DNA from: a virus
Lineage: Duplodnaviria > Caudoviricetes
Reading direction: 5' to 3' (one strand)
IMG/VR virus record: IMGVR_UViG_3300037418_002332
Length of the DNA stretch: 64,000 nt
Part shown: piece after piece, positions 1 through 64,000 of the stretch
Layout: every line of letters starts with the position of its first letter
How positions within the stretch are numbered: position 1 is the stretch's first letter
Made by a program: the position numbers and the translations under genes
Notes under the pieces: model-generated
Told to the model about the DNA's origin: nothing
What the model saw: the letters and a program-made list of their open reading frames with translations, nothing else
Databases searched by the model: none

Positions 1-161
1 ACGACGGTTCAAGCTTTACGATTTACAGTTCGACCGTTGTTGGCTATACGCAGCGCGGCGCACAGTTCGTGAAGTATCCTACACGTTTCACTGACGTTAG
101 GATGAAGGATGGTTCCAAGATGGGTATGCCGTCCGAGGAGAAGATGATCAAGGAGTTCTAA
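1..161 (+). CDS. 3' end of a hypothetical protein (partial)
   Basis: Open frame from base 3 (...DGSSFTIYSSTVVGYTQRGAQFVKYPTRF...KMIKEF) ends in TAA 159-161, overlapping the next ATG. Confidence 0.6.
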   Translation, partial: DGSSFTIYSSTVVGYTQRGAQFVKYPTRFTDVRMKDGSKMGMPSEEKMIKEF

Positions 162-616
162 TGAAAGTTTCTGACGTCCCGTTCGATAAATTATACGTCG
201 GGACGTCAGTTATTTCAGCCTTGGGAACTTATGGCACAATCACAAGCGTATCACATAATCCAAATTATGCCCCGAATGATCCTGATGGAGATTATGTTTC
301 CATCGATTGGACCAACGGTGGTAAATCTACTCACCGTCATTACATGCTTGATAAGGTAACATTGAATATGGCAATCGAATTTGTGAATAACAGCTTGTTC
401 ATGAATGCTGATAGATACAACAGCCTTAAGAAATACGACAATATGTATCTATCACATTTTGATTTGGTTGCTATCGTTTTCGACAAACCAACCCATGGCA
501 TGGATGGTGTCAAAGTTTTGAAGTGTCGGTTTTGGGACACCAAAACTCATAAAGAAGTCATTGACTTCTCTGAATTTAAAATGCTTTGTGATCAATACAT
601 TTTAAATGATGATTGA
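161..616 (+). CDS. hypothetical protein
   Basis: 151 aa ORF, TAATG-coupled to the upstream gene, preceded by aggag. Confidence 0.7.
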   Translation: MKVSDVPFDKLYVGTSVISALGTYGTITSVSHNPNYAPNDPDGDYVSIDWTNGGKSTHRHYMLDKVTLNMAIEFVNNSLFMNADRYNSLKKYDNMYLSHFDLVAIVFDKPTHGMDGVKVLKCRFWDTKTHKEVIDFSEFKMLCDQYILNDD

Positions 617-641
617 CTTTTCAATCGAACAAGCCTAAATA
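613..641 (+). promoter_or_regulatory. putative sigma70-type promoter overlapping a T4-type late promoter motif (CTAAATA 635-641)
   Basis: TTGACT-N17-TAAATA upstream of nadM; CTAAATA recurs before other genes in the window. Confidence 0.45.
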
Positions 642-647
642 AAATCG

Positions 648-698
648 CGTTGGGATAGACCTGACGTTTTCAAAAAATCTAAAAGGAGTTTTTAGATG
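648..698 (+). promoter_or_regulatory. two-hairpin mRNA leader (GG-AUAGA-CC hairpin plus SD-in-loop hairpin), copy 1
   Basis: CGTTGGG-ATAGA-CCTGACG stem-loop, then TCTAAAA-GGAGT-TTTTAGA whose last base is the A of ATG. Confidence 0.6.
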
Positions 699-1754
699 CC
701 TCGCATAAATCAATACGACTACGCAGTTTTCATGGGACGATTTGAACCATACCACGATGGACATCATACGATCGTCCTACGTGCATTGGAAGTTGCTGAC
801 AAACTAATCTTGGTAATGGGTTCGGACAACCGTCCACGCACTATCAAAAATCCATTCAGTTCGGATGAACGACGCGCCATGATCATGGCAGCATTGACAC
901 CTGAACAGATCGAACGTGTGTATTTTGTTGCGCAAGAAGATTACTATTACAGTGACACCAAGTGGCTGGAAAGTGTTCAGAAGAAAATCCAGACCATCGT
1001 TTGGGAAAAGTTCAATCCTGATCCAATCAAAATCACTCTGATTGGACACAAAAAGGACAATAGTTCATATTACATTGATCTTTTCCCTCAATGGGCCTTT
1101 ACGGATGTGCAAAATCATAATATGCTGTCCGCTACAAATATTCGTAACGCAATGTTCAACGGTAAAGTTGAAGGTTGGGGACCAGCGTTATGGAATCAAG
1201 TTCCTGAAGGCACACATGCTTATCTCGAACAACTTCGAATATCAAAGATCAATGAGTTCGTTTCACTGAATCGTGAATGGGCTTTCATTGAGAAATACAA
1301 GGAACAGTGGAAGTCTGCTCCATATGCACCAACCTTTGTGACTTGTGATGCGACTGTTATCCAGTCAGGTCACGTATTGCTGGTGAAGCGTCGGGCTGAA
1401 CCTGGCAAAGGTCTTTGGGCTGTTCCTGGTGGGTTCTTGAATCCAGGCGAACGAATCAAAGATGGTATTTTCCGTGAGTTGAAGGAAGAAACCAAAATTG
1501 ACGTTCCTGAAAAGGTTCTTCGTGGTTCGCTCCGTGGAATCAAAGTGTTTGACCATCCGGATCGTTCATTGCGTGGACGCACTATCACGCACAATGCTTT
1601 GATCGTTCTACCGAATGGTTCACTGCCAAAAATCAAAGGCAGTGATGACGCAGAAGTTGCCAAGTGGACACCACTTGGTGAAGTGAATTCTTCAAATATG
1701 TTTGAGGATCATTATGATATGGTTCAAATTCAAAAAGATCTCGTAACTGGCTGA
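696..1754 (+). CDS. nadM: bifunctional NMN adenylyltransferase / Nudix ADP-ribose pyrophosphatase (NadM-Nudix)
   Basis: N-terminal GRFEPYHDGH (HxGH-type) nucleotidyltransferase motif and SATNIR; C-terminal Nudix box GGFLNPGERIKDGIFRELKEET and GSDDA. Confidence 0.93.
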   Translation: MPRINQYDYAVFMGRFEPYHDGHHTIVLRALEVADKLILVMGSDNRPRTIKNPFSSDERRAMIMAALTPEQIERVYFVAQEDYYYSDTKWLESVQKKIQTIVWEKFNPDPIKITLIGHKKDNSSYYIDLFPQWAFTDVQNHNMLSATNIRNAMFNGKVEGWGPALWNQVPEGTHAYLEQLRISKINEFVSLNREWAFIEKYKEQWKSAPYAPTFVTCDATVIQSGHVLLVKRRAEPGKGLWAVPGGFLNPGERIKDGIFRELKEETKIDVPEKVLRGSLRGIKVFDHPDRSLRGRTITHNALIVLPNGSLPKIKGSDDAEVAKWTPLGEVNSSNMFEDHYDMVQIQKDLVTG

Positions 1755-1797
1755 GGATAGACCAAGCCAATAATTTTGCAAAGGAGTTTTGCACATG
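1748..1797 (+). promoter_or_regulatory. two-hairpin mRNA leader, copy 2
   Basis: TGGCT-ga-GG-ATAGA-CC-a-AGCCA stem-loop, then TGCAAA-GGAGT-TTTGCA one base before ATG 1795. Confidence 0.6.
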
Positions 1798-3186
1798 CAT
1801 AAAATTTTCGAAACAATTATCATCGACACGGACAGCTACAAATTCAGTCACTGGCTTCAATATCCTGAAGGCACGACCAAAATTTGGTCATACATTGAAC
1901 CACGCGTTGATGGCGTTGAAATGGTGAATTTCGGCCTTCAGGCTTTCGTTAAAGAATATCTGTCTGAACGAATCACCAAGGCGGACGTTGATTTTGCTGA
2001 ACGTGTCATCACTGCTCACGGATTGCCTTTCAATCGTATGGGTTGGATGACAATCGTCAATAAACATGACGGATATCTGCCAATTCTTATTGAATCCTTG
2101 CCAGAAGGAACCGTGTTTAATTCACACAATTGCCAGGTTCAGGTTGTCAATACGGATGATGAATGTTTCTGGTTGGTATCATACATCGAAACTGCATTGA
2201 TTCGTGCTCTTTGGTATCCTTCAAGTGTTGCGACAATTTCACGCAACATCAAAAAGGTTCTGAAGAAATACTGGGATTTGACTTCAGATGCTCCAATCGA
2301 AAGCATTGAGTTCAAGCTTCATGACTTTGGTTCACGCGGTGCAAGCTCACAGGAAACCGCAAAGCTTGGTGGTATGGCTCATCTTGTGAATTTCAAGGGA
2401 ACTGATACGGCTGTTGCTTTGATTGGTGCAATGCAGTGGTATGGTGATATCAACAATCCAGAAAATAACATGCCTGGTTTCTCAATCCCAGCTTCAGAAC
2501 ACTCAACAATCACCTCATGGGGTGTTGAGCACGAAGAAGATGCTTACAGAAACATGGTTCAGAAGTATGCTGGTGAAGGCAAGATTTATGCTTGTGTTTC
2601 TGACTCATATGATTTCCATCGTGCTGTCGATGACATCTGGGGGACTGATCTGAAGGATGAAATTTTGAAGGCTGGTGGAACATTGGTTGTTCGTCCTGAC
2701 TCAGGTGAACCAGTCACTGAAGTTCTATTTGCGTTGAATTCACTGTACAAAAACTTCGGTGGTGAAGTCAACTCAAAGGGATACAAGGTTTTGAATCCTT
2801 CAGTTCGTTTGATTCAAGGTGATGGCATTGATCCAACCAAGCTTGAAGAAATTCTATATGTGATGTATCAGGATGGTTGGGCAATTGACAACATTGCTTT
2901 CGGTATGGGTGGTGGGCTTCTACAAAAAGTTAATCGTGACACCTTCAGCTATGCTCAAAAGGCATGTGCTAAAGAAGTTGGTGGTGAAATCACCAACGTG
3001 TTCAAGAAACCCGCAACCGATAGCAAAAAGGCCAGCAAGAAGGGCATTCTATCAACCTATCGTGAAAATGGTAAGTGGGTGACCACCAATGACCGAATGA
3101 AGAATGAAATGATTCCGATCTTCAAGCATGGTCAACTTTTGAATGAAACCACCTTTGACGAAATCAGGGAACGTGCAAAACTATGA
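1795..3186 (+). CDS. nadV: nicotinamide phosphoribosyltransferase (NAMPT)
   Basis: DTDSYKFSH, LHDFGSRG, SIPASEHS, VSDSYD, LVVRPDSGEP, IQGDGI, FGMGGGLLQKVNRDT motifs; start moved to ATG 1795 after GGAG. Confidence 0.95.
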   Translation: MHKIFETIIIDTDSYKFSHWLQYPEGTTKIWSYIEPRVDGVEMVNFGLQAFVKEYLSERITKADVDFAERVITAHGLPFNRMGWMTIVNKHDGYLPILIESLPEGTVFNSHNCQVQVVNTDDECFWLVSYIETALIRALWYPSSVATISRNIKKVLKKYWDLTSDAPIESIEFKLHDFGSRGASSQETAKLGGMAHLVNFKGTDTAVALIGAMQWYGDINNPENNMPGFSIPASEHSTITSWGVEHEEDAYRNMVQKYAGEGKIYACVSDSYDFHRAVDDIWGTDLKDEILKAGGTLVVRPDSGEPVTEVLFALNSLYKNFGGEVNSKGYKVLNPSVRLIQGDGIDPTKLEEILYVMYQDGWAIDNIAFGMGGGLLQKVNRDTFSYAQKACAKEVGGEITNVFKKPATDSKKASKKGILSTYRENGKWVTTNDRMKNEMIPIFKHGQLLNETTFDEIRERAKL

Positions 3187-3383
3187 CACAAGATAATGTA
3201 TTGACTTTCTTTCAATGGTACTTTACAATCGGTATGATAATGCTATTGTTTGGTATCTTCGTCGAAGGAAAAAAGTTGGAGAAGTACGGAACGTTCCGCG
3301 TGTTTGTAACGTTTTGTACATATCTGATGTTTTATCCATTGGCGATCTATTTGAATTGGAAGCACAATGCAAAGCGAAAATGA
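3183..3383 (+). CDS. small membrane protein
   Basis: 66 aa, two hydrophobic segments, ATGA overlap with nadV. Confidence 0.6.
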   Translation: MTQDNVLTFFQWYFTIGMIMLLFGIFVEGKKLEKYGTFRVFVTFCTYLMFYPLAIYLNWKHNAKRK

Positions 3384-3816
3384 TTTGAATCCTCGGGAAG
3401 TCGTGGAAAAGGATGGTAAAACCAAAACCATAGTCTACGACTTCTTTAAACCATTATGGGATGAAAACACAAAACAGTGGCTTTTGCAGTCAGTGAAAAC
3501 TGGTCATCAATACTGGTTTTATGAATTGACCAATCAACCTGTCAATTCACGATTTGAATCATACCATGAAGAATATCATCGCAATTTGGATGAAGCTTCA
3601 TTGTATCATATGACGCCTGTGTTTGCAACTCATTGGCTCAAAATGCTTTTGTATTATGAATCAATGGAATATGCTGACAACAAGCGGTTGCAATTTTTGA
3701 AAGATAACCTGTTGCCTGATCTTTCACCAAAGGAATCAGCCAAGGTTTCAAAAAAGTCAGAACAAGTCTACCAGTCAGCTTATCCTGAATTTTTCACGAA
3801 ATTCAATGACTGGTAA
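3367..3816 (+). CDS. hypothetical protein
   Basis: 149 aa ORF in operon tiling. Confidence 0.6.
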   Translation: MQSENDLNPREVVEKDGKTKTIVYDFFKPLWDENTKQWLLQSVKTGHQYWFYELTNQPVNSRFESYHEEYHRNLDEASLYHMTPVFATHWLKMLLYYESMEYADNKRLQFLKDNLLPDLSPKESAKVSKKSEQVYQSAYPEFFTKFNDW

Positions 3817-4021
3817 TTCTGATCTTGCCCAATATATAAATGATCATTATGGCAGATGTAAGGTGAGTCCTTGCGTCTGCCTTAAAACAGGTCCATGGCT
3901 GGGCACGTTGTGTCTGAATTGGCAACCAATCGGATGCGACAACTACGAACAACTCAAACACAAAATGAAGGAGCAATACCCATGCATCATGGAAAAGGCG
4001 GCAAAGGAAGAAGAAAAGTAG
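3806..4021 (+). CDS. hypothetical Cys-containing protein
   Basis: 71 aa ORF overlapping its neighbour, several Cys. Confidence 0.5.
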   Translation: MTGNSDLAQYINDHYGRCKVSPCVCLKTGPWLGTLCLNWQPIGCDNYEQLKHKMKEQYPCIMEKAAKEEEK

Positions 4022-4058
4022 GTTCAAAGAAGCGCAGGGCAAGACAAAATAACAAGCA

Positions 4059-4334
4059 ATGATTTCAATCGAAGAACTGGTTGGACTTCCGGAGTTTATA
4101 GAAAACCCCGAATCAAAAATGTTAAAGCGTAAGGCAAACGCTGAATTTGACATGCAGTTCTTCGATCTATTGCCACAAACAATACGTGACATCTTAAATG
4201 AATCCGAAGTTCCTGTTACTGGACAAATGGCAGCAAACATCTTGCGCACCAAAAAGTTCAATGAGCAGGAAGCAGCAAAGGAAATTAGGAGAATAATTAA
4301 TGAGTTCAAAGCAAACTATTTTCGATCAATATGA
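4059..4334 (+). CDS. hypothetical protein
   Basis: 91 aa ORF in tiling. Confidence 0.55.
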   Translation: MISIEELVGLPEFIENPESKMLKRKANAEFDMQFFDLLPQTIRDILNESEVPVTGQMAANILRTKKFNEQEAAKEIRRIINEFKANYFRSI

Positions 4335-4593
4335 TATTGACGATATCCGAGATATGTTCACCTATGGCTGGTCAACACCAGACGGTTGGGAAAAGGTCAG
4401 TGAGGAATTTACTGGCTACGACGAAGGCAGCGTGACGACTGAATATGTTTACAAGCATATTGATTCAGACCGTTATTTTGCATATGATCACGTCTCAAAT
4501 TCATGGGCTGATTACGATGAACCATTCGAATTGGATGATGTTCGTGAAGTCAAGCCTGTCCAAGTAACTGTTACAAAATATGAGTCAATCTGA
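4300..4593 (+). CDS. small acidic protein, S/D-S-W...V.P..V family member
   Basis: VSNSWADY...VREVKPVQVTVTKYE resembles the ORFs at 13743, 14126 and 15599. Confidence 0.6.
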   Translation: MSSKQTIFDQYDIDDIRDMFTYGWSTPDGWEKVSEEFTGYDEGSVTTEYVYKHIDSDRYFAYDHVSNSWADYDEPFELDDVREVKPVQVTVTKYESI

Positions 4594-5434
4594 GCTTGAT
4601 TTCGAAATTCATCGATCTGAGCTTGATAATTCTGTAAATTACAGTTTTGAATATGAAGGATCATTGGTCGAGTGTCGTTTTGTTCAACGCGACACCGACC
4701 AGATCATTGCATATCTCTCAAGCCAAAATGGGTGCAACAAGTCTTGTAGATTTTGTTGGTTGACGCAAACAGGTCAAACATCAATGGTTGATGTCACACC
4801 TGAATTGTTTGTTGCACAACTTGATACAATTCTTTGGCAAAATCAAGAAAAGATCAAACCTGGCATTCGTTTGAATGTAAATTTCATGGCTCGTGGTGAG
4901 CCATTGGCTAACGAACATATCATTGGTAATTGGCCATATTTGGCAGGATTGTTGTTGGATTGTGCAACTCTTTGGGGTGTAAATCCAGATAATGTGAAAT
5001 TGAATCTTTCAACGATCATTCCTCGGGAATTGATCAACGAAATGACAATTCAACATATTGTTGAGAATGAACCTCACACTTGGATTTATTGGTCATATTA
5101 CAGCCATCAAATGGCATTTCGTAAACGTTGGATGCCAAAAGCTGCGAATGTATCAGATTGCCTTGAGTTTCTGGGCAATTATCCGAGAGTGGTTATTCAT
5201 TCTGCCTTCATTCATCAAGAGAATGATCAAATCAAAAATCTGAAACAGATGTTGTATGACCATCCAAATTGGAAAATGAATATCGTTCGTTACAATCCTT
5301 ATTCAGAAGCCCAAGGCGAAGAAGCACACAATATCGATGAGATACAACAGGAACTGGCTGAATTTGCTGACACACACATCGTACCAAGAGTTGGTTTCGA
5401 TGTGAAAGCATCTTGCGGTATGTTCCTCAAATAA
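4580..5434 (+). CDS. RlmN/Cfr-like radical SAM protein
   Basis: SSQNGCNKSCRFC (CxxxCxxC), MARGEPLAN, RKRWMP, NIVRYNP and C-terminal DVKASCG align with RlmN family motifs. Confidence 0.85.
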   Translation: MSQSELDFEIHRSELDNSVNYSFEYEGSLVECRFVQRDTDQIIAYLSSQNGCNKSCRFCWLTQTGQTSMVDVTPELFVAQLDTILWQNQEKIKPGIRLNVNFMARGEPLANEHIIGNWPYLAGLLLDCATLWGVNPDNVKLNLSTIIPRELINEMTIQHIVENEPHTWIYWSYYSHQMAFRKRWMPKAANVSDCLEFLGNYPRVVIHSAFIHQENDQIKNLKQMLYDHPNWKMNIVRYNPYSEAQGEEAHNIDEIQQELAEFADTHIVPRVGFDVKASCGMFLK

Positions 5435-5508
5435 TTCTTCTACTCGGGAGAAGATTTCGCTTTACTTGACGACCAATTTCACCTATAATGAATGTATAAG
5501 GTGAAACG
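5435..5508 (+). promoter_or_regulatory. early promoter cassette with upstream stem-loop
   Basis: TCTTCT-actcggg-AGAAGA hairpin; TTTACT(5461)-N17-TATAAT(5484); leader TGTATAAGGTGAAACG shared with 26242. Confidence 0.75.
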
Positions 5509-5521
5509 AAGGAAAAGTGGA

Positions 5522-5749
5522 ATGTCTCCCGTTGAACTCTTCGGTAAGATTGAAGCTCCCGACGCCGAAACGGTGATGTTCGATCACTGCATCCCTCTCG
5601 CGAAAATCATCGCAAACCTCAAAGAATTCGAAGCTTGGATGTCTGAACTTCAAACCAAGTATTCACCCGCCAAGTGGACATATTCGTCCCAGAAAATTCG
5701 TAACTATCAAGCGATTTCGGTCGTAATCAAGAACGTTGGAGAAATCTAA
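5522..5749 (+). CDS. hypothetical early protein
   Basis: ORF after early promoter; the track start at 5492 lies in the conserved leader, so ATG 5522 is preferred. Confidence 0.6.
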   Translation: MSPVELFGKIEAPDAETVMFDHCIPLAKIIANLKEFEAWMSELQTKYSPAKWTYSSQKIRNYQAISVVIKNVGEI

Positions 5750-6153
5750 TGGACACCGCTACGTGGATTTTCAATCAGGCTGTGATGTATCGTCATATCT
5801 TCACTTTCGGCGGTCAGAAGTTCGAAAAGGAAAAGTGGTTCGCTGAAATGGAGAAGCATGGTGTCCATGGTACGGATGCTCTTGAAACACTTCTGAAGGC
5901 TGTCGATGAAGCCATTGAGGAAAATGAACCTCGTCGCAAGTTCGTCGTCTCCTACATGCACTATTCTGGTGAGAAGTATGGTCTTCTCACCTCAAAGCAG
6001 ATGTGGTGGGTTTATCTGAAGGCCGATGGGTTTGGCAAGCGTTCTGCCTATGACCTGCGTCGTCTCAATGATGGTTGGGATTGGTCTCATATTCGGGACT
6101 CCACGATCGACGGCTGGAAGGCAATGGAACGCGAACTTAGGAAGCATATCTAA
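5749..6153 (+). CDS. hypothetical early protein
   Basis: 134 aa, TAATG coupling, ggaga RBS. Confidence 0.7.
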   Translation: MDTATWIFNQAVMYRHIFTFGGQKFEKEKWFAEMEKHGVHGTDALETLLKAVDEAIEENEPRRKFVVSYMHYSGEKYGLLTSKQMWWVYLKADGFGKRSAYDLRRLNDGWDWSHIRDSTIDGWKAMERELRKHI

Positions 6154-6164
6154 GGAGAAAATGT

Positions 6165-6437
6165 ATGAGTTCATATCGCGAAGCTGACGAAATCATCAAC
6201 GATCTCAAGGTTCAAACGAACCATGACTACAGTGCTCATCGCGATGAAATCGAGCAGTTTTATGACGATTACCTGATGAATGGTAATTGGGACGGAACGC
6301 TTGAATTCGAAAGTGGCATGCCTGCTCTCCGCTTCATCCAGGAAGATGAGTTCGATCAGCATCGATCCGATGATATGCCAGAGGAAGATGAGGACAACAT
6401 CTACTCGGCCGGACATTATGTCTGGATATTGGAATGA
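6165..6437 (+). CDS. acidic hypothetical protein
   Basis: 90 aa, aaggag RBS. Confidence 0.7.
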   Translation: MSSYREADEIINDLKVQTNHDYSAHRDEIEQFYDDYLMNGNWDGTLEFESGMPALRFIQEDEFDQHRSDDMPEEDEDNIYSAGHYVWILE

Positions 6438-6479
6438 AACAAAGGCTTTTCATCCTTGCTCTGGTCATAGCTGCTCTAT

Positions 6480-7010
6480 GTGCGGGAAGCTATGCTCAGA
6501 AAACATGGATGGAAATGCAATACGATAAACAAAATTCAATTTATTGTTATCGGAGATATTGATATGCAACTTATTCGTGAAAATTTCATTCTCGGTAACA
6601 TCTATCGCACGGTTGGTGGCGATTTGGTGAAGCTCGTCAAGGTTTCCAATGAAGGCACGTCCTATGAGACTATGGCTTGTGCCAAAGGCATTCATCGCTA
6701 CACTCAGCGCGATTATGGTCGAGTGACGGCAACCGACAGCAAGAAGCCTGATAGCAACAATCTCATTCCATTGTATCGTGTTGTTGCAGATCATTACGAT
6801 GTTCCTCATCGTTGGTCGGATGAAATCGAACGCGATGACAAAGAAAATGAAGCCAAACGTCTCCATCAGAAATTGTTCATGATTGATCATGTCAACGAAT
6901 GGGGCAAAGCTTGCCCGAAGTCGCTCAAAGATGAGGTGCGTAAAATCAAAAAGGAACTTCCGAATTGGAAGACCCTGATGATTGATTGGGTCAAAAACAA
7001 AGTCGCTTAA
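6480..7010 (+). CDS. hypothetical protein
   Basis: 176 aa ORF; true start uncertain. Confidence 0.6.
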   Translation: MREAMLRKHGWKCNTINKIQFIVIGDIDMQLIRENFILGNIYRTVGGDLVKLVKVSNEGTSYETMACAKGIHRYTQRDYGRVTATDSKKPDSNNLIPLYRVVADHYDVPHRWSDEIERDDKENEAKRLHQKLFMIDHVNEWGKACPKSLKDEVRKIKKELPNWKTLMIDWVKNKVA

Positions 7011-7052
7011 CAAAATTTCTAACAAAATCTTCGTTGATTGAAAGAATTTTGC

Positions 7053-7081
7053 TTTACTTTATCAATTCAATAGCTTATGAT
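7053..7081 (+). promoter_or_regulatory. early promoter
   Basis: TTTACT-N17-TATGAT upstream of the rII operon. Confidence 0.7.
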
Positions 7082-7107
7082 GGGTTATTGAGTTGATGAG
7101 GTTTGCT

Positions 7108-7338
7108 ATGAATATGAACGTTAACGTCCTGTTCGCTGATCCGAACTTTGACAACGTTAAGGTAAATGCGGAACAGCGTATGAAGCTCTTTGACGCTCTT
7201 CCGGCTGAGCTTCGCGCTTTTGTGAATGAGTATCACCATCTTGGTGAGGTTTGGTCCTACTTTCGGATCGAAAACTTCAATGTCAAGAAGACCTTGAAGA
7301 CCCTCAAGGAACAAGATTTCTATTATCCCGCAATCTGA
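7108..7338 (+). CDS. hypothetical protein
   Basis: GAGG RBS 6 nt before ATG 7108. Confidence 0.6.
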   Translation: MNMNVNVLFADPNFDNVKVNAEQRMKLFDALPAELRAFVNEYHHLGEVWSYFRIENFNVKKTLKTLKEQDFYYPAI

Positions 7339-7346
7339 GGTGAATC

Positions 7347-9392
7347 GTGCTTTATAATGTCGAAAAGAAGAACGTTGTTTCTTCTGGTGAAATTTCCACC
7401 CGCAAAATCACTCTTTCAGCTAATGCCAAGGCTTTCCGTCTGTTGTTCGGTCAGATGTATCCGGACATTAAGAAGGCTATCGTTCGTGAGCTCTTCACGA
7501 ACGCTTGGGACAGCCAGAAGAATGCTGGAACTCTGGACACTCCGATCCAGATTCATATCCCTACGAATTGGGAACCGTATTTTTCTATCCGTGATTTCGG
7601 CACCGGCATGTTGCCTTCGGTGGTTGATCAAATCTATTCCAGGATTTTCGAATCAACCAAGGATGCTTCGAATGATGAAGCCGGCATGTTTGGCATGGGG
7701 TCCAAGACCCCACTAGGTTACGGTGATTCGTTCTCAGTAACGTCATACGTTGACGGGACGTTCTGGTACTATGATATTTACATGGACTCAGACGCTTCTC
7801 CGAACATTTCGCTGAAGGCCACTGGTGAAACTGATGAAGCCGATGGCGTTCTGGTTCAGCTTGGTGTTCAAGAAGCTGACTTTGAAGCTTTCAAACAGCA
7901 TACCGAACACTTTGCTTTGGGCGCCAACACTCCGATTGAAATCAATCGCCAGAAGTACCTGAACAAGAGGGAAATTCTGAAGGCTGGTGACGGCTGGCAG
8001 CTTTATAAGCCGCGCAATAATTATGAAGATGTTGATGTTGCGCAAATTCGTATGGGACCTGTTCTGTATCGTTTGAACATGGCTTATATGAACAGCTATG
8101 CGCCTTCGTCAATGTATGACAAGCGCAATGGTATTTCTACGCTGCTGAAGAAGCCAATCGTGATGGACTTCGATATCGGTGTCTTCAACGTCACTGGTTC
8201 TCGCGAAGATATCATTTACGATCGTGATTCGGTCGCAAAGATTTACGATAAGCTGGCAATTGCTCTTGACGCAATTCGCAAGGATGCGTATGAAGATATT
8301 CAGAACTGCGAAACTTATCGGGATGCGTTCTTCAAGTTGAAGGAATACACTGAATTGGGCTTTGGTCCGACCAAGCCTAAGTACGGTGCGTTGCCTCTGA
8401 CTCAGACTATGGACAAGAAGAAGTTTCCTGGTCTGGAGTTCATGATGAACCCAATCAAGAAGAAGCGTATGGATCGCTTTGAGCCGGCAAGCTATCTTCA
8501 GTTGTACAGTCTGTATGACACAAGCGTTGTGATGAATTATTTCATCGTGGTCCAGAAGGATGCTAAGGTTCAGCGTTTGAACCAGCGTCTGGAAAATCTG
8601 ATGGAACATCTGACTGCTCGAATGTCTTACAAGCGCAATTCGTATTCGTATCGCAATGGCTTCAATTTGATCTATGTTGAATATGAAAAGAAGTCAAACC
8701 TTAACCGGCTGCTTCCTTTCGTTGGCCCGAATGCGATCTTCATTGAACTGGAGGATATTGAGCGCAAGATCAATAAGCGTGGCGCCAAGGTTGCTGGGTC
8801 TGATATGGCCAAGTGGGTCAAGACCTCAATCTATGGCAACGTCGAGATTTCTGATAGTCAGGTTGAGATGGAAGACGACATGTATTATGTCGAAACTGTC
8901 TACAGCAACTTTGAAGCAGATGAAAGCATTATCAAGTCTGCTATTAAGTTTTACAATCTTCAGCCTGATGAAAAGGTTCTTTGCCTCGGCAAATCCCAGC
9001 GTCATCTTGTTGCAAAATACAACTTTGTTGACTTGGTAAAGGAATTCGAGGCTGATCGTCTCAAAATCCGCTACAACAAGGATACAATGAATAAGCATGC
9101 TTATGCATGGGCCAAGAGCGATCGTTCTTTGTCTTCCAATTTGTTTGACTCTGAAGAATTTCAGTCTTATGCGATGTCGGATTATAAGCATGACGAAACA
9201 AACGTTGAGCCTGATTTCAATTATAGCATCAACGAAGACGTGAAAACTGAGTTCCTGGAACTGGTAGAAAAAATTAAAGAAACTTACAAGAAATTCTTTG
9301 ACTCCAAGCCAATTCTCAGGTATATAAGCACTTATGAACTGGCAGAAAATTTTACAGACGTTATGAACACCATCGAGGAGATGTCTAAATGA
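7347..9392 (+). CDS. rIIA: rIIA lysis-inhibition protein
   Basis: N-terminal GHKL/HATPase-like AIVRELFTNAWDS, IRDFGTG, GMFGMGSKTP; directly upstream of rIIB. Confidence 0.88.
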   Translation: MLYNVEKKNVVSSGEISTRKITLSANAKAFRLLFGQMYPDIKKAIVRELFTNAWDSQKNAGTLDTPIQIHIPTNWEPYFSIRDFGTGMLPSVVDQIYSRIFESTKDASNDEAGMFGMGSKTPLGYGDSFSVTSYVDGTFWYYDIYMDSDASPNISLKATGETDEADGVLVQLGVQEADFEAFKQHTEHFALGANTPIEINRQKYLNKREILKAGDGWQLYKPRNNYEDVDVAQIRMGPVLYRLNMAYMNSYAPSSMYDKRNGISTLLKKPIVMDFDIGVFNVTGSREDIIYDRDSVAKIYDKLAIALDAIRKDAYEDIQNCETYRDAFFKLKEYTELGFGPTKPKYGALPLTQTMDKKKFPGLEFMMNPIKKKRMDRFEPASYLQLYSLYDTSVVMNYFIVVQKDAKVQRLNQRLENLMEHLTARMSYKRNSYSYRNGFNLIYVEYEKKSNLNRLLPFVGPNAIFIELEDIERKINKRGAKVAGSDMAKWVKTSIYGNVEISDSQVEMEDDMYYVETVYSNFEADESIIKSAIKFYNLQPDEKVLCLGKSQRHLVAKYNFVDLVKEFEADRLKIRYNKDTMNKHAYAWAKSDRSLSSNLFDSEEFQSYAMSDYKHDETNVEPDFNYSINEDVKTEFLELVEKIKETYKKFFDSKPILRYISTYELAENFTDVMNTIEEMSK

Positions 9393-10543
9393 TTCCTTAT
9401 ACACTTAACGATACGGGCATCACTTTCTTCCTGAAATCTCAGCGGACCTTTGCGAATGATTTCGCTCAGTTTGCTGAACTTGTGAAGGCAGTGATTGCCG
9501 GCGACGTGGCCGCTGTTGACCGCATCGCAAATCCCCGCAAGGTTATTGCGGCTGCTTCGGAAGGCAAGATTGTTATCAGCACCGACGACGAAGTGCTGTT
9601 CAATGGCCAGTCAGTTCCTGACTATCTGGCTCATCGTCTGCTGTCCCACTTCAAGCAGAGCCTTCCTATCGCTCCTCTTTGTGCATTCGCTGAAAAGCTG
9701 ATGGCCAATCCGAACCTGGACGTTCGTGAGGATATGTACAAGTGGCTGGAAGCTGGTCAGATGCCTATCTACGCCGACGGTGACTTCATGGCTTACAAGC
9801 TGGTGAAGGCTGACTTCACCCCAATCCATTCCGGTGGTAAATATGGCCAGGACCAGAGCGTTGGTAAGGTTGTTGAGCAGCCTCGCGAAACTTGTAACGA
9901 AAACCGCAATGACACCTGTTCCAGCGGTCTTCACTTCTGCTCATATTCTTATCTGCCTCACTTCGGTCTTGGCAGCGGCGGATATGTTGTGATTGTTCTC
10001 AAGATCAATCCAAAGGACGTCGTTTCAATCCCAACCGATTACAATCTGGCGAAGGGTCGTACCTGTCGCTTTGAGGTTGTCGATACGGTTGACAAGGATG
10101 TGATCAACGAAACCTTTGGTGGTCGCTTGGTCCTTCACAGCGTTGGCACCTATCAGGCACCAGCTGAAGGCTTCGACGAAAATGAAGTTCAGGAAGGCAA
10201 TACCGATGATCGCGGCGATCGTGCTCGCGAAGCGGTTGAGCGTCTCGGCACCAAGACTGCGGCTGCGGCCGAACTTGGTATTTCCCGTTCAACGCTCACC
10301 CGTTGGTTGGAAATTCCTGCTGTATCAAAAGTTGAAGATACGGCTGCACTTGATGCTGAAGAAGATTTCGACGATCTTGATGACTCATGGGAAGACGACT
10401 CATGGGACGAATACGATGCTGTGGATGAAAAGTCCAATCGTGAAATTGCTGAAGAAGCAATTGAGGAACACGGTACCAAGACCGCAGCTGCTGAGGCTTT
10501 GGGTATTTCCCGGTCAACGCTGACTCGTTGGTTGAATTCTTAA
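9389..10543 (+). CDS. rIIB: rIIB lysis-inhibition protein with two C-terminal HTH repeats
   Basis: GDFMAYKLV, CSSGLHFCSYSYL, INPKDVVSIPTDYN, KGRTCRFEV motifs typical of rIIB. Confidence 0.88.
   Translation: MIPYTLNDTGITFFLKSQRTFANDFAQFAELVKAVIAGDVAAVDRIANPRKVIAAASEGKIVISTDDEVLFNGQSVPDYLAHRLLSHFKQSLPIAPLCAFAEKLMANPNLDVREDMYKWLEAGQMPIYADGDFMAYKLVKADFTPIHSGGKYGQDQSVGKVVEQPRETCNENRNDTCSSGLHFCSYSYLPHFGLGSGGYVVIVLKINPKDVVSIPTDYNLAKGRTCRFEVVDTVDKDVINETFGGRLVLHSVGTYQAPAEGFDENEVQEGNTDDRGDRAREAVERLGTKTAAAAELGISRSTLTRWLEIPAVSKVEDTAALDAEEDFDDLDDSWEDDSWDEYDAVDEKSNREIAEEAIEEHGTKTAAAEALGISRSTLTRWLNS
10247..10540 (+). repeat. two copies of an HTH-coding repeat (GTKTAAA.ELGISRSTLTRWL)
   Basis: Near-identical peptide at about 10247-10310 and 10472-10540, separated by a D/E-rich linker. 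Confidence 0.85.
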
Positions 10544-10553
10544 TCAACCTTTA

Positions 10554-10586
10554 TGGTGGGCTGGATTAACTGGCCCACCAATTTCC
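10554..10586 (+). terminator. putative intrinsic terminator after rIIB
   Basis: TGGTGGGCTGG-attaa-CTGGCCCACCA hairpin followed by attt. Confidence 0.55.
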
Positions 10587-10599
10587 GTAGGAGAGTAAA

Positions 10600-11772
10600 A
10601 TGGCAGGCTTTGAAGTTAAGATTGTGAAGATCGATGATGTTATCGATCACCCAAATGCTGATCGCCTTTCTTTGGTGAAGATCGCTGGCTATTCGGTTGT
10701 TTCCGGTAAGCTGGAGGATGGGTCACATCGTTACAAAGCCGGTGATTTGGTTGCATATGTTCCAGAAAATGCAGTCGTTCCTGAATACCTTTTGAAGAAA
10801 GGTTATTGGAACGATAACGAAAACAAGGGAATGTTGGCTGGTAAGAACGGTGATCGAGTGAAGCCTATAAAGCTTCGCGGCGTCATTTCTGAAGGCATTA
10901 TGTTCCCTGTTACCGATCATGTTGAGCCGACTGGAAACGTTTTGAAAGCAATTGATGGTCCAATGCGTTATGTTGACGGCATTGGTGAAGTCAAGAGCAA
11001 AAAGATCGTTGAAGAAGGCGATGAAGTTTCAGAGTATCTTGGCATCACCAAGTATGAACCTGAAATTCCGGCAACCATGGCTGGAGACGTGATCGGTCGA
11101 ATTGATCTACCAGTGAAGTATGATATCGAAAACATCAAGAAATACGATCGTGTGTTTGATGTGGGTGATGACGTTTACATGACTGAAAAGCTTCATGGAA
11201 CACAAGCTCAATTCGGGTGGCTTCCAAATGGTAATGATCCAGAACTAATCGAAGGCCAGTTCTTCGCAGCGTCCAAAGGCATCGCCTCACAAGGATTGGT
11301 GTTCAAGGATACTGAACAGAACCGAACCGCAAATCTTTATGTCAAGACTTTGATCAGTATGATCGACAAAATCAAAATGCTAAAGGATTTTGCATCAGAA
11401 ACGTCCAAGGTTGTATTGTTTGGTGAAATCTTCGGCAAGGGAATTCAAGACCTTGGCTACAATGAAGACAAGCCAACATTCCGAGTGTTTGATATCTGGA
11501 TGGATGGTTCATTCTTGGACTTCAATGATTTGATGCGGATTTGCGATTACGCAGAGATTCCTATGGTGCCAATTCTTTATGTTGGTCAATTCACATGGGA
11601 AGATCTAAAGCGTGAGACAGCCGGCAAGTCTAAACTGGGTGGAACTCACATTCGTGAAGGCGTCGTTGTTAAACCTTTGAAGGAACGCACTAACGAATGG
11701 ATTGGCCGTGTCATTCTGAAGTCAATCTCAGATGAGTATCTTGGTCGAAAGAACGGAACAGAGTACAACTAA
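10600..11772 (+). CDS. RNA ligase, DRB0094-type with N-terminal OB/tRNA-binding-like module
   Basis: HPNADRLSL N-terminus; motif I TEKLHGT; FGEIFG, FRVFDI, REGVVVK, ILKSIS. Confidence 0.85.
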   Translation: MAGFEVKIVKIDDVIDHPNADRLSLVKIAGYSVVSGKLEDGSHRYKAGDLVAYVPENAVVPEYLLKKGYWNDNENKGMLAGKNGDRVKPIKLRGVISEGIMFPVTDHVEPTGNVLKAIDGPMRYVDGIGEVKSKKIVEEGDEVSEYLGITKYEPEIPATMAGDVIGRIDLPVKYDIENIKKYDRVFDVGDDVYMTEKLHGTQAQFGWLPNGNDPELIEGQFFAASKGIASQGLVFKDTEQNRTANLYVKTLISMIDKIKMLKDFASETSKVVLFGEIFGKGIQDLGYNEDKPTFRVFDIWMDGSFLDFNDLMRICDYAEIPMVPILYVGQFTWEDLKRETAGKSKLGGTHIREGVVVKPLKERTNEWIGRVILKSISDEYLGRKNGTEYN

Positions 11773-11978
11773 TGTGGCTTCCGTTTGAAACTGCACCAAA
11801 GATTGAAGGTCAACGGATACTTGCTTGGTGCAATCCAGCTGAAAGTGAATCAGGTATTGTAGAAATGCAATACAACGGTAAACATTGGATTCAAGTTATT
11901 GATCATCCTTGGCCAAATGCCTGTATGTGTCCTGCATATTGGACACATACAATTGCTCCTCCAACAAGGGAAGAATGA
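11772..11978 (+). CDS. DUF551-like small protein
   Basis: W.P.ETAPK...ILAW...P.YW pattern. Confidence 0.55.
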   Translation: MWLPFETAPKIEGQRILAWCNPAESESGIVEMQYNGKHWIQVIDHPWPNACMCPAYWTHTIAPPTREE

Positions 11979-11979
11979 T

Positions 11980-12111
11980 ATGTATGTCCATATTCTATTT
12001 TTGATTCCTGTATTGGTTCTTGGCTTCATCCTCGGTGCTTTGTGGATGGCAAGAGAAACCAACATAGCAACGAATAAAATTTTGGATGCCTTGAATAAAT
12101 CTTGGAAATAA
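11980..12111 (+). CDS. small membrane protein
   Basis: MYVHILFLIPVLVLGFILGALWM hydrophobic helix; start moved to ATG 11980. Confidence 0.55.
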   Translation: MYVHILFLIPVLVLGFILGALWMARETNIATNKILDALNKSWK

Positions 12112-12171
12112 ACTAATCTTTAACTTCTTCAGGCTATAATGATTATAGTGAATAACCTGATGGAGAGTTAA

Positions 12172-12249
12172 ATGGAAATGCCTAGTGTTCGTGACGTGGT
12201 TGCTTTTGTTATGATTTTCGGGTTCATTGGGTTCATGTGTATGTTATAA
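12172..12249 (+). CDS. 25-aa hydrophobic peptide (not in ORF track)
   Basis: ggagag RBS, MEMPSVRDVVAFVMIFGFIGFMCML*, TATAAT at 12135 upstream. Confidence 0.4.
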   Translation: MEMPSVRDVVAFVMIFGFIGFMCML

Positions 12250-12265
12250 TAATGAAAGGAAAATT

Positions 12266-12529
12266 ATGTCAGAAGATACCACTACAACTGCGCCTGCTGG
12301 AAATAGTCAAATAACCAGCACTGTTCTGAAGGGTTATGTGAATCGAATTGAAAACCTTGAAGATCAGAAAAAAGAAATCGGCACAGATATCAAGGACGTT
12401 TACAATGAAGCCGCGAACGAAGGCTTCGATAAGAAGGCTTTGAGAGAAGTTATTCGTCGTCGTCGCAAGACTCGCGCTGAAATTGAAGACCTTGAAAATA
12501 TGGTTGACGTTTACGAATCAGCACTTTAA
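12266..12529 (+). CDS. gapR: GapR/DUF2312 (T4 DsbA-like) DNA-binding protein
   Basis: LKGYVNRIENLEDQKKEIGTDIKDVYNEA...GFDKKALREVIRRR...VYESAL matches the GapR pattern. Confidence 0.85.
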   Translation: MSEDTTTTAPAGNSQITSTVLKGYVNRIENLEDQKKEIGTDIKDVYNEAANEGFDKKALREVIRRRRKTRAEIEDLENMVDVYESAL

Positions 12530-12536
12530 TTTATTG

Positions 12537-12569
12537 AGTTGCCGTTCTTCACTGGACGGCAACTTTTTT
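12537..12569 (+). terminator. intrinsic terminator
   Basis: AGTTGCCGT...ACGGCAACT stem followed by a T-run. Confidence 0.8.
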
Positions 12570-12628
12570 ATTGACTTCTTTGAATGAATCACGTATACAT
12601 ATTGAAAATATTTGAGGATTTTTCATTC

Positions 12629-13576
12629 ATGTTTTTAATTGGTTCCCGCGCTGCCGTTGAGCGTGGTCTCAAACTCAATCGTCCAGTTGACCAATCAGAT
12701 TGGGATATCATTGGCACAAAAGCTGAGATGGATTTTTTCCTTCTTAGATGGAAAGATGCCAAGGTCAAGGAATCAGGATTTCCTGGTAAATATCATATCA
12801 CCTTGCCGACTGGCATTAAAATTGAATTTGATGCAACCAACAATTTGAGCAATCATCTTTTAAACGCTCAACTGAATTCATGCAAGCCTGTTACAGTCAA
12901 AATCGAAGATTTCAAAGTTTTGTTTTTTGTTCCGTCACAGGAAACTTTATTTCAAATCAAACGTTCACATGCTAACTTTGATGTTCATTTCATGAAGACC
13001 ATCATGGATGTAAGAGCCATGATGAAGCAATGGAATATCACTGATCCAGCTGCTGAACGTCAGCATAACTTCTATCATGCTCGTCATGATGAAGCAAAAG
13101 CAAGATTTGGCAAACGGCAGGAACGAATCAAACTTGCTAAAACTAATGAAGCATTTTTCAAAGGTGGTGAAAAGCTTCGCACCTATGTTCATGATGATTT
13201 ACACCGAGCAGTGGCTTCAGAAGATCGACCATTGTTTGAGAAATGCAAGGTGGATTTGGAAAGTGCGTTTGTGTCGAAGGATATTTTCTTCAACAAATTC
13301 ACTCAAGAACAGCGCTTGAATATGGCTATGGAAGAATCAATGGTCATTGCGTTGGAACGGGAATATATTCCAAACCGCAAGGAAGGTCAACTTCCAACGG
13401 AACGTATGGCGTTGGATATGTATCGCAAAGGCATGTTGAAAGAAATCAAAGACCTATCAAAAGGATGGTTTCAAGATTTCATGATCGACAATATTTTGGA
13501 ATTGGAAAAGCCAAAGTGGAATTATATCGAAAGATTTGAAACTGCATTGGCTGACGGAAGGATTAGAACAGTATGA
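12629..13576 (+). CDS. Pol beta-superfamily nucleotidyltransferase-like phage protein
   Basis: N-terminal LIGSRA...SDWDII (GS..DxD); YVHDDLH; start moved to ATG 12629. Confidence 0.6.
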   Translation: MFLIGSRAAVERGLKLNRPVDQSDWDIIGTKAEMDFFLLRWKDAKVKESGFPGKYHITLPTGIKIEFDATNNLSNHLLNAQLNSCKPVTVKIEDFKVLFFVPSQETLFQIKRSHANFDVHFMKTIMDVRAMMKQWNITDPAAERQHNFYHARHDEAKARFGKRQERIKLAKTNEAFFKGGEKLRTYVHDDLHRAVASEDRPLFEKCKVDLESAFVSKDIFFNKFTQEQRLNMAMEESMVIALEREYIPNRKEGQLPTERMALDMYRKGMLKEIKDLSKGWFQDFMIDNILELEKPKWNYIERFETALADGRIRTV

Positions 13577-13746
13577 TACTCGAATTGCTTTCAGTTAAGT
13601 TTTGGATTATTGCTTTATATGCTGTAAATGTTGGATTGTTTCCTCCATCAGAAGTCAAGTGCGTCATGGTTGTTGACAACAAATGTGCAATGTATGAAGT
13701 CAACCCAGACGGCTGGAATACAAACGCTGAGGGAGAAGTGAATTGA
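13573..13746 (+). CDS. small hypothetical protein (not in ORF track)
   Basis: 57 aa MILELLSVKFWIIALYAV..., fills the gap with ATGA overlaps. Confidence 0.45.
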   Translation: MILELLSVKFWIIALYAVNVGLFPPSEVKCVMVVDNKCAMYEVNPDGWNTNAEGEVN

Positions 13747-14129
13747 GAAATGAAATTGATGTTGCTAACTTGCTAGGCATTCAGGTCGAAGACGAAGATG
13801 ATCGTTATGACCTTGGTTATGAATTTGCCAGTTGGTTGGTTCAACGTGATGGTTCGTATACATACTCAATCAAAAGATTGGGTATTGATTTGAAACAATA
13901 TAACGATCGGTTTGTGCAAATCGCTGAATATCGTGATGCTGGAGATTATGCGTATTCCGGTACAGTCCACTGGGTGTTTGTGGATAAAGAAACACAAATT
14001 AATTATATGGTCACAGCTTCAGCTGATTCCTGGGATGACGACGGTGCAATGGGTGAGGATTATTCATTCGATATCGTCTATCCAAAGGAAGTGACTAAGA
14101 CCATTTATGTTACAGAGGACAAGTTATGA
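13743..14129 (+). CDS. acidic protein, D-S-W...V.P family
   Basis: SADSWDD...IVYPKEVTKTIY. Confidence 0.6.
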   Translation: MRNEIDVANLLGIQVEDEDDRYDLGYEFASWLVQRDGSYTYSIKRLGIDLKQYNDRFVQIAEYRDAGDYAYSGTVHWVFVDKETQINYMVTASADSWDDDGAMGEDYSFDIVYPKEVTKTIYVTEDKL

Positions 14130-14494
14130 ATTTATCAACACTAATTGAACTATGCCGACCAGGAGATTTGGCTGAATGGGTCTATGGCGAAGATGACCAA
14201 GATGATCCTGCACATCCTGACAGAATTGAGAAAGATGTTCTCAAACAATATGAATTGATCGATGAAGATGCAGTTTTTGATGGAAGCATTTCTTCCTCAA
14301 ATGGAGTTGACAACAGTTTTGTTTTCAGAAATAAACAAACCGGAACTTTGTATCGTGTGACAACTCCGCATGATTCATGGTGCGATTATTTGCCTGAAGC
14401 TTTCGATGGTGCAAAAATTGAAATTGTTCAACCAAAGAAAGTTGTAATTGATACATATGAAAAGATCGGAACTGCTGATCTTATTGAATTGTGA
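14126..14494 (+). CDS. acidic protein, D-S-W...V.P family
   Basis: PHDSWCD...IVQPKKVVIDTYE. Confidence 0.65.
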   Translation: MNLSTLIELCRPGDLAEWVYGEDDQDDPAHPDRIEKDVLKQYELIDEDAVFDGSISSSNGVDNSFVFRNKQTGTLYRVTTPHDSWCDYLPEAFDGAKIEIVQPKKVVIDTYEKIGTADLIEL

Positions 14495-14509
14495 TTGGAG
14501 GATTTTGCT

Positions 14510-15589
14510 ATGACAACTGGACTTGAAGTAATCTTTTCATTTGACACGACGGGTTCAATGGCGCCATGTATTGGTGAAGTTCGTAAGAATATGGAAGCTG
14601 CATTTGCTCCTTTGTTCAAGGAACTTCCAAACCTGAAGATCGGTCTAGTCGCTCATGGTGACTATTGTGATCGTGGTCGTACATATGTTACCAAGTGGCA
14701 ACCACTTACCAATGATCTGTATACGCTGACTCAGTTCGTGCGAAATACAGGTTCAACCGGTGGTGGAGATATGCCTGAGTGCTACGAATTGGTTCTTCGT
14801 GAAGCTCAGTCTCAGAATTGGACTGCAGATTCAAAGAAAGTTCTGGTTGTGATTGGTGACGCTGTTCCTCATGACGTCAGTTATCCAGACAACAAGTTGC
14901 GTTTGGATTGGAAGCAGGAATCAGTCAAGCTCAAGGATATGGGAATTCAAATCTACTCAGTCCAGGCACTTGGTCGTGGTTATTCTGATTCGTTCTACGC
15001 AACAATGGCAGGCATCACTGGTGGTCTTCATCTCAAATTGGCTCAGTTTCAGGAAATTGTTGACCTGTTGATTGCTATTGCTTATCAGCAAGACAGTCCA
15101 GAAAAGCTGGATGCTTGGGAACAAAGAATTGCTGATGCAAAGCGCATGAGCCGTTCATTGGATAACAACTTCCGTATCCTTTCTGGCAAGGCTGCAACAG
15201 CCCCAGGACGTTACGATTCATATACGACTGGTGGTCTGGTTCCAGTCAATCCTGGTCGTTTCCAAATTCTTGACGTTGATCATGATGTTGATATCAAAGG
15301 ATTTGTCACCGCCAATGATCTGATCTTCAATCTTGGTCGTGGTTTCTATCAGTTCACTAAGACTGAAGAAGTTCAGGAAAAGAAAGAAGTCGTGTTGCGC
15401 GATAAATATACAGGTGACATGTTCACTGGTAATGAGGCACGCAACATGATCGGTGTTCCATACGGAACTCGCGACCGTTTGAAGCCAACGGCTCTTGGCA
15501 AGTATGATATTTTTGTACAATCGACTTCAGTCAATCGTAAACTCAAAAGTGGAACCAAGTTCCTTTACGAAGTGGCTGACGACAGATAA
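14510..15589 (+). CDS. von Willebrand factor A (vWA) domain protein with C-terminal extension
   Basis: MIDAS-type FSFDTTGSM, GGGDMPECYE, VIGDAVPH; ggagg RBS. Confidence 0.85.
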   Translation: MTTGLEVIFSFDTTGSMAPCIGEVRKNMEAAFAPLFKELPNLKIGLVAHGDYCDRGRTYVTKWQPLTNDLYTLTQFVRNTGSTGGGDMPECYELVLREAQSQNWTADSKKVLVVIGDAVPHDVSYPDNKLRLDWKQESVKLKDMGIQIYSVQALGRGYSDSFYATMAGITGGLHLKLAQFQEIVDLLIAIAYQQDSPEKLDAWEQRIADAKRMSRSLDNNFRILSGKAATAPGRYDSYTTGGLVPVNPGRFQILDVDHDVDIKGFVTANDLIFNLGRGFYQFTKTEEVQEKKEVVLRDKYTGDMFTGNEARNMIGVPYGTRDRLKPTALGKYDIFVQSTSVNRKLKSGTKFLYEVADDR

Positions 15590-15598
15590 GGATTTAAA

Positions 15599-15952
15599 AT
15601 GGCAGATTTAGAAGCTTACAAGTCACTGGCCGCATTTTTGAATAAAGATGAAGTGGCCAGTGACGATATGATGAATGTGGTCCAATTGGGCTACAGAAAA
15701 AATGAAATCGTTTTCAATTATAACAATGTCGATTACGATTTGGCCAGTGATTGGGATGATGAAATTCATCGTTATGATGAAGACAAACCTCAATATTGGT
15801 TTTGGCAATTTGACAAAAAGGACGAATACGCAATTTTCGTCGAAGGATATTATGATTCATGGGCTGGCTCAGAATTGTCAGAACACGAATACAAGGTCGG
15901 TAAGGTGATTCCTCATGTTGTCACATACACTGGCTTTGAAGAAATCAATTAA
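15599..15952 (+). CDS. acidic protein, D-S-W...V.P family
   Basis: YYDSWAG...KVIPHVVTYTGFE. Confidence 0.65.
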   Translation: MADLEAYKSLAAFLNKDEVASDDMMNVVQLGYRKNEIVFNYNNVDYDLASDWDDEIHRYDEDKPQYWFWQFDKKDEYAIFVEGYYDSWAGSELSEHEYKVGKVIPHVVTYTGFEEIN

Positions 15953-15961
15953 AGGGGTCCA

Positions 15962-16147
15962 ATGGGAGTAGAATATAGCGAAGGCTACAAACAACGAGCT
16001 CGAGAACGTCTCGAACAACTCGAATCAATGATGACACCAAAAGCTTTGGAATTTTCCAAACTTGTGTCTGAAGCCTTCGATAGAGCCGGTGTCACCACTT
16101 ATTATGGTTTTGACAAAGAAGAGAAGAGAAAATCTAAGGAAAAATAG
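15962..16147 (+). CDS. hypothetical protein
   Basis: 61 aa, agggg RBS. Confidence 0.5.
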   Translation: MGVEYSEGYKQRARERLEQLESMMTPKALEFSKLVSEAFDRAGVTTYYGFDKEEKRKSKEK

Positions 16148-16150
16148 CTC

Positions 16151-16179
16151 TTTACTTTGAATCTTGCGCCATATATAAG
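16151..16179 (+). promoter_or_regulatory. early promoter (weaker match)
   Basis: TTTACT-N17-TATAAG. Confidence 0.5.
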
Positions 16180-16215
16180 TGATACGTACTCTCTAACAAT
16201 TAAATGGTGCACAAT

Positions 16216-16824
16216 ATGTCAATAAACTTAAGAACCCTTGTTCTAAACCCAAACTTCATGCCTGTTTCTGTCTTCCCAGATCTTTACACGATCCCGGTTG
16301 AGGAATCAATTGCGCGTTATCTGAACGGCAATGCGGAAGTTGTGTTTTGGCACGATCGTTTTGTTTTGACACCATCGCGCCATGATTTGAGATGGCCATC
16401 AGTCATCATCAATAACAACACGCGTTCCTTCAAGAAAGAAATCAAGCTGAAGCGAAGCACTCTTTATTACAGAGACCACTGTCAGTGTGTTTACTGTAAT
16501 CGAGACATGAGCATCCACGAAATTACTTACGACCACGTTATGCCAAAAATCCGTGGTGGTGAGCACAAGTGGGAAAACGTCTCATTGGCTTGTAAGGAAT
16601 GTAATTCAAAGAAGGGTGACTCATTGCCAGTCGGTAAGTGGGAGCCAAAGCGAAAGCCATACACTCCTACTTTCTTTGACTTGCTTGAAAAGAGAAAGAA
16701 ATTTCCGATCTATGTCGATGATGAAAATTGGAAGCAATTTTTGCCAGGTTTCACCAACTTTGTTCTTCGGACCAACAAATTCAAGGTGGTTGCGAATGAA
16801 AACGAAATGGAAGATGCTGCTTAA
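16216..16824 (+). CDS. HNH endonuclease (McrA/HNH_5 type)
   Basis: RTLVLN, RDHCQCVYC, TYDHVMP..RGG.H.WENV.LAC..CN..KG. Confidence 0.88.
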   Translation: MSINLRTLVLNPNFMPVSVFPDLYTIPVEESIARYLNGNAEVVFWHDRFVLTPSRHDLRWPSVIINNNTRSFKKEIKLKRSTLYYRDHCQCVYCNRDMSIHEITYDHVMPKIRGGEHKWENVSLACKECNSKKGDSLPVGKWEPKRKPYTPTFFDLLEKRKKFPIYVDDENWKQFLPGFTNFVLRTNKFKVVANENEMEDAA

Positions 16825-16963
16825 GAATTCACTTGTAATTCTTTTGCTACTTTCAGGCTTATATGTGGCGTGGACCAGTAATCTAAACTGGCCCACGTCC
16901 AGTTTAATGACTGCTATTTTTGGCATATGGATATTCAATCTCATTGTGGAGATAATTGATTGA
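16814..16963 (+). CDS. small two-helix membrane protein
   Basis: 49 aa hydrophobic tail of track ORF 16553, starting at ATG 16814. Confidence 0.5.
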   Translation: MLLKNSLVILLLLSGLYVAWTSNLNWPTSSLMTAIFGIWIFNLIVEIID

Positions 16964-17406
16964 AATACATCATTTTGGATTTGGATGGTACAATTGCTTT
17001 GGGCGGTGAACGTCAAATTTTCTATTGGACCGAACCAAGAAATTGGAAAGCAGCAGTTGCAGGCATCATTTATGATGATGTAATTCAACCAACCAAAAAA
17101 CTGATTGAACTTTTTATTGCGGACGGATATTCAATCATTGTTCTAACAGCACGTCCTGCGAATTGTCGAAATAATTGTATTTCTTGGCTTGAACGTGTCG
17201 GCATTCCTTGGGTGGATATGTATCTTCGACATGACGATGATGATCGGGAAGACTATGTTATCAAGGAGGAGTTTCTTAAGGAAATGATTGATAAGTATGG
17301 CATGCCTGAGTTTGCTTTGGAAGACCAGCCGGAAGTGACAAGAATGTTCGCCCGGAATGGAGTTTTCACCTTTGGCATCAACCGACCAATTGGACCACAT
17401 CCTTGA
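16960..17406 (+). CDS. HAD-family phosphatase (T4 PseT 3'-phosphatase-like)
   Basis: DLDGT, LTARP, MYLR..DD.REDYVIKEE, LEDQP. Confidence 0.8.
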   Translation: MKYIILDLDGTIALGGERQIFYWTEPRNWKAAVAGIIYDDVIQPTKKLIELFIADGYSIIVLTARPANCRNNCISWLERVGIPWVDMYLRHDDDDREDYVIKEEFLKEMIDKYGMPEFALEDQPEVTRMFARNGVFTFGINRPIGPHP

Positions 17407-17734
17407 ATCAATCTTTGAGTCCTGTTTCAAGTACACTGAACGTAATCCAACAAAACCTATTCAACATTGGCTGAAAAGCAAGGCTCAATGTAAGAAATAC
17501 AAAACACTGGAGCTTTACCTAAAGCAAGATGGTAAATGTTACCATTGCGAAAAACCAATGCTTTACAAGGCAAATATTCATCATCCTTTGAAAACTAGTC
17601 TTGATCGAATCATTCCTGGATCATATGGTGGTGGTTACAAAATTAGCAATCTAGTTCTCTCCTGCATGACATGCAACAAGCAGCGTGGGGATAAAACCAT
17701 TGAAGAATACAATGAGTGGAAATCCGCCCAATAA
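17357..17734 (+). CDS. HNH endonuclease
   Basis: CYHC, SLDRIIP..YGGGY..SNLVLSCMTCN..RG; start uncertain. Confidence 0.75.
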   Translation: MEFSPLASTDQLDHILESIFESCFKYTERNPTKPIQHWLKSKAQCKKYKTLELYLKQDGKCYHCEKPMLYKANIHHPLKTSLDRIIPGSYGGGYKISNLVLSCMTCNKQRGDKTIEEYNEWKSAQ

Positions 17735-17749
17735 CACGCAAGATAATGC

Positions 17750-17778
17750 TTTTCTTTCTTCTCCAAATCAGGTATAAT
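17750..17778 (+). promoter_or_regulatory. early promoter
   Basis: TTTTCT-N17-TATAAT. Confidence 0.6.
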
Positions 17779-17817
17779 GTTTTTGTAAGTAGGAATTAAC
17801 TCTTCTGGAGAAATCCC

Positions 17818-18258
17818 GTGAAGCTCGTCATTGAAACCCAGTATAATGAGAACTATGGTGCTCACAACTGGAACGGTGAAGGTGAATGCCCGCAGTATTG
17901 GAAGAGCAAGGGTGGTTCGACATATGTTGTCGAAAATTTCGTGCCCGACTTTGATGACCTTTCAAATCAGGTTGCAAAGCTGATCGTGCTCGCCAAGATT
18001 GAGCATCGTGACGAAGCTTCTGAGGAATATGTGATCGACTGGACGGTCGAGGATGATTCCTATGAAACTCATAATGAAAAGCGCGATAACGAGCTCGAAG
18101 TTGAAGACGAGTACTATGCGAAGGATGTTCGCTGGTGGGATTACCGTCTGAACCAAGAAACTGGTGATCGCAGCCAGAAGTTCCGTGGGTATGATGGTAA
18201 GATCTACCTGCGCACTTGGCCGGTGAACGGTGAATTCTCAGAAAAGGAAATTGCATAA
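17818..18258 (+). CDS. conserved hypothetical phage protein
   Basis: MKLVIETQYNENYGAHNW.G.GECPQYWK.KGG; ggaga RBS, GTG start. Confidence 0.7.
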   Translation: MKLVIETQYNENYGAHNWNGEGECPQYWKSKGGSTYVVENFVPDFDDLSNQVAKLIVLAKIEHRDEASEEYVIDWTVEDDSYETHNEKRDNELEVEDEYYAKDVRWWDYRLNQETGDRSQKFRGYDGKIYLRTWPVNGEFSEKEIA

Positions 18259-18461
18259 TGGTTGCGGTTTGGGCAATTTTGAGCACTCCGTTTTGGTTGT
18301 TCTTTCTGTTTTGGACGTTCCTCGGGTGCTTTGCCAATGATATCACCATCAAGGGTAAGCAGGTTTATGGTTGGGAACGCATCGCGATGAGATTGATTGC
18401 ATTGATAATCGGTTTCGTCTGCGCTCTGATCGCCCTTTGGATGGATGGTGCCTTTGCATGA
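18258..18461 (+). CDS. small membrane protein
   Basis: two hydrophobic helices. Confidence 0.55.
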   Translation: MVAVWAILSTPFWLFFLFWTFLGCFANDITIKGKQVYGWERIAMRLIALIIGFVCALIALWMDGAFA

Positions 18462-18670
18462 AGAAAGCTGATGAACGCAGACAACTCTGGATCGATGAGA
18501 CCCAGATGTTTCAGCGGATCGCCAAAGTTGCGGTGACACCTGCTGATGAACTTGGTGCTGAATGGGACAAGTTCAATAAACGTCAGCGAGATTTCAATGT
18601 TCAACATATCCAGACGCATCAAATTATTCAGGATGCGGCAGTGAAGGTTGGAAAATCGAGGAATTCGTGA
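18458..18670 (+). CDS. hypothetical protein
   Basis: start moved to ATG 18458 (ATGA overlap). Confidence 0.55.
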   Translation: MKKADERRQLWIDETQMFQRIAKVAVTPADELGAEWDKFNKRQRDFNVQHIQTHQIIQDAAVKVGKSRNS

Positions 18671-18942
18671 TGGCTAAGTTGACCGACAAAAATGCGATCA
18701 AAGTTGCTTTGTTGGTTGCCATCGACACCGAAGAATCTTTGGTTGATGCTTATCGTTCGCCTCACACCGGAAAAGTTGATGAAACCGAACCTGGTGTTAT
18801 TATTGCTCGTAACAGGATTTTCGCTTTTAAACGTGTTCTGAAGCGTTATTATGGAATTACTGAGTCACCTGATCCGTTGAAAGATGCTAAGGTCATTTCT
18901 CTTTCGGATTTGATGAAGGGCAAGATTGAAGATCAGGATTGA
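18667..18942 (+). CDS. hypothetical protein
   Basis: 91 aa ORF in tiling. Confidence 0.6.
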   Translation: MMAKLTDKNAIKVALLVAIDTEESLVDAYRSPHTGKVDETEPGVIIARNRIFAFKRVLKRYYGITESPDPLKDAKVISLSDLMKGKIEDQD

Positions 18943-19523
18943 GTATGGATTTATTTGAATCAAGTTTGGTCGAATTGACCAAAAGCATCATGTCTGAGAA
19001 TATCACATTTGCTGAGGTTGGTGAGGATGAAAAAATGCCGTGGCATAAACGGCATTATGAGAAAAGAATCTCTAAGGTCATCCTTTATTTGGAACAGGAA
19101 GGCAAGTGTTGCTTTTGTTCCGTTCGAATGTATGCCCATGCTAGTGGTAATCCCAAGCAGGATTCAGCTACCATTGAACATGTTCAATGCAGGCAGCACG
19201 GCGGCAAGGATGATATCAGCAATTACAAACTTTCCTGCTATATGTGCAACAATCTTCGTGGCACAATGGATTATGACGCATTCTTTGAATTGATCCAAAA
19301 ATACGGAAGAAATGGCTATAATTTGATCCAAAAAGCAGTTAAAAAGGATAGGAAGAATCAAGCTAAGGAACGCAAAAAAGCTAACGAGCTTGAGCAGCAA
19401 AGAATTGCTAAACTGCTTGGTGAAGAGAAAGCTAGGAAGAAACAAGAAAATAAGCAGCGCATGATGTTTGAGATGGCATATGGCGCATTGTACAAGTCGG
19501 CAATCTATAGGAAAGCGGCATGA
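18939..19523 (+). CDS. HNH endonuclease with C-terminal coiled coil
   Basis: CCFC, ATIEHV....GG.D.ISN..LSC..CN..RG. Confidence 0.8.
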   Translation: MSMDLFESSLVELTKSIMSENITFAEVGEDEKMPWHKRHYEKRISKVILYLEQEGKCCFCSVRMYAHASGNPKQDSATIEHVQCRQHGGKDDISNYKLSCYMCNNLRGTMDYDAFFELIQKYGRNGYNLIQKAVKKDRKNQAKERKKANELEQQRIAKLLGEEKARKKQENKQRMMFEMAYGALYKSAIYRKAA

Positions 19524-20689
19524 TCTACGATTTTGCAAATATCAAGACGATCGATCCAATCCTTGAAGTAATCAAGGACAAGCCAGAGTTCATCGTTGCA
19601 AACCGTGATTGGTACAATATCGTCAATTACATGGTGAACAAGGAAGACACGTTTCCAAATATCACGTCTCAGACCAACAAGAAGGAATTGCCAAAAGCTG
19701 TCCTGCTTCGCGAACTTCGTGGCATTGCGTTTGACGAAAATGGTGAAATCATCCATCGTTCATTGCACAAGTTCTTCAATTTGAATGAACGTCATGAAAC
19801 GATGCAACGTTTGATTGATTTCAAGGAACCACATGTGATGCTCGATAAGCTGGACGGTTCTATGCTTCGTCCATTGTTTAACCGTCAACACAATGGCTTC
19901 CGTATGGCAACCAAGATGGGTGTGACGGATGTTGCTTTCAATGCTGAGGTTTTCGTTTCTGAAAATCCAAAGTATTTCAAGCTGTTTCGTTATTGCTGGG
20001 ATAATGGTTTATCACCAACTTTCGAGTGGTGTTCTGAGCTCAATCGTATCGTCATTCTGTATAAGGACGACAATTTGGTGTTGACTGCTATTCGTGGACT
20101 TCACGACGGTAAGTACATGCCATACCATGAGATGGTTGATCTTGGTGCAAAGTTTGACATTCCAGTGGTCGGTGCTCATGACTCAGTCACAGACATCGAT
20201 GCTTTCTTGGCAAAGTTGAATGATTACACTAATATCGAAGGCTTCATAGTTCGTTTCGACACCGGTCAAATGTTGAAGATCAAGACGGATGAATATTGCT
20301 TGCAACACAAGTCCAAGGATATTGTTTCCTCAAAGAGGCAAATCATTGAACTCGTTTTGGATGAGAAAATCGATGACATCAAGCCGCGCTTGATTCAAGA
20401 AGATCTCGACAAGGTTGCCGGTGTAGAAAAAGAAGTTTTTGATGTAATTCAATCAATGTCCACGAAACTGAATGACGTGCATGCGCGTTATAAGCATATG
20501 GACAAGAAGAACTTCGCTCTGAACATTGCTGACAAGTTGACTCCTTTCGAAAGAAAGGGTTTCTTCTCAATGATGGACGGCAAGCAGCCAATTGAATTGG
20601 TTCGTCAATTCTTGAGGTCAAATGTTGGCAACAACGTAAAGCTTCAAGCCCTGAAGGATCAGTACAAGGTCTTCGTTGACGCGGAATGA
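19520..20689 (+). CDS. rnlA: RNA ligase 1 (T4 RnlA family)
   Basis: ELRGIAFD, HKFFNLNE, motif I DKLDGS, TFEW, EGFIV, LKIKTDEY. Confidence 0.9.
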   Translation: MIYDFANIKTIDPILEVIKDKPEFIVANRDWYNIVNYMVNKEDTFPNITSQTNKKELPKAVLLRELRGIAFDENGEIIHRSLHKFFNLNERHETMQRLIDFKEPHVMLDKLDGSMLRPLFNRQHNGFRMATKMGVTDVAFNAEVFVSENPKYFKLFRYCWDNGLSPTFEWCSELNRIVILYKDDNLVLTAIRGLHDGKYMPYHEMVDLGAKFDIPVVGAHDSVTDIDAFLAKLNDYTNIEGFIVRFDTGQMLKIKTDEYCLQHKSKDIVSSKRQIIELVLDEKIDDIKPRLIQEDLDKVAGVEKEVFDVIQSMSTKLNDVHARYKHMDKKNFALNIADKLTPFERKGFFSMMDGKQPIELVRQFLRSNVGNNVKLQALKDQYKVFVDAE

Positions 20690-20829
20690 TCCGATTCATC
20701 TTCTTAGCTTTGGTTCTCATGGTTTTCTTCTTCCTTTACATGAAGGAAGTGAGTGACCATGAGGACCGTCTTTTTGAACAATATTGTGTTCAACATATTG
20801 ATCCGGTTTGTGATTGGAGATTACAGTGA
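20686..20829 (+). CDS. small membrane protein (not in ORF track)
   Basis: 47 aa MIRFIFLALVLMVFFFLY..., ATGA and GTGA overlaps. Confidence 0.5.
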   Translation: MIRFIFLALVLMVFFFLYMKEVSDHEDRLFEQYCVQHIDPVCDWRLQ

Positions 20830-21083
20830 AAAAGTACGAATTCAAGCAGGTATTTACCAGGGATTTGGTTCAATACGGTAAACAGGGATGGAATATTTGT
20901 TGTGCCAGTGAATCAATCAATGGTTACACTCATTCTTTTTGGATGAGTCGTGAGATTGAAGAAGAACGCAAGGTCCCTGAATTCAATCTCCCTGAAACTG
21001 CTAATCCGGAGTGGATTGAAAAGAACAAGGAAGCTTTGTCGAAATATTTCAGCCAAACATCAGTGCTTCCGACTGGAGAGTAA
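20826..21083 (+). CDS. hypothetical protein
   Basis: GTG 20826 overlaps the upstream stop. Confidence 0.5.
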   Translation: MKKYEFKQVFTRDLVQYGKQGWNICCASESINGYTHSFWMSREIEEERKVPEFNLPETANPEWIEKNKEALSKYFSQTSVLPTGE

Positions 21084-21084
21084 T

Positions 21085-21273
21085 ATGAATCGAAATGAAG
21101 TTGTCGCGATCACTATCATTGCTGTTTGTAGTATTTTGACATTTACTATTTTTGGAGTTTTCCAATCAGAGAAACTCACAGCGGAAAAGATGAAAGCTTG
21201 TGTGGAGTCTGGTCAACATTGGGTTGCTGATCCTGATAGATGGGCTGTTGTCATGGAATGCCGCAATGATTAG
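21085..21273 (+). CDS. small membrane protein
   Basis: ggaga RBS, N-terminal hydrophobic helix. Confidence 0.55.
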   Translation: MNRNEVVAITIIAVCSILTFTIFGVFQSEKLTAEKMKACVESGQHWVADPDRWAVVMECRND

Positions 21274-21454
21274 TCATCATCCAAGAAACACTGTTATTGG
21301 TGGTGAATATGAAGATATGACTTGGCAAAAGGTCAAAGCAGGCAAGGAAGTTAAATTTGGTCCATTTGCCACTTATGAAGAAGCCTATGATTGCTGGAAG
21401 GCAAATATGTGGCTAAATGTGGACAATGCTTTGTTTAGGTTGAAAATCGTATGA
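21266..21454 (+). CDS. hypothetical protein
   Basis: start moved to ATG 21266. Confidence 0.5.
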   Translation: MISHHPRNTVIGGEYEDMTWQKVKAGKEVKFGPFATYEEAYDCWKANMWLNVDNALFRLKIV

Positions 21455-22020
21455 TTGATTATGGGTTGCTGCAGAAATCTATAGATTTCTATGAAAAGGC
21501 TGGATTCAAGAGAATAGAATCGCCTTGGCTTGTGTCTGAAGCCATAAATAAAATCACTGCTCCAGAATTTGTTGAGCAGTATTATGTAACCAAGGGTGAT
21601 AAGACGAAAACGTTTGTAGCATCCGGCGAGCAATCGTTTTTGTATCTGATCAACAAAGGATTTTTGCCTGAAGGTTCGTATCAAACAATAACACCTTGTA
21701 TGCGAAACGATGTTTTCGACTCTTGGCATACAAAATATTTCCTAAAAAATGAGTTGATTATTTTCGGGAAATCAGCTAGCAATAAGTTTGCCGTTGACTC
21801 TATTGTTGATTTGGCTGCAAGCTTTTTCAAAAATCAGATTTCCAAAGATCACAAGGATGAATTGGAAATTGTAAAAACACCCGATGGATTTGATATTGAA
21901 TTCCATGGTGTTGAGCTTGGTTCATATGGTCATCGTGAATGTGATTTTGCTGAGTGGATTTATGCCACCGGCTTGGCTGAACCAAGATTTTCAAAAACAA
22001 TGAAAAGATTTGATAGGTGA
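21451..22020 (+). CDS. stand-alone class II aminoacyl-tRNA-synthetase-like catalytic domain
   Basis: motif-1-like GFKRIESPWL, motif-2-like ITPCMRND..HTKYFLKNE, motif-3-like VELGSYG...YATGLAEPR; 189 aa, no anticodon-binding domain. Confidence 0.65.
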   Translation: MIDYGLLQKSIDFYEKAGFKRIESPWLVSEAINKITAPEFVEQYYVTKGDKTKTFVASGEQSFLYLINKGFLPEGSYQTITPCMRNDVFDSWHTKYFLKNELIIFGKSASNKFAVDSIVDLAASFFKNQISKDHKDELEIVKTPDGFDIEFHGVELGSYGHRECDFAEWIYATGLAEPRFSKTMKRFDR

Positions 22021-22023
22021 TGA

Positions 22024-22269
22024 ATGGGTTACCATAAGCGTGAAATCAAGAAGGGTGTACTCGGTTATTTTTCCAAGATACGTGAGGAATTTGAAGAGCT
22101 AGAAGATGCTCTTGAACAAGATAATCCAGTGATGGCTTTGGTTGAATTGAGCGATATGGTCGGCGCAATTGAAGCATACACTATGAAATATCATAACATT
22201 GATATTGATCAACTTTTAAATATGACCAGAGCGACACAAAGAGCGTTCAAAGATGGGTCAAGAAAATGA
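22024..22269 (+). CDS. MazG/HisE-like all-alpha NTP pyrophosphohydrolase
   Basis: KIREEFEELEDA...ELSDM.GAI (ExxE...ExxD). Confidence 0.7.
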   Translation: MGYHKREIKKGVLGYFSKIREEFEELEDALEQDNPVMALVELSDMVGAIEAYTMKYHNIDIDQLLNMTRATQRAFKDGSRK

Positions 22270-22275
22270 GAATTT

Positions 22276-23172
22276 ATGGCATCCAAATTACGAGACGCAA
22301 TCAAAAGAGGACTGGTTAAAGACTATCCTTCATGGCTACCTGAAAACCTTCATTATGAAGTCATCATGGGTTCAATGGCTTATGGTGTTTCAACAGACTC
22401 ATCCGACATGGATATCTATGGATGGTGCATTCCACCTAAGCAAATGCTGTTTCCGCATTTAGCTGGCGAGATTGAAGGATTTGGAACTCAAAAGCCAAGA
22501 TTCAATCATTTCCAAATGCATCATGTTGTTGATCATCGCAAGAATACGGAATACGACTTTTCAATTTACAATATTGCAAAGTATTTCCAGCTTGCTATGG
22601 ATAACAATCCAAACATGATTGATAGTTTATTTGTTCCACTCAACTGTATCACACATATGTCAAAAGTTGGTCAGATGGTGCGTGAACAAAGAAGAGAATT
22701 CCTTCACAAAGGTTCATTCCACAAAATGAAGGGATATGCCTATGCTCAAATGTCAAAAATTGAGAATGGTGCAAATAGAAGTAACGAGAAACGAAAAGAT
22801 TCAGTCGACAAGTATGGCTATGACGTAAAGTTTGGTTATCATTTGGTACGACTGATGGATGAAGCAGAACAAATTCTGACATATCACGATCTGGACTTGC
22901 AGAAAAACAACGAACAGTTGAAAGCAATCCGTCGTGGTGAAGTTTCGTTCAACGAACTCAAGAAATGGTTTGCTTCAAAGGAAACCCAATTAGAAACGTT
23001 GTATGCAAATTCAACGTTGAGACAGAAGCCTGATGAAGGAAAAATTCGTCAGTTGCTTGTAAACTGTCTAGAAGATCATTATGGATCACTTGCTGATGCA
23101 GTTCGGGTTGAACCCAATTACGCTGCGATGGGCGAGGAACTTCGTAATGTACTGAAAAGGTATGGTGTATGA
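22276..23172 (+). CDS. predicted nucleotidyltransferase (Pol beta fold, RlaP/T4 NrdC.11-like)
   Basis: GSMAYGVSTDSSDMDIYG, NNPNMIDSLF, KFGYHLVRL. Confidence 0.85.
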   Translation: MASKLRDAIKRGLVKDYPSWLPENLHYEVIMGSMAYGVSTDSSDMDIYGWCIPPKQMLFPHLAGEIEGFGTQKPRFNHFQMHHVVDHRKNTEYDFSIYNIAKYFQLAMDNNPNMIDSLFVPLNCITHMSKVGQMVREQRREFLHKGSFHKMKGYAYAQMSKIENGANRSNEKRKDSVDKYGYDVKFGYHLVRLMDEAEQILTYHDLDLQKNNEQLKAIRRGEVSFNELKKWFASKETQLETLYANSTLRQKPDEGKIRQLLVNCLEDHYGSLADAVRVEPNYAAMGEELRNVLKRYGV

Positions 23173-23396
23173 TGAAAGTATTTTGGTGGTTGATGAGCTT
23201 CAAACTTGTCAACTGGTTAGTGCTTCACCTACCCATACCGATTTTTCTTGGTCGTTATGCTGAGCTCACGATGAAAGAAGATAAGTATGACTACATGCTG
23301 CTTCAAGAATATATTAGAATACAAAAATACAAAGCAGATATGCAGAAAGAAGAAGAATGGCAATCGGAACCGCATCCTACTATGCTAGAACATTGA
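23169..23396 (+). CDS. hypothetical protein
   Basis: 75 aa, ATGA overlap. Confidence 0.45.
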   Translation: MMKVFWWLMSFKLVNWLVLHLPIPIFLGRYAELTMKEDKYDYMLLQEYIRIQKYKADMQKEEEWQSEPHPTMLEH

Positions 23397-23641
23397 ACGG
23401 AAGAAAAACGTCCAGTGGTGAAAGATATAACGAAAATTTATTGACAGCTGCCCATAGAAAGTATGCGTTTGGTACTAAATTAGAAGTGACTAATATAAGA
23501 AATCATAAAAAGGTTGTTGTAAAGGTCAACGATCGCGGACCATTTGTTGGTGGAAGAATCATTGACTTATCAAGAGCAGCCGCGAATAAAATTGGTATGT
23601 TACAAACTGGTACTGCTAAAGTTTCAATTAGGAAGCTTTAG
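23357..23641 (+). CDS. rlpA: RlpA-like double-psi beta-barrel lytic transglycosylase
   Basis: GTASYY...TSSGERY...TAAHR...FGT...VKVNDRGPF..GRIIDLSRAAA..IGM. Confidence 0.9.
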   Translation: MAIGTASYYARTLNGRKTSSGERYNENLLTAAHRKYAFGTKLEVTNIRNHKKVVVKVNDRGPFVGGRIIDLSRAAANKIGMLQTGTAKVSIRKL

Positions 23642-23658
23642 AACCACAGGGTAGAAAA

Positions 23659-23985
23659 ATGTCACAGAAAATCTATGACGAAAACGGGAAGCTAGACGTA
23701 GAAAAGATGCTAGCTAATGGTTGGGAATACAGAGATTTTCCATGGGTTCACGAAAACTTGTTTTGCGAATTGGTGAAGCTTTTAGACGAAGATGATCTGA
23801 TTATCATGGCAAAAACTGAAATTACGGAAAATCAACAAACAGGTTCCTTCAAAAGAATTAGAGGTCAATTTCTTCTTTCTGATGAAGGTTCGCAAAAACT
23901 TAGAGATTGGGTTGATACGAACACAGCCTTAATTACGATGCAAACGAGTGATTTATCTAATGCAAACAACATCATCGCAATCTGA
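23659..23985 (+). CDS. hypothetical protein
   Basis: 108 aa ORF. Confidence 0.55.
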   Translation: MSQKIYDENGKLDVEKMLANGWEYRDFPWVHENLFCELVKLLDEDDLIIMAKTEITENQQTGSFKRIRGQFLLSDEGSQKLRDWVDTNTALITMQTSDLSNANNIIAI

Positions 23986-24787
23986 CAAGATCATTAAATA
24001 TCTTCCAGGGATAACCAATTACAATTCCGGGAAGATTGGAACTAACAAAGGTGTTATTGTTGACACCGAAGCTACAGACAAAGACCCTAAATCAGCAACG
24101 CTCATAGAGTTGACGATGCTGCCTTTCACGTTCACAGATGAAATGGAAATTTGTGAAATCAAGAAACCAGTCACATTACTCAATGATCCTGGCGGTCCAC
24201 TTTCCGATGAAGTCAAAAAGTTGACAGGTCTGACTGACAAAATGTTGCGCGGTCATTCATTGGATTATGAGCTTATCATCGATACAATGAATGACAATGA
24301 AATCACTTTGGCGCATAATGCCAAATTCGACAGAACGATCCTTGAACGTCATGTTGCAATTCCAGATTACATTTGGGGATGTACCATGTATGACATTGAT
24401 TATGAAGCAAAATTGATAAATTCAAGAGCCCAAGATTACATTGCATTCCGTAATGGATTTTGGTATGAAGGACATCGCTCTGAAGAAGATTGTCGGGCAT
24501 TAGCTCACATTTTGAATTCAAAGTTCAATGGTGTTTCTTATTTCCAAGAACTCATGTTGAAAGTGTATGAATCAACCTTCAAAATTATCTTACGTGATAC
24601 TGAGTTCAATGATAATTCATTGATGAAAAAATTCAAGTTCAAATGGGATGGTGTTGAAAAATACTGGTTCCGCCCTTTCACCACCGAAGCTGAAGGTGAA
24701 CAAATTCGTGAAGAACTTTTTCCGAAATTGACTAAATATTCAGCGACTAAAGTCGTGGAGGATATTAACAAACGATATAAAGGTTGA
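23960..24787 (+). CDS. DEDDh 3'-5' exonuclease (DnaQ/Pol III epsilon-like)
   Basis: VDTEAT, AHNAKFD, HRSEEDC. Confidence 0.85.
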   Translation: MQTTSSQSDKIIKYLPGITNYNSGKIGTNKGVIVDTEATDKDPKSATLIELTMLPFTFTDEMEICEIKKPVTLLNDPGGPLSDEVKKLTGLTDKMLRGHSLDYELIIDTMNDNEITLAHNAKFDRTILERHVAIPDYIWGCTMYDIDYEAKLINSRAQDYIAFRNGFWYEGHRSEEDCRALAHILNSKFNGVSYFQELMLKVYESTFKIILRDTEFNDNSLMKKFKFKWDGVEKYWFRPFTTEAEGEQIREELFPKLTKYSATKVVEDINKRYKG

Positions 24788-24788
24788 A

Positions 24789-25040
24789 ATGATTTTCTAT
24801 TCATTAGTTGTTGTGTGCATCATTCTATTCATTTGGCAGTATAACACTGCTCTATCATCCAGCAAGGTTATGAGAATGCTTGGTGAACTTTCGGATGAAG
24901 ATTCAGAAAATATGGATGAGTTGAGAAGAATCATGCATTATCATTTAGCACCAATTCCATCATTGTGGTTCGGATTTAAACATTGGTTTGTTCCATATCA
25001 TAGTCCACTTCAATATGAAAGATTGTCTGATTTTCAGTAA
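24789..25040 (+). CDS. membrane-anchored hypothetical protein
   Basis: N-terminal hydrophobic helix. Confidence 0.55.
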   Translation: MIFYSLVVVCIILFIWQYNTALSSSKVMRMLGELSDEDSENMDELRRIMHYHLAPIPSLWFGFKHWFVPYHSPLQYERLSDFQ

Positions 25041-25047
25041 TTTACTA

Positions 25048-25076
25048 TTTACTTTTTGATAGAGATCAATTATATT
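25048..25076 (+). promoter_or_regulatory. early promoter
   Basis: TTTACT-N17-TATATT. Confidence 0.6.
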
Positions 25077-25100
25077 TGTAGTGTGAGATTGAGGTGTAAA

Positions 25101-25715
25101 ATGTTTAAGAAGGCTGCGTTCGTAATTGCTGGTTTGCTGACTGCGACGCAGCCTTCATTCGCAAGTCCGCCCGATGTTTTCGGTTCCGTCGCGATCAAAC
25201 TCGGTAATGTTTCGATCGACGAAAAGTGGTTGCCGATTCAAAAAGAAATCGACGCATGTGTTGATGGTAGTTGCTTCACTCCCGAATTCAAAAAGTTCCT
25301 CGCTGGGTTGAAAGGCAAGACCTTTAAGGATCAGCTTGAAGCGATTAATCTCCATGTGAATCAAATCATCAAATACAAAAATGACGTTGATGATGAATGG
25401 ACAGGTCCTGGCGAAACCCTTGCTCGCGGTTATGGTGATTGTGAGGATTATGCAATTCTCAAGTTGACTGCATTGCGCAATATTGGTATTGATTCCCAGT
25501 ATCTTGCGATGGTCGTTGTGAATTTCAAAGGCACTGATGGCAAAGTCAATTACCATGCGGTAACCACGGTTTCAACAAATTTCGGTTATCAGGTTTTGGA
25601 TATCGTCACCAACGCGGTTTATAACGATTCAACCAACCACGTTTACTTTCCGTTATACTCTTTCAGCGATAATGCAGTTTATATCGCTGGAAGGAAAGTG
25701 AGCAATGGCAATTGA
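25101..25715 (+). CDS. secreted transglutaminase-like cysteine proteinase (BTLCP/LapG family)
   Basis: Signal peptide MFKKAAFVIAGLLTATQPSFA; GDCEDYAILK, YHAV, VLD catalytic triad pattern. Confidence 0.85.
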   Translation: MFKKAAFVIAGLLTATQPSFASPPDVFGSVAIKLGNVSIDEKWLPIQKEIDACVDGSCFTPEFKKFLAGLKGKTFKDQLEAINLHVNQIIKYKNDVDDEWTGPGETLARGYGDCEDYAILKLTALRNIGIDSQYLAMVVVNFKGTDGKVNYHAVTTVSTNFGYQVLDIVTNAVYNDSTNHVYFPLYSFSDNAVYIAGRKVSNGN

Positions 25716-25881
25716 TGAGCTTGAGGAACTCGTAAACAAGGAACTTTCTCGTGATATGCGCGAAAGAGAAGCATATCCTGAACTCAAGGATAGCGATCCA
25801 TTTTGGAATGGTGAAATCATCGAAGGAAAAATGCACGAGAACAAAGATATCTCTTTACCTTGCCTCACTTTCAAGCTATAA
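25705..25881 (+). CDS. small hypothetical protein (not in ORF track)
   Basis: 58 aa MAIDELEELVNKELS..., aagga RBS. Confidence 0.45.
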   Translation: MAIDELEELVNKELSRDMREREAYPELKDSDPFWNGEIIEGKMHENKDISLPCLTFKL

Positions 25882-25882
25882 T
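25840..25882 (+). promoter_or_regulatory. early promoter
   Basis: ACAAAGATATCTC-TTTACC-N17-TATAAT; 18-nt block identical to 27213-27230. Confidence 0.75.
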
Positions 25883-25908
25883 GTTTGAAAGTGATGAAGG
25901 GTGTTGAA

Positions 25909-26184
25909 ATGGATATCTCTGAAATCAAGGAAGGCTCTGTCCTCCGTTTGATTTGGGTAAAGGGTTATGGTGGTCATGGTGCTACCATGAAAATCACCAA
26001 AGTGAACAACAAATCCTTCAAGGCTGTAGAAATGAATCGTTCCTACAGCCCAGGAACCCTGTGGACTATCCACAAAAATTCTGAATTTCTCGTTCTGAGC
26101 GGTGAGAACAAATTTAAGTTCAATCGTGGTGAACTCGAATATTCAGGCAAGAACGAATATTTTGGTTTGGGTGATTGGCAATAA
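25909..26184 (+). CDS. hypothetical early protein
   Basis: ORF behind early promoter; start uncertain. Confidence 0.6.
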   Translation: MDISEIKEGSVLRLIWVKGYGGHGATMKITKVNNKSFKAVEMNRSYSPGTLWTIHKNSEFLVLSGENKFKFNRGELEYSGKNEYFGLGDWQ

Positions 26185-26186
26185 AT

Positions 26187-26257
26187 TCTTCTGGCAGTAG
26201 AAGATTCTACTTTACTTCATCTACAATTCAGCTATAATGGTTGTATAAGGTGAAACG
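26187..26257 (+). promoter_or_regulatory. early promoter cassette with upstream stem-loop
   Basis: TCTTCT-ggcagt-AGAAGA hairpin; TTTACT-N16-TATAAT; leader TGTATAAGGTGAAACG as at 5493. Confidence 0.75.
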
Positions 26258-26270
26258 GAAAGTTGCTAAA

Positions 26271-26579
26271 ATGAAACTGCATCTTCGTGCTCTCTCCTCG
26301 AACGAATTTACCTGGAGCAAGGAAAGCAAATCCTTCTCCGCTGAAATGTCCGACTTCCGCGGTGTTGACCGCGATCTCTTCCAACGCATCTATGACGATG
26401 CCTGCGACACCGGGTTCGCCATGTACTCCGAACGTACTGGTACGACCGAAACCTTTTACTTCTCCAAAGAAATATTTTCAGGTCGCGGTGAAGATCGCGA
26501 ACTCGCCGGATGGGAATTTCTCCCCTTGAACAAAGAACTCGCTGACCTTGGTATCAAGGTTGTGATCTTCAACGACTGA
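26271..26579 (+). CDS. hypothetical early protein
   Basis: start moved past the conserved leader to ATG 26271. Confidence 0.65.
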   Translation: MKLHLRALSSNEFTWSKESKSFSAEMSDFRGVDRDLFQRIYDDACDTGFAMYSERTGTTETFYFSKEIFSGRGEDRELAGWEFLPLNKELADLGIKVVIFND

Positions 26580-26588
26580 GGTGTTGAA

Positions 26589-26798
26589 ATGAATGCTCGT
26601 CAATATGTTCGAATCACCAAGCTTGAAGCTCGAGCTATGATCATGCGAATGATTGGTGAAGGATTCAAAGACCATCTTCACAACGATAATTTGGTCGGGT
26701 TTTACAAGTTCGATTTCGTAACCAACAAGGATGTTTGGTCGGACACCGAACTCTGCTTCATCGACGACATCGAAGTTCGTTTGTACTGGAGACCTTGA
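26589..26798 (+). CDS. hypothetical early protein
   Basis: gaggt RBS. Confidence 0.65.
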   Translation: MNARQYVRITKLEARAMIMRMIGEGFKDHLHNDNLVGFYKFDFVTNKDVWSDTELCFIDDIEVRLYWRP

Positions 26799-26800
26799 AA

Positions 26801-27007
26801 ATGGCACGCATGACCTACACCAAAGCAATCGAGTGGATCGTTCTTGAGGACGATATTGAATGGCTCGATGACGAAGATGGTTCGCCTTCGGTGACCGCAA
26901 TTTTTCTGGCCGAAATCTACAATGTTGAGGTAGATCAGGTCACTCGTGCCCTTCGCAAGACTCGCGATCGGTTGAAGGCTGCTGAGAAGGAGAAAAGCAA
27001 TGGCTAG
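26801..27007 (+). CDS. hypothetical early protein
   Basis: ggaga RBS before ATG 26801. Confidence 0.65.
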   Translation: MARMTYTKAIEWIVLEDDIEWLDDEDGSPSVTAIFLAEIYNVEVDQVTRALRKTRDRLKAAEKEKSNG

Positions 27008-27203
27008 ATTTCAGCGTGGTTATTGGATTGTAATGAGCAATTCAGCCGGTGAACTCGACCGTGTTTTCGTCAAGGAAGACAACACTTCCGGCGAAAGAAT
27101 GGCTGAAGCTTTGATCAGAATGATTGAAGACACAGGAACTCTCAATGCTGGAGATTCCTTCACGGTTGTTGAAGGTGAATCAGAGATCGTCAACGAAGAA
27201 TAA
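27000..27203 (+). CDS. hypothetical early protein
   Basis: aaggaga RBS. Confidence 0.65.
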   Translation: MARFQRGYWIVMSNSAGELDRVFVKEDNTSGERMAEALIRMIEDTGTLNAGDSFTVVEGESEIVNEE

Positions 27204-27211
27204 TTGTTAAA

Positions 27212-27254
27212 AACAAAGATATCTCTTTACTCCTTACCAATCATTTAGTATAAT
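27212..27254 (+). promoter_or_regulatory. early promoter
   Basis: ACAAAGATATCTC-TTTACT-N17-TATAAT. Confidence 0.75.
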
Positions 27255-27276
27255 GATTGTAGATAAGGAGTTTGAA

Positions 27277-28767
27277 ATGAAGCTTTTCCCGGATCAGGTT
27301 TCTCCCGTAGCTGAAGCGGTAGCTTACCTTAAAAACCGTAAAAACGTTTTGCTGCTGGGCCCTACTGGTTCTGGTAAAACTGTGATGGGTGCCGACATCG
27401 TACTTCAGATGTCGATGAAAACCGTCTTTATCGTTAACAAAATCACCCTGTTGTCGCAAGCTTATGATACGCTTCGCGCCCATGGGGTGAACGTTGCTGT
27501 GTTCCACAATTCGGTGACTAAGAACGTCGCCGGCGAAGTGATGAACGCTGATTGGGTTAACGCTGACGTTGTTGTAACCCTGATCGAAACCTTTGAAAAT
27601 GCTCAGCTGGATTTTGTTCCCGCTCTGATCGTGCTTGATGAGTGTCACAAATCGACCTCAGCCGGTTATCAAAACTTCCGTGACCGTTGCTCTGAAGCTT
27701 TGGTTCTTGGTTTGACCGCTACTCCTGGCCGCCTGAAGAATAAATCTGGTGAAGCTCTCGGTGAGTGGTATGATGTGATGGTGGTTGCTGATACTTGCGC
27801 CGCCTTGATCGAGAAAGGTCGTCTGGCTCGTCCGGTCTACAAAATTCGCGACGAAAACGAAAATGTTGTTGAAGCTTGGATGGAACTGGTGTCTGGTGAT
27901 GAAAATCGCCGCACTATTATGTTCGTCAAGAACGCTTCTCATATGATTGCTTTGAAGAAGGCTTTCACTGAAAATGGTATCTCGGCTGAATATATCTCTT
28001 CCGGTTCTGACCTTGAAGATGTGAAGGATGAAATCGCAGTAACCACAAATGAGCAGCGCAATGAATTGTTCCGCCGCTTCAAGGCTGGTACATTGGATGT
28101 TCTGATTTCGTTCGGCGTTCTTTGTGAAGGCTTCGATGAACCGCTGGCGAAGTATTGCTTCCTTCTTCGTAAGGTGAGCCACGTTTCGCTTCTTCACCAG
28201 ATGATTGGTCGCGTGTTGCGGTCGGCTGCTGGTAAGGAAAACGGTGTTATCGTTGACTTGTTCGGCAATATCGATGACTTCGGTCCGATTGAGCACTACA
28301 AGTGGGAAATGGACGGCACCGCTTATAAGGAAGCAACGGTTGTTCGTGAAGGTGATACAGTATACTATGGTCACTTCGCCCGCAAGCCGGTTGTTTATGT
28401 GGTTTGCGCTGAATGTACCCATGTGTATGACGTTGCTAAGGAAGACACCTGCCCTTGCTGTGATCGGATGAATAAGATTAAAATTTCGGCTTCCTTCAAG
28501 CAGCTGAAAGAATACTTTATGATGAAGATTGACCCTGTTGCTTTTGCAAGGCATACTCGGTTTGCAAAGAAGGGTGACGAATTCTGGTCGTTTTTGGAAA
28601 TTGTTAACAAAGCAATCAAACTGAATAAGACCCATGAGTTCAACCGGGTTCAGTTTGAACTGTTCGAAGTTGATGGTTCTCTGATTAAGGAATATCGCTG
28701 GATGCAGGTTGCTCTGGATAACATGAGGAAGCTGAAGTCTGAATCGAAAATTGAGTTCGCTATCTGA
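27277..28767 (+). CDS. superfamily 2 DExH helicase with C-terminal zinc ribbon
   Basis: GPTGSGKT, LDECH, TATP, CEGFDEP, QMIGRVLR, CAEC...CPCC; aaggag RBS before 27277. Confidence 0.92.
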   Translation: MKLFPDQVSPVAEAVAYLKNRKNVLLLGPTGSGKTVMGADIVLQMSMKTVFIVNKITLLSQAYDTLRAHGVNVAVFHNSVTKNVAGEVMNADWVNADVVVTLIETFENAQLDFVPALIVLDECHKSTSAGYQNFRDRCSEALVLGLTATPGRLKNKSGEALGEWYDVMVVADTCAALIEKGRLARPVYKIRDENENVVEAWMELVSGDENRRTIMFVKNASHMIALKKAFTENGISAEYISSGSDLEDVKDEIAVTTNEQRNELFRRFKAGTLDVLISFGVLCEGFDEPLAKYCFLLRKVSHVSLLHQMIGRVLRSAAGKENGVIVDLFGNIDDFGPIEHYKWEMDGTAYKEATVVREGDTVYYGHFARKPVVYVVCAECTHVYDVAKEDTCPCCDRMNKIKISASFKQLKEYFMMKIDPVAFARHTRFAKKGDEFWSFLEIVNKAIKLNKTHEFNRVQFELFEVDGSLIKEYRWMQVALDNMRKLKSESKIEFAI

Positions 28768-28789
28768 GGATTAAGAAAAGGAAAATGAA

Positions 28790-29461
28790 ATGATAACAAT
28801 AGCTGTGGGCGATGTCCACGGTTGTTTGGAAGAACTGAAACAACTCATCGCAAGTTTGTCCCAGTATCACAATCGGGACGACGTGCGATGGGTGTTCTTG
28901 GGAGATTATGTTGACCGTGGACCTGACGTTCGCGGCGTTGTAAACTTTTTGATGGAATTCAGTCAGACTAACAACTGTGTGTTTTTGAAGGGCAATCATG
29001 AAGACATGATGCTTGATCCATACAGCCAGGCTGATTGGCTCAGGAATGGCGGCAATGATACGTTGAATTCGTATCCAGATCGCCAAATTCCTCAAGATCA
29101 TATGAACTTCTACAGAAGTTTGGTATTTTTCTATGAGACAGAAACTCACTTTTTCTGTCACGCAGGCGTCCACCCGTATTATCCTTTGGATGAACAAAGC
29201 CCAAATGATTTGCTGTGGATCAGACAAACATTCCTTTATTCTGATAAGGATTTTGGAAAGATTGTTGTTCACGGTCACACACCTCAAGACCTTGAAAATC
29301 CTGTTGTTCGTCCAAACCGAATCAACATCGATCAGGGTTGCGTTTTTGGTGGACGATTGACGGCTGTTGTTCTTGAAGATAAACACGAACCAAAATTTGT
29401 TCAAGTTCAATCAAATTATTCTTGGAAGAAGGGTTTTCTTCTGAAACCAAATAAGGTATAA
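28790..29461 (+). CDS. Ser/Thr protein phosphatase (PPP metallophosphoesterase, PphA/NinI-like)
   Basis: GDVHG, GDYVDRG, GNHE, HAG, HGHT, NIDQG. Confidence 0.92.
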   Translation: MITIAVGDVHGCLEELKQLIASLSQYHNRDDVRWVFLGDYVDRGPDVRGVVNFLMEFSQTNNCVFLKGNHEDMMLDPYSQADWLRNGGNDTLNSYPDRQIPQDHMNFYRSLVFFYETETHFFCHAGVHPYYPLDEQSPNDLLWIRQTFLYSDKDFGKIVVHGHTPQDLENPVVRPNRINIDQGCVFGGRLTAVVLEDKHEPKFVQVQSNYSWKKGFLLKPNKV

Positions 29462-29467
29462 GACGTT

Positions 29468-29950
29468 ATGGCTAAATTGAAATTTTATATGTTGATCGGT
29501 GTTCCTGGTTCGGGTAAATCTACATGGACAAAGACTTTTCTTGAGTCCTCTGACGAGGAATATGCTATTCTTTCTACGGATGGATATATTGAGCGTGAAG
29601 CTCAGGCTCAAGGGAAGACTTACAATGATGTGTTCAAGTCTGCGGTGAAAGCTGCGTCTCAGAATATGGAAACTGATTTGGCGGTTGCCGTCAAGACTGG
29701 ATTGAATATCATTTGGGATCAAACCAATTTGACTCATGGCTCTCGAGCCAAAAAGTTGAAGGAAATTCCTTCTTCTCAATATGAGAAAATTGCTGTGGTC
29801 TTCATGACGCCTCCTGATTTGGATGCGCGCTTGGCTTCGAGACCGGGAAAGACAATTCCCATGAACGTTATCAAGCAAATGTTGGGTTCTTTCGAAATGC
29901 CTACTCTCCATGAAGGTTTTTCGAAAATTATTGTTGCGAGGAATACATGA
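29468..29950 (+). CDS. P-loop kinase (T4 Pnk 5'-kinase-like, AAA_33)
   Basis: GVPGSGKST, STD, DQTN...R, R..R motif. Confidence 0.85.
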   Translation: MAKLKFYMLIGVPGSGKSTWTKTFLESSDEEYAILSTDGYIEREAQAQGKTYNDVFKSAVKAASQNMETDLAVAVKTGLNIIWDQTNLTHGSRAKKLKEIPSSQYEKIAVVFMTPPDLDARLASRPGKTIPMNVIKQMLGSFEMPTLHEGFSKIIVARNT

Positions 29951-30552
29951 ATTGGAATTTAGACAATATCCTGGTTTGGTCGGATGTGCACTTCGGTCAC
30001 AGAAATGTGATGAAGTTTTGTCCAGCCACTCGTCCTTGGGCAGCTGATCCGCTGAACCCAACCGACGATGAGACCAAGGTTATGGATAAGGCTCTGATCG
30101 AGGCTTGGAATAAGCGCACCAAGGGTAAGACAATCTTTATGCTTGGTGACTTTTCCTTTTCACGTGATTCCGAATACAATGCTTGGATTTTCAGCCAACT
30201 GCTGGGTGATAAGCATCTGATCCTGGGTAACCATGATCATTCGGACACGCGAAAGCTGCCTTGGTCAAGCATCAGTAATTACAAGGAACTGAAGGTTGAA
30301 GGGAATCAGTTTATTCTATTCCATTATCCAATCTCTTCATGGAATAACTGCCGTCATGGTTCTTTCCATCTGCATGGTCACGTTCATGGAGAGCATGTTC
30401 CTGGTAAGCAAACTCTGAGAATGCTGGACGTTGCCGTTGATAATGGTTTCGCCGAGCCTATCAGTCTGCGGGAGTGTATTGATCAGATCGGTTCTCGATC
30501 AAATCATCCAATCAAGTGGGAACTTGAACCCACTGCGGTTGTCCCCGCATGA
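29947..30552 (+). CDS. calcineurin-like metallophosphoesterase
   Basis: SDVHFGH, LGDFSF, GNHD, FHYP, HLHGHVH, DVAVD. Confidence 0.9.
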   Translation: MNWNLDNILVWSDVHFGHRNVMKFCPATRPWAADPLNPTDDETKVMDKALIEAWNKRTKGKTIFMLGDFSFSRDSEYNAWIFSQLLGDKHLILGNHDHSDTRKLPWSSISNYKELKVEGNQFILFHYPISSWNNCRHGSFHLHGHVHGEHVPGKQTLRMLDVAVDNGFAEPISLRECIDQIGSRSNHPIKWELEPTAVVPA

Positions 30553-30737
30553 TAACAGACGTGGTGGTTGGAAATGTTTATATTGCCAAATCTCAAGGCA
30601 AGATGATCACTCCAATCACCCGTTACGTTGAAGTCATCTGGGACGATGGTGAGAACATTCATTATCGTCTTGATGGTGAAGACCTAGTCAAACAAACGTC
30701 CAAAATTCGGTTCCTCGAAATTCTCAATGGAGTTTGA
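30549..30737 (+). CDS. hypothetical protein
   Basis: 62 aa, ATGA overlap. Confidence 0.55.
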   Translation: MITDVVVGNVYIAKSQGKMITPITRYVEVIWDDGENIHYRLDGEDLVKQTSKIRFLEILNGV

Positions 30738-31234
30738 ACATGATTGAAATTGTGTCTGGTAATATCTTTGAATCACCTGCTGAGTGCATAACTGACGCAA
30801 ATAATTCAATCGGTGTTTCAGGCGCTGGATTGGCTTTGGCATTTGCTAGACGTTATCCAAAAACCGCTGAACATTATAATAAGTTCAGTCGTGAATGGCA
30901 GGCTCACCACAAGGTTCGGTCAGCTAATGGCGACGACTATGAACCTATTCTTCTACATCCTGTGATTTATCCTAAAGGCAACCAGGATAATTCTGATTAT
31001 GCAATTTGTAAATTTCCAACGATGGTCTTTCCGGGAGAACTAACTAAGGATGAGAACATCGTAAAAAATCTCATCGCATTACGCAATCTTTTACCGTTGA
31101 AACTGATTAATTCAATCGCGCTGCCTGCATTGGGCTGCGGAATTGGACGATACAGTTTTGACCAATTAGAACAAAATGTCAGGAAAATTTTTGATGAATC
31201 AGCAATTGACGTCTATCTCTACAAGCCTGGTTGA
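30734..31234 (+). CDS. macrodomain (ADP-ribose binding/processing) protein
   Basis: GNIF...ANNSIGVSGAGLALAF..RYP, FPT, SIALPALGCGIG. Confidence 0.88.
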   Translation: MNMIEIVSGNIFESPAECITDANNSIGVSGAGLALAFARRYPKTAEHYNKFSREWQAHHKVRSANGDDYEPILLHPVIYPKGNQDNSDYAICKFPTMVFPGELTKDENIVKNLIALRNLLPLKLINSIALPALGCGIGRYSFDQLEQNVRKIFDESAIDVYLYKPG

Positions 31235-32552
31235 TGAAGTTTCCAAGTTTCAAACAGACTTCGTCGCGCATTTTCATATCTGGCTTGCAAATCAACTTAC
31301 CAATAACGATTTTCTGATTGCTGGTGTAGGTACAGTTGCCCTTAGTGCGGCAATGTACCTACTGCGCAATGTTCCATTCTACATTTGGGACTTCCTCAGC
31401 TATCGCTTCACCGTCAAGGTTACGGTGTTCAACAACAATCCCATCTTTTATGATCTCACCAAAGAATTGAACAAAAAGACCATTCAGCTTTTCAGTCGAC
31501 ATAAGATGTTAGACAAATCTCATCTTACTGTTGGCCTTGGAAGTTCGGTGAGTTGGTTTCTTGGTCGATTGGTATTTGTTGAACGTTCTCAAGAAAAGTC
31601 TGATTCCCGTGAATTCAAACAGACTTTGACTCTTGTTTTCCCCTTTCTCACTCACAAAAAATTGGTGAAGCTTTTTGAGAGATTCATTGCTGAAAAAGAC
31701 GTGGCCAATCGTGACACATTTCGAGTCTATTCACTTGAAAACAATTATTTGAATTTCATGAAAACCACTCCAAAACGTCCAGTGGAAAGTATTTTTCTTC
31801 CAAAGGATGTTGTGGATCATATTCATGAACGCATCAATTTCTTTTTGACTAATCGTGATTGGTATCGTAAGCGAGGCATTCCTTACAAATATGCTATCCT
31901 TCTTCATGGTGTTCCAGGCACCGGCAAAACAACCCTAGCCAAGTACATTGCATCATTTACCAATCGCAATATGGTTCTTGTTACACCATCAAAACTTTCT
32001 CGTCTGTCCACCTACATCAGCAATGCTGACAATGACTATTACGATGAAGGCTATGGTGAAGGAACCGAACGGAAGGACGACCGTTATATTGGTTTGATGG
32101 AAGATATTGATTGCGATGATGTCACTCATAAGCGCGAAGAAACCAAAAAGAAACGACTAAATAAGACGAAAGTCGTGGATGAGGATAATGACGACGAATC
32201 TACTGCACCAAAACAGAAAAATATTTTCGTCAATTTGTCTGATCTTCTGAATTCTATTGATGGACTTAATTCACCAGAAGATTTCATCCTTATCGCCACA
32301 ACTAATCACATTAATCAGTTGGACCCTGCTTTACTTCGCAAGGGACGTTTCGACGACATTATCGAAATCAAACCACTTGAAACTCCAGAAATCGTCAGAA
32401 TGATTTCAGTCTTCCGTGAAGACGTTGGAACCAAACTAAACAACCTAACTTTCAATCCTATTCCTGGATCAGTGTTGCAAGATTTAATTCTCCAGCACTT
32501 GGATGATCCTGTTGAAGTGCTGATTGAAAAACTAAATGAGAGGACCCCATAA
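31194..32552 (+). CDS. BCS1-like membrane-anchored AAA+ ATPase
   Basis: N-terminal TM (LIAGVGTVALSAAMYLL); GIPYKYAILLHGVPGTGKT, LMEDIDC, LSDLLNSIDGL, ATTNH...LDPALLRKGRFD. Confidence 0.88.
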   Translation: MNQQLTSISTSLVDEVSKFQTDFVAHFHIWLANQLTNNDFLIAGVGTVALSAAMYLLRNVPFYIWDFLSYRFTVKVTVFNNNPIFYDLTKELNKKTIQLFSRHKMLDKSHLTVGLGSSVSWFLGRLVFVERSQEKSDSREFKQTLTLVFPFLTHKKLVKLFERFIAEKDVANRDTFRVYSLENNYLNFMKTTPKRPVESIFLPKDVVDHIHERINFFLTNRDWYRKRGIPYKYAILLHGVPGTGKTTLAKYIASFTNRNMVLVTPSKLSRLSTYISNADNDYYDEGYGEGTERKDDRYIGLMEDIDCDDVTHKREETKKKRLNKTKVVDEDNDDESTAPKQKNIFVNLSDLLNSIDGLNSPEDFILIATTNHINQLDPALLRKGRFDDIIEIKPLETPEIVRMISVFREDVGTKLNNLTFNPIPGSVLQDLILQHLDDPVEVLIEKLNERTP

Positions 32553-33073
32553 TGGCAGATGAAATTGAACAAGAAGTAGCAAACACTGTACAAGTCGTTA
32601 GCGAACCAATTGAAGTAGAAATTGGTGAACCAATCACCCAATTGGAGCATGATCCTGTGCAAGCCGATTTGATGTCAACTATCAATCAAATTCAAGCTCA
32701 AGATAATCCAATTGATACAAGCAAGGCAATGCTTGAACTTCAAATCCAAATGGAACGTGAAAAAGAAGCAGCAGAAGCAGCAGAACCTGTTAAGAAGACA
32801 CGTAAGCCAAGAGAACCAAAAAAGTCCATTAAAATTCAACAAGTTGAAGTTGAAGATATCAAAGATCATAAGATATTTTCATATTTAAATGAAATTGATG
32901 AATATCAAACCGAATTTGATGTGTCAAAGGAAGATGCTGTTAAATTGGCACAACAACTATTGGGCATTCGTCAAACTGGCGAATTGGATCAGACCACTAT
33001 CTCTGCCCTTGATGCTGAATCAAGTCCAAGAGATTTTATCAATGATTATAGAAACCGAAGAAAGAAGAAGTAA
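32552..33073 (+). CDS. acidic protein with C-terminal peptidoglycan-binding-like motif
   Basis: EDAVKLAQQLLGIRQTGELDQTTISAL resembles the PG_binding_1 repeat. Confidence 0.5.
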   Translation: MADEIEQEVANTVQVVSEPIEVEIGEPITQLEHDPVQADLMSTINQIQAQDNPIDTSKAMLELQIQMEREKEAAEAAEPVKKTRKPREPKKSIKIQQVEVEDIKDHKIFSYLNEIDEYQTEFDVSKEDAVKLAQQLLGIRQTGELDQTTISALDAESSPRDFINDYRNRRKKK

Positions 33074-33083
33074 GGAGAAAGAC

Positions 33084-33227
33084 GTGTTTAAGAACTTTTT
33101 GAAGAATAGACGTGCAATTCGTGCAACTGAGAATGAGCTTTATCGTCTCAGCGATCGTGATCTGCGTGATCTAGGATTTTCGCGTTGTGATATTCCAAGA
33201 ATTGCGAGAGATTCAGTTATTCGTTAA
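33084..33227 (+). CDS. small DUF1127 (YjiS-like) protein
   Basis: aaggag RBS, GTG 33084; 47 aa with RR..R....EL.RLSDRDLRDLG.SR.DI. Confidence 0.88.
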   Translation: MFKNFLKNRRAIRATENELYRLSDRDLRDLGFSRCDIPRIARDSVIR

Positions 33228-33274
33228 TTGACTTTCACTCCGATTTCATTTACAAATGAGCATTGGAGAATTAT

Positions 33275-33586
33275 ATGAACGAAACGGAAAAATTGCTACG
33301 ACGTATTGGTTATTATCGTAGCAAACAAAAATACGGAAAGGGAAACGTCAAAAATCCCTTTCCGGACCTCACCATAAAGACTACATACTCTTTGTCGAAT
33401 GGATTTGCCAAATCAGGCTTCAAACAATCCATAGACGATCATCGATGGAAACGAGATCGAGAAGAATCAAAAGCCACGATTGATGCCATCGAACGCAAAA
33501 AGAAATCAGTAGCGATTGCCTATAACAAAGGTGGATATCAATATCTGCCCAATAAAGACGACGCCAAATACATAGGGAAGAAATAG
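33275..33586 (+). CDS. conserved basic hypothetical protein
   Basis: ggaga RBS; C-terminal AIAYNKGGYQY pattern. Confidence 0.65.
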   Translation: MNETEKLLRRIGYYRSKQKYGKGNVKNPFPDLTIKTTYSLSNGFAKSGFKQSIDDHRWKRDREESKATIDAIERKKKSVAIAYNKGGYQYLPNKDDAKYIGKK

Positions 33587-33808
33587 TTGGAAACTGTAAT
33601 CTACTCAAAACCAAATTGCCCATACTGCACAAACGCCAAGAACCTGTTTGAAAGACTTAACATTCCTTATGAGGAAAAAGTTCTTGATATTGATTTCACT
33701 CGTGATGATCTACTTGAAATGTTTCCTGGTGCTAAGACATTTCCTCAAATCATTTATGATGGTGAATACGTTGGTGGTTTCGCTGAATTGGCAAAGAGAT
33801 TCGGCTAA
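33587..33808 (+). CDS. glutaredoxin
   Basis: YSKPNCPYC, KTFPQI, YVGGF. Confidence 0.92.
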   Translation: METVIYSKPNCPYCTNAKNLFERLNIPYEEKVLDIDFTRDDLLEMFPGAKTFPQIIYDGEYVGGFAELAKRFG

Positions 33809-34137
33809 TGGTTGATACACCAAGAACAACTTTATCTGACGGAACTCAAATTTATCCAAGTCATCGTGAAATCAATCCCAAAACAGGACAACAACAGGGT
33901 TATGTTGTTTTGGCTGAAGAAGAACGGGCAAAAGGATTTGTTCGGCCATTAAGAAGAACTTACACTCATTTGTTTTGCAAAACAGATACAACCATGGGTC
34001 AAACGATTGCTGAAACGTATGCTCGTGATCCATATTTTTACAGTGGAACATTTTGTTGCGGGTGCGGCAAACATTATCCTGTTGGTGAAGATGGCGAGTT
34101 TGTATGGAAAGGCACAAGTGAAAAGGTTGGCACATGA
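33808..34137 (+). CDS. conserved Cys/His phage protein
   Basis: H..C...T.M...IAETYARDP.FY..TFC..C..HYP. Confidence 0.7.
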   Translation: MVDTPRTTLSDGTQIYPSHREINPKTGQQQGYVVLAEEERAKGFVRPLRRTYTHLFCKTDTTMGQTIAETYARDPYFYSGTFCCGCGKHYPVGEDGEFVWKGTSEKVGT

Positions 34138-35075
34138 ATGAAATTATTGAACCACTAGACAATGGAACTTATCAAAAGGCCAAAGGCGGCACAGAAATGA
34201 TGTATGGGGAGCTTATCAAACGGCTCCCTCAACATCTTGTTGATAAGACGCAAATCATTTGTTCACGCATTCGCAATCTTGATCCAACGAAGAAAAAAGT
34301 TTTGTGGCTTCATGACACATGGGATGATCCTGAAAATGAACATCTCAAATATCCTGAATTGCGCAAACGATTTTCCAAATTGGTGTTTGTATCCAATTAT
34401 CAATTCCAGACATATCATCAAGCATATGGCATCACATACGAAGAATCCGTCGTTCTGAAAAATTGCGTTCAGCCATTTACTTCAATCAACAAACCCGATA
34501 TAAATGAGCGTGTTAATCTGATCTATCATACAACACCTCACCGTGGTTTGGAATTGTTGGTTCCGGTGTTTGTGAAGATGGCCCAGTCGAACCCAAAGTT
34601 GCATCTTGACGTGTATTCATCGTTCGACATTTATGGATGGCCACAAAGGAATGCGCCATATGAACCATTGTTTGACATTTGTCGTAATCACCCTCAAATC
34701 GATTACCACGGAACCGTACCAAATGCCGATGTCCGGTCGGCTTTGGAAAAGGCCCACATCTTTGCATTTCCTTCAATATGGCCTGAAACCAGTTGCATTG
34801 CTGTTATGGAGGCAATGGCTGCCGAGGTAGCAGTGGTCTGTTCGGATTATGCAGCATTGTCAGAAACGACAATGGGCAATGCAATGATGTATCGCTTCCA
34901 AGAAACTCCGGTTGCACACGCGAACCTTTTTATGTACGCTCTGCAGGAGACCATCAAAAACCTCACTCAAAATGATCTAAGAAAGAACTTGACTTTTGCC
35001 AAAAACCAGGTTATAATGAATTATTCCTGGGAATATAGGATTCCCCAGTGGATTGAGCTCTTGGAGAACCTTTGA
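34134..35075 (+). CDS. GT-B glycosyltransferase (family 4-like)
   Basis: KGGTE, WLHD, FVSNYQ, YHTTPHRGL, FPSIWPETSCIAVMEAMAA (Ex7E). Confidence 0.9.
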   Translation: MNEIIEPLDNGTYQKAKGGTEMMYGELIKRLPQHLVDKTQIICSRIRNLDPTKKKVLWLHDTWDDPENEHLKYPELRKRFSKLVFVSNYQFQTYHQAYGITYEESVVLKNCVQPFTSINKPDINERVNLIYHTTPHRGLELLVPVFVKMAQSNPKLHLDVYSSFDIYGWPQRNAPYEPLFDICRNHPQIDYHGTVPNADVRSALEKAHIFAFPSIWPETSCIAVMEAMAAEVAVVCSDYAALSETTMGNAMMYRFQETPVAHANLFMYALQETIKNLTQNDLRKNLTFAKNQVIMNYSWEYRIPQWIELLENL

Positions 35076-35076
35076 T

Positions 35077-36102
35077 ATGAAAAAGAGGCAAGTCTCAGAA
35101 ATCCTTCTGAAGCGTGCTATTGGTCGTGAGCCGGAACCGAATTCGGTTATCGACGATGTTTCCTCGGTTTTCAATACCTTTAATGAAAGGAAGAACCGCA
35201 AGGACGCAATCGGATTTTTCGAAGCCTATATGGCTGAGAAGAACCCTGAGTTTCTGAAGGAACGTGACTACTCGAAGCTTGAGACGACCGTCGGTTGGAT
35301 CGCTCGGCTTCTGACTTTGAATTGCTCGTTGCCATCCGAAACCGTGGAATGGTTCAATCGTAAGGTTGACGCATTCCCGGCTGCTACCGCCAAGCCGGTT
35401 GCGAATATGGCTTCGGTTCGTGATAGTCTGGAAATTCGGACAATCGCTGAAATCGAAGAAAAATTCGACCGCAATGAAACTGAATCCTTTGATTGGCTGA
35501 AAGGCCAGCAACTGCCGAAGTCGGTGATCAAGGCGATCGACCGTATCTTCCGCGGAAGGCTGGAGGAACTTGATCTGATCGACACCGACGATCAGGTTCG
35601 TGAAGCGTTTTCGGTATTTACTCCGAAGGAAATCAAGGGTATGAAGGATTCGCTTTCCCGCCTTCTCAATGTGTTCGGTTCTACCGAAGGCGCTGAGGAA
35701 GTGGTGAAGCGTGGCCGTCAGTCAAAAATTAAGACGGCAAAGGAAATCGCCCAGTGGATGACTGTGGCTGGTGATGACGCAGACACTGGTCTGAAGGGAT
35801 TGCCGGCTGAGAAAATTGTTGGTGCGACGACCGTTGTTGTCTATCGACCAGACCACCGAACCCTGACGATCTTTACGGCTCTCGAGGGAAAGACCTTGAC
35901 CGTTAAGGGAAAATCAATTATGAATCATGATCCGGAGAAGAGTTTCGCCAAGTCTGTCCGTAATCCGGAGAAACTTGCGGCTCACTTCCTGGTCAAGAAC
36001 CATAAGCGGCTGATGGCGGCATTTGAAACCCTGAACACTAAAGCGAGGCCGCAGACAACTTCCCTGATTTCTGCAAATCATATGTTGATCTCCGCCTTTT
36101 AA
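35077..36102 (+). CDS. conserved hypothetical protein
   Basis: Long ORF with host-like codon use; start moved to ATG 35077. Confidence 0.75.
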   Translation: MKKRQVSEILLKRAIGREPEPNSVIDDVSSVFNTFNERKNRKDAIGFFEAYMAEKNPEFLKERDYSKLETTVGWIARLLTLNCSLPSETVEWFNRKVDAFPAATAKPVANMASVRDSLEIRTIAEIEEKFDRNETESFDWLKGQQLPKSVIKAIDRIFRGRLEELDLIDTDDQVREAFSVFTPKEIKGMKDSLSRLLNVFGSTEGAEEVVKRGRQSKIKTAKEIAQWMTVAGDDADTGLKGLPAEKIVGATTVVVYRPDHRTLTIFTALEGKTLTVKGKSIMNHDPEKSFAKSVRNPEKLAAHFLVKNHKRLMAAFETLNTKARPQTTSLISANHMLISAF

Positions 36103-36110
36103 GGAGAGAA

Positions 36111-36416
36111 ATGAATAACGTCCTTATCTACCCAAAATTTAAGAAGACTGATCTAAAAGAGATCGTAAGTGACGCGGATATGGACAGTGTAGCTAATCAC
36201 TACACTGTCCAGTTTATGAAGGCAATGGAGAACCACGGCATTAACGCCGACCCTGCCTTCTATAAAGACCTGACCTTCCTTCGTGAAATGGTTAAGGCAA
36301 TATTGCTCCGAACCCAAGGCAAGCACCATTCGATCCAAGACTTTATGGACGATGCGTACATTGATGAAATGCCTTTCGATGAGGATGCCGATTACAATGA
36401 AGAGGATGAGCATTGA
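36111..36416 (+). CDS. hypothetical protein
   Basis: aaggag RBS. Confidence 0.7.
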   Translation: MNNVLIYPKFKKTDLKEIVSDADMDSVANHYTVQFMKAMENHGINADPAFYKDLTFLREMVKAILLRTQGKHHSIQDFMDDAYIDEMPFDEDADYNEEDEH

Positions 36417-36610
36417 AAACGTTTGATGAATGGTTTGATGAAAAATTTCCAGAAGAATCATTCGGTTCACTCAAAGGCGCATTTCGTTTAGGAGTGAAAA
36501 ATGATATCGCTCGCAAAGCTTATGAATTTGCTGTGGCGAGTTCCGCATTGATTGCTGATTCATATTTGGACGGCACAGAAATTTCAAATGATATCAGAAA
36601 CCTAAAATGA
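36413..36610 (+). CDS. hypothetical protein
   Basis: TTGA overlap, 65 aa. Confidence 0.5.
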   Translation: MKTFDEWFDEKFPEESFGSLKGAFRLGVKNDIARKAYEFAVASSALIADSYLDGTEISNDIRNLK

Positions 36611-37473
36611 TCCTAGTTGATTTTAACAACGTGGTGTTTGCCGGCATCATGGCCCAGTTGGGTGAGTTCGGCGGCAAGTTTGAGGAAGGCTTAATCCGTC
36701 ATATGGTATTGACCTTCATACTAAGCTACAAGCGCAAATATCCTGGGTATGGAGAGCTCGTTCTTTGTTGTGATGGTGGTAACCCATGGCGTAAGGATTA
36801 CTTCGAACACTACAAGGCGCGACGTAAGGCAAAGCCGGTTGAAGGCGAGGCTGATGAGGCTGCTGAATCCGATGACTCATTGGATATGGAGGAGTTCTTC
36901 CGTATCCTAAACGTTGTCCGTGAGGAAATGAAAGCCCGAATGCCTTACAAGGTGATTCAGGTTTACAGAACCGAAGGCGACGACGCTATTGCGGTTCTAG
37001 CTAAGCATATGCCCGGTCCTCATGTCGTCATATCCAACGATAAGGATTTTACGCAACTTTGTAAGTTCGATGGATTGATACATTTCTCACCATTGCGTAA
37101 GGGTGAAGTGAAAACGGCCAATGCGGATATGTTTTTGAAAGAAATGATCATTCGCGGTGACGCGGGTGACGATGTTCCGAATATTCTGTCTGACGATGAC
37201 GTGTTTGTCGTTAAGGAAAAGCGGCAAAAGTCAATCATGGCTAAGAAGCTCGTCAATTGGCTCGTTGAACCTCTTGAACAAAACTTCGATGCAGATAAAA
37301 TCGAACGCAATCGACGAATGATTGATTTTGAAGAAATTCCTCAAGAATATGTCGATAAAATTTTGGGTGAATATGAATCCCAAAAAGACAAACGCATCAC
37401 TCGTCAAGATATCTTTGGTTATTTTGTCGCCAAGAAACTGTCGCGAATGGTTGATATGATTCAGCATTTCTGA
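36607..37473 (+). CDS. rnh: T4-type RNase H / 5'-3' flap exonuclease
   Basis: ILVDF, CCDG..PWRK.YF..YKARR, EGDDAI, SNDKDFTQL, GDAGDDVPNI. Confidence 0.92.
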   Translation: MILVDFNNVVFAGIMAQLGEFGGKFEEGLIRHMVLTFILSYKRKYPGYGELVLCCDGGNPWRKDYFEHYKARRKAKPVEGEADEAAESDDSLDMEEFFRILNVVREEMKARMPYKVIQVYRTEGDDAIAVLAKHMPGPHVVISNDKDFTQLCKFDGLIHFSPLRKGEVKTANADMFLKEMIIRGDAGDDVPNILSDDDVFVVKEKRQKSIMAKKLVNWLVEPLEQNFDADKIERNRRMIDFEEIPQEYVDKILGEYESQKDKRITRQDIFGYFVAKKLSRMVDMIQHF

Positions 37474-37474
37474 G

Positions 37475-37481
37475 CTAAATA
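37475..37481 (+). promoter_or_regulatory. T4-type late promoter candidate
   Basis: CTAAATA 27 nt upstream of ATG 37509. Confidence 0.55.
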
Positions 37482-37508
37482 TTTAAACAATTTAAACAAG
37501 GAACTAAC

Positions 37509-37940
37509 ATGAAATATGCTATCTCAGAAATTTTAGAATTGGCTAATGAAGCATGGGGCAAAAAGCGTAAGATCGCTGCTCTTCATGAACATTCAGGACC
37601 TCAATTGAAAGTGATTCTCGATTATTGCTACAATCCAAACATCAAGTGGCTTGTCGATCCTGATATGAAATATGATCCATGTGACGATAATCTCAACTCC
37701 CTCCGTACTCGCCTGTTTACAGAAGCTGCCAGCCTTAACAGATTTGTAAACATTGGGCCTTATCCTACTCTCAATCAAAAGAAACGCGACCTGTTGTTCC
37801 AGACAGTGTTGGAAACAATCCATCCAAAGGATGCTGAGTTGCTCCAATTCATCGTGAAGAATCGCGCTCTTCCATACAACAAACTCAATAAGGAAACAAT
37901 CGCAGAAGCATTTCCAATTCTGTCACAAAACTGGGGATAA
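37509..37940 (+). CDS. conserved T4-superfamily hypothetical protein
   Basis: ISEIL...K.KIA.L...L..IL...Y.PNI.W...RL..E...F...KR..LF...LE.IHP.DAELL pattern, commonly next to rnh in T4-like phages. Confidence 0.7.
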   Translation: MKYAISEILELANEAWGKKRKIAALHEHSGPQLKVILDYCYNPNIKWLVDPDMKYDPCDDNLNSLRTRLFTEAASLNRFVNIGPYPTLNQKKRDLLFQTVLETIHPKDAELLQFIVKNRALPYNKLNKETIAEAFPILSQNWG

Positions 37941-37949
37941 CATTTTGTT

Positions 37950-38360
37950 ATGGCTAAAACATGGTGGTTGCGAAAACGGTTGACTCCAGATCAAAGGAGT
38001 GAACTTCGTACCGAAATAATGAAGGTTGACGTCGATGCATATTGGGAAGAGCACGAAACAGACAAATCTATCATTAGCCTTGGCCGGTTGAACACCTGGA
38101 TTCAACCGGATGAAAAAGGAACTGTGATAGTGTTCCAAGACAATTCATTATTTTCTCTTCGCAATTGGCAAGAAGTCGTCAAAATAACTGAGTTAGAATC
38201 AGGACCACTTTTAGCAATCAAACCTATTGGTGGAATTCATGTTGAAAATATTCGCTTGATTAAGAACCAAAAAGTTTCATTCAAAATACATTCAGACAAA
38301 TGGAAAAATTTTGATACATTGATTTTGTCTGAATGGTTCATAGCAGGATTTGATTTGTGA
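37950..38360 (+). CDS. tandem paralogue array member 1
   Basis: WWLRKRLTPDQRSEL...LILSEWFI. Confidence 0.7.
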   Translation: MAKTWWLRKRLTPDQRSELRTEIMKVDVDAYWEEHETDKSIISLGRLNTWIQPDEKGTVIVFQDNSLFSLRNWQEVVKITELESGPLLAIKPIGGIHVENIRLIKNQKVSFKIHSDKWKNFDTLILSEWFIAGFDL

Positions 38361-38752
38361 GTCATTGGTTCGTACAAAAATCCATTGCTGTTCGAGATCA
38401 TGTTGAACTACATAGACTTCTAACAAAAGCCGGAACCGTTTTTGAAGACCTCCTTTGGTATGAAACTGATGGCTATTCGGTGATCAGTTTCACAGGATTA
38501 TCTCAATGGTTGCTTGAGTGGAATAAACATTTCAGAGACGTCAAGGAATTGTATCTCATATATCATGATGAGGTAATTCCAAGACCTGTGAAGATTGATA
38601 AATTGGTGCAATTGGATAATGCAATTCAATTCCACTATGAGCTTGGTTTTAGAAACGTTCGTGACCGACAAATTGTTAATCTTCATCTGAAGCATATAGA
38701 TTGGGATTTTGTCATTCATTTAGAAGATTGGGAAGTGGTTAGAGTGGACTGA
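38357..38752 (+). CDS. tandem paralogue array member 2
   Basis: HWFVQKSIAVRDHVEL...VIHLEDWEV. Confidence 0.7.
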   Translation: MSHWFVQKSIAVRDHVELHRLLTKAGTVFEDLLWYETDGYSVISFTGLSQWLLEWNKHFRDVKELYLIYHDEVIPRPVKIDKLVQLDNAIQFHYELGFRNVRDRQIVNLHLKHIDWDFVIHLEDWEVVRVD

Positions 38753-39156
38753 TGATATCTGAGTGGCGCATTCAAAAATATTTGACGCTTCCTCAACGAA
38801 CCGAATTGACCAAAATGATTGGCGGTTGGTTACTAGTTGATATGTTTGATGATCAAACAGATAGCTACATCAGTTGCGCAATGTTTGATGAATGGGCTAG
38901 AATGTACGGTGATCGGGCTATTATACATGTTTGGTGGAAAGATGCGACAAAAATTTGGCACGAAAGAAAATTTCGTGGATTTGAAGAAGGCAGATCATCA
39001 GGTAAACTGTTTGCAAATATCTTTGATGTCAATGGAAAAGAATCTTCTATGCTATTTAATGTCGGAAGCGATATCTCAATGTCCGTTGAACTTGATACAT
39101 GGCCGAATGAAATTTTGTTTCTCGAACATTGGAAAGTTGGGAAGGGCAGACAATAA
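38752..39156 (+). CDS. tandem paralogue array member 3
   Basis: EWRIQKYLTLPQRTEL...ILFLEHWKV. Confidence 0.7.
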   Translation: MISEWRIQKYLTLPQRTELTKMIGGWLLVDMFDDQTDSYISCAMFDEWARMYGDRAIIHVWWKDATKIWHERKFRGFEEGRSSGKLFANIFDVNGKESSMLFNVGSDISMSVELDTWPNEILFLEHWKVGKGRQ

Positions 39157-39554
39157 TGTATCATTGGTACATCAGAAAACCTTTGTATGATCAGGATCAC
39201 GAGGAGTTGGGCAAACATTTTTTAGCTGGCTATCGTCGTGAAAAAGATGATGAAGGTGATTGGTATTCTCAACTTGATATTGAAATATTGATGAAAATGA
39301 TTGATATGCCAGAATTGTTAGAAGTGAAAGTTTTTCATCTTCCAATTTTTGATCGTTTGATGAAATTAAAAATGATTACTGATGAAGGTGATTTGTTACA
39401 CTTCCAAATTTGGGATCAAGAATTACAAAGAACTCGAGTGATAGATATTGCCTACGGTGAAGGAATTTCAGTATCAATTGATTTGTTAAAACAAACCGAT
39501 TTCTTGTTATATCTTGAAGGTTGGACATTGGGTAGAAAATGGGTTGGACGATAG
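39156..39554 (+). CDS. tandem paralogue array member 4
   Basis: HWYIRKPLYDQDHEEL...LLYLEGWTL; TAATG start 39156. Confidence 0.7.
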   Translation: MYHWYIRKPLYDQDHEELGKHFLAGYRREKDDEGDWYSQLDIEILMKMIDMPELLEVKVFHLPIFDRLMKLKMITDEGDLLHFQIWDQELQRTRVIDIAYGEGISVSIDLLKQTDFLLYLEGWTLGRKWVGR

Positions 39555-39925
39555 TCAAAGTTCTTAGCAATTCTCTTACGGATGATTTCAACAATCATTT
39601 CAAAGGAAAGAGCATTTCCAAAGTTAATGAAATGACTGCCTATGAATCAGAAGCGATCATTTTCTTGGAATCATTCGTGACTTTGACCAGTAAACATACT
39701 GATGAATTTGCTTGTTATTTGTATGAAGAGGACAAAAAGTACAAAATTTCTTCAATTAAACATTCAAGACAATTTGTCGATTTTGAACTTTTTCCACCTG
39801 CACTACCAACTGGTGATGAATATAGAACATATGAACACGGTGATGTGATAAATTTGGAATTGGAAACAAGTGACCTTTCTGTGTTTCTTGAAAACTGGGT
39901 TCTGTTGAATGAGGACGGCAGATGA
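39539..39925 (+). CDS. tandem paralogue array member 5
   Basis: GWTIVKVLSNSLTDDF...SVFLENWVL. Confidence 0.7.
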   Translation: MGWTIVKVLSNSLTDDFNNHFKGKSISKVNEMTAYESEAIIFLESFVTLTSKHTDEFACYLYEEDKKYKISSIKHSRQFVDFELFPPALPTGDEYRTYEHGDVINLELETSDLSVFLENWVLLNEDGR

Positions 39926-40209
39926 AAATCTCAGGCAAAACAGTTGATTACAAAATTGTGGTAGATGAGGTGTTCGAATTCATCGACACCCATGGTTTGC
40001 CATTAGATTATGTATTGACTTATCTTCATGAACGTAATATGGAAATGGACTGGCTTGCGTTCTTCTTAGATGCTAAGAAAGCCGGTTGGAATATCTCAAC
40101 GATCAAATCGAAAAGTATGGCTGCTGTCGCTGATGCGTTCGGTGGTCGTTCCGTCAGGACACTGGCGATAAATGACAGAATTGCTAAAGCATTGGACCCA
40201 TTCTTATGA
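39922..40209 (+). CDS. small protein resembling an alanyl-tRNA synthetase helical fragment
   Basis: VFEFIDTHGLPLD...ERNMEMDW..F resembles AlaRS AF.LYDTYGFPLD...E.G..VD..GF. Confidence 0.55.
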   Translation: MKISGKTVDYKIVVDEVFEFIDTHGLPLDYVLTYLHERNMEMDWLAFFLDAKKAGWNISTIKSKSMAAVADAFGGRSVRTLAINDRIAKALDPFL

Positions 40210-40766
40210 AAACTGCATTGATTATTGGAAACGGTGTTTCCCGGAAAAAACTCAATCTGCATGCTTTACCGCCTGAAGGTTTCACAACCTTTGGGTGCAA
40301 CGCATTATATCGAGAGTTCACTCCTGATTGGTTAGTGGCCTTGGACGATAAAATCATTGAGGAGATCAATCAATCCGATTTCCCCAAGGATCGCTTCTAT
40401 GTACCGCCTTTCGATGAGCAGTTCGAGCCTGCCATATACAATCCCAGTCGGCCTAGGGAGAACGCTGGCATGATCGCTATGCGTTTGGCGATCCAGCTAG
40501 GTTATGATAATTTAGAGCTCATAGGATTGGATTTTTTGGTGGAAGATGGCGTGCTGAATATGGCTAACATTTATGATGGCACGAATGCCTATGGGCCTGA
40601 AACACGGGCAAGTTATTTTGATTGCATTATGCGTTCTGAATATTTCAGATGGTTTGTTAAACAAAATCCGACTGTGAAGTTCAAGGTTATCTATCCTGAA
40701 AGTTTTATCACCGACCATGCTGTACGTGTGGCTCCAATGGACAATTTTGAATATGCGGTGTTCTGA
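40206..40766 (+). CDS. DUF115/Maf/GT29-like Rossmann-fold protein
   Basis: ALIIGNGVSR, FGCNALYR, LVALD, LELIGLDF. Confidence 0.65.
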   Translation: MKTALIIGNGVSRKKLNLHALPPEGFTTFGCNALYREFTPDWLVALDDKIIEEINQSDFPKDRFYVPPFDEQFEPAIYNPSRPRENAGMIAMRLAIQLGYDNLELIGLDFLVEDGVLNMANIYDGTNAYGPETRASYFDCIMRSEYFRWFVKQNPTVKFKVIYPESFITDHAVRVAPMDNFEYAVF

Positions 40767-41173
40767 TGTTTTACATTTTCAAGGAAATTCCTATTTGGGA
40801 TGTTGCAACAGACCTTGAAAAAATTATTGCCAAATCCCATGTCACAATTTTGGGTGACATGGTACGCATTGATTTAAGCAGTTCTTTAGCGGTTATGTTG
40901 GAAGTAAGAAATTATGTTGGCTATTTTCTTGCTGAAGGTCAACGATGGAAAATTGATTATCATGCCCCCACCACACCAGAATTTGCTCAATTGATGTTTG
41001 GTCGTGGTGATGGAAAGCCGGCATATTATGTCACTGGGGTTTCAGAAAAGAATAAGGAAAAGAAAACTCATTACATTCTGAATGAAACTTTGACCACATT
41101 TGAATTTGAAAATGATTATCAACATATCGTTTTTGAAGATTGGCTAGCAAAGGATATTCCTCTTGAGCGCTGA
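40766..41173 (+). CDS. tandem paralogue array member 6
   Basis: FYIFKEIP...DL...HIVFEDWLA. Confidence 0.65.
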   Translation: MFYIFKEIPIWDVATDLEKIIAKSHVTILGDMVRIDLSSSLAVMLEVRNYVGYFLAEGQRWKIDYHAPTTPEFAQLMFGRGDGKPAYYVTGVSEKNKEKKTHYILNETLTTFEFENDYQHIVFEDWLAKDIPLER

Positions 41174-41561
41174 AGTTAATGTTGAACTTTGCAAATTCAT
41201 ACATCCTGACAGTGCACAGGAATTGATGGAACATCTTTATGATCCATCGAAAATCGTATCAGACGTCGTCAATATGAAATACACTTTGTATATTCCTTGG
41301 CGGACTTTAATCCAAGAATCAGTACAATTGCGTGCTGAACTTCTCATAAAACGTATTGACACGCTTGATTTCGAAAAACTCACTGGTTGGAAAGCTTATA
41401 GAGTTAAAAAGTTTAGTGGTTCATATGAAGAATTTTGCGTAAGGACCAACTACGATGATGAATGGTTTTCTTATAGAACTAGTCAATTGATTACTGTGAG
41501 ATTGAAATATTATTCTGATCTCATTATTGATTTGGAAGATTGGGGCATTTCATGTACATAG
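41163..41561 (+). CDS. tandem paralogue array member 7
   Basis: VELCKFIHPDSAQEL...IIDLEDWGI. Confidence 0.7.
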   Translation: MSAEVNVELCKFIHPDSAQELMEHLYDPSKIVSDVVNMKYTLYIPWRTLIQESVQLRAELLIKRIDTLDFEKLTGWKAYRVKKFSGSYEEFCVRTNYDDEWFSYRTSQLITVRLKYYSDLIIDLEDWGISCT

Positions 41562-41923
41562 TGAAAACAATGGATAGAGAAGCTGCTAGAGAACTCAACA
41601 AATTATTGTATATGGATGTAACATTTTACGATAATGACTCTGACGAAGTTCAGGTGAAAATTCATCATTCTGATATACTCAATCCATTGAATGATGGATT
41701 TCAGCAGTTGATATTCAAACAGAAAATGCCAAATGGTTTGAATATGGATTATGAAATTTCAACACTTTCCGAAGATAACACCTTTGATAATGCTCATTTG
41801 GTATTGCATGACATGGCTGGTGATCCATTAGCCAGCTTTTCTCGTGGTTCGGATTGGAATTGTATAATCCATACAAATAAACATATGATTGAACTTGAAG
41901 ATTGGGTTATTGACGACGCATGA
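41549..41923 (+). CDS. tandem paralogue array member 8
   Basis: MYIVKTMDREAAREL...MIELEDWVI. Confidence 0.7.
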   Translation, partial: FMYIVKTMDREAARELNKLLYMDVTFYDNDSDEVQVKIHHSDILNPLNDGFQQLIFKQKMPNGLNMDYEISTLSEDNTFDNAHLVLHDMAGDPLASFSRGSDWNCIIHTNKHMIELEDWVIDDA

Positions 41924-42291
41924 GTATTTTCATCTGGAAATACATCGCTGGTGTTAACGTTGAACAATCAAGGGAAATACATAACACATTTCCCTACATG
42001 ATCACAAAATGGAATGAAATGTCATACGATTTGTATTTTGATGATTTGTTGAAACATTGGGATATCTATCTGAAGATGTCAGATGAACCTAGATACATCA
42101 GAAATGTACGCGAAGCTGACAACAAAGATTTAACTGTTGGACATATGTTCATCATTGAGTTTGTTAATCCTTTGTTAAGTGATTTCAAACTTTGGTATGG
42201 TGATGATCATGATTATATTTTGAAATCGAAAAAGACTGGTGAAGTCGTTCACCTTGAAGAATGGTCAATTGGAAATAATATTGAAACATGA
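41920..42291 (+). CDS. tandem paralogue array member 9
   Basis: IFIWKYI...EQSREI...VVHLEEWSI. Confidence 0.7.
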   Translation: MSIFIWKYIAGVNVEQSREIHNTFPYMITKWNEMSYDLYFDDLLKHWDIYLKMSDEPRYIRNVREADNKDLTVGHMFIIEFVNPLLSDFKLWYGDDHDYILKSKKTGEVVHLEEWSIGNNIET

Positions 42292-42707
42292 AACCACAAT
42301 TGTTTCTTCAAAAGACTTTAACTCAATCTCAATATGATGAGTGGACTAGCCATATTCCGGCGAAATATTTCAACAAAATGTATGCAACAAATCCCAATGG
42401 TCAAAGAATAGTTTTGATTGAATTTGAAGTCATTGAATACTGGAAACATTTGATGTTTGGAAATGACGGTTCGAATTCAGTAAAAATTCACATAATAGGG
42501 GAATGGCACTCAATTGTTAAATTTGATATTTTGACTTATCCTGACAAACCAGAAAAATATGGTATCCAAACTCAATTGATGTCTCCACTAGGAGCATATT
42601 CCAATTATTCTCATCATTATCAAGATCAAATGGAATTTAGAAATATCAGATTTTTAATTGGTAACCTAACAATTGAGCTTGATAAATGGAGAATGGTTAT
42701 ATCATGA
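42288..42707 (+). CDS. tandem paralogue array member 10
   Basis: LFLQKTLTQSQYDEW...TIELDKWRM. Confidence 0.7.
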   Translation: MKPQLFLQKTLTQSQYDEWTSHIPAKYFNKMYATNPNGQRIVLIEFEVIEYWKHLMFGNDGSNSVKIHIIGEWHSIVKFDILTYPDKPEKYGIQTQLMSPLGAYSNYSHHYQDQMEFRNIRFLIGNLTIELDKWRMVIS

Positions 42708-43120
42708 AACGCATTATCCTAGTCAAAAAGATGAAGTTTTTGACATTTATGATGCTTAGTCGTACTCTTGAAGGTGCAGGTGTCACTTTATCTTCAAATG
42801 AAACTCCAATTGGTTATTCTGATGTCTACATTGATTTTGAAAAACTTTCGAAATATGTCAATCAAAGGGATGAATGCATTTGGTTCGGAACTAGAGTTAT
42901 GGATGGTCTTCCACCAAATTATAATTTTAGAACTGAAGAAGTTACTCATAGAGTATCAAGCGATGGTACCGATAAACTTGGTTGGGATTTAATAAGTAGC
43001 AAAACCGCCAGTCATGGTGTCAGAAAAGAAGTATATGATCCATTGAGAACATATTGCTTTAGAATTGAAGGTCCTGATCGAATAGTTGATCTGGAAGATT
43101 TCACTATAGAACTCAGATAA
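42704..43120 (+). CDS. tandem paralogue array member 11
   Basis: IILVKKM...L...IVDLEDFTI; ATGA start 42704. Confidence 0.65.
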   Translation: MKRIILVKKMKFLTFMMLSRTLEGAGVTLSSNETPIGYSDVYIDFEKLSKYVNQRDECIWFGTRVMDGLPPNYNFRTEEVTHRVSSDGTDKLGWDLISSKTASHGVRKEVYDPLRTYCFRIEGPDRIVDLEDFTIELR

Positions 43121-43122
43121 AA

Positions 43123-43129
43123 CTAAATA
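43123..43129 (+). promoter_or_regulatory. T4-type late promoter candidate
   Basis: CTAAATA 17 nt before ATG 43147. Confidence 0.55.
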
Positions 43130-43146
43130 ACCATGTAAGAGGAAAA

Positions 43147-43395
43147 ATGCCTAATTATAACTTCTACGATCCTAAAACTCGCAAAACTGTAACTTTGGAA
43201 ATGAAAATTTCCGAGTTAGACACATTTCTCAAAGACAATCCTCATTTACAACAAACTCTTCAACCTATTCCATCAGTTGATCCTCATGCTGTAGGCAGAA
43301 CACGCACAGATTCGCGGTTCAGAGATGTGTTGAAAAAGATAAAGCGAGACCAACCAGGATCTACCATTCGTACTGATAATATAACTGAAATCTAA
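43147..43395 (+). CDS. conserved T4-superfamily small protein (FmdB-like N-terminus without Cys)
   Basis: MPNYNF.D..T......M.ISE...FLKDNPHL; gagga RBS. Confidence 0.7.
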   Translation: MPNYNFYDPKTRKTVTLEMKISELDTFLKDNPHLQQTLQPIPSVDPHAVGRTRTDSRFRDVLKKIKRDQPGSTIRTDNITEI

Positions 43396-43430
43396 GGGGA
43401 TATCACTGATGGAAATCATAAAGGATTTCC

Positions 43431-44216
43431 ATGTTAAATTCAGATCTAAAACAAAAATCATACCTATCTGATGAGGAAATTGAACAATTCTTCGATACAC
43501 CTAGAAAGGCTCGCAAAGGCAAAAGAAATAAGCAAGAGGCTGCACCTGCTCCTCATTATGGTTTGAAAGAAATTTCCCCGTTGACTAGAACGCAGGCAGA
43601 AATTTTTGAGTCATATTTCAATTCAAATCAAAATATGTTTCTTCATGGTTACGCAGGCACTGGTAAATCCTTTATATCCTTGTATTTGCTCATGTCGCAA
43701 ATGATGAATGATTCCTCATTCAAGAAGTTGAAAATTGTTAGATCAACTGTTCCAAGTCGTGACCAAGGTTTCTTGCCTGGTTCCGCTGCTGAAAAAGCGA
43801 AGATTTATGAAGCTCCTTACCAAGCAATCTTCACTGAATTGTTTGGTCGTTCCGATGCCTACGATTATTTCAAACGTCGTGGTTTGGTAGAATTTGAAAG
43901 CACTTCATATCTTCGTGGTACAACTTGGAATGATACGCTGGTTTTGTTTGATGAATTTCAAAACACCAGTTATAATGAAGCTATGACAGTTTTGACCAGA
44001 ATCGGTGACAACTGCCGTATCATTGTTTCCGGTGACTTCCATCAAACTGACTTGAAACGTGATGACGAAAAACGTGGTATCCTTGATATCATCAAAATTT
44101 TGAAGAAAGTCAATCTTGTTGATTTCTTTGAATTCAAGAAAGAAGACATTGTAAGAAGTGGGTTCGTTCGTGAACTCATCCTAGCTGAGGCGAAATATAA
44201 ATTTGAGAAGTCTTAA
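43431..44216 (+). CDS. phoH: PhoH-family ATPase
   Basis: HGYAGTGKS, IVRS, GFLPG..EK, YLRG.T, DEFQN, TRIG, SGD..Q.DL, DIVRSG.V. Confidence 0.95.
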   Translation: MLNSDLKQKSYLSDEEIEQFFDTPRKARKGKRNKQEAAPAPHYGLKEISPLTRTQAEIFESYFNSNQNMFLHGYAGTGKSFISLYLLMSQMMNDSSFKKLKIVRSTVPSRDQGFLPGSAAEKAKIYEAPYQAIFTELFGRSDAYDYFKRRGLVEFESTSYLRGTTWNDTLVLFDEFQNTSYNEAMTVLTRIGDNCRIIVSGDFHQTDLKRDDEKRGILDIIKILKKVNLVDFFEFKKEDIVRSGFVRELILAEAKYKFEKS

Positions 44217-44889
44217 TCAGACCATACAACGTGACTTCCCTAGAGTGGAGTTGGAGCAAAAGGTTATAACCGAAGTTTCAACTCCACGCGGAAGATATTA
44301 TGAAACACCTGCCGGTTGTTTCCCATCCGTGACTAATGTTCTTTCATCTAAGGACAATCCTGAGCTGGATGCATGGCGACAAAGGGTTGGTGATGAGGAA
44401 GCTGATCGAATCAGTCGAGAAGCAACCAATCGTGGGTCACGTATGCATGATCTATTCGAATCATATTTGCGGGGGAAGGAGATTTCTTTCCCCCATCCCA
44501 CAATTAAGGAACATTTTCTTCAAGTCAAAAAAGAACTCGACAAAATCGAGTTGATCTACGCAAATGAAATTCCACTCTATAGCAAATATCTGAAGGTCGC
44601 TGGACGTTGCGATTGCATTGGTGTGGTAGACGGTATCATCAAAATCATCGACTTCAAAACATCCAAACACTTCAAGGTTTTTGAGCAGATTGAAAGCTAT
44701 CGTATGCAATGTGCAGCATATGCTTTCATGGCTAACGAAATATATGACTTGAAAATAAATAAGTTTTCAGTTATAATAACGAATCTTTACGAAAACGCAT
44801 CCACGGTTTTTGAGGGTGACGCTCGTGAATCAATCAAAGCTTTTTGGGAATTAAGACAAAAATGGGATATGATTTCAACCAATTCTTGA
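44203..44889 (+). CDS. PD-(D/E)XK exonuclease (phage exonuclease / Cas4-like fold)
   Basis: PSVT.VLS, RG..MH...E.YL, AGRCDCI, IIDFKTS, Q.AAYA. Confidence 0.9.
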   Translation: MRSLNQTIQRDFPRVELEQKVITEVSTPRGRYYETPAGCFPSVTNVLSSKDNPELDAWRQRVGDEEADRISREATNRGSRMHDLFESYLRGKEISFPHPTIKEHFLQVKKELDKIELIYANEIPLYSKYLKVAGRCDCIGVVDGIIKIIDFKTSKHFKVFEQIESYRMQCAAYAFMANEIYDLKINKFSVIITNLYENASTVFEGDARESIKAFWELRQKWDMISTNS

Positions 44890-45152
44890 AAAGATATGTT
44901 TACATCATAGACATAGATAGATACGATGACGAAAAGGACAGAATGTTCTTGAATAAAATCGAAGAAGTGGTAAACAAGTTCTTCGGTGAACCAGTTGTCA
45001 ATCTGATCGTATTACCATCACCACGTGAGGATGTATCTTCGAAAAACATATATGCTGTATATGATAATGAGGAGCATCCTTTTGATGATGGTTTTGTGGC
45101 TGATGTCGTTAAGAAAACGATAAAGGCATTTGGAGTGAAAATAGGAGACTAG
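44886..45152 (+). CDS. hypothetical protein
   Basis: TTG 44886 overlaps the upstream stop. Confidence 0.55.
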   Translation: MKRYVYIIDIDRYDDEKDRMFLNKIEEVVNKFFGEPVVNLIVLPSPREDVSSKNIYAVYDNEEHPFDDGFVADVVKKTIKAFGVKIGD

Positions 45153-45296
45153 ATGAATAACACGCGAATATTCAATGATAAAAATGTGACTAAGCTTGAT
45201 GCATTCTTGGAGTATCTCTTTTCTCACAAGACTGCTTACACGGTACAAGCTAAAAAAGAGAATGGTGAAATGATTTTTGTAATAAGGTATGAGTAA
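45153..45296 (+). CDS. small hypothetical protein (not in ORF track)
   Basis: 47 aa MNNTRIFNDK..., aggag RBS, TAATG coupling to the next gene. Confidence 0.55.
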   Translation: MNNTRIFNDKNVTKLDAFLEYLFSHKTAYTVQAKKENGEMIFVIRYE

Positions 45297-45523
45297 TGGC
45301 AAAAATTTACGATCGGTATTTCATTCAAATCAAGAAAACTTCCAAACCAACTTTGGTCAAGAAGAGGAAAGAGTTTATGGAATTGCTTCTTAAAACTCTC
45401 AGTGACGATGCTGAGGCTCAACTTGATCTATTGAATAAATTTGGGACGAGTGTCGTTGCCAAAACGGCGAATGGCAGCGACGTTAGTGTGATTGTGGACG
45501 GCGAGAGAACTTTTAAGATTTAG
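45296..45523 (+). CDS. hypothetical protein
   Basis: 75 aa; last + strand gene, stop overlaps the gp16 stop. Confidence 0.6.
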   Translation: MAKIYDRYFIQIKKTSKPTLVKKRKEFMELLLKTLSDDAEAQLDLLNKFGTSVVAKTANGSDVSVIVDGERTFKI

Positions 45524-45981
45524 TTCCCTTGGTGCTTCCTAATCCAATCATGTAAATCTGAGGTTGTGCCGGTGAAAATGGCTTTATCAATGTTCACGTT
45601 TCCGGCACCCTCTGATTTGACTTTGGTGTGGTATCTTTTCTTCTCTGAATAAATTTCCAAAAGTTGTTTGTTAGCATTTAACAGCGTTGTTGACATTTGA
45701 GCCAATGCTGAGAAGTGGCTTGCCTTTTCTGAATCTTGAGCAATCAATGAAAGCTTTTGAACACCATCAGCAATTTCAGTTATGAGGTCTTTCAGTGATT
45801 CACGAATTTCCTCAAAATCATCATTGAAACGGTCATCCATTCCTTCATCTGGATTGAAGACCATATCATAATTTTGCTTAACGGTTTGTAAATTCTTTTG
45901 AGCTTGTGTAACAATGTTATTCGTCTTGTTCACTTGCTTTTGTTCTTCTATTTCGAAGATATCATCTAAATGTTTCGCCAT
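45520..45981 (-). CDS. terminase small subunit (gp16-like)
   Basis: LDDIF, DDF...R..L..LI, HF.AL..M, N.F.G.T.DL pattern; follows gp15. Confidence 0.75.
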   Translation of the reverse strand: MAKHLDDIFEIEEQKQVNKTNNIVTQAQKNLQTVKQNYDMVFNPDEGMDDRFNDDFEEIRESLKDLITEIADGVQKLSLIAQDSEKASHFSALAQMSTTLLNANKQLLEIYSEKKRYHTKVKSEGAGNVNIDKAIFTGTTSDLHDWIRKHQGN

Positions 45982-46847
45982 TACTTGTCAGTTCCTGATA
46001 CTGGGTCATATTTCTTTCCATCATCAAACACTTCAATCGTTTCAATCAAAGCATATGGATCATCACGATTAATTTCACTAACTGGAATTGAATCACCCAA
46101 CACTGTGGTTGGTGTCCCATTTGCAGTCAATCCTGGTTGTACTGTAATTCTGGTATCACGACCAAATTTATCAACTTCATCACCAGTCACTGGACCGTTT
46201 CCTGGAACTGAAATCAAGTCAACAATAGCTCTCTTGATAACACCTTGACTTGAAATTGGACCAAAGAAATAAGCTGCCATTCTGAATTGAAGTGTCCAAT
46301 TGATAAATCTTGGTTCTTCAACACCACCTTGATATTCATCATTTTTGTCGATATTGGTCAATTCAACCATGGAGTCAAATCTCAAATCCATTTCTGGGAT
46401 AACAATAACCGTTGGTGTGAATGAAGGTCTGAAAAATGGAATGATTTGTCCAATTATTTGATGGGCATCATCAGTTGTCTTTGTGTAAATTTGAAGTGTA
46501 AAATCAAAGTTGTAAGGAATTTCAGCATATTGAACTTTCATCACATTTGAATTCAACACTTTGACGTTTTTTTGAATTGGATTGACTGCGCGTTCCCGAG
46601 CAAACTCAATGTTGGTCAATTCATAAGCCATTCTTGGGAGTTGAGTTTGGACTTTGGTGGTGATCGGATTCTTTTCATCCAAAGCAACAAACTTGGATGC
46701 ACCTGCGATTTGACAAGGCACTGGAATAACTTGAAGTTTTGTGCCTGTTGCATCCACTCTATGGATGTATATGTCATTGAACATATTACCAAAGACTGTT
46801 GAATATTTTCGAATTATGTCGTTGTTGAAGAACTCAACTCCAAGCAT
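45981..46847 (-). CDS. tail completion/terminator protein (gp15)
   Basis: FFN..IRK...VFG.MFN.I, LPRMAYE, EIPYNFDF.L.IY, QI..QI.PFF.P, W.L.F...YFFGP. Confidence 0.92.
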   Translation of the reverse strand: MLGVEFFNNDIIRKYSTVFGNMFNDIYIHRVDATGTKLQVIPVPCQIAGASKFVALDEKNPITTKVQTQLPRMAYELTNIEFARERAVNPIQKNVKVLNSNVMKVQYAEIPYNFDFTLQIYTKTTDDAHQIIGQIIPFFRPSFTPTVIVIPEMDLRFDSMVELTNIDKNDEYQGGVEEPRFINWTLQFRMAAYFFGPISSQGVIKRAIVDLISVPGNGPVTGDEVDKFGRDTRITVQPGLTANGTPTTVLGDSIPVSEINRDDPYALIETIEVFDDGKKYDPVSGTDK

Positions 46848-47692
46848 TACCACTTCCCTCTATTGATAAATGGTGATTGATCAGAATAATCAATGAGCAC
46901 TTCACCATTCTTTTGCAACAATTCATTATCAGCTTGACTATCTTTGTCTTCAATCACGTTGTTTTCTTCAACCAACACATCATTGCCTGATTGATCTTCA
47001 ATTGGGTCTCCATCTTCATCATCAAGAGCCTTTGGAAGTTGATCAGTGCTTAACAAAGTATTAAATGCATCAATTGCATCATCACCAGTATCAAATTCTT
47101 CGTTGTTGTAACGGAACAACTCGCACTTCAAATCATATGTAAGTAGAGTGCCAAGCGGATGGAACAAGTTTTCATGTTCTACGAATAGAATTTCAAAAAT
47201 TTTATCAACCATAGGCATGTAAATCAAGTCGCCAGCCTTCGGAAATGATGCTTCAACTGAATAATCACCACCAGGACCGTTTTCTTCAGTCAGCGTTACA
47301 GTTTCATAAGGTGTCCAATCAGGTGATTCAGCAGGTTCAATTGGATTACCATATTCATCCAACACTTTTTCTTCATTTGATTCACGCCAACGACGTCTTG
47401 AAACTGTGAAAGTAATTTGATCACGTTGTTCTTCACCAAACATGGTCATGATTTCATTCTGACCTTCATAGTTATCATATGATTTGACGTAAACTTCAAT
47501 TTCAAACGCATAATTGAATTTGGCAAATGTATCATCACCAAAAAGTGGATCACGTTCGAACTGTTCTCTTGGTATATAACGAATGAACATGCCATTCATT
47601 CTGATTGCTTGAATGATCAAATCCTCAATCAACTTTTGTCGAGGCTTGAAAAAGTAGTTGTTAACGAACGGATTTGGTGATTTTTCAACCAT
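46847..47692 (-). CDS. neck protein (gp14)
   Basis: EDLIIQAI.M.G..I.YIPRE, D.LFG.D, FGEE.RD, P.AGDLIY.P, FEI.FVEHE. Confidence 0.92.
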   Translation of the reverse strand: MVEKSPNPFVNNYFFKPRQKLIEDLIIQAIRMNGMFIRYIPREQFERDPLFGDDTFAKFNYAFEIEVYVKSYDNYEGQNEIMTMFGEEQRDQITFTVSRRRWRESNEEKVLDEYGNPIEPAESPDWTPYETVTLTEENGPGGDYSVEASFPKAGDLIYMPMVDKIFEILFVEHENLFHPLGTLLTYDLKCELFRYNNEEFDTGDDAIDAFNTLLSTDQLPKALDDEDGDPIEDQSGNDVLVEENNVIEDKDSQADNELLQKNGEVLIDYSDQSPFINRGKW

Positions 47693-48444
47693 TAAGCGAT
47701 TTCATCCAATACTGGGAAGTTGCCTGTTGAGATGAGCTTTTCTTCAAGCTTATCAATTTCATCAATAGCTTCTGAATACATCGTTTGAGCATCTAAAGTG
47801 ACACCATTCAACAATGGAATGTTTGAATACAACTTCAGATTTTCTGCCCACTGACGTTTCATCAACGCAGTTGCATATCTCTTCAACCAACGATCTTGCC
47901 AGATAGAAGCATATTGATTAGGGTCAAGGAAAGCTTCAGTTTCAAAGATGATTTTATTACCTAGAACCATGATCTGTTGACCAGCTGCACCGTAAATTTC
48001 AACAGTGTTGGTAATCTTGCTGAAACGAATTGACGGAGTAGTGTTGAATAGGAAATTGATATCCGCCAATCTTGTCATAGCCACGTAATATGGAATGAGT
48101 GTGTAAGAAACATTATGATTCATGTTGTAAAATTCATCGCGGAGATACTGATAACGATCAGACATCCAACTAGAGTCAAAGTAACCAACAGGTGGCAGAA
48201 TGTTGGATACAGTCATGATAGTTTCCGGCAAATGGATTTTACCAGTGTCGATGTCTTCTTGAGTTATGGTATGAATATAGAGTGACTTTTCTGAACCGAG
48301 ATAGTGATAATCTCGATAAAAAGCTAATGCATCGTCTATTCTATCCATTGCTTGTTCATTCTCAACGTTGACTTGGATTACAGGCCATCCTAGACGACGG
48401 AAAATGTATGCTTTGAATTCTGCTTTTGATCTTGGTTCTGCCAT
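47692..48444 (-). CDS. neck protein (gp13)
   Basis: PRSK.EFK.YI.RRLG.PVI.VNV, DRWLKRYATALMKRQW..NL, GVTLD. Confidence 0.93.
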   Translation of the reverse strand: MAEPRSKAEFKAYIFRRLGWPVIQVNVENEQAMDRIDDALAFYRDYHYLGSEKSLYIHTITQEDIDTGKIHLPETIMTVSNILPPVGYFDSSWMSDRYQYLRDEFYNMNHNVSYTLIPYYVAMTRLADINFLFNTTPSIRFSKITNTVEIYGAAGQQIMVLGNKIIFETEAFLDPNQYASIWQDRWLKRYATALMKRQWAENLKLYSNIPLLNGVTLDAQTMYSEAIDEIDKLEEKLISTGNFPVLDEIA

Positions 48445-48522
48445 GGAATTTCCTCTGGTTTATTCATATTTATTCCCTAAAGAAAAACAATCTTCCTTTA
48501 AAAATTTAGCTTTGGATAACTC

Positions 48523-48551
48523 TTGACTTCAAGCGTAGTTAAGCGCAAGCT
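48523..48551 (+). promoter_or_regulatory. host-type sigma70 promoter candidate
   Basis: (C)TTGACT-N17-CAAGCT upstream of the 49-aa ORF. Confidence 0.45.
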
Positions 48552-48586
48552 AATAATGCGAGGGGATTTAGAGGGAGTACCTGAAA

Positions 48587-48736
48587 ATGAAAGCAATATG
48601 CGCTCTGTGCGTAGCCATTTTCATGGCTGCGATTCAACCTCAAGCATCTCGAGCATGCACTGATCAATCCATGTGTGATGGGTTTCTTGGCGGCGGAAAT
48701 AACCAAAACCATAATTCTGCTGGCAATCACAATTAG
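48587..48736 (+). CDS. 49-aa putative secreted peptide (not in ORF track)
   Basis: gagggag RBS; MKAICALCVAIFMAAIQPQASRA signal-like segment followed by CTDQSMCDGFLGGGNNQNHNSAGNHN. Confidence 0.6.
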   Translation: MKAICALCVAIFMAAIQPQASRACTDQSMCDGFLGGGNNQNHNSAGNHN

Positions 48737-48783
48737 TTGAAGATTTGCTTCAAAGGTGAGAGCGGGTTGGGGATCTTTGGAGC

Positions 48784-48830
48784 AAAAAGGTGGTGGCCCA
48801 GGTGTGACCGCGTCGGGCCACCACTTTCTA
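48784..48830. terminator. GC-rich hairpin, probably a bidirectional terminator
   Basis: GTGGTGGCCC / GGGCCACCAC 10-bp stem flanked by AAAAA and TTT. Confidence 0.7.
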
Positions 48831-48841
48831 GAAGAAACCTC

Positions 48842-48870
48842 TTGACTTTATCTAAAATTTTAGGCATAGT
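48842..48870 (+). promoter_or_regulatory. host-type sigma70 promoter
   Basis: (C)TTGACT-N17-CATAGT, placing +1 near 48877. Confidence 0.7.
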
Positions 48871-48876
48871 GGTGTT

Positions 48877-48993
48877 GTTCTGGAGCTTGCCTAGCCTCTC
48901 CCTTCTGTTCCATGGGATGGGTGAGTTCTGGAAACCCACCGCGAGTCCGCCACTCCCCCCTTCGGTTAGGATCGCGGTGGGTTCTTCATTTTT
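48877..48993 (+). ncRNA. candidate small regulatory RNA with two CU-rich-loop hairpins
   Basis: 15-bp stem (6 G-U pairs) 48878-48933 with CCUCUCCCUUCU loop; 12-bp perfect stem 48933-48983 with CCACUCCCCCC loop; U-run 48989-48993; promoter upstream; no RBS-led ORF. Confidence 0.65.
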
Positions 48994-49594
48994 ATGAAGG
49001 CCAATAAGAATTGTTGGTGTAGTCCGTTGGAATTGGACTGGTGGATTTAATTGCTCTCGCGGCAAAAATGCACTTTGTTTCCCATGATGCGGCTGCTTGA
49101 CCGAAAGCAAAGCACGTTGGAGCATCCATCAAATTCAGGCTGTTATCATCAGCGATCCAAACGAAATCTGATGTACCTCCATGCCAACGATAGTTTCCTG
49201 CTGCGGCTCCAGCAGCCATTGCGAACCCTGCTAGAGTCGCTGCTCCGATGATACGAGCCTTGGACTCGTTGTCCATCGCGTAGCTTTTACCGTTGAAAGT
49301 GAACCCTGTTGCGATTCGGCGATCGCGCTCAGCATTCACTTCAGTTGACGTTACAACTTGAGCAACAGTTGACCAAACATATTTTGGAATACCATTGGTA
49401 ACAACAACCGAAACTGATGTTGGAATACGACCAGCTGGAATTGGATCGGCAGAAACAATTTCTTTCAATGTATGCGTAGCGTTTTCCCAACCAGCATATG
49501 CTGGGGATGTTTGATCATTACCAATCGTAAATGATCCACCAGGAAGGACTTCCTTCACGAAACTTGCGTCTGACTTCTTAATAAGTGCTAGCAT
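48992..49594 (-). CDS. tail-fibre-associated protein (DUF4376-like C-terminus)
   Basis: VNAERDRRIATGFTF.G..Y..D..S..RI.GA, WIADDNS...MDA. Confidence 0.7.
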   Translation of the reverse strand: MLALIKKSDASFVKEVLPGGSFTIGNDQTSPAYAGWENATHTLKEIVSADPIPAGRIPTSVSVVVTNGIPKYVWSTVAQVVTSTEVNAERDRRIATGFTFNGKSYAMDNESKARIIGAATLAGFAMAAGAAAGNYRWHGGTSDFVWIADDNSLNLMDAPTCFAFGQAAASWETKCIFAARAIKSTSPIPTDYTNNSYWPS

Positions 49595-50228
49595 TTTTTA
49601 TCCTGTTGTAAAGTTCAATGTCTTGTTCATAGTATTTATTGACAGCATTTCGTGTATCTTCATTGTAAAACCTATCAACAAATTCCTTTGTATCATGACC
49701 ATTAATGGACTTGTTTTGCCATTTCAATGGTTCCTTAACTTCAACTCCATATGTTTCAACAAATTGATTAATATGTTTTTGGATGTTATCAAATAGCCAC
49801 CAAGTTCCAACTTGTTTACCTTGATATTCCAAAAATGTATGCTGTTCTTGATTTTGCCAAAGTGTGTCTGGATAATATCCACTCATGACACTTTCTCTGA
49901 AATGCTGAACACTCGGATTTGAAATCAAACCTTGTTTTGCTCTATACAAATACAAGCTCAATACACGTTCAAATGGTTCTCTGATAACTCCAACGATAGT
50001 TTCATTCAAATCAATTAATCCATGTTCAACTGCATATTCAACATCCATATGGGAATGTGGTGCATGAACACCCATACCTTGAGACCAATGATCAGTTGGA
50101 GTGTTGTAATATGCAGTGTAACGATCTTCAGGACCAACTACATTATCAATAAAAAACCGTCTAATTGATGTAGAAGCATTCTTCGGAACGTTGATGAAAT
50201 TGAATTTATACTTTCGTATGCTTATCAT
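49578..50228 (-). CDS. sulfotransferase family 2-like protein
   Basis: PAPS-binding-type FINVPKNASTSI and IREPFERVLSLY; Y..D.ELY C-terminus. Confidence 0.82.
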   Translation of the reverse strand: MISIRKYKFNFINVPKNASTSIRRFFIDNVVGPEDRYTAYYNTPTDHWSQGMGVHAPHSHMDVEYAVEHGLIDLNETIVGVIREPFERVLSLYLYRAKQGLISNPSVQHFRESVMSGYYPDTLWQNQEQHTFLEYQGKQVGTWWLFDNIQKHINQFVETYGVEVKEPLKWQNKSINGHDTKEFVDRFYNEDTRNAVNKYYEQDIELYNRIKNASTY

Positions 50229-50788
50229 CGCATTAGGAATGTGTTAAGGGTTAATCGGATGGAGTCGGTTGATCGATATGAATGCCAGGTAACTCCAGAT
50301 TTACCAGCAAATACCATAGTTCTATTTGGTTTCCATAAAATTTGTTTCACGAAGTTTTTCTTTTGATCATAAAGCATTGTACCTTGACCTGAACTTGGAT
50401 ACAAATAAGTCACTGATGATAGAACTTTATCTTCAGATTCATCATGGACTGGGTGTTCAGCTGAAGTTAAACAAAGTATGCATTCTCCATACAATCTCAA
50501 ATTTGTATAATCACGATGATCTGGAAACAATTCAAGCAATTCATTAACATTTTTGCTTTGAAGTAATTTTTGAGTTATCGGAAATTTAGCATTAGTATAG
50601 AGATTGTTTTTGGATATGAAAATATTGTTGCCCGATTTGACAACAAATTCATTTTTATCACTTGTTAATAAGCTGAACATTTCCCTTGTTGCATTTTTGA
50701 GCAACTGTTCGTCATAATGATCGTCTATTACAACATGAGGCCATGGATCATTTGAAATTGATAATGCGTTGTTCAATTCGTTCCTCAA
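50225..50788 (-). CDS. 2OG-Fe(II) oxygenase
   Basis: HPVHDE...KVLS.V.YL, WKPNR..VF, TWHSY, R.TLN (HxD...H...R). Confidence 0.82.
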   Translation of the reverse strand: MRNELNNALSISNDPWPHVVIDDHYDEQLLKNATREMFSLLTSDKNEFVVKSGNNIFISKNNLYTNAKFPITQKLLQSKNVNELLELFPDHRDYTNLRLYGECILCLTSAEHPVHDESEDKVLSSVTYLYPSSGQGTMLYDQKKNFVKQILWKPNRTMVFAGKSGVTWHSYRSTDSIRLTLNTFLMR

Positions 50789-51533
50789 AGTTTGAATATG
50801 TTACATCAATGCACAGTTCATGTGCATACCATGAAAGGAAACGCTTCAAATCAGTTTGATCAACAGGTTGAACATCTTCCAATTCATATGCAGTATTTAT
50901 CATGGGTAAAATTTCAGAAAATGCAGTGGTGTCATAACTTGCAACTGGTTTTCCACGAATCATCGCATTAACACTGACTGATGACCATGAACTAAACACT
51001 CTTTCTGCATTGTCAAGTAAATGATCCAAATTGCAATTGGCATCAGCAAATATAGCATATTTGCTTTCAGGAATTGTAATTTGTGTAAGTGGATGTTGTT
51101 TGAAAATTGTATATACTTTACGATCGTTTGCATAGTTTATAGCATCCATCAGATGATCATATTCAGCACCGATGCTATCCTGCATCAAAAACAAGTTGTA
51201 TTGATCGGGTAATTGGATTTTGTTTGATGCGGGGATATATTTTGAACCAAAATGGTCAGTGATATTTGGATCAATATCACTGGTTTTCCATTGATTGAGA
51301 AAAGGATTCACTCTATCAAGATATTGATGATTTGGTGCGAATACAAAAAAGTTGATATTTGGTGAACCAAATCTCCAAGTCAATGTGTGATCAAAATTGG
51401 CATGATCATAAAGTTCAGAAAAAATACAATTTGATAGATTGTGCTTTTCAAGAATACGATCAACAGCTGAAGCTACTTTGAATACAATTGGAAATATGTA
51501 ATGAGTTTGGTGTAAATTACGAACACCATGCAT
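50748..51533 (-). CDS. KpsS/KpsC-like capsule-polysaccharide (GT107-like) transferase
   Basis: LFLMQD, FKQHP, SSVSVNAMIRGKPV..Y; start moved to ATG 51533. Confidence 0.65.
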   Translation of the reverse strand: MHGVRNLHQTHYIFPIVFKVASAVDRILEKHNLSNCIFSELYDHANFDHTLTWRFGSPNINFFVFAPNHQYLDRVNPFLNQWKTSDIDPNITDHFGSKYIPASNKIQLPDQYNLFLMQDSIGAEYDHLMDAINYANDRKVYTIFKQHPLTQITIPESKYAIFADANCNLDHLLDNAERVFSSWSSVSVNAMIRGKPVASYDTTAFSEILPMINTAYELEDVQPVDQTDLKRFLSWYAHELCIDVTYSNFEERIEQRIINFK

Positions 51534-51549
51534 CCACTTTAATACAAGA

Positions 51550-52260
51550 TTAAGATTTGATTGCCTTTGGTTTGATGTCAAACATGTATTCATTATCTTC
51601 ACCAACCTTTTCAGCTACCAATTTTGCCCTTGGTTCTTTAATCTTTTTCTTACGAACATAAACAACAGGACATTTATCATTCAATGCATTTTGGATGGTT
51701 TGTTTGAACCATCCTTCTGAGTCAGGTCTACAAATCAAACAAACCATTGAATCATCAAATTTAAATCCAAGGGCATTTGTCAATGTTACTGGATATTCTG
51801 CAGTTTCATACTTTACAACATCAATGCATGTCACTTCGAAACCTTCATCAGCAAGTATTTTGCCAACATGACCGGTGCCTGCTCCACAATCTATTATGTG
51901 TTTACCTGAATACAATTCTTTCATCTTATCAATGAATATTTGTTTCGGTTTGAAATATATTTCATTTGGAAGGAAATTAGGAACTGCTTCAAGTATTTCA
52001 GCAAATTGCTCATCAGTCAAAGTTCGTTCATTGTATGAAGCAACAATTTCACTTTCATGTGCTTTTTTATAAGCTGCTATGACTTCATCTGTCCAAACTG
52101 TTTTGTGTGCTTCATTGACAGCATCTCTAACTTCAGGAATCAAAAAATCATCTGCAGACATTCTGATCCATTTGTTATCAACAATTTGAGCTGGTGGAAT
52201 TTCGAAAGTGACACCAGGAATTTCAAGATGGAGAATCTTGAATGGACCTACATAGTTCAC
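51550..52260 (-). CDS. class I SAM-dependent methyltransferase with N-terminal tail-associated domain
   Basis: IIDCGAGTGHVG, VTCIDV; N-terminus ...EVRDAVNEAHKTVWTDEVIAAYK. Confidence 0.7.
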   Translation of the reverse strand: MNYVGPFKILHLEIPGVTFEIPPAQIVDNKWIRMSADDFLIPEVRDAVNEAHKTVWTDEVIAAYKKAHESEIVASYNERTLTDEQFAEILEAVPNFLPNEIYFKPKQIFIDKMKELYSGKHIIDCGAGTGHVGKILADEGFEVTCIDVVKYETAEYPVTLTNALGFKFDDSMVCLICRPDSEGWFKQTIQNALNDKCPVVYVRKKKIKEPRAKLVAEKVGEDNEYMFDIKPKAIKS

Positions 52261-53129
52261 GGCTGGACAAACCTCATTGATTGAACAAAATTGCTGTAAA
52301 AATAATATGTTGTTGTCGTGCTTCCACCACTGTGACCACCGCCACCGCCAGTTGTAATAGATGTGTATCCTGTATCAGTGACAAAAGTGCCACTAGCATC
52401 CATTGTATTGAGTGCAATTTGCCTGGATTTGCCACCATATGTGGCGTTAGTTTCAATTACTCTAGTATTTGCTGGTCCTGAATGTCCGATTGTTGGAATA
52501 GTAGAATCAGTTAAATCCAAACCACCTTTAATGAACACCAGATCATTTGCGTTGACTGCAATGCTTGTTGTAGAATGGCCAGAGCTGGATGATTGTCCAC
52601 CACCATAGAATGAATTAGTAACTCCAGTCCATTTACCCGGAAGAACAAACACTTGTTGACTGTTTGTCATTGAAGTATTGCTTGCCTTATTAAATGTCAC
52701 ATTTACAGATGATAAATTTCCAAATCCTAAAGGAATTTGAAATTGACATAACGTGAAATAAGCTCCAACACCAGTCGTTTTATCGTACAGAATTGTTTCA
52801 TCAGTAGCAGAATATGCTCCATTGTTGACATTAACTACAGTTGTTCCTGGTGTAGAACCATGTTCATTGAGTGTCAACAAAGTTGTCCATCTGCTGTTTC
52901 GATTAAGGGATTGGGGATAAGTTAAAGTTCCGCTAATGGATGTAGCTGTGGCATATGTTGAATCAAAGCCTTCTGCGAAAGGACCTGCACCTGCATTTGT
53001 TTCAAAGCCTTGGGCAATCGAAGTCTTAGAAATCAGTTGATTTCTAGATGAGATCGTTTTCAGATCGGTGATAACATCAGTAACAGTTATCAGAGTTGGA
53101 CTAGGTGGAATCAGAGGAAACGGAAACAT
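52257..53129 (-). CDS. Ser/Thr/Gly-rich tail-fibre accessory protein
   Basis: beta-rich S/T/G composition directly downstream of the fibre gene. Confidence 0.6.
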   Translation of the reverse strand: MFPFPLIPPSPTLITVTDVITDLKTISSRNQLISKTSIAQGFETNAGAGPFAEGFDSTYATATSISGTLTYPQSLNRNSRWTTLLTLNEHGSTPGTTVVNVNNGAYSATDETILYDKTTGVGAYFTLCQFQIPLGFGNLSSVNVTFNKASNTSMTNSQQVFVLPGKWTGVTNSFYGGGQSSSSGHSTTSIAVNANDLVFIKGGLDLTDSTIPTIGHSGPANTRVIETNATYGGKSRQIALNTMDASGTFVTDTGYTSITTGGGGGHSGGSTTTTYYFYSNFVQSMRFVQP

Positions 53130-53138
53130 TATTTATCC

Positions 53139-54944
53139 TTACGAAGTCTTCGTGATGCTGCACAACTTGATTCCGCTTATGCTGGTAATAAACAGCAAGA
53201 ATGTACTTCCCACAGTCAAATCCAAACTATCACCATTAACTTTTGTGAAACCTGAGAACGTAACGGCACCAGGAGCTGAATTGTACAAATACAATACCAT
53301 AGACCCTTCTGCGGAAGGTGCAGCAAGGGTGAATGCTCCGCCATTTCTAATCAACTGAAGATTTCTTGATGCAATATTAGGTGTCAATGTGCCACTTGAT
53401 TGAGTACCAAGATCAAGTGTTGTTGCTGTATAACCAGTAGTTAAATTTTTAGTGACGCTTGGTTGAATGTATCGAGCATCTTGTTCAACTTGGCTGATTT
53501 GGCATTTGTACCATGCTTCCCAAGTACCATTGTTTTGAGCTCTACGATAAATTTTAGTATCAGATGAGCTGTCTGCTGTAAAACTATGAATAGTTTGAGT
53601 ACACCAAGCACCATTGTGATTTTCGACAGTGCCAATCCACCAACTTGTATCAGGAGCATTGGCAACTGAAGAACCCATGTACCAACCGTTTTCAGTGGCA
53701 CTGTTCCAATCAGTTATGGTTTTAGCAACAGTTCCTAATCTAGTTGACAATCTAGCATCAGGCAAAGTACCTGAAGATTGGTTAGATGAATTTGCGTAAT
53801 AACCACCAGTTTGACCATCAAGTAGATCGGCATCAAGGCCCGAACCAGCACCGTCAACTGTTTTGATTTTTGTCAAAACGTCGGATGCGGTATAAGAAGC
53901 TGCTGCGAGATAGTATGCGCCTTGTTGACCATCAAGTAGATCGGCATCAAGACCAGAAGCTGGTCCATCGACCGACAGAAGTGGTGTCAATACGTCTGAA
54001 CCTGTCAAGGTCAAAGCGTGAGTATGGGATGTTGAAGTTACAGCATTTGTTGAAGATGAAGTAATTGTTCCCGGTGTACCCAAAGTCAAAGTTCTATCGG
54101 CACCAAGTGTACCACCACCTGTCATACCATTACCAGCTATAATTTGTCTGCTTGCAAAGGCATATAGCGTATCAGCATAAGTTTTAATTGCGGCTTTGAA
54201 ATTTGTCCAAGTAATTTTCTTCAATGCAAATGATGCAGCACTGTCATCCAAAGGAAGAACGTCAGCATCATCAATTGTAGTTTTAGCAGTTGCACCTGAA
54301 ATCGATGAACCAACATTTGTAGCTGACGTCACATCAGCGTTTGTGGCAACAGAATCAAGTTTAGTTTTGTCTGAAGCTGAAAGGAAACCAGCAACAGAAG
54401 TTGTTGCAACAGAGTGAAGTGTACCACCACCACGTGATCCGTGTGAAGAATCACTTATTCTGCCAGCAGGTAATGTACCTGCATTCATATTATCGGCATT
54501 TTGATAATATGAACCGTGTTGTCCGTCTAGTAAATCTGAATCAAGGCCAGAAAGAGCACCATCAACCAAAACCAAACGAGACAACATATTAGAACCGTTT
54601 GAATAGGTGTTAACATATGTGTTTGCTGCGAAAGTTGAACGAACGTAGTTGTTTTGTGCGAATCTACCATTGGTATAATTTCGCATGTAAGTATTTGATG
54701 CGTAGAAAGTGCCTTCTTGTCCATCCAAAAGATCAGCATCTAAACCTGACAAATGTCCATCAACAGTTGACAGTCGAATCAACATATTTGATGCGTTTGA
54801 ATATTGGTTAACATAAGTTGAGTCAGGAATTGTGGTGTTAGCTGTGATTGTGTTGACAGCAACAATCAATTTGTTGGTGGTATTTGCCCATTGAGGAACG
54901 CTTAGTGTAGAGCTACCTGAAATATCAAGTAAGGAAATTGCCAT
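53139..54944 (-). CDS. tail fibre protein
   Basis: four SGLD(A/S)DLLDGQ repeats; pyocin-knob-like DWNSATENGWY.....ANAP...W. Confidence 0.88.
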   Translation of the reverse strand: MAISLLDISGSSTLSVPQWANTTNKLIVAVNTITANTTIPDSTYVNQYSNASNMLIRLSTVDGHLSGLDADLLDGQEGTFYASNTYMRNYTNGRFAQNNYVRSTFAANTYVNTYSNGSNMLSRLVLVDGALSGLDSDLLDGQHGSYYQNADNMNAGTLPAGRISDSSHGSRGGGTLHSVATTSVAGFLSASDKTKLDSVATNADVTSATNVGSSISGATAKTTIDDADVLPLDDSAASFALKKITWTNFKAAIKTYADTLYAFASRQIIAGNGMTGGGTLGADRTLTLGTPGTITSSSTNAVTSTSHTHALTLTGSDVLTPLLSVDGPASGLDADLLDGQQGAYYLAAASYTASDVLTKIKTVDGAGSGLDADLLDGQTGGYYANSSNQSSGTLPDARLSTRLGTVAKTITDWNSATENGWYMGSSVANAPDTSWWIGTVENHNGAWCTQTIHSFTADSSSDTKIYRRAQNNGTWEAWYKCQISQVEQDARYIQPSVTKNLTTGYTATTLDLGTQSSGTLTPNIASRNLQLIRNGGAFTLAAPSAEGSMVLYLYNSAPGAVTFSGFTKVNGDSLDLTVGSTFLLFITSISGIKLCSITKTS

Positions 54945-54945
54945 T

Positions 54946-55146
54946 TTATTCCTTTGTAAGTGCTGTCAAAATCATATCAAGCTTAGTTTCTAGACTATCA
55001 AGTCTATTTTCAAGTTGATCGATCTTCTTATTTTTTTGTCTTAGAATTGCTTTACGCTTTTTATATTGCGCGAGAGTTTGATCATCCAAAACTACAATGG
55101 CTTTGGTTTTTGGGTCCCGCGCAATTTTGTTTAAGTTTGTATCCAT
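54946..55146 (-). CDS. small coiled-coil virion-associated protein
   Basis: RDPKTKAIV......YK.RK...I..LE..L..LE.KLD.IL; follows the DUF4815-type gene. Confidence 0.7.
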   Translation of the reverse strand: MDTNLNKIARDPKTKAIVVLDDQTLAQYKKRKAILRQKNKKIDQLENRLDSLETKLDMILTALTKE

Positions 55147-55152
55147 TAGCTT

Positions 55153-58100
55153 TTACTTTTGTAGACAGATAGCACGCATATCACGGCATCTTGGAACAAC
55201 TACTGAATCACTACTCAATAGAACGATCTTGATTGACAAGTATTTGTAACCAGTAAATTGAACGTTCTTTGAGTTAATGTATTGGTATTCACCATTCAAA
55301 CCAGTCAAGTTTGCATCATCAATTGAATATTCAAGTTCCTTGAAGTCCAATCTGTCTTCAGTATCAGAATACAGATTCTTGGAAGTCATGGTCAAAGGAA
55401 CCCACTCAATATCATCGAAAGTATCTGAATCAGAAGCATTCAACAATTTTGCATATACAAGAATATCAGTGGATGGTGGTCTGTAACCAGTTACATAAAC
55501 CTTCAAGTCTTCAGCATCTTGACCTTCAGCCAAAGTTACTTTTCTAGTGATGTACTTATTTAGGGCATTGCCTCCGGTGTTACTATCTTCACCAGTTGAG
55601 TCATTGTTAATGATATTGTGAACAAAGATATTATGTACTCTAGAAGTATTAACAACTGGAGAAACATTAGTATCAAATGTAGTCAAAGTAGAACGAAGTC
55701 TCAAAGTATCGGATGCAACAGAAGCAGATGAAATAATCTTTTCTTCAGATACAGTATAGTCACTACCAACTGGAATTCTTGTCAAAGCTGAAAGTGAATT
55801 GGTATTTGAAGTTGTGCGGATATCCCAATCAATGTATGTGTTCAACAAAATAACTTCGGCTGATTGCGGATTAACCAAATTGAATTTCTTCGCTTGGAAT
55901 GAACCAATAATCGCTGAGTTATTTGAAGTTTCACCACGAATATTTTCACCAACAGTGAAGGCTGTTGAGTTAGTTCTAACAACATCCATCAAGAATGTGT
56001 TAGCAGTTGAAGAGTTGTATTTCAAAAGCGTACCAAGAGGCACAACAGTGCTTGAAATTGTACCAGTCACACCCTTCGCGGTGTTATTTGCATAGCGAAC
56101 TGAGAAAGTTTCGACAGGAGTAAAATCAGTGAATACGTCTTTCAATCTGAAGTTTGGAGAAGTGCCTGAAACAACAGTACCTCGACCACCAGAAGTTGTG
56201 CCGACGATGATATCAGTATTTGCAATTGTACCACCAGTTACGCCGGATACAACCATTCTGGTTTCACCGTAAATTGTTTCACTGACTTCGTCCCATTCAC
56301 CTGAAGTGGATGAAAGTGATAGGAAGTCAGTTGGAACGTTCACGAAGTCAGCATAACCTGAACCTGAAGTGAATTGTGCAATAAACAAGTCCAACTTGAA
56401 GTCTTCATCTTGGATAGGTTCATATACACCATCGTTTGATGAAGCATAAAGAACACCAGCAAATGGTTGCTTTGAAATTTTTTCACCAGTTACAACGTCT
56501 GTTCTACCAAGCTTAGCAACCCAAAGTGTAGTTTGATCATTGTTTGCTTCAGGTTTTACAATCAAAGCATATGAGGTGTTATTCATCAAGAATATTGGAC
56601 CATCAAAAGTCACAGTTGTTGCAGTTGCAGCAGTAGCTGAAACGTTAATACTTGCTGACGGAATTCTAACCTTTGAACCTGGAACAACTTTATTGGTAAT
56701 GTATTGTGCTGAATTCAATTCACGAAGTTCAACAATAGCACCATATGTAGCATGTTTTGAAGCAAAATACAAATTTACACCAGTGAAGAACAAACCAGGT
56801 GACAGTCCTGAATCAACCAAGAAAGTTTGAGCAATAGGATCGTTAGGAGAGCCTGTACCACGGCCTGATGAACCACCAGCTTCTGATCCACCACCACCTC
56901 CGCCACTAGTGCCATTAATAACTCTGGTTTGAGTTGATGAAGTAGTTGGAGTTGGGCTGAAAGTAGTTACAGTCGCAGTTTGTGTCAAAGTGTTAATTGA
57001 AATATCAGGAATTTCAGTTGACACGATAGTGTTTTGTTTGGTTTGATTCAAACCAGAAGCGTTGAACGCTGCTTGACCTGAAGTTGTAACCAAACCTTGA
57101 TCAGTTTCATTTGTTGAACTGTCGGTCAATCTGAAATTTCTTTGCCCAGTTCTGAATCTCAATGAATTATTATTTGGAATTACAAATGTACCATAGATCA
57201 AACCATTTGAATCAGTCATCAAAGTAGATGATGGGTTCAAGTAATTTGAATCAGTCTTTTTGGTATATGAAGTGATATTCTCACCATCAAAGAACGCATA
57301 AAGTTTGGTTGAAGGTTTGAAACCTGAACCGAAGTATTTTACAGTTTGTTGACGAATGAAAGGAATGACGCTGACGTCAACAACTCTATCACCATAGTTT
57401 TGAGTTTGAGTACCACCACTTGATACTAGAAGTTCTGTACCACTTCTTGTTGAAGTAGCAGTCGTGGTTGTACCACCACCTGAAGTGGTTGTTGTAGTTG
57501 AAGTGGTTGTTGACGAACCAATTCTTGAAGTAGAGGTAGAAGTTGTTGTTCTACCTGCAGTTGTTACTGAACCAGTGATGACGGTTTGCCATGCACCCCA
57601 ATCTGTGCCCCAAGCATCTGAAAGTTGTTGCCAGTTGTCAAGGTTGGTTGTATCGGTGATTTGCAAGTCTGGGATGGTAGTTGTGTCAACCCAATAATCA
57701 CTGTTTGGAGTAAGAACGATATCACCAACATAGTTGTAGAACAAACCAGCTGCGTTTCTAGTTGACGTAGCATTTGGCTGTGACAAGTAAGTGCTGGTTG
57801 TATATGGTCTGGTCAAATTCTTACCTGACAAAGTCAAACCTGAATTTGAAACATACTTCATAGCAATATCATCCATCACAAAGATAGGACGAATTTCTGA
57901 AGCTGTACGATCAACTGCGATGTTGTAATCTGGATTTGATAAATCACCAACACCGTGGTCGTTGAATGGATCAACCAAAATACCGTTCTTGAATCTGTCA
58001 AGACCATCTTCATCGACGATCTTAGTGTCGAAAGTATCTTTTTCAAGCATAGACAAAGTGACATAGTATTCAAGATTTGAAATACGTTGTTCAAGTGTAC

Positions 58101-61026
58101 CAATATCTTTCATAGTATAACGCTTGATAGCGATGTTTTGAACTTTGTTTGCGTAGCTTGGTCTATTAGCTGCAACGGCAATACTTGAAGGCAAGCTTGG
58201 ATATGGAGCAATGTTAACGATTGAAAGAACCATAGATTCTTCAAGGTTATTAGGCACTGCTGGGTTCAGACTTGGAATACCTTTGATTTGTTGGATCAAA
58301 CCATTTTTGTCAACAATGATCAAGTCTTTTCTTGGCAAGTAATAGCTGTAATCAATAATGAAGTCACTGTTTGGAGTTGCAGTATGTAGACCACCAGTTG
58401 GTACAATGAAGGAATTTGTAGTTGCTGGATTTTCCGTAGCAGAACCAATTACAGTTGTAGTTGTTGCAGTATTGGTTTTAGCTGATCTTGTATCAATACA
58501 ATCACGAAGATTGAATACTTCACCAGTAATTGTTGATCTGAAAAGTGGAATTTGTTGAGTGGTGATTGCATTTGTATTTGCTGCACCATTAACATCATCA
58601 ACTGGATAGCTGTCAACTGAATAGTAACCAGCACCTTGAGTTGTGTCATGTTCAAAATGATCTAAGCTAACCAAAAGATAATCACCGGAAGCAACCGCAC
58701 CAGTTACAAGTGGGCGAAGCTTAGCATGATCATAGAAATTATCTCTTTGACCATCATCCAAAGCAAAATTTTCAGTGACTAATGTACCTTCAGAAGTTGA
58801 AGCAAAGGCTGAACCTTTCTTTCTAACCCAATTGATACGAATTACGTCTGACAAACCAAGATTCCAAGGTCCAACTGTAGTTGCAGGGTTGGTTGAAATG
58901 CGAATTTTAACTAATCTGTTTGTACGAAGGATTTTCTTGATTTCTTGAGCTGTTGTTTTTCTCAAGTTGGTGATAATTGATGCAGAAACTGTACCAGTAT
59001 AAGTTTCTTTCAAGTCAAACGCAGCTGAAGTTGAAGAAGAGATAGTTACAGTACGATCTGTACCATTGTCAACACCCTTCAATGATAGATCAACTATGTC
59101 ACCGACCAAATATCTCTTAGAGAACGCTGAAGATGACGCTGGCGAGCTTGGTGCAGCGTCCAAAGTCATCAAAGTATTGTTTGTGATGGTTGCAACACGA
59201 CGAACTGATGATGAATCAGCAATTAAAATCTTGTCACCAACGTTCAACTTGGTGAAAGCAGTGCCTGAACCGTTGACAGTGGTACCAGAAGTTGAAATTG
59301 TACCTGCCATCAAAATAGAAGTTGCCGCATTGAAGCAAAGTTGGAAATTTTCACGCTTCTGAGTAGTGTTCAGAGCACCTGCACCGAATGGAAAGATTTC
59401 GTTCGCGGTGCCAGTGTTAAGTGTAAAGGTGCCGTTGGTACCAATTGAGATGTCGAATTTCTTTTTGAAGCTGAAACTTGTCTCAACATTTCCGCCATCA
59501 TCACGAATTCTCTTGATATTTTCAGTTGGAATTTTGAAAATTGAGTTGTCAAAGTTCTTTTCAAGTAGTTCTGGTGTACCATAAACGTCTGCAGAAGCAT
59601 CCGCAGTTGATGCATTATCGTAATGAAGTGCTTTTACTGATGAAAACGCAGCATTGGACATGACAACATTGGTTAAATGTGCTCTATAGATAGCTGAATT
59701 TGCGCCAGGAATACCAGATTCATATTCAATTGATTTTAGAGTTGCTGTACCAATTTGAGCACCGGAAGCAGAGCCTGAATATGTTCTATTGGTGATCTTT
59801 TTATCGGCTGTATCGTGAAGAGTAACGACAATACCATCGTTGACATTCCAGTCACCGACTAATTCATTTACTCTTACATAGTTACCATAGTTGGCAGCAA
59901 TGGTTTGGCCTGAAACTTCTTTGGCATCAATGCCTTTTTCGATTGAAACATATTCCGTAACAATCTTTTCAACTTCATAACCCTTGACATATGCTTTACC
60001 AGGTTCAACACCAACTGCAAGCAATGAAGAATTACCACCATCGATTTGAGAAAGGAAACCAGCGTTTGTACCATCATTCAGATGTTCACGAAGTCTGATT
60101 TTTAGACCATTGACAACATAGTCACCAGATTCATCGTAAGTTCTGCGTGCGAATTCGTCACGGATAACAGAATATTCAGTACGAGTGACGAGCTTATTAA
60201 TAACACCTGATCGAATATCGAGAATTTGGATAAAATCATCAGGAATTGTATCACCGTCATTGTATACGCGAAGTACAGGAACAAGTTGAAGACGGTCTGC
60301 ACCAGGAGCCGCGTAATTGTAGGAGCCTGAAGCTGGGTCAAGGAGGGTAAAGTCTTCGTTGTTGGTGATGATGTTTTCTTCAATTACAAACCCTGCCTTA
60401 CATGTCGGAGTCAATGAATATTTGGAAAGGATAACTCTTTGTTCATCGAAACGAATAAAGTGGTCCTTAGCAAAAATAATACCATCAGTGATATGAAGTG
60501 AAACACCAGTACCAACCGCAGTGTTTGAGTTGAATACTTGGAATGTTACACCGGTGTTTGAGGTGATTGTTTCGTTTTTCTTGAAGACTTTTTCAGTACC
60601 ATCGGTTGAGCCTGAAAGGTATTTGATGAATAGAGTTTTAGTATCTGGGTCTTCAGCTTCTGAACCAGAAGCATATGACATGACCAATGCGTTGATACCA
60701 TTGTTAGCTGATGTAAGTCTCTTACCTACAAGCTCAGAGAGATTTAATGGATTTGAAATTGTGTCTTCATCATTGACCTTGATATAGAATGTGTCATAGT
60801 CAACATTAGTCTTACCATTCTTAACGATAGCACCTTCAGCAAAGAAGTGCTCAGCATTACGATCAATTTGGTTTTGAAGTATAGTTTGAAGCTGAGTGAG
60901 TTCACGTGCTTGAACTGCCAAACTTGGATTGAACAAGATTCTATGGTAGTTCTTATTTTCATTGAAATCGTCATAGTAAGGTGACGTGTTGAAATTGGTG
61001 GTCAGTGTGTTATTATTTGCCATCAT
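55153..61026 (-). CDS. giant virion structural protein (DUF4815/VrlC-like)
   Basis: N-terminal NFN.SPYYDDF...KNY.RILF.P..AVQARELTQLQ.ILQ.Q; APGADRL; IEYYVTLSMLE; RFKNG.LVD.F. Confidence 0.9.
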   Translation of the reverse strand: MMANNNTLTTNFNTSPYYDDFNENKNYHRILFNPSLAVQARELTQLQTILQNQIDRNAEHFFAEGAIVKNGKTNVDYDTFYIKVNDEDTISNPLNLSELVGKRLTSANNGINALVMSYASGSEAEDPDTKTLFIKYLSGSTDGTEKVFKKNETITSNTGVTFQVFNSNTAVGTGVSLHITDGIIFAKDHFIRFDEQRVILSKYSLTPTCKAGFVIEENIITNNEDFTLLDPASGSYNYAAPGADRLQLVPVLRVYNDGDTIPDDFIQILDIRSGVINKLVTRTEYSVIRDEFARRTYDESGDYVVNGLKIRLREHLNDGTNAGFLSQIDGGNSSLLAVGVEPGKAYVKGYEVEKIVTEYVSIEKGIDAKEVSGQTIAANYGNYVRVNELVGDWNVNDGIVVTLHDTADKKITNRTYSGSASGAQIGTATLKSIEYESGIPGANSAIYRAHLTNVVMSNAAFSSVKALHYDNASTADASADVYGTPELLEKNFDNSIFKIPTENIKRIRDDGGNVETSFSFKKKFDISIGTNGTFTLNTGTANEIFPFGAGALNTTQKRENFQLCFNAATSILMAGTISTSGTTVNGSGTAFTKLNVGDKILIADSSSVRRVATITNNTLMTLDAAPSSPASSSAFSKRYLVGDIVDLSLKGVDNGTDRTVTISSSTSAAFDLKETYTGTVSASIITNLRKTTAQEIKKILRTNRLVKIRISTNPATTVGPWNLGLSDVIRINWVRKKGSAFASTSEGTLVTENFALDDGQRDNFYDHAKLRPLVTGAVASGDYLLVSLDHFEHDTTQGAGYYSVDSYPVDDVNGAANTNAITTQQIPLFRSTITGEVFNLRDCIDTRSAKTNTATTTTVIGSATENPATTNSFIVPTGGLHTATPNSDFIIDYSYYLPRKDLIIVDKNGLIQQIKGIPSLNPAVPNNLEESMVLSIVNIAPYPSLPSSIAVAANRPSYANKVQNIAIKRYTMKDIGTLEQRISNLEYYVTLSMLEKDTFDTKIVDEDGLDRFKNGILVDPFNDHGVGDLSNPDYNIAVDRTASEIRPIFVMDDIAMKYVSNSGLTLSGKNLTRPYTTSTYLSQPNATSTRNAAGLFYNYVGDIVLTPNSDYWVDTTTIPDLQITDTTNLDNWQQLSDAWGTDWGAWQTVITGSVTTAGRTTTSTSTSRIGSSTTTSTTTTTSGGGTTTTATSTRSGTELLVSSGGTQTQNYGDRVVDVSVIPFIRQQTVKYFGSGFKPSTKLYAFFDGENITSYTKKTDSNYLNPSSTLMTDSNGLIYGTFVIPNNNSLRFRTGQRNFRLTDSSTNETDQGLVTTSGQAAFNASGLNQTKQNTIVSTEIPDISINTLTQTATVTTFSPTPTTSSTQTRVINGTSGGGGGGSEAGGSSGRGTGSPNDPIAQTFLVDSGLSPGLFFTGVNLYFASKHATYGAIVELRELNSAQYITNKVVPGSKVRIPSASINVSATAATATTVTFDGPIFLMNNTSYALIVKPEANNDQTTLWVAKLGRTDVVTGEKISKQPFAGVLYASSNDGVYEPIQDEDFKLDLFIAQFTSGSGYADFVNVPTDFLSLSSTSGEWDEVSETIYGETRMVVSGVTGGTIANTDIIVGTTSGGRGTVVSGTSPNFRLKDVFTDFTPVETFSVRYANNTAKGVTGTISSTVVPLGTLLKYNSSTANTFLMDVVRTNSTAFTVGENIRGETSNNSAIIGSFQAKKFNLVNPQSAEVILLNTYIDWDIRTTSNTNSLSALTRIPVGSDYTVSEEKIISSASVASDTLRLRSTLTTFDTNVSPVVNTSRVHNIFVHNIINNDSTGEDSNTGGNALNKYITRKVTLAEGQDAEDLKVYVTGYRPPSTDILVYAKLLNASDSDTFDDIEWVPLTMTSKNLYSDTEDRLDFKELEYSIDDANLTGLNGEYQYINSKNVQFTGYKYLSIKIVLLSSDSVVVPRCRDMRAICLQK

Positions 61027-61050
61027 TCTCTCTTAAATGGGAAGTTGAAT

Positions 61051-61057
61051 TATTTAG
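61051..61057 (-). promoter_or_regulatory. T4-type late promoter candidate
   Basis: CTAAATA on the - strand about 25 nt before the giant structural gene. Confidence 0.6.
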
Positions 61058-61063
61058 TTGTGT

Positions 61064-61107
61064 AATTGCCCAGAACCTAACGAGATTTTCAAAGGTTCTG
61101 GGCAATT
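61064..61107. repeat. perfect 15-bp inverted repeat (14-nt loop)
   Basis: AATTGCCCAGAACCT / AGGTTCTGGGCAATT. Confidence 0.85.
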
Positions 61108-61112
61108 CAAAT

Positions 61113-61724
61113 TCACTTTTGAACTTTCACCATTACAGTTTGATGCTTCAAATATTCTTTCAAAATTGTCAATTCACCCAATTTGGATAAAAATTCAATT
61201 CCTCTAGTTCTTTCTCTGACATCAGTTATGATAATACATCCATCTTTTGCTTGTGCTTTAATTTTGTCAAAGTATTCAGTTATTGGGAAATGAAATCCCC
61301 AAGCAATAGTAGATATGATCAAGTCCAATTCCACATTCGGAAACTCATTTTTATTTCCGTCATAGATATTGATATGTTCTATTGGTATACCATTTCTATT
61401 CAAAAATGCGGAAGTCAAATTCAAATCGCAATAAATGCTACCTTCATCGAACCCATATACAACATCATCAGATTTACCATGCTTATCCAATAAATGAAAA
61501 TTTGGTTTGTTATCATAATGTTCATTCAAAAGACAATTTATGGCGCCCATACCACAACCAATATCCAAAATGTTAGTCGCTGATTCTGGCAAGTATAGTT
61601 TTATAGCATCAAACTGATTTACAACACCATCATAAAAATCATCACCAAAATTATTTGACTTGTTTAATGCAGTTCTCTGTAACTTGAGATATTCAATTTC
61701 ATCTTCATTGATGGGTGATAGCAT
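61113..61724 (-). CDS. class I SAM-dependent methyltransferase
   Basis: ILDIGCGMG, HLLDK, DLIIS..AWGFHFP. Confidence 0.85.
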   Translation of the reverse strand: MLSPINEDEIEYLKLQRTALNKSNNFGDDFYDGVVNQFDAIKLYLPESATNILDIGCGMGAINCLLNEHYDNKPNFHLLDKHGKSDDVVYGFDEGSIYCDLNLTSAFLNRNGIPIEHINIYDGNKNEFPNVELDLIISTIAWGFHFPITEYFDKIKAQAKDGCIIITDVRERTRGIEFLSKLGELTILKEYLKHQTVMVKVQK

Positions 61725-61795
61725 TTACTTTCCTTAATGTGCTGACAGGACCTTAGTAAAACTGAGGCCCTGCCAAGAAAAATTTTTATAGAGAA

Positions 61796-62266
61796 TTATT
61801 CGGATGCTTGATCAGTAACAACTGGAGACTCTGATTCAATCGGCGTAGCCGGTGAATCTACGGGAGCCTCAGTTTCGACTACTGGAGATGTTTCCACAGG
61901 AGTTTCGACAGGAGCGTAAACTGCTACAGGAACTTCGACAACAGGTTCAGCAGGAGCAGGTTCACTTACTTCTTCTGCAGGAGCGGAATCAGCCACAGGA
62001 GTATCAACAACGACTGGATCAGCAGCTTCGACAGGATCGGAAGGCTCATCGCCAACAGCACCTGTGTCACTGGTATCATCAGTACCATCTACATCACCTT
62101 CATCTTCAACAATATCAACGTCATCACCTTCAGTATCAACTTCATCTTCACCACCGAACAAGTCTTCAATTTCTTCAATTACTTCTTCGACGAGCTCTTC
62201 AACTTTCTCTTCAACAACGGTCAATTTTTCTTCGACCCATTCAACAACTTCTTTAATATCTGGCAT
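61796..62266 (-). CDS. highly acidic low-complexity protein
   Basis: E/D/V/P-dominated 156 aa; aaagga RBS; late promoter upstream. Confidence 0.75.
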   Translation of the reverse strand: MPDIKEVVEWVEEKLTVVEEKVEELVEEVIEEIEDLFGGEDEVDTEGDDVDIVEDEGDVDGTDDTSDTGAVGDEPSDPVEAADPVVVDTPVADSAPAEEVSEPAPAEPVVEVPVAVYAPVETPVETSPVVETEAPVDSPATPIESESPVVTDQASE

Positions 62267-62294
62267 TTGCTATCCTTTTGGTTAGAGGCACTAC

Positions 62295-62301
62295 TATTTA
62301 G
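62295..62301 (-). promoter_or_regulatory. T4-type late promoter candidate
   Basis: CTAAATA on the - strand 28 nt before ATG 62266. Confidence 0.55.
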
Positions 62302-62366
62302 GCAGTGAACCATCCTGAAAGGCACCGTAACCAAAAGTTTACCAAAATTTAAAGTTCGAAGAAGTC

Positions 62367-63878
62367 TTAGAACTTGACGATAATCTTAACGTCTTCTTGT
62401 TGATCAGATGAACGGCTGATAGGTGAACGATTTTCGATATACAATAGCTTGCCCTGATATTTCTTTAGATCAGGCTTTGTAATACCAACAACTGTAGCAG
62501 TAGCACCGGATGTACCACCAGTGATAGTTTCATTGTTAGCGAACAATGTCACATTACCAGTGACCATCAATACTGTATTGGAATGATATTCAACTGAGTA
62601 AGCAGTTGCACCACTTGTACCACCAGTAACAACTTCGTCAGCAGTAAAGGTCAAGGAAGGGTTGTCAAGTGTCAAACGAGTTGTTTGGTCATAGGTTGTA
62701 TCAGTAGCAACAGTGTTAGCAACCAATTCAACTGGATCAACGATCAGGCCAACTGTACGGAAATCATTAGCGATGAAGAATGTATTGGACTCAGAACCAG
62801 TCATCTTAACGTTCATGATGATATTGTGCGCAAATAGTTCACTGACCGCATCCTTACCATGACCACCTACAGGTGAAACTTGGGCATCAATGGTAGCACC
62901 TGAACCAGTGTTCGCTGTAACTGTACCAGTGACACGAGTATAGTTTGAACCTGGAACGATAACATTGATCTTGGAAATCTGTCCACCTGATACTCGGCTG
63001 ATCGCCTTTGCACCAGTACCATCGCCAGAAATATTAACAGTTGGACTAACGATATATGTTGAACTTGTATCTACAGCTGGTGAGAATGCCGGTGATACAG
63101 TGATTTGCTTGGTAGCACCATCGTAGTCAACGATTGAACGAATTTGACCAGCACCTGTACCGGATGCAATGTATACTGTGCTGAAATTGTAAATGTTATT
63201 TGTAGAGTTCGCAGTTGGTTGAAGTCTGGCAGTAGTTGTACCACCCAGCACAATCGCGCCAGAATGTTCCTTATAGTTTGAACCACCAGTCGTAACCAAT
63301 ATTGAACTCAATGAGCCATTAACCGCAGCTTGTTGGACGGCCCATTGGTCTGAACCGTCATCTGATGCCAGCACCTTAGTCGGAATAATTTTCGTTGTAC
63401 TGAACTTCAATGCGTCAGCAGCTGTGACAGTGTACATATATTTCCAAACATAACCATCACCAGTGGTCAAATTGGAAGTAGAACGACCTGTAGGCTTTAC
63501 AGTACTTGGAACGCCACCATTGTTATAGATGCACTTGTAAACATAAAAGTCTTCAGTAATGACATAGAAACGATTATTTGAAAAGAATTCAGTGTCACTG
63601 GTGTACTGGTCATAGACTGTACCTGATGTCCAATCCACTCTATCTACACCATATGAAACGTCCGATGGTGTAATACGCTTCAATGCCAACATATTGTCCC
63701 AAACATTGTAGACCGTTTCATTGGTCGTATCAAGTGGTTCAGGTGGTGAATTTTCGTTGTCCCATGGATTTGAACGTGCCAGGAAGAAGTAGATTCTTGA
63801 TGGCGCAGCTTCATCAAACTGTTCGTAGAATTGTTCAGCTGAATGCAATCTGAAATTCTTCGTAATTTTTCCTGGCAT
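62367..63878 (-). CDS. baseplate wedge subunit (gp8)
   Basis: Y.FLAR..PW..E..PP.P, W.NM.A.KRI, R.DW.SGT.YD.Y, YVYKC..N, GDGYVWKYMY, PI..S.DQ.E..KI. Confidence 0.92.
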   Translation of the reverse strand: MPGKITKNFRLHSAEQFYEQFDEAAPSRIYFFLARSNPWDNENSPPEPLDTTNETVYNVWDNMLALKRITPSDVSYGVDRVDWTSGTVYDQYTSDTEFFSNNRFYVITEDFYVYKCIYNNGGVPSTVKPTGRSTSNLTTGDGYVWKYMYTVTAADALKFSTTKIIPTKVLASDDGSDQWAVQQAAVNGSLSSILVTTGGSNYKEHSGAIVLGGTTTARLQPTANSTNNIYNFSTVYIASGTGAGQIRSIVDYDGATKQITVSPAFSPAVDTSSTYIVSPTVNISGDGTGAKAISRVSGGQISKINVIVPGSNYTRVTGTVTANTGSGATIDAQVSPVGGHGKDAVSELFAHNIIMNVKMTGSESNTFFIANDFRTVGLIVDPVELVANTVATDTTYDQTTRLTLDNPSLTFTADEVVTGGTSGATAYSVEYHSNTVLMVTGNVTLFANNETITGGTSGATATVVGITKPDLKKYQGKLLYIENRSPISRSSDQQEDVKIIVKF

Positions 63879-63887
63879 CTAATGTCC

Positions 63888-64000
63888 TTAATGGTTAATC
63901 AATTTATATGAAAGTGACGCTGATGGAGTGTACTGGTATGTATCTCTCAGCTGAATGATTGTATTCCCAAGTAATCCTTTGATGAAATACGTAGAGTCTT
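63888..64000 (-). CDS. 3' end of upstream structural gene (partial, position suggests gp7-like)
   Basis: open frame DSTYFIKGLLGNTIIQLRDTYQYTPSASLSYKLINH* ending 9 nt before gp8. Confidence 0.45.
   Translation of the reverse strand, partial: DSTYFIKGLLGNTIIQLRDTYQYTPSASLSYKLINH

Follow-up and report, generated by a model that had tools for sequence, protein, structure and literature searches.

Why would two adjacent NAD-salvage genes of one phage each carry the same pair of small RNA hairpins in front of the start codon, and what could read them? The genes, nadM and nadV, belong to a T4-like soil phage of 247,119 bases and lie in the window, the whole stretch of DNA analyzed, which is 64,000 nucleotides long. 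Together, nadV and nadM-Nudix constitute NARP2, a phage route that rebuilds NAD+ once NAD-depleting defense systems fire, and the same two genes provide a nicotinamide salvage route in many bacteria. In the literature searched, no post-transcriptional control of NARP2 or nicotinamide salvage is described, only NrtR-type DNA repression, and no leader, hairpin, or untranslated region is mentioned for nadV or nadM, the KVP40 and NARP papers included. A reason for tight control of NARP2 is that the pathway is reported to be costly in Escherichia coli, since it draws on PRPP (PMC13464706, citing Osterman et al. 2024). The two genes and their leaders are organized as follows:

613-641, plus strand: candidate promoter of the nadM leader, read from the sequence (TTGACT at 613-618, 17 nt, TAAATA at 636-641)
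647-667, plus strand: hairpin 1a, an 8-bp stem with three G.U pairs (folding)
668-676, plus strand: spacer a, A/U-rich and single-stranded (sequence reading and folding)
677-697, plus strand: hairpin 2a, eight A/U-rich pairs with the loop GGAGU, the Shine-Dalgarno sequence (SD), at 685-689 (folding)
696-1754, plus strand: nadM, 352 amino acids, bifunctional NMN adenylyltransferase/Nudix ADP-ribose pyrophosphatase (CTP_transf_like, 1.4e-12; NUDIX, 4.3e-17)
1748-1769, plus strand: hairpin 1b, 5 bp, a 2x1 internal loop (G1753, A1754/A1764), then GG/CC (folding)
1770-1776, plus strand: spacer b, A/U-rich (sequence reading and folding)
1777-1793, plus strand: hairpin 2b, 6 bp with the loop GGAGU at 1783-1787 (folding)
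1795-3186, plus strand: nadV, 463 amino acids, nicotinamide phosphoribosyltransferase (NAPRTase, 2.3e-53; NAMPT_N, 6.9e-25)

The Nudix box (REUXEE) of NadM is intact by reading. For nadV, the start listed with the open reading frames, TTG 1789, is rejected, as alignment of NadV proteins puts the true start at ATG 1795.

The earlier note on this DNA had described a single two-hairpin architecture before both genes, and reading and folding confirm it far beyond chance. Hairpin 1a (-9.0 kcal/mol; z, -3.8) presents the pentaloop AUAGA at 655-659, closed by G654:C660, and hairpin 1b (-8.2 kcal/mol) presents the same pentaloop at 1757-1761. The GGAGU loops of hairpins 2a (-5.0 kcal/mol; none of 200 shuffles equally stable) and 2b (-4.4 kcal/mol) are both closed by A:U; A696 and U697 of the nadM AUG (696-698) are paired within the 3' arm of hairpin 2a, and a single base, C1794, stands between hairpin 2b and the nadV AUG at 1795. 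The 9-mer GGATAGACC occurs twice on both strands of the entire 247,119-base genome, and these occurrences are the two leaders. DNA contigs from four soil or rhizosphere runs are identical over the stretch where they cover it and offer no natural variants.

Is this arrangement peculiar to one phage? To describe it as a family we used a covariance model, R1, made from a seed alignment of 44 sequences that includes both window copies, so that the scores of the nadM leader (645-698, 47.0 bits) and the nadV leader (1747-1796, 30.1 bits) are partly so by construction. Pairing involves 86% of cells in the seed alignment, whose members were selected for folding, compared to 49% in shuffles and 33 to 43% in slid controls, and all 14 base pairs change on both sides. 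An unselected test gives the same picture: at least three flanking pairs surround 77% of ATAGA words in the leader zones of nadM and nadV, compared to 6.8% of those elsewhere in the same loci. Hairpin 1 of the family has a variable stem of 6 to 8 bp and an A-N-R-G-A pentaloop (A in 79/87, N, A in 82/87, G in 86/87, and A in 77/87), of which position 2 varies freely, and both window leaders fit this description. Hairpin 2 has the SD GGA invariantly in its loop, a closing A:U pair in 82/87, and a 3' arm that ends at the AUG.

The leader is widespread and sharply specific to NAD-salvage genes. Of about 100 distant phage contigs (35 to 57% protein identity), most have it before nadM, nadV, or both. 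Among 98 phage loci (621 kb), R1 gives 90 significant matches, all on the coding strand, of which 39 are before nadM, 45 before nadV, and 6 before small open reading frames heading those operons. R1 matches 81 times (E values up to 1) in the 85 bacterial loci, and almost every match is followed by nadM or nadV. The bacteria with the leader include alpha-, beta-, gamma-, and epsilonproteobacteria and a cyanobacterium. In five further whole phage genomes the matches are confined to the NAD locus, and searches of five whole bacterial genomes, one of which gave no match, return the nadM and nadV leaders plus one weak match (27 bits; G004:C57), which we reject as a terminator-like hairpin with no open reading frame behind it. 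Just 2 of 1,423 leaders of other genes carry the motif, and both are within NAD loci. Salmonella phage Munch has the leader, and a jumbo-type variant has a 6-nt loop that R1 does not match.

Within the source genome, the earlier claim that the arrangement stands before no other gene holds, as R1 finds the nadM and nadV leaders alone, both in the window and in the whole genome. A third match in the window (4088-4154; 18 bits; E value, 0.13) is judged to be chance; it is inside the open reading frame at 4059-4334 and an 18-nt insertion replaces the SD loop. Hairpins with the SD in the loop are common by themselves in this phage (115 of 700 crude open reading frame leaders), and it is the combination of hairpins 1 and 2 that is unique.

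Occurrence of the leader also follows the gene pair. All five genomes in which a leader-bearing nadV lacks a neighboring nadM have a leader-bearing nadM elsewhere, and the leader is absent from the nine genomes with only one of the two genes. On a NadV tree of 169 sequences, comparison of independent pairs for nadM in the flank versus hairpin 1 on nadV gave a median p of 0.45; short flanks and a crude hairpin caller make both traits noisy. We note that Aeromonas phage 44RR2.8t and two gammaproteobacterial genomes of about 2 Mb have both genes and no leader, and these count against the explanation that we favor below.

Is the signal read as RNA or as DNA? A DNA-level signal would be an operator for NrtR or another transcription factor, or an intrinsic terminator between the genes; four T residues (667-670) follow hairpin 1a, and NrtR operators precede nadM-nadV in Synechocystis (PMC2330246). 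However, the leader arms vary and covary around a conserved centre, the reverse of a protein-bound palindrome of the NrtR type, all 171 R1 matches in phage and bacterial loci are in coding orientation and keep a fixed spacing to the SD, neither hairpin 1a nor hairpin 1b is called by a terminator scan, and no U-tract follows hairpin 1 in the family. We therefore regard a DNA-level signal as barely credible. The excess of G.U over A.C in the family is modest (109 versus 81) and falls weakly on the sense-strand side. The earlier proposals of selection at the RNA level and of a mode of control unlike the NrtR palindrome are thus both borne out, the former by covarying variable stems, a conserved loop, a constant strand, and a fixed SD distance.

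The two-hairpin leader of nadM and nadV is a conserved and so far uncatalogued leader RNA. A cmscan search of window positions 1-4000 against Rfam 15 (E values up to 10) gives chance-level matches only, the best over the leader being DUF2815 RNA (18.6 bits; gathering score, 41.2). The models of NAD+ riboswitch classes I (nadA motif) and II (pnuC motif), a comparison that the earlier note had called for along with the search of phages and bacteria, match neither the window nor 17 related loci, in which Rfam finds nothing else of relevance. The leader, absent from Rfam 15 and from the searched literature, is a candidate new RNA family, one that is short, strongly covarying, and sharply gene specific, from cyanobacteria to jumbo phages; its members would be operators read by an enzyme or else riboswitches of very small size. 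If an enzyme of the cassette is the reader, one portable operator of about 50 nt would gate both phage NARP2 and bacterial nicotinamide salvage at the mRNA level, moving with nadM and nadV between bacteria and unrelated phages; it would explain the restraint of a costly, PRPP-draining pathway and offer a portable regulatory part.

What step of gene expression does the leader address? Its geometry is constrained: the loop-1 G precedes the SD by 23.9 +/- 2.2 nt in phages and by 26.1 +/- 2.8 nt in bacteria. The values in the window, 27 nt before nadM (658 to 685) and 23 nt before nadV (1760 to 1783), are both within the family range of about 19 to 34 nt. In phages the A/U-rich spacer between the hairpins is 7.9 +/- 2.5 nt long. 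Most leaders have the 3' end of hairpin 2 within 3 nt of the AUG on either side, and the mean folding energy of this hairpin is -3.2 kcal/mol in the phage leaders and -5.0 kcal/mol in the bacterial ones. To judge from the sequences, the leader almost certainly acts on translation initiation.

Such an action could be a fixed one. In a constitutive structural leader without a dedicated reader, hairpin 1 would shield the native or processed 5' end of the mRNA from RNase E/RppH-type decay, hairpin 2 would present the SD and set a fixed, moderate translation rate, and the conserved loop would reflect folding or contact with the 30S subunit. Transcription from the candidate nadM promoter is predicted to start at about 647-649, the first bases of hairpin 1a (a consensus scan also calls a weaker, overlapping promoter pair at 618-645), and hairpin 1 begins a few bases from the predicted transcription start in many other loci as well: TTGAC-N16-18-TAnnn[TA] is present in 37 of 89 phage leaders, and TAAATA ends 0 to 5 nt before the model start in 33 of 89. 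The commonness of hairpin 2 alone before other genes suits this explanation, as does the spacer, an A/U-rich stretch after a hairpin being a typical RNase E context. A general stabilizer should, however, appear on other genes, whereas none of the genomes searched has the leader outside NAD-salvage loci. Hairpin 1b and other internal copies do not lie at a 5' end, and across alpha-, gamma-, and epsilonproteobacteria, cyanobacteria, and phages the stems have drifted but the loop sequence has been kept, which points to specific recognition. We consider a constitutive leader unlikely.

Recognition could be by a metabolite or by a protein, and here the folding of the leader is informative. Across the family and against permuted controls, there is no conserved alternative pairing, pseudoknot, or loop-loop complementarity; hairpin 1 shows no more pairing with hairpin 2 or with the spacer than permuted leaders do (z, -1.3 to +1.6), compared to z values of -35 and -28 for the two hairpins' own arms. 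These findings favor two static modules and not an alternative-structure switch. There are also at least four classes of loop 1 (ANRGA, GNNGUA, GNAGU, and GUUGA), which swap by lineage, and the class matches in both leaders of a genome (34 A/A, 13 B/B, 1 C/C, and 1 D/D); class A is never mixed with B, C, or D within one genome, and one genome is classed C/B. Such concordance could also stem from an old, within-lineage duplication of one leader.

In a minimal riboswitch, both loops or hairpin 1 alone would directly bind a metabolite of the NAD pathway (NAD+, NMN, ADP-ribose, nicotinamide, or PRPP), and the ligand would stabilize a docked conformation in which the SD is hidden or exposed. Strict association with a single pathway, through two of its enzymes and across widely differing hosts and phages, is a riboswitch-like pattern, no dedicated regulator gene accompanies the leader, and the loop-to-SD distance is constrained. 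In size and information content the leader is comparable to guanidine-II (mini-ykkC), which likewise consists of two small hairpins with conserved loops; both guanidine-II and the NAD+ riboswitches, which control NAD genes, are small leaders before the SD. Yet the guanidine-II loops pair with each other (ACGR), whereas AUAGA and GGAGU are not complementary, and unlike these riboswitches the nadM/nadV leader lacks a pseudoknot and an Rfam match. The family has just four conserved unpaired bases outside the SD, no conserved internal loop or junction, and a single type of expression platform, and a shared ligand pocket should be invariant, not swapped jointly in both leaders by lineage. A riboswitch is in our view decidedly unlikely. 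Of the earlier reading as a translational operator or riboswitch-like element, specificity for NAD-salvage genes stands, and the evidence leans against a direct metabolite sensor. The lack of conserved alternative pairing, the fixed loop-SD distance, and the joint switching of loop classes instead favor a protein-read operator, with a reader that is specific to each lineage and probably NadM-Nudix or NadV.

Could the protein be a host regulator whose operator was borrowed? CsrA/RsmA uses two sites, with one hairpin loop upstream and one containing the SD GGA, and hairpin 2 (A-GGA-N-N-U, closed loop) fits the CsrA site type, at a spacing (about 25 nt) within the range that a CsrA dimer bridges. 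But loop 1 is mostly ANAGA and not ANGGA (AUAGA here), so that it mostly lacks GGA, and the regulon is limited to nadM and nadV; a search for CsrA (PF02599) found none in the phage, nor in five genomes that have the leader (alpha- and betaproteobacteria, a cyanobacterium, and a methanotroph). PyrR, which reads the Bacillus pyr leader, is a phosphoribosyltransferase-fold regulator that senses nucleotides and PRPP, also a substrate of one enzyme under the nadM/nadV leader, and its binding loop is purine rich, AGAGA-like, and C:G closed, as are some loops of the family. However, PyrR attenuates transcription by means of an anti-antiterminator, whereas the nadM/nadV leader has no terminator, and its most frequent loop, AUAGA, has a G:C closing pair. 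NadV is a type II and not a type I phosphoribosyltransferase, the Rfam PyrR model misses even AGAGA-loop leaders, and there is no PF00156 protein in the phage. To our knowledge, nadM and nadV are lacking in the hosts of phages with the jumbo-type variant, and the leader occurs in phages whose enterobacterial hosts have no nadM/nadV regulons, which speaks against a host regulator. Use of a CsrA/RsmA-like, PyrR-like, or other borrowed host protein appears highly improbable.

The best explanation is an autogenous translational operator, probably read by NadM-Nudix or NadV, and we hold this to be modestly probable. Hairpin 2 has the SD GGA in its loop, whereas its 3' arm takes in the spacer from SD to AUG and often the AUG as well, so that the 30S subunit would have to melt it. 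Hairpin 1, 24 to 26 nt upstream and at about -48 to -30 from the AUG, lies at the 5' edge of the ribosome binding region, and its A-N-A-G-A pentaloop would be the specificity determinant for a trans-acting reader. The likeliest reader travels with the cassette and is NadM-Nudix or NadV; it would repress translation autogenously, and metabolites of the pathway would tune its hold on the RNA. NadM and NadV would thus be produced in step and the PRPP-consuming pathway held in check.

There are precedents for such an operator. Threonyl-tRNA synthetase of E. coli represses its own thrS mRNA, the dimer reading two hairpins with specific loops upstream of an accessible SD, much as proposed here; the proximal domain spans about -49 to -13, and the bound protein competes with the 30S subunit. 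The thrS loops mimic the tRNA anticodon loop, whereas the nadM/nadV leader has no evident mimicry of a natural ligand, places the SD itself in a hairpin loop, is carried by two different genes, and has a putative reader. The MS2/PP7 replicase and T4/RB69 gene 43 operators are likewise small hairpins at or next to the start codon with a few decisive loop bases, which protein binding stabilizes to block initiation, and T4-like phages are a familiar setting for them. These are single hairpins of one phage group each, in contrast to the two modules of the nadM/nadV leader, which serve metabolic genes and are common to unrelated phages and bacterial chromosomes.

Identity of the reader is a more tentative matter. 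NadV (103 loci) and NadM (100 loci) are the only recurrent flank proteins, and binding of NadM-Nudix to the leader is compatible with the sequences. That NadM-Nudix or NadV moonlights as a sequence-specific RNA-binding repressor of both genes, tuned by NAD, NMN, or ADP-ribose, is possible but doubtful; we know of no RNA-binding domain in either protein. No NadV residue, basic or otherwise, distinguishes genes with the leader from those that lack it (frequencies differ by 0.4 at most). NadM has leader-linked lysines (K51, K263, K312, and K314 in the window), which phylogeny explains equally well because the six leaderless comparators are all more distant.

In this phage the nadM stop codon UGA (1752-1754) sits within the 5' arm of hairpin 1b, and ribosomes terminating there would open this hairpin, such that translation of nadV may be coupled to that of nadM.

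The nadM and nadV genes of this T4-like phage are each preceded by a leader of two hairpins, as the earlier note had described from the sequence, and the ViennaRNA minimum free energy (MFE) and centroid structures both match the described folds exactly, at -14.0 kcal/mol for the whole nadM leader and -12.6 kcal/mol for the whole nadV leader. The stem sequences differ between the two. The two genes together make up the pathway that the phage literature calls NARP2 (PMC13464706), and the relevant features, in window coordinates, are as follows.

647-667: hairpin 1a of the nadM leader; 8 pairs, three of them G.U; loop AUAGA at 655-659; -9.0 kcal/mol (ViennaRNA)
between hairpins 1a and 2a: A/U spacer of 9 nt
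677-697: hairpin 2a; loop GGAGU at 685-689; A696 and U697 of the start codon paired; -5.0 kcal/mol (ViennaRNA)
696-1754: nadM, NadM-type NMN adenylyltransferase fused to a Nudix domain
1748-1769: hairpin 1b of the nadV leader; 5 pairs, a 2x1 internal loop, then GG/CC; loop AUAGA at 1757-1761; -8.2 kcal/mol (ViennaRNA)
1777-1793: hairpin 2b; loop GGAGU at 1783-1787; one base, then the nadV AUG at 1795; -4.4 kcal/mol (ViennaRNA)
1795-3186: nadV, NadV/NAMPT nicotinamide phosphoribosyltransferase
7347-11772, 19520-20689 and 62367-63878: T4-like genes (rIIA, rIIB, RNA ligase, gp63-type RNA ligase/tail-fibre attachment protein, baseplate wedge subunit)

The window spans 105,197-169,196 of a 247 kb virus record (39.8% G+C) from soil and rhizosphere metagenomes, and rIIA, rIIB, both RNA ligases, a Dda-type helicase and the baseplate wedge subunit mark the phage as T4-like; the phage collection holds no close relative. 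Pfam has no family for the ORFs on either side of the two NAD genes (151, 66 and 149 aa; 161-616 and 3183-3816), nor has PHROGs a match for the two tested, of 151 and 149 aa. The nadM stop codon lies inside hairpin 1b, and the shared 9-mer GGATAGACC is confined to the two leaders on both strands of the whole 247,119-base genome. The combination of hairpins 1 and 2 is likewise unique in the genome, in keeping with the earlier view that no other gene in the window has it, but a hairpin with the Shine-Dalgarno (SD) sequence in its loop is no rarity by itself: the genome is A/T-rich, and about 16% of its crude ORF leaders show one. Other genes, too, follow hairpins that carry GGAG in the loop and have an ATG where the 3' arm ends (for example 4283-4298, before the ORF at 4300, and 52222-52242), perhaps as a general trait of A/T-rich ribosome binding sites in T4-like phages.

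A covariance model (R1), built from a 44-sequence seed alignment (A2) that includes both window copies, finds NAD leaders in phages and bacteria; such a search had been proposed in the earlier note. In A2, 86% of cells pair in the named structure, versus 49% in shuffles, double changes occur at all 14 pairs, and sliding the partners by 1 to 3 columns leaves 33 to 43% paired. Because these seeds were picked for folding, we added an unselected test of ATAGA words: those in leader zones (n = 139 distinct) have at least 3 contiguous flanking pairs in 77% of cases and at least 5 in 45%, compared with 6.8% and 1.2% for those elsewhere in the same loci (n = 1,821). R1 scores 47.0 and 30.1 bits at the two window leaders (next match, 18 bits), and among 98 phage loci it gives 90 matches at E < 0.1, every one on the gene strand: 39 before nadM, 45 before nadV and 6 before small ORFs heading a nadM/nadV operon. 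Among 85 bacterial loci there are 81 matches at E up to 1, nearly all before nadM or nadV. Specificity holds at whole-genome scale in 11 genomes, with only the two leader matches in the phage's own genome, matches confined to the NAD locus in five more phage genomes (257 to 355 kb), and nadM/nadV leaders plus one weak ORF-less match in five bacterial genomes, one of which has none. The leader is very probably a real, selected cis-acting RNA.

Both genes are preceded by this architecture in most of the viral-contig loci fetched around NadM and NadV relatives (28 and 80 loci; 35 to 57% protein identity). Among 172 distinct leaders, 139 have two hairpins in the MFE structure and 91 have a 5-nt loop ending G-A or G-U; the loop is most often AUAGA (49), then AGAGA (17). 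In bacteria, too, the leader is common at the 80 NadV loci nearest to the query, with carriers in Gammaproteobacteria (Thalassolituus, Microbulbifer, Hahella, Budvicia, Pragia, Neptuniibacter, Alcanivorax, Thiothrix, methanotrophs and Aquimonas), Epsilonproteobacteria (Sulfurovum, Sulfuricurvum), Alphaproteobacteria (Caulobacter, Aestuariispira), Betaproteobacteria (Variovorax, Xenophilus; loop GUUGA), and one Xenococcaceae cyanobacterium. We found no record of it in the searchable literature or Rfam 15.

The stem of hairpin 1 is free to vary, with a closing pair of G:C in 61/87 leaders and C:G in 20/87, and its loop reads A1 (79/87), N2 (U 56, G 23), A3 (82/87), G4 (86/87) and A5 (77/87). An A/U-rich spacer of about 8 to 10 nt leads to hairpin 2, which has an A:U closing pair (82/87) and a loop of G-G-A, then G/U/A, then U/C/A. 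With a mean of -3.2 kcal/mol, hairpin 2 is weak in phages; in bacteria it is stronger (mean, -5.0 kcal/mol), and in several nadV leaders there it is extended to pair the AU of AUG. G4 stands 23.9 ± 2.2 nt (phages) or 26.1 ± 2.8 nt (bacteria) from the SD, and the variance of this distance as a whole is about half that obtained by summing over its parts, a compensation that is partly an artefact of where the stem end is set. Upstream of hairpin 1a is TTGACT-N17-TAAATA (613-641), a candidate promoter from which transcription would begin at the first bases of the hairpin; the 151-aa ORF has its stop codon overlapping the candidate -35 element. Hairpin 1b has no evident promoter in front of it. Many phage leaders have a TAAATA or TATAAT-like element 0 to 5 nt upstream (33 and 37 of 89), and in these the mRNA is predicted to start with hairpin 1.

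Several known modes of control do not account for the leader. Compared with the Rfam NAD riboswitch models, as had been proposed, it matches neither NAD+ class, nor any other Rfam 15 family, including the PyrR site; the phage encodes no PyrR-type phosphoribosyltransferase. An NrtR-type operator is rejected because the arms vary around a fixed centre, which agrees with the earlier reading. A CsrA operator is rejected: there is no GGA in loop 1, the phage has no CsrA, and a search of five genomes with the leader found none. The leader hairpins are not terminators either. The usual two-state switch was also discarded: the arms, loop and spacer of hairpin 1 pair with the hairpin 2/AUG region no better than in permuted leaders (cross-pairing z, -1.3 to +1.6 against permuted combinations; own arms, -35 and -28).

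The leader probably acts on translation. Judging from its geometry and by analogy, hairpin 2 would have to melt for initiation, and hairpin 1 would sit where the region bound by 30S begins on its upstream side, a position like that of domain 2 in the thrS operator. A protein bound to loop 1 might also contact the SD loop, some 25 nt away; it would either keep the leader closed or prevent 30S from docking, so that nadM and nadV would be repressed in parallel; ribosomes terminating at the nadM stop codon should open hairpin 1b, coupling nadV to nadM translation. The cost of NARP2 through PRPP consumption (PMC13464706) offers a reason for such control.

We lean slightly towards a protein as the reader; that it is NadM-Nudix or NadV is a tentative suggestion. 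In the flanks only NadV (103 loci) and NadM (100) recur; the next genuine cluster is at 19. Host RNA chaperones such as Hfq, ProQ and CsrA are not known to span the whole host range, which takes in epsilonproteobacteria and cyanobacteria, and the Salmonella, Klebsiella, Cronobacter and Serratia hosts, whose phages carry the leader, are not known to have nadM and nadV; the reader should therefore be encoded by the cassette, or be a metabolite or the ribosome. Loop classes are lineage specific and the same in both leaders of a genome (34 A/A, 13 B/B, 1 C/C and 1 D/D); class A (ANRGA) is never mixed with another, one genome is classed C/B, and loop position 2 varies freely even inside one genome. 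Such concordance is predicted by a co-evolving protein reader and not by a shared ligand pocket, with an old duplication of the leader within each lineage as the alternative source. Where a leader-bearing nadV has no adjacent nadM, a leader-bearing nadM lies elsewhere in 5/5 genomes; five NadM-less genomes have a nadV without the leader, and three NadV-less genomes a nadM without it. The presence of the leader tracks the nadM-nadV pair, not one gene alone. The leader is dispensable, since Aeromonas phage 44RR2.8t (NC_005135.1; loci L208 and L210) and two gammaproteobacterial genomes of about 2 Mb carry both genes without it. In 44RR2.8t, also T4-like, nadV and the NadM homologue each follow the preceding gene after a short gap, which suggests translational coupling.

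In NadV no residue signature goes with the leader. In the window NadM-Nudix protein (P0001), K51, K263, K312 and K314, three of them in the Nudix domain, are K/R in 90 to 100% of 70 leader-bearing NadM proteins and in 17 to 33% of six leaderless ones, all more distant relatives, so that the difference is confounded by phylogeny and these lysines are only a possible lead.

In some phages the leader also precedes small ORFs of unknown function (81 to 155 aa; no Pfam family) that overlap or abut nadM or stand before nadV (L066:3818-4171, L092:90-446, L108:87-554, L085:1142-1468, and L055:1544-1897 and 2196-2441, in fetched loci); those of L066 and L092 are homologous. Two gammaproteobacterial genomes have a third leader-bearing gene right after nadV (L158:5448-6536, L140:4508-5607), coding for a 343-aa SPFH/Band_7 protein. 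A 172-aa ORF without a Pfam match is conserved between nadM and nadV (L012:4091-4612 and homologues; 11 jumbo-phage loci), preceded in several cases, L012 among them, by a strong terminator-like hairpin; the hairpin 1 loop of this group differs, reading GNNGUA (class B). There are also orphans: a complete leader at L180:2775-2823 has no gene behind it and lies upstream of the nadV leader, with nadM elsewhere in the genome, and at L123:4382-4439, after nadV, hairpin 1 stands alone and is followed by T residues.

Follow-up and report, generated by a model that had tools for sequence, protein, structure and literature searches.

Positions 37,950 to 43,120 of the 64,000-nucleotide stretch analysed here (the window), which belongs to the 247-kb genome of an uncultured soil T4-like jumbo phage, contain eleven small genes whose products are best supported, by sequence profiles and structure models, as diverged paralogues of one family with conserved ends. 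Support for this relationship is weak for the array members a6 and a11 and for members b1 and b3. As an explanation we tentatively propose, at somewhat less than even confidence, that one scaffold, constant at its ends and diversified in between, serves as an intracellular repertoire of binders against host proteins.

Organization of the array

The eleven ORFs are intact, lie on the + strand and encode 123-144 aa (123-139 aa if a4 and a11 begin at internal ATG starts), and they are tiled with overlaps of 1-22 nt. The features of the locus are as follows.

37475..37481, + strand: CTAAATA motif of the late-promoter type, preceding the start of the DUF6433 gene by 34 nt
37509..37940, + strand: DUF6433 gene, 143 aa, directly upstream of the array (Pfam PF20025, E 1.6e-13)
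37950..38360, + strand: a1, 136 aa, C-terminal motif LSEW; N-terminal leave-one-out rank 1
38357..38752, + strand: a2, 131 aa, C-terminal motif LEDW; leave-one-out rank 1 for both end blocks
38752..39156, + strand: a3, 134 aa, C-terminal motif LEHW
39156..39554, + strand: a4, 132 aa from ATG 39156 or 141 aa from TTG 39129, C-terminal motif LEGW
39539..39925, + strand: a5, 128 aa, C-terminal motif LENW
39922..40209, + strand: non-member gene within the operon, 95 aa, weak match to an alanyl-tRNA-synthetase fragment
40206..40766, + strand: conserved backbone gene, 186 aa, dividing the two expansion slots
40766..41173, + strand: a6, 135 aa, C-terminal motif FEDW; C-terminal leave-one-out rank 3
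41163..41561, + strand: a7, 132 aa, TTG start, C-terminal motif LEDW
41540..41923, + strand: a8, 127 aa from TTG 41540, C-terminal motif LEDW
41920..42291, + strand: a9, 123 aa, C-terminal motif LEEW; C-terminal leave-one-out rank 1
42288..42707, + strand: a10, 139 aa, C-terminal motif LDKW; N-terminal leave-one-out rank 1, C-terminal block weak
42704..43120, + strand: a11, 138 aa from ATG 42704 or 144 aa from 42686, C-terminal motif LEDF
43123..43129, + strand: second CTAAATA, 3 nt past the array stop, preceding the 82-aa gene by 24 nt
43147..43395, + strand: conserved backbone gene, 82 aa, closing the second slot
43431-44216: phoH, after the 82-aa gene (PhoH Pfam match, E 7e-42)

From a1 to a11 the locus is a run of 13 translationally coupled genes with zero intergenic space. 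The GC content of the array ORFs is 31-39%, where the genome as a whole has 39.8% and the two embedded genes have 41-44%, and codon usage is of the coding type in frame 0 alone for all eleven (11/11). The database gene call places the start of a4 at 39156, and in a8 an alternative ATG at 41552 still retains the N-terminal motif. Three further members are found outside the window, 114 kb upstream at genome positions 29313-30460, bringing the family to 14 proteins of 123-146 aa: 5+6 in one coupled operon and three at a second site. The proteins, of about 130 residues, are soluble, rich in Trp and mildly acidic (pI 4.5-7.0). Short nucleotide repeats of 27-33 nt fall on the codons of the C-terminal motif.

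A previous reading of the letters alone (the sequence-only reading) had described eleven overlapping ORFs tiled in an AT-rich stretch and split 5+6 by two unrelated genes, and the coordinates and base composition bear out both the tiling and the split. The two interrupting genes (39922-40209 and 40206-40766) are indeed non-members, but the 186-aa gene is no mere insertion, being conserved backbone in every related contig examined.

The array occupies two slots between backbone genes

Related phages share the backbone order rnh-DUF6433-[slot 1]-186aa-[slot 2]-82aa-phoH. The DUF6433 gene comes after rnh in relatives L003-L006 and L010-L012, the 186-aa gene has 306 homologues (identity up to 60%) and keeps its position in relatives, and orthologues of the 82-aa gene precede phoH in L005, L006, L010 and L011. 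The 95-aa gene matches Pfam PF01411 at E 4e-5, short of the curated cut-off. L005 has nothing in the slots on either side of the 186-aa gene, and other small genes fill them in L004, L006 and L010-L012, while the backbone genes of these relatives are 46-60% identical to those of the soil phage. The comparison of array content across related phages that had been suggested thus found the family absent and the slots empty or otherwise filled; the family is accordingly the product of an expansion specific to this lineage, in two hyperplastic slots flanking the 186-aa gene.

The motif CTAAATA occurs 23 times on the + strand of the genome versus 5 times on the - strand. It, or TATAAATA, stands 24-40 nt upstream of a sheath-like 639-aa ORF and of ORFs of 572, 272, 402 and 451 aa. 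The assignment of CTAAATA as a late promoter is sound because the same motif precedes the sheath-like gene and other large late-block genes by 34-40 nt. No convincing + strand terminator was found after the copy at 37475, so that the earlier proposal of a candidate late promoter with no obvious terminator before the array holds, with a spacing like that of the late-block genes. Such a promoter would be no less fitting for late or virion-associated roles than for anti-defence genes of the classical early type.

The ends are conserved and the middles are not

Array members carry an N-terminal pattern of [WFY]-h-h-x-K-x-h followed by E-L (aromatic/hydrophobic-x-K ... E-L, where h is hydrophobic) and a C-terminal pattern of h-x-h-x-h, a turn and h-h-x-L-E-D-W-x-h. 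All eleven C-terminal motifs read as they had been quoted beforehand; LED followed by W or F is exact in five members, and the remainder are one-residue variants. A loose regular expression for the C-terminus matched 16 of the 202 genome ORFs of 100-170 aa, which puts the background at about 2%, since 12 of those 16 are family members. Across the copies, particular charged and aromatic residues are kept, and all 14 reading frames are intact at identities below 25%.

We then asked how well each member could be recovered by the others, using leave-one-out profiles in which the held-out protein was ranked among 914 ORFs and the blocks were the first 35 or last 35 residues. The held-out member ranked first in 8/14 cases with the last block and in 6/14 with the first (for a7, the C-terminal E value was 8e-7). 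Profiles of the middle region gave ranks of 26-377 among the 914 ORFs, that is, no signal, and full-length profiles failed to recover a6, a11, b1 and b3, whose homology is based on short motifs, length and position. In phmmer searches of a 927-ORF database, members were enriched among one another's top matches and no pair was individually significant (best E ~0.03). BLAST linked a1-a5 by full-length alignments. Profile-profile alignment with hhalign joined a1-a5 to a6-a11 at equivalent N-terminal columns (P 6e-4) and matched the second cluster at equivalent C-terminal columns (P 0.07-0.1), compared with P 0.18-0.79 for reversed controls.

AlphaFold models were obtained for a2 and a8, one from each half of the array. 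They are of medium confidence (pLDDT 66 and 73) and derive from a 14-row alignment. The order of elements is E3-9, H12-24 ... E105-113, E118-130 in a2 and E5-12, H13-23 ... E105-112, E116-126 in a8, so that both models begin with a strand and helix, end with a beta-hairpin and reach their highest pLDDT at the ends. From models and alignments we infer that the N-terminal strand-helix and the C-terminal hairpin form the constant framework of one fold, and that the approximately 80 residues between them have diverged past recognition; the two ends probably pack against each other. Alternatively, the K, E and E/D residues may be conserved as parts of a ligand-binding or active site common to the copies instead of a scaffold. 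The sequence-only reading had inferred a single family, conserved at the ends and unrecognisable in the middle, and had proposed HMM-HMM comparison and structure prediction as checks. Both now favour its inference: the sub-arrays match at equivalent terminal columns better than the reversed controls do, the leave-one-out profiles agree, and the two models share their terminal secondary-structure order.

Database searches recover only the phage's own proteins

When 1.84 billion (1.84e9) protein representatives were searched exhaustively with a HMMER profile, the phage's own 14 proteins were the only matches. When at least 10 members were scanned against Pfam-A, PHROGs and PADLOC-DB, none reached a cut-off (best E 0.0055-0.08, to unrelated families). 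The family profile found nothing significant among PDB sequences (best E 0.22), nor did seven fold searches, and these searches yielded no function-bearing homologue, fold match or partner. The initial remark that no named family could be recognised therefore stands after Pfam, PHROG, PADLOC and PDB sequence searches.

What the family may do

Under the binder-repertoire proposal, tandem duplication followed by fast divergence would generate the copies, each of which would present a different surface on the common scaffold, and the copies would target host proteins involved in takeover or counter-defence. Poxviruses offer a parallel in their gene 'accordions' and Bcl-2-like multigene families, which have diverged until the fold alone persists. 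Among phages, T4 readily amplifies the counter-defence gene tifA in tandem (Srikant et al. 2022, PMC9391042). Both systems illustrate how arrays of this kind begin and what purpose they tend to serve, through a gain in copy number of a host-directed gene; the soil-phage copies, however, are old and have diverged, whereas the tifA amplifications are recent, identical repeats.

The T4 internal proteins IPI, IPII and IPIII are characterized by a capsid targeting sequence, conserved first ten residues and a polymorphic ip locus that combines a shared terminus with polymorphic bodies, and T4-type prohead-protease sites follow the rule L/I-x-E. An analogy with these proteins had been raised before: the copies would be packaged in the head and ejected, with the N-terminus targeting the head and the variable bodies acting in the next host. 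We consider this unlikely. The two groups are alike in being small phage proteins with a conserved terminus and unrelated bodies at a plastic T4-type locus reachable by late transcription, and the operon does lie behind a CTAAATA with the spacing seen at the sheath-like and other large late-block genes and no convincing terminator downstream. Paralogous head proteins have also been described for giant phages (PMC5694885), and the inner-head ones would be a further parallel. The analogy is nevertheless weakened because the N-terminal motif is modelled, at top confidence, as an integral beta-strand and helix of the core and not as a detachable propeptide, because the L/I-x-E pattern is lacking (three positions ahead of the conserved Glu, the members have R, H, A, S or Y in place of L or I) and because the members are mildly acidic. 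Moreover, the array conserves both ends, and a targeting peptide leaves the equally conserved C-terminus unexplained; late promoters, for their part, often accompany early ones at T4-like genes. A different role is suggested by the DNA polymerase sliding clamp. T4-type gp43, gp33 and gp55 bear C-terminal clamp-interaction tails, and the L-E-D-W of the array could imitate the tail of the phage's own polymerase, such that the copies dock on, or compete for, gp45, each taking its own distinct body to DNA undergoing replication or late transcription. This is distinctly unlikely in our judgement, and the narrower version, with the L-E-D-W hairpin structurally mimicking the DSLEDFF tail and all 14 proteins docking on gp45, is very unlikely. 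The resemblance itself is tangible: the 843-aa polymerase terminates with DSLEDFFN, the C-termini of three DNA-modification enzymes read LADFFN, LEDFFN and LDDFFS, the polymerases of relatives retain DSLEDFFS though the preceding residues differ, and the L-E-D-aromatic core lies near the C-terminus in both groups, exactly in five array-family members and with one residue changed elsewhere. However, the match covers only four residues and was spotted after the fact, and the array motif is set back 5-11 residues from the C-terminus, has no second aromatic and is followed by a conserved hydrophobic position. Because it also comes after a conserved strand-turn pattern and the models place it in the second strand of a hairpin, it resembles buried core and not a free tail. 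The class of C-terminal tails defined by L-x-x-aromatic-aromatic at the extreme end was considered separately and does not accommodate the family, whose single aromatic is internal and in a predicted hairpin. If clamp docking were true, the proteins would be diversified clamp-tethered adaptors or competitors that link a range of activities or host targets to replication or late transcription.

Two further explanations dispense with a common fold or with function. Unrelated small proteins may have converged on, or recombined into, the same short terminal tags, such as signals for a chaperone, protease or assembly partner that they share, although we give this only a slim chance. It would accommodate the individually non-significant pairwise comparisons, the absence of signal in the middles and the coincidence of the 27-33 nt repeats with C-motif codons; it sits poorly with the uniform lengths, with ends conserved in register, with full-length BLAST alignments among a1-a5, with a conserved stretch that spans a whole strand-turn-strand and is longer than a short tag, and with the end topology shared by models from the two array halves. 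The copies might instead be decaying duplicates devoid of function, left behind when a jumbo phage with room to spare in its capsid enlarged its genome; this strikes us as scarcely probable. The family is AT-rich, fast-diverging and missing in relatives, and growth by tandem duplication has been proposed for jumbo phage genomes (PMC5646251), yet every frame has stayed open despite the low identity, codon usage is of the coding type, start-stop coupling is kept throughout, and so are specific charged and aromatic residues.

Relation to known gene arrays

Tandem arrays of 'very similar' genes have been described in the jumbo phages G and Escherichia phage 121Q, and jumbo phage genomes have been proposed to enlarge by tandem duplication (Hua et al. 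2017, PMC5646251). Like those, the present array is head-to-tail, on one strand, tightly packed, unannotated, lineage-restricted and readable as tandem duplication; its adjacent same-strand copies of shared ancestry in one lineage are those of a jumbo-phage lineage-specific tandem family. It differs in that the copies are recognisable only over about 20 residues per end and in that the family stands at three sites, with no detectable relative outside its own phage. The array adds a case to the small-gene arrays known in large phages, a pattern that suggests a general strategy, and the locus indicates that local duplication, and not import alone, fills the hyperplastic slots between core T4 genes. 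By itself the locus opens no long-standing question. Should the binder-repertoire proposal be correct, the family would provide a small natural scaffold, with about 80 residues free to vary on a base of about 40 conserved ones, and fourteen probes for host targets of soil T4-like phages.

The genotype was unbroken in seven soil or rhizosphere runs, with a single SNP. This only SNP seen in other metagenomes is a C>T change at position 38959, in a3, which converts His to Tyr.

Organization of the array

The phage that carries the array is represented by a single contig of 247,119 bp (39.8% GC), of which the window is bases 105197-169196; CheckV completeness of the IMG/VR virus record is 97%. Identity of its RNase H to the enzymes of cultured T4-like phages does not exceed 38%, and seven metagenome runs from soil and rhizosphere contain the array region at ~100% identity. 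All eleven ORFs listed by the sequence-only reading were found on the + strand, with lengths of 123-144 aa. The array ORFs have start-stop overlaps of 1-22 nt, and the first of them follows the DUF6433 gene after only 9 nt, so that a1-a5 (the ORFs of the first half), a 95-aa gene, a 186-aa gene and a6-a11 (those of the second half) make up one unbroken, translationally coupled block of 13 genes. The features of the region, in window coordinates, are as follows.

37475: CTAAATA, 34 nt before the DUF6433 start
37950-43120, + strand: array ORFs a1-a11
39922-40209: 95-aa gene
40206-40766: 186-aa gene
43123: second copy of CTAAATA, after the array

Codon usage is of the coding type in frame 0 for all eleven array ORFs, and the other two frames have non-coding statistics. 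GC content of these ORFs is 31-39% (GC3 23-35%), compared with 41-44% for the two embedded genes. At window 38959, a C>T change converts His70 of a3 to Tyr; this was the sole difference from other metagenome copies across 7.7 kb. Contigs from four soil runs were all of one genotype, with no copy-number variants.

The 95-aa gene matches the central part of alanyl-tRNA synthetase at a score below the cut-off (PF01411, E 4e-5), and a relative has an ORF of 109 aa of similar appearance (contig L008, 2503-2832) in another genomic context. The 186-aa gene belongs to a large unannotated T4-like phage protein family (306 database matches, many of them marine) with no Pfam domain except a faint sialyltransferase-like N-terminus.

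A second cluster elsewhere in the genome

A search with the family profile located a twelfth member at genome 29677-30117, and both of its neighbours share its architecture. Together these form a mini-array, b1-b3:

Genome 29313-30460, outside the window (L001 2314-3461): three members of 135, 146 and 128 aa

The cluster is flanked by a 479-aa GH108/peptidoglycan-binding/M15 protein and an ATP-dependent DNA ligase. When all six frames of the complete genome were searched, exactly 14 members emerged and none beyond. A 78-aa ORF (L001 3723-3959) has a similar strand pattern at its end and might be a truncated family copy.

Members share their ends and not their middles

Each of the C-terminal motifs quoted from the sequence alone is present in the array ORFs. 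A loose regular expression for this L-E-D-W type motif, applied to the last 20 residues, matched 16 of the 202 genome ORFs of 100-170 aa. Since 12 of the 16 are family members, the background is ~2%, and eleven matches in succession are far beyond chance. Leave-one-out profiles were then compared by region. Profiles of the last 35 residues ranked the held-out member first of 914 ORFs in 8 of 14 cases and within the top three in 10 of 14, and profiles of the first 35 residues ranked it first in 6 of 14. Profiles of the middles, meaning members minus 30 residues at either end, carried no signal, with held-out members ranked 26th to 377th.

No pairwise comparison between members was significant on its own, and iterative phmmer/hmmsearch seeded by each member (E 1e-3) recruited no further member. 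Among 927 ORFs, the top three phmmer matches of a2, a3 and a4 were all family members, and a1-a5 align with one another over their full length by BLAST. HMM-HMM comparison, which the sequence-only reading had proposed, was performed between sub-arrays: a1-a5 against a6-a11 gave P 6e-4 with equivalent N-terminal columns, and comparisons with the second cluster gave P 0.07-0.1 with equivalent C-terminal columns, while reversed-sequence controls gave P 0.18-0.79. Motif frequency, leave-one-out ranks and profile comparisons thus make the description of the array as hyper-divergent paralogues sharing only terminal motifs an accurate one. For a6, a11, b1 and b3, family membership rests mainly on motif, length and position.

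The codons of the C motif constitute the sole DNA-level repeat in the array; over 19-33 nt, copies are 70-84% identical in nucleotide sequence:

Window 38700-38732, 41125-41143, 41512-41549, 41885-41911 and 43074-43100: C-motif-codon repeats

At the a7/a8 junction, the TTG start of the next gene falls within this stretch.

Predicted structure and database searches

AlphaFold models were obtained for a2 and a8, one from each half of the array.

a2 (pLDDT 66): strand 3-9, helix 12-24, strands 33-35 and 40-44, helix 45-58, low-confidence middle, strands 105-113 and 118-130
a8 (pLDDT 73): strand 5-12, helix 13-23, strand 36-42, helix 43-46, six further strands, then strands 105-112 and 116-126

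Both models start with a strand and helix and end in a hairpin, and these are their most confident regions. Around the C motif, the sequences have a conserved strand of alternating pattern, then a polar turn, then another strand bearing L-E-D-W, which suits a structural hairpin better than a free tail. In fold searches, Foldseek at E <= 0.001 found no match for a2 (PDB, BFVD) or a8 (BFVD, AFDB clusters), and no significant or reproducible fold match emerged from Foldseek, VIA-align and Atlas shape searches. LAGLIDADG-like Atlas shape matches at TM ~0.4 for a8 were not reproduced by the a2 model and are not taken as a family assignment. We also dropped the interpretation of the N-terminal strand-helix as ribbon-helix-helix; its sole basis was one stray VapB-like Pfam match (E 0.06), the models have no second helix directly after the first, and no ribbon-helix-helix family recurs.

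That no named family had been recognised agrees with the absence of matches to family members in Pfam, PHROGs, PADLOC and PDB sequences. INPHARED phages queried by blastn and tblastn with the array and a2 gave no match, five large, distantly related IMG/VR T4-like records gave none to the family profile, and an ESM Atlas feature search with a2 gave no usable match. An exhaustive HMMER search of 1.84 billion representative proteins with the 14-row family profile returned 14 matches, all from this phage or a near-identical strain. This search excludes close relatives of the family elsewhere; equally diverged relatives lie beyond its reach, because held-out members score too low for so large a database.

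The array fills two variable slots

Homologues of the DUF6433 and 186-aa genes led to contigs of related phages, whose backbone genes share 46-60% identity with those of this phage and have a common order (rnh, DUF6433, 186-aa gene, 82-aa gene, phoH, PD-(D/E)XK nuclease); what varies is the occupancy of two slots, one on each side of the 186-aa gene. L005 has nothing in either slot. Unrelated small genes are present in the slots of L004, L006 and L012, among them a GIY-YIG endonuclease gene in L006. Slot 2 of L010 and L011 is occupied by a Y00F-family gene, a 195-aa gene and a tandem set of two or three ORFs of ~130-150 aa. None of the relatives' slot ORFs matched the family profile significantly. 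Comparing array content across related phages, as had been suggested, revealed one backbone with slots empty or otherwise filled, and the array fills two hyperplastic slots in a lineage-specific manner. The earlier view that two unrelated genes split the array holds for the 5+6 division, but at least the 186-aa gene is no simple intruder, being part of the conserved backbone.

The tandem ORFs of L010 and L011 lie between the 186-aa and 82-aa genes:

L010 4075-4903 and L011 8572-8961: tandem paralogues of 129-135 aa

By eye they resemble the family in length, slot, an N-terminal hydrophobic-FITK and a C-terminal strand-turn-strand, which here ends in I-x-x-P. Homology to the family is not claimed, the statistics being too weak (hhalign P 0.08, reversed control 0.38; best rank third of 411 ORFs); these ORFs may be its distant counterparts. 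Metagenome and viral contig collections yielded no more relatives of them. L006 has two further sets of three tandem paralogues (174-1587 and 16819-18369), 153-161 aa long and with a common N-terminal DVDF motif, and small tandem families thus recur among the phages of this group.

Expression signals

Of the CTAAATA motifs in the genome, 23 are on the + strand and 5 on the - strand. Either this motif or TATAAATA precedes, by 24-40 nt, a sheath-like gene of 639 aa and ORFs of 572, 272, 402 and 451 aa in the same block; the N-terminus of the 639-aa protein resembles T4 sheath, and we therefore take these to be late genes. The CTAAATA proposed as a late promoter at 37475 was present, and no convincing + strand terminator was found between it and the copy at 43123, which makes late transcription of the array operon plausible; earlier transcription would also be compatible. 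No RNA run carrying the array region was among the sequencing runs listed.

Proposed explanation and alternatives

Together, a1-a11 and b1-b3 are one locally expanded family of intact, coupled genes whose products keep constant ends around free middles. We propose that both ends would provide the framework of a single fold, which the invariant Lys of the first strand and the Glu/Asp-Trp of the last may hold together, and that the family could be, by analogy, a repertoire of proteins that bind host proteins inside the cell. Under selection, T4 amplified its counter-defence gene tifA in tandem (PMC9391042). Phages G and 121Q are reported to carry tandem arrays of similar genes (PMC5646251), which, like this locus, are tight arrays of small genes in a large phage. 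Such arrays of orphan small paralogues are therefore already known; what is new is the protein family, which is undescribed. We regard the family and evolutionary part of this explanation as highly probable, and the whole, function included, as tentative, a little short of evenly balanced.

Convergent tags on unrelated proteins and decaying duplicates are both unlikely in light of the register, uniform lengths, intact frames and retained residues taken together. The late-type promoter fits the suggestion that the proteins are internal to the virion, as in the T4 analogy. Nevertheless, their N-terminus is structured in the models, they lack a T4-type cleavage pattern, conservation is just as strong at the C-terminus and the members are acidic (pI 4.5-7.0), all of which render this reading improbable. 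Less probable still is that the C motif would dock to the sliding clamp like a polymerase tail; L-E-D-aromatic is common to both, but the array motif is internal, has one aromatic residue and is predicted within a hairpin, so we retain this reading only as a slim chance. A complex prediction of the gp45 trimer with a8 scored 0.00, with the partner's own fold at pLDDT 31-34, and speaks neither for nor against binding. The tails themselves recur in this genome: the 843-aa DNA polymerase ends in DSLEDFFN (genome 224375-226906, outside the window), and three DNA-modification enzymes end in LADFFN, LEDFFN and LDDFFS (genome 81266-82603, 89689-90672 and 91865-92512). Polymerases of relatives (L008, L009) keep DSLEDFFS and differ in the residues before it, a pattern that fits a shared clamp-interaction tail.

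Follow-up and report, generated by a model that had tools for sequence, protein, structure and literature searches.

A credible but unproven gene for a small, predicted Sec-exported peptide in a lineage-specific insertion of an uncultured T4-like soil phage

Introduction

Does a 49-codon open reading frame (ORF) that lies against the direction of the structural genes of a T4-like phage encode an exported peptide, or is it an accident of the DNA in which it is found? The question was raised by an earlier note on a 64,000-nt stretch of phage DNA (hereafter the window), which described a cassette with a promoter-like box, a strong ribosome-binding site (RBS), a secreted peptide and a hairpin of its own, placed next to a candidate small RNA (sRNA). 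Whether a cell that already carries a phage is open to a second infection is decided by small exported phage proteins, Spackle, Llp and Cor among them, which gene callers easily overlook. In this study, the translation signals, the predicted export signal, the homologs, the surroundings and the regulatory elements of the ORF are described and weighed against other explanations. The ORF is probably a translated gene, and the description of the locus as a lineage-specific insertion with an orphan gene for a small protein is credible but unproven.

The phage and the genes around the ORF

The window is part of the genome of an uncultured T4-like soil phage whose DNA turns up in metagenomes of soil and rhizosphere; across the region, contigs from three more soil runs match it letter for letter and show no variation. 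The cultured phages closest by gp13 are Ochrobactrum phage vB_OspM_OC (39%; hereafter phage OC) and the Sinorhizobium phiN3/phiM12 group, and the tail-fibre-assembly (tfa) protein shares 54% identity with the tfa protein of Agrobacterium phage Atu_ph08. Together with the soil and rhizosphere source, these relatives make an alphaproteobacterium of the soil the probable host. A permuted tmRNA (tag ...AA) was also found in the genome by ARAGORN.

In the whole genome, 205 of the 254 ORFs of at least 100 aa are located on the + strand, and we infer that this majority strand is the early strand. Only one long minus-strand block is present (45520-75328), which holds the structural genes, and the peptide ORF sits within it. 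The T4-type minus-strand genes around the ORF encode gp15 (PF16724), gp14 (PF11649) and gp13 (PF26809), and beyond tfa a sulfotransferase gene and further tail-fibre-region genes follow. As stated in the earlier note, the ORF runs against the surrounding structural genes: it is on the + strand, and both flanking genes, gp13 and tfa, are on the - strand. This placement on the majority strand of the genome, inside a minus-strand late block, counts in favor of a real gene. The coordinates of all features are collected in Table 1.

The tfa protein is 74-76% identical to that of IMG/VR phages (loci L005-L009) whose gp13 is only 38-41% identical, and the GC content of tfa is above that of the genome. 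The host-range module looks as if it has been swapped horizontally between otherwise distant T4-like soil phages.

Table 1. Features of the tfa/gp13 junction and of comparable junctions. Positions are those of the window unless a locus is named.
Feature	Position	Strand	Description
Window	105197-169196		Bases of the 247,119-bp IMG/VR record (these positions are those of the record); completeness estimate 97%
gp13 neck protein gene	47692-48444	-	Left flank; PF26809
Gap between gp13 and tfa	48445-48991		547 bp; peptide cassette and sRNA candidate
-35-like box CTCTTGACTT	48520-48529	+	Copy 1 of a direct repeat (15 nt, 13/15 identical)
Leader (5') and its two G-rich boxes	48560-48577	+	GAGGGGA 48560-48566; GAGGGAG 48571-48577
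Peptide ORF	48587-48736	+	ATG start, 49 aa, TAG stop
Predicted Sec signal peptide	48587-48655	+	Codons 1-23; n-region MK, h-region of 14 residues, c-region QPQASRA
Predicted mature 26-aa peptide	48656-48736	+	Codons 24-49 and TAG stop; C-x5-C loop, Gly/Asn/His/Gln-rich tail
GC-rich hairpin	48787-48827	both	13-bp stem with arms 48787-48799 and 48815-48827, 12/13 complementary; 15-nt loop
Second copy of the direct repeat	48834-48848		15 nt
sRNA candidate	48839-48990	+	Second CTCTTGACTT box, CATAGT -10 at 17 nt, two hairpins with C-rich loops, terminator
DUF4376 tail-fibre-assembly gene (tfa)	48992-49594	-	Right flank
Same-strand gene directly upstream of gp13	L005:3612-4028		138 aa
Same-strand gene directly upstream of gp13	L014:2088-2483		131 aa, DUF1353
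Same-strand gene directly upstream of gp13	L015:1622-2017		131 aa, DUF1353
Phage OC cassette	L003:4294-4954	opposite	ORFs of 54, 91 and 68 aa; TTGACG box; GGGCC hairpin terminator

An insertion at a variable junction

With 45.9%, the GC content of the gap between tfa and gp13 exceeds that of the genome (39.8%). In phiN3, the tail-fibre gene is followed by tfa and then gp13 with a 13-bp gap, and in phage OC the gene before gp13 abuts it. Eight IMG/VR loci encode a tfa protein that is 55-76% identical; in one of these gp13 lies 24 bp on, and in four a same-strand 138-aa gene occupies the slot. Six metagenomic contigs with a gp13 that is 59-64% identical have a same-strand gene 2-37 bp upstream, which is a DUF1353 gene in two. 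Thus, 13 related loci either have gp13 next to tfa or to another gene of the same orientation, with gaps of 0-37 bp, or have the slot occupied by a same-strand gene. The tfa homolog of Agrobacterium phage Atu_ph08 has no comparable small gene downstream of it. Comparisons of the gap DNA with phages, with the rest of its own genome and with 18 related loci gave no match, and these loci also have no similarity to the peptide.

Judged by these junctions of the relatives, the whole 547-bp gap is, as far as sequence comparison can tell, an insertion that only this phage lineage has, and its relatives differ in what they carry at the junction. Such an insertion would fit an acquired accessory cassette, and the tfa/gp13 junction appears to be a hot spot for gene gain. 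The peptide ORF and the neighboring sRNA candidate fill the insertion, which none of the examined related phages has, and the picture of a compact island that had been drawn from the window is therefore a fair one.

Translation and export signals of the ORF

The 49-aa frame quoted in the earlier note is the exact translation of the ORF, which overlaps no long ORF in an otherwise gene-free gap. The GAGGGAG described as a strong RBS is, by sequence, among the strongest of the genome: it is spaced 9 nt from the ATG, and its duplex with the anti-Shine-Dalgarno (SD) sequence has an energy of -8.0 kcal/mol, a value attained by 9% of the long ORFs of the phage versus 0.3% of 1542 spurious ORFs that lie inside other genes.

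The N-terminus had been described as a Sec signal with an A-x-A cleavage site. It was examined with a von Heijne-type rule set that asks for a basic n-region, 8-17 uncharged residues whose hydropathy averages 2.0 or more, and, within 3-9 residues, small side chains at the -3 and -1 positions. The peptide starts with Met-Lys at positions 1-2, and Asp and Glu are absent before residue 26. The h-region, AICALCVAIFMAAI, consists of 14 residues with a mean Kyte-Doolittle hydropathy of 2.9 (hand calculation), and the c-region, QPQASRA followed by Cys, is polar, with the small residues Ser and Ala in positions -3 and -1; its proline, at -6, is outside the stretch from -3 to +1 in which the classical rules allow no Pro. 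All features of the classical rules for a cleavable type I Sec signal are therefore present, a rule-based judgment made from sequence only. The cleavage site stands as a small-x-small motif in A-S-R-A before Cys (Ser at -3, Ala at -1) but is not strictly A-x-A. The predicted 26-aa mature part with its C-x5-C spacing and Gly/Asn/His-rich tail had been read correctly, and its cysteines are Cys24 and Cys30.

The same rule set also catches a protein of this phage that belongs to a known family, the BTLCP/Peptidase_C93 transglutaminase-like cysteine protease (204 aa, 25101-25715, + strand) with the signal peptide MFKKAAFVIAGLLTATQPSFA followed by S, which provides an independent check that the rules find real signals in this phage. 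The end of its signal, ...TQPSFA before S, resembles the c-region of the peptide. The Peptidase_C93/BTLCP family is periplasmic, and the phage-encoded BTLCP protease may be a periplasm-directed enzyme.

Does chance account for the frame?

The main alternative is that the 547-bp insertion is purely regulatory or non-coding and that a frame of 49 codons stayed open by accident in DNA that is richer in GC and poor in stops. The two strong hairpins would then belong to the sRNA unit and terminate transcription in both directions, serving the tail-fibre operon of the minus strand, and the G-rich boxes would be elements of RNA structure or pairing. This explanation is less likely than a real gene and has to be taken seriously. 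The length of the ORF by itself is unremarkable, as an ATG ORF of at least 30 aa arises in 95% of shuffles of the gap, and the gap, poor in stop codons, is overlapped by four further ORFs of 46-130 aa, for which no family and no homolog were found.

What chance does not readily produce is the combination of signals. The signal rules, which were drawn up after the sequence had been seen, fit 12 of 1261 small ATG ORFs (~1%). A strong SD and the signal pattern occur jointly at four of the 3726 ATG starts in the 247-kb genome; apart from the peptide, these are long ORFs of 204, 105 and 242 aa, of which the 204-aa one is the family-confirmed BTLCP protease. In dinucleotide shuffles of the gap, the joint pattern appeared three times in 5000. 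The strength of the SD and the rarity of the joint pattern count for a real gene. In addition, the ATG start and its SD spacing are near ideal, and the hydrophobic run is followed by a well-placed proline and small residues, all of which argue against an accidental frame.

The composition of the ORF is divided. The GC content by codon position is 0.52/0.46/0.38, so that GC3 is the lowest and close to the GC3 of the neighboring genes (0.35-0.36), and this likeness to the neighbors counts for a real gene. The codon-usage log-odds of -0.002 bit/codon is below 96% of real-gene 50-codon windows, and 18% of the spurious ORFs equal or exceed the peptide ORF and 82% score lower. The codon usage is ambiguous, and this score, together with the stop-poor gap, counts against a real gene. 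The same holds for the predictions made for the product: the ESM recognition score of the peptide is low (1748), and the AlphaFold2 single-sequence model is unconfident (pLDDT 58), with residues 3-13 helical at low confidence.

Homologs of the peptide were sought widely. A tblastn search of 50,697 phage records returned chance matches only (E=6), and back-translated patterns of the peptide gave nothing in IMG/VR, the JGI metagenome contigs or 185,579 genomes. A word search of 5.8 billion proteins was likewise empty, as were comparisons with Pfam, PHROGs and NCBIfam at E values up to 10, with PDB sequences and with the ESM Atlas, and the phage's own genome contains no paralog. The strongest test, an exhaustive HMMER search over 1.84 billion representatives, yielded seven matches, all long proteins with 4-11 matched stretches each. 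The two that were inspected are internally repetitive and were rejected as relatives. Since neither a homolog nor a related phage with the cassette was found, selection on the frame has no evolutionary support, which counts against a real gene and is in line with a chance ORF.

No RNA trace of the ORF was found, which fits chance but says nothing by itself, since the phage is represented by just two 151-nt contigs from one rhizosphere metatranscriptome run. These match the sulfotransferase gene exactly at 49608-49907, ~900 bp from the ORF; they are the sole RNA-library trace of the phage and may be carried-over DNA.

Promoter box, hairpin and direct repeat

Two regulatory elements of the cassette hold up in part. 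The promoter-like CTTGACT seen upstream of the ORF is present as a -35-like box but has no acceptable -10 element at 16-19 nt (CAAGCT is found at 17 nt and TAATAAT at 22-23 nt). A consensus promoter scan called no promoter at this box and did call one before the sRNA candidate. This incomplete sigma70 promoter counts against a real gene and favors a chance ORF. The 10-mer of the box has five exact copies in 247 kb, mostly within genes. The box lies within an imperfect inverted repeat (48517-48541, AACT CTTGA ct TCAAG cgt AGTT), and another copy, at genome position 47436 on the - strand, is framed by a similar CTCTTGA...TCAAGAG palindrome. The direct repeat was also considered as a recombination scar and rejected, as an exact 10-mer repeat arises in 13.6% of the gap shuffles and is not significant alone.

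The GC-rich hairpin that the earlier note assigned to the cassette is indeed located downstream of the ORF, beginning 50 nt past the stop, but its T-tract is better on the opposite strand: the letters after it are TTTCT on the + strand, where the hairpin folds at -28.0 kcal/mol, and CTTTTTG on the - strand, where it folds at -23.4 kcal/mol. It is at least as plausible that the hairpin is a terminator for the minus-strand tfa operon or bidirectional, and the better minus-strand T-run counts against the peptide cassette and for a chance ORF. The sequence of the hairpin has no match in IMG/VR, and Rfam and tRNA scans of the window were empty.

The neighboring sRNA candidate and the membrane-anchor alternative

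On the + strand, the elements follow each other in the order -35 box, leader with two G-rich boxes, ORF, hairpin, -35 box with -10 element, a two-hairpin unit of ~115 nt and a terminator. The cassette had been placed directly upstream of the sRNA candidate, and this is the case: the hairpin ends ~14 nt before the sRNA promoter TTGACT-17-CATAGT (48842-48870). The longest exact complement between the peptide mRNA and the sRNA candidate is 8 nt. When partners were ranked by the loops alone (duplexfold of the whole sRNA gave meaningless long-loop duplexes), the translation-initiation region of the peptide took ranks 5 and 11 among 388 genes for pairing with the two loops; this high rank, despite an 8-nt complement, is due to the two strong G-rich boxes in the leader. 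The best partner is the RBS of a different gene, with an exact match of 14 nt and -29.7 kcal/mol. Regulation of the peptide mRNA by the sRNA candidate is possible.

Loop 1 of the sRNA candidate complements L020:76-89 (genome 68575-68588), which is the RBS region of a 242-aa ORF (L020:101-826). The 242-aa protein carries a predicted signal peptide, and the two best-looking targets of the sRNA candidate may therefore both be exported proteins.

The pairing is also the basis of a second alternative, in which the gene is real and its 49-aa product stays uncleaved in the inner membrane with a short periplasmic Cys tail, as a regulator of a sensor or as an sRNA-repressed peptide resembling a type I toxin. 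MgrB, a small protein, regulates a membrane sensor. In favor of this reading, the product is a short hydrophobic peptide that ends in a polar tail, its gene is in tandem with an sRNA gene, and there is complementarity between the pair of C-rich sRNA loops and the pair of G-rich boxes in the leader, which account for both high ranks. However, 14 hydrophobic residues are few for a transmembrane helix and usual for the h-region of a signal, and they are followed by a good peptidase site. Known type I pairs have a complementarity of at least 18 nt, whereas the pairing here is limited to 8 nt in SD-type boxes and the best target of the sRNA is another gene. In addition, no match to Hok/Gef, Ldr, MgrB or any Pfam or NCBIfam family was found at E values up to 10. 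A membrane anchor is thus an unlikely reading of the peptide.

The TAG stop and the weakest alternatives

The ORF ends with TAG, which is followed by 86 in-frame sense codons, and the phage encodes a tRNA with the anticodon CUA (genome 36522-36598, ~68.6 kb before the start of the window) that has two acceptor-stem mismatches. TAG is also the rarest stop among 360 ORFs, ending 33 of them, against 172 for TAA and 155 for TGA. Read-through would result in a 136-aa secreted protein, or the ORF could be the stump of a longer acquired gene. However, the extensions past TAG-ended genes elsewhere in the phage are short, with a median of 13 codons, which indicates that TAG is a working stop, and an extension of at least 86 codons follows 8% of all genes. 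The extension of the peptide ORF would have to cross the hairpin, the sRNA promoter and the sRNA itself, and the 136-aa product has no Pfam, PHROG or database homolog. Both forms of this explanation are very improbable.

Lipidation of the peptide would require a lipobox of the form [LVI][ASTVI][GAS]C, and PROSITE PS51257 forbids charged residues at -2 to -4. An Llp/Cor-type lipoprotein, cut by signal peptidase II, lipidated at Cys24 and blocking a receptor in the outer membrane, draws on the cysteine directly after the predicted cleavage site and on a gene beside a host-range module, as for llp (PMC9586334), but it is the least credible of the alternatives, since by eye A-S-R-A before Cys24 is no lipobox and the Arg at -2 (with Ser at -3) excludes it, and no similarity to any Pfam or PHROG family was found.

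A proposed function for the exported peptide

The locus is best explained as a genuine ORFan cassette of this lineage, encoding a 26-aa peptide with a disulfide loop that is exported by Sec and acts on the envelope, a reading that stands at about even. It would have arrived within the 547-bp insertion, at the variable junction of the tail-fibre/neck module. Early transcription by the host RNA polymerase would start from the weak CTTGAC box or from a start that has escaped recognition, and translation from the strong SD is plausible. Sec would export the pre-peptide, signal peptidase I would cleave it behind Ala23, and DsbA would close Cys24-Cys30 into a 7-residue ring. The predicted product is a periplasmic peptide of 26 aa and 2.7 kDa with a flexible Gly/Asn/His tail. 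This peptide could bind an envelope component, such as the receptor of the phage, its entry pathway or a periplasmic sensor domain, and binding might alter the surface of the infected cell, for example by excluding superinfecting phages. The adjacent sRNA might damp translation of the peptide by pairing its C-rich loops with the two G-rich boxes of the leader.

Even if the gene is real, an envelope-binding role of this kind is a tentative proposal that may well turn out otherwise. Its position beside host-range genes and the precedents of Spackle and Llp make superinfection exclusion, or masking of the receptor or entry, the best single guess. A diffusible signal acting before lysis is unlikely: a 2.7-kDa peptide is far above the size limits of porins, and the lack of an evident outer-membrane route before lysis argues against it. 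A more far-reaching idea would be a self-regulating two-gene module new to phages, in which an exported looped peptide is combined with an sRNA that pairs with its leader and, through the 14-nt match, with the RBS of another secreted protein, timing envelope-directed factors; the peptide would perhaps also be released at lysis as a signal to neighboring cells. This idea is improbable. Phages are full of small accessory ORFans, and the cassette is thus ordinary in kind.

The peptide is a prediction from a single genome, and for now it is of value because its export and its effect on superinfection could be assayed at low cost on a clearly defined sequence. If it is real, the tfa/gp13 junction would be a landing site for accessory cassettes, and the peptide would belong to a group of phages of soil alphaproteobacteria for which no such exported factor was found in the searches.

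Comparison with known systems

Several known systems resemble the locus in part. Two candidates were dropped because their defining features are absent, namely an arbitrium-type signal and a MotA-type middle promoter. An HxsA-type effector was rejected as well. This periplasmic effector has several His-x-Ser repeats, a peptidoglycan-binding domain and rSAM partners (PMC13128918); the peptide has a single H-N-S, no domain and no NCBIfam match.

The organization of the cassette resembles that of the promoter-early stem-loops (PeSLs), which flank ORFan cassettes in the T4-type phages RB49 and phi1, some of them, rarely, inside virion modules (Arbiol et al. 2010, PMC2839356). As in these phages, a small ORFan bounded by sigma70-like boxes and by a strong stem-loop occupies a plastic site within a virion module, the unit is flanked by the box repeat (13/15), and the stem-loop lies just upstream of the next promoter. 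However, PeSLs are a multi-copy family with ~50 members per genome and full consensus promoters (PMC2839356), whereas the first box of the cassette has no -10 element, the 10-mer has five copies in 247 kb and the genome contains the gap DNA once. The resemblance is therefore purely organizational.

A closer parallel in arrangement is found in phage OC (MT028491), where three small opposite-strand ORFs lie in the same module with their own promoter-like box and a hairpin terminator. This cassette is located at the gp13/gp14 junction instead of tfa/gp13, has no sequence similarity to the one described here and contains no ORF with a cleavable signal; its 54-aa ORF is strongly hydrophobic and would encode a membrane protein. 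It indicates that small counter-oriented genes in the neck module are not exceptional. The phage OC cassette, the PeSL-flanked ORFans and the precedents of Spackle and Llp count for a real gene.

In terms of the product, the proteins Llp and Spackle are the nearest models. Llp of phage T5 is small and disulfide-bonded, and its gene adjoins the receptor-binding gene; Llp and the Cor proteins of T1-like phages are lipoproteins with a lipobox and ~60 mature residues (PMC9586334). The peptide shares with them the small size, the predicted export, a predicted intramolecular disulfide and a gene beside receptor-recognition genes, and differs in that it has no lipobox (Arg at -2), a mature part of half the size and no similarity.

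Spackle (gp61.3) of phage T4 is an early, periplasmic superinfection-exclusion protein with a cleaved signal and one disulfide; it consists of 97 aa, 75 of them in the mature protein, which forms a helical bundle that inhibits the gp5 lysozyme (PMC7677548). The peptide has no family similarity to it and no confident fold, is 49 aa long (26 in the mature part) and is encoded in a late module instead of the early region. Both are products of accessory genes of a T4-type phage and are small and soluble, with an N-terminal export signal, a periplasmic location and one disulfide, each of which is predicted in the case of the peptide. If the gene is real, its 26 mature residues would make it smaller than both mature Spackle and Llp.
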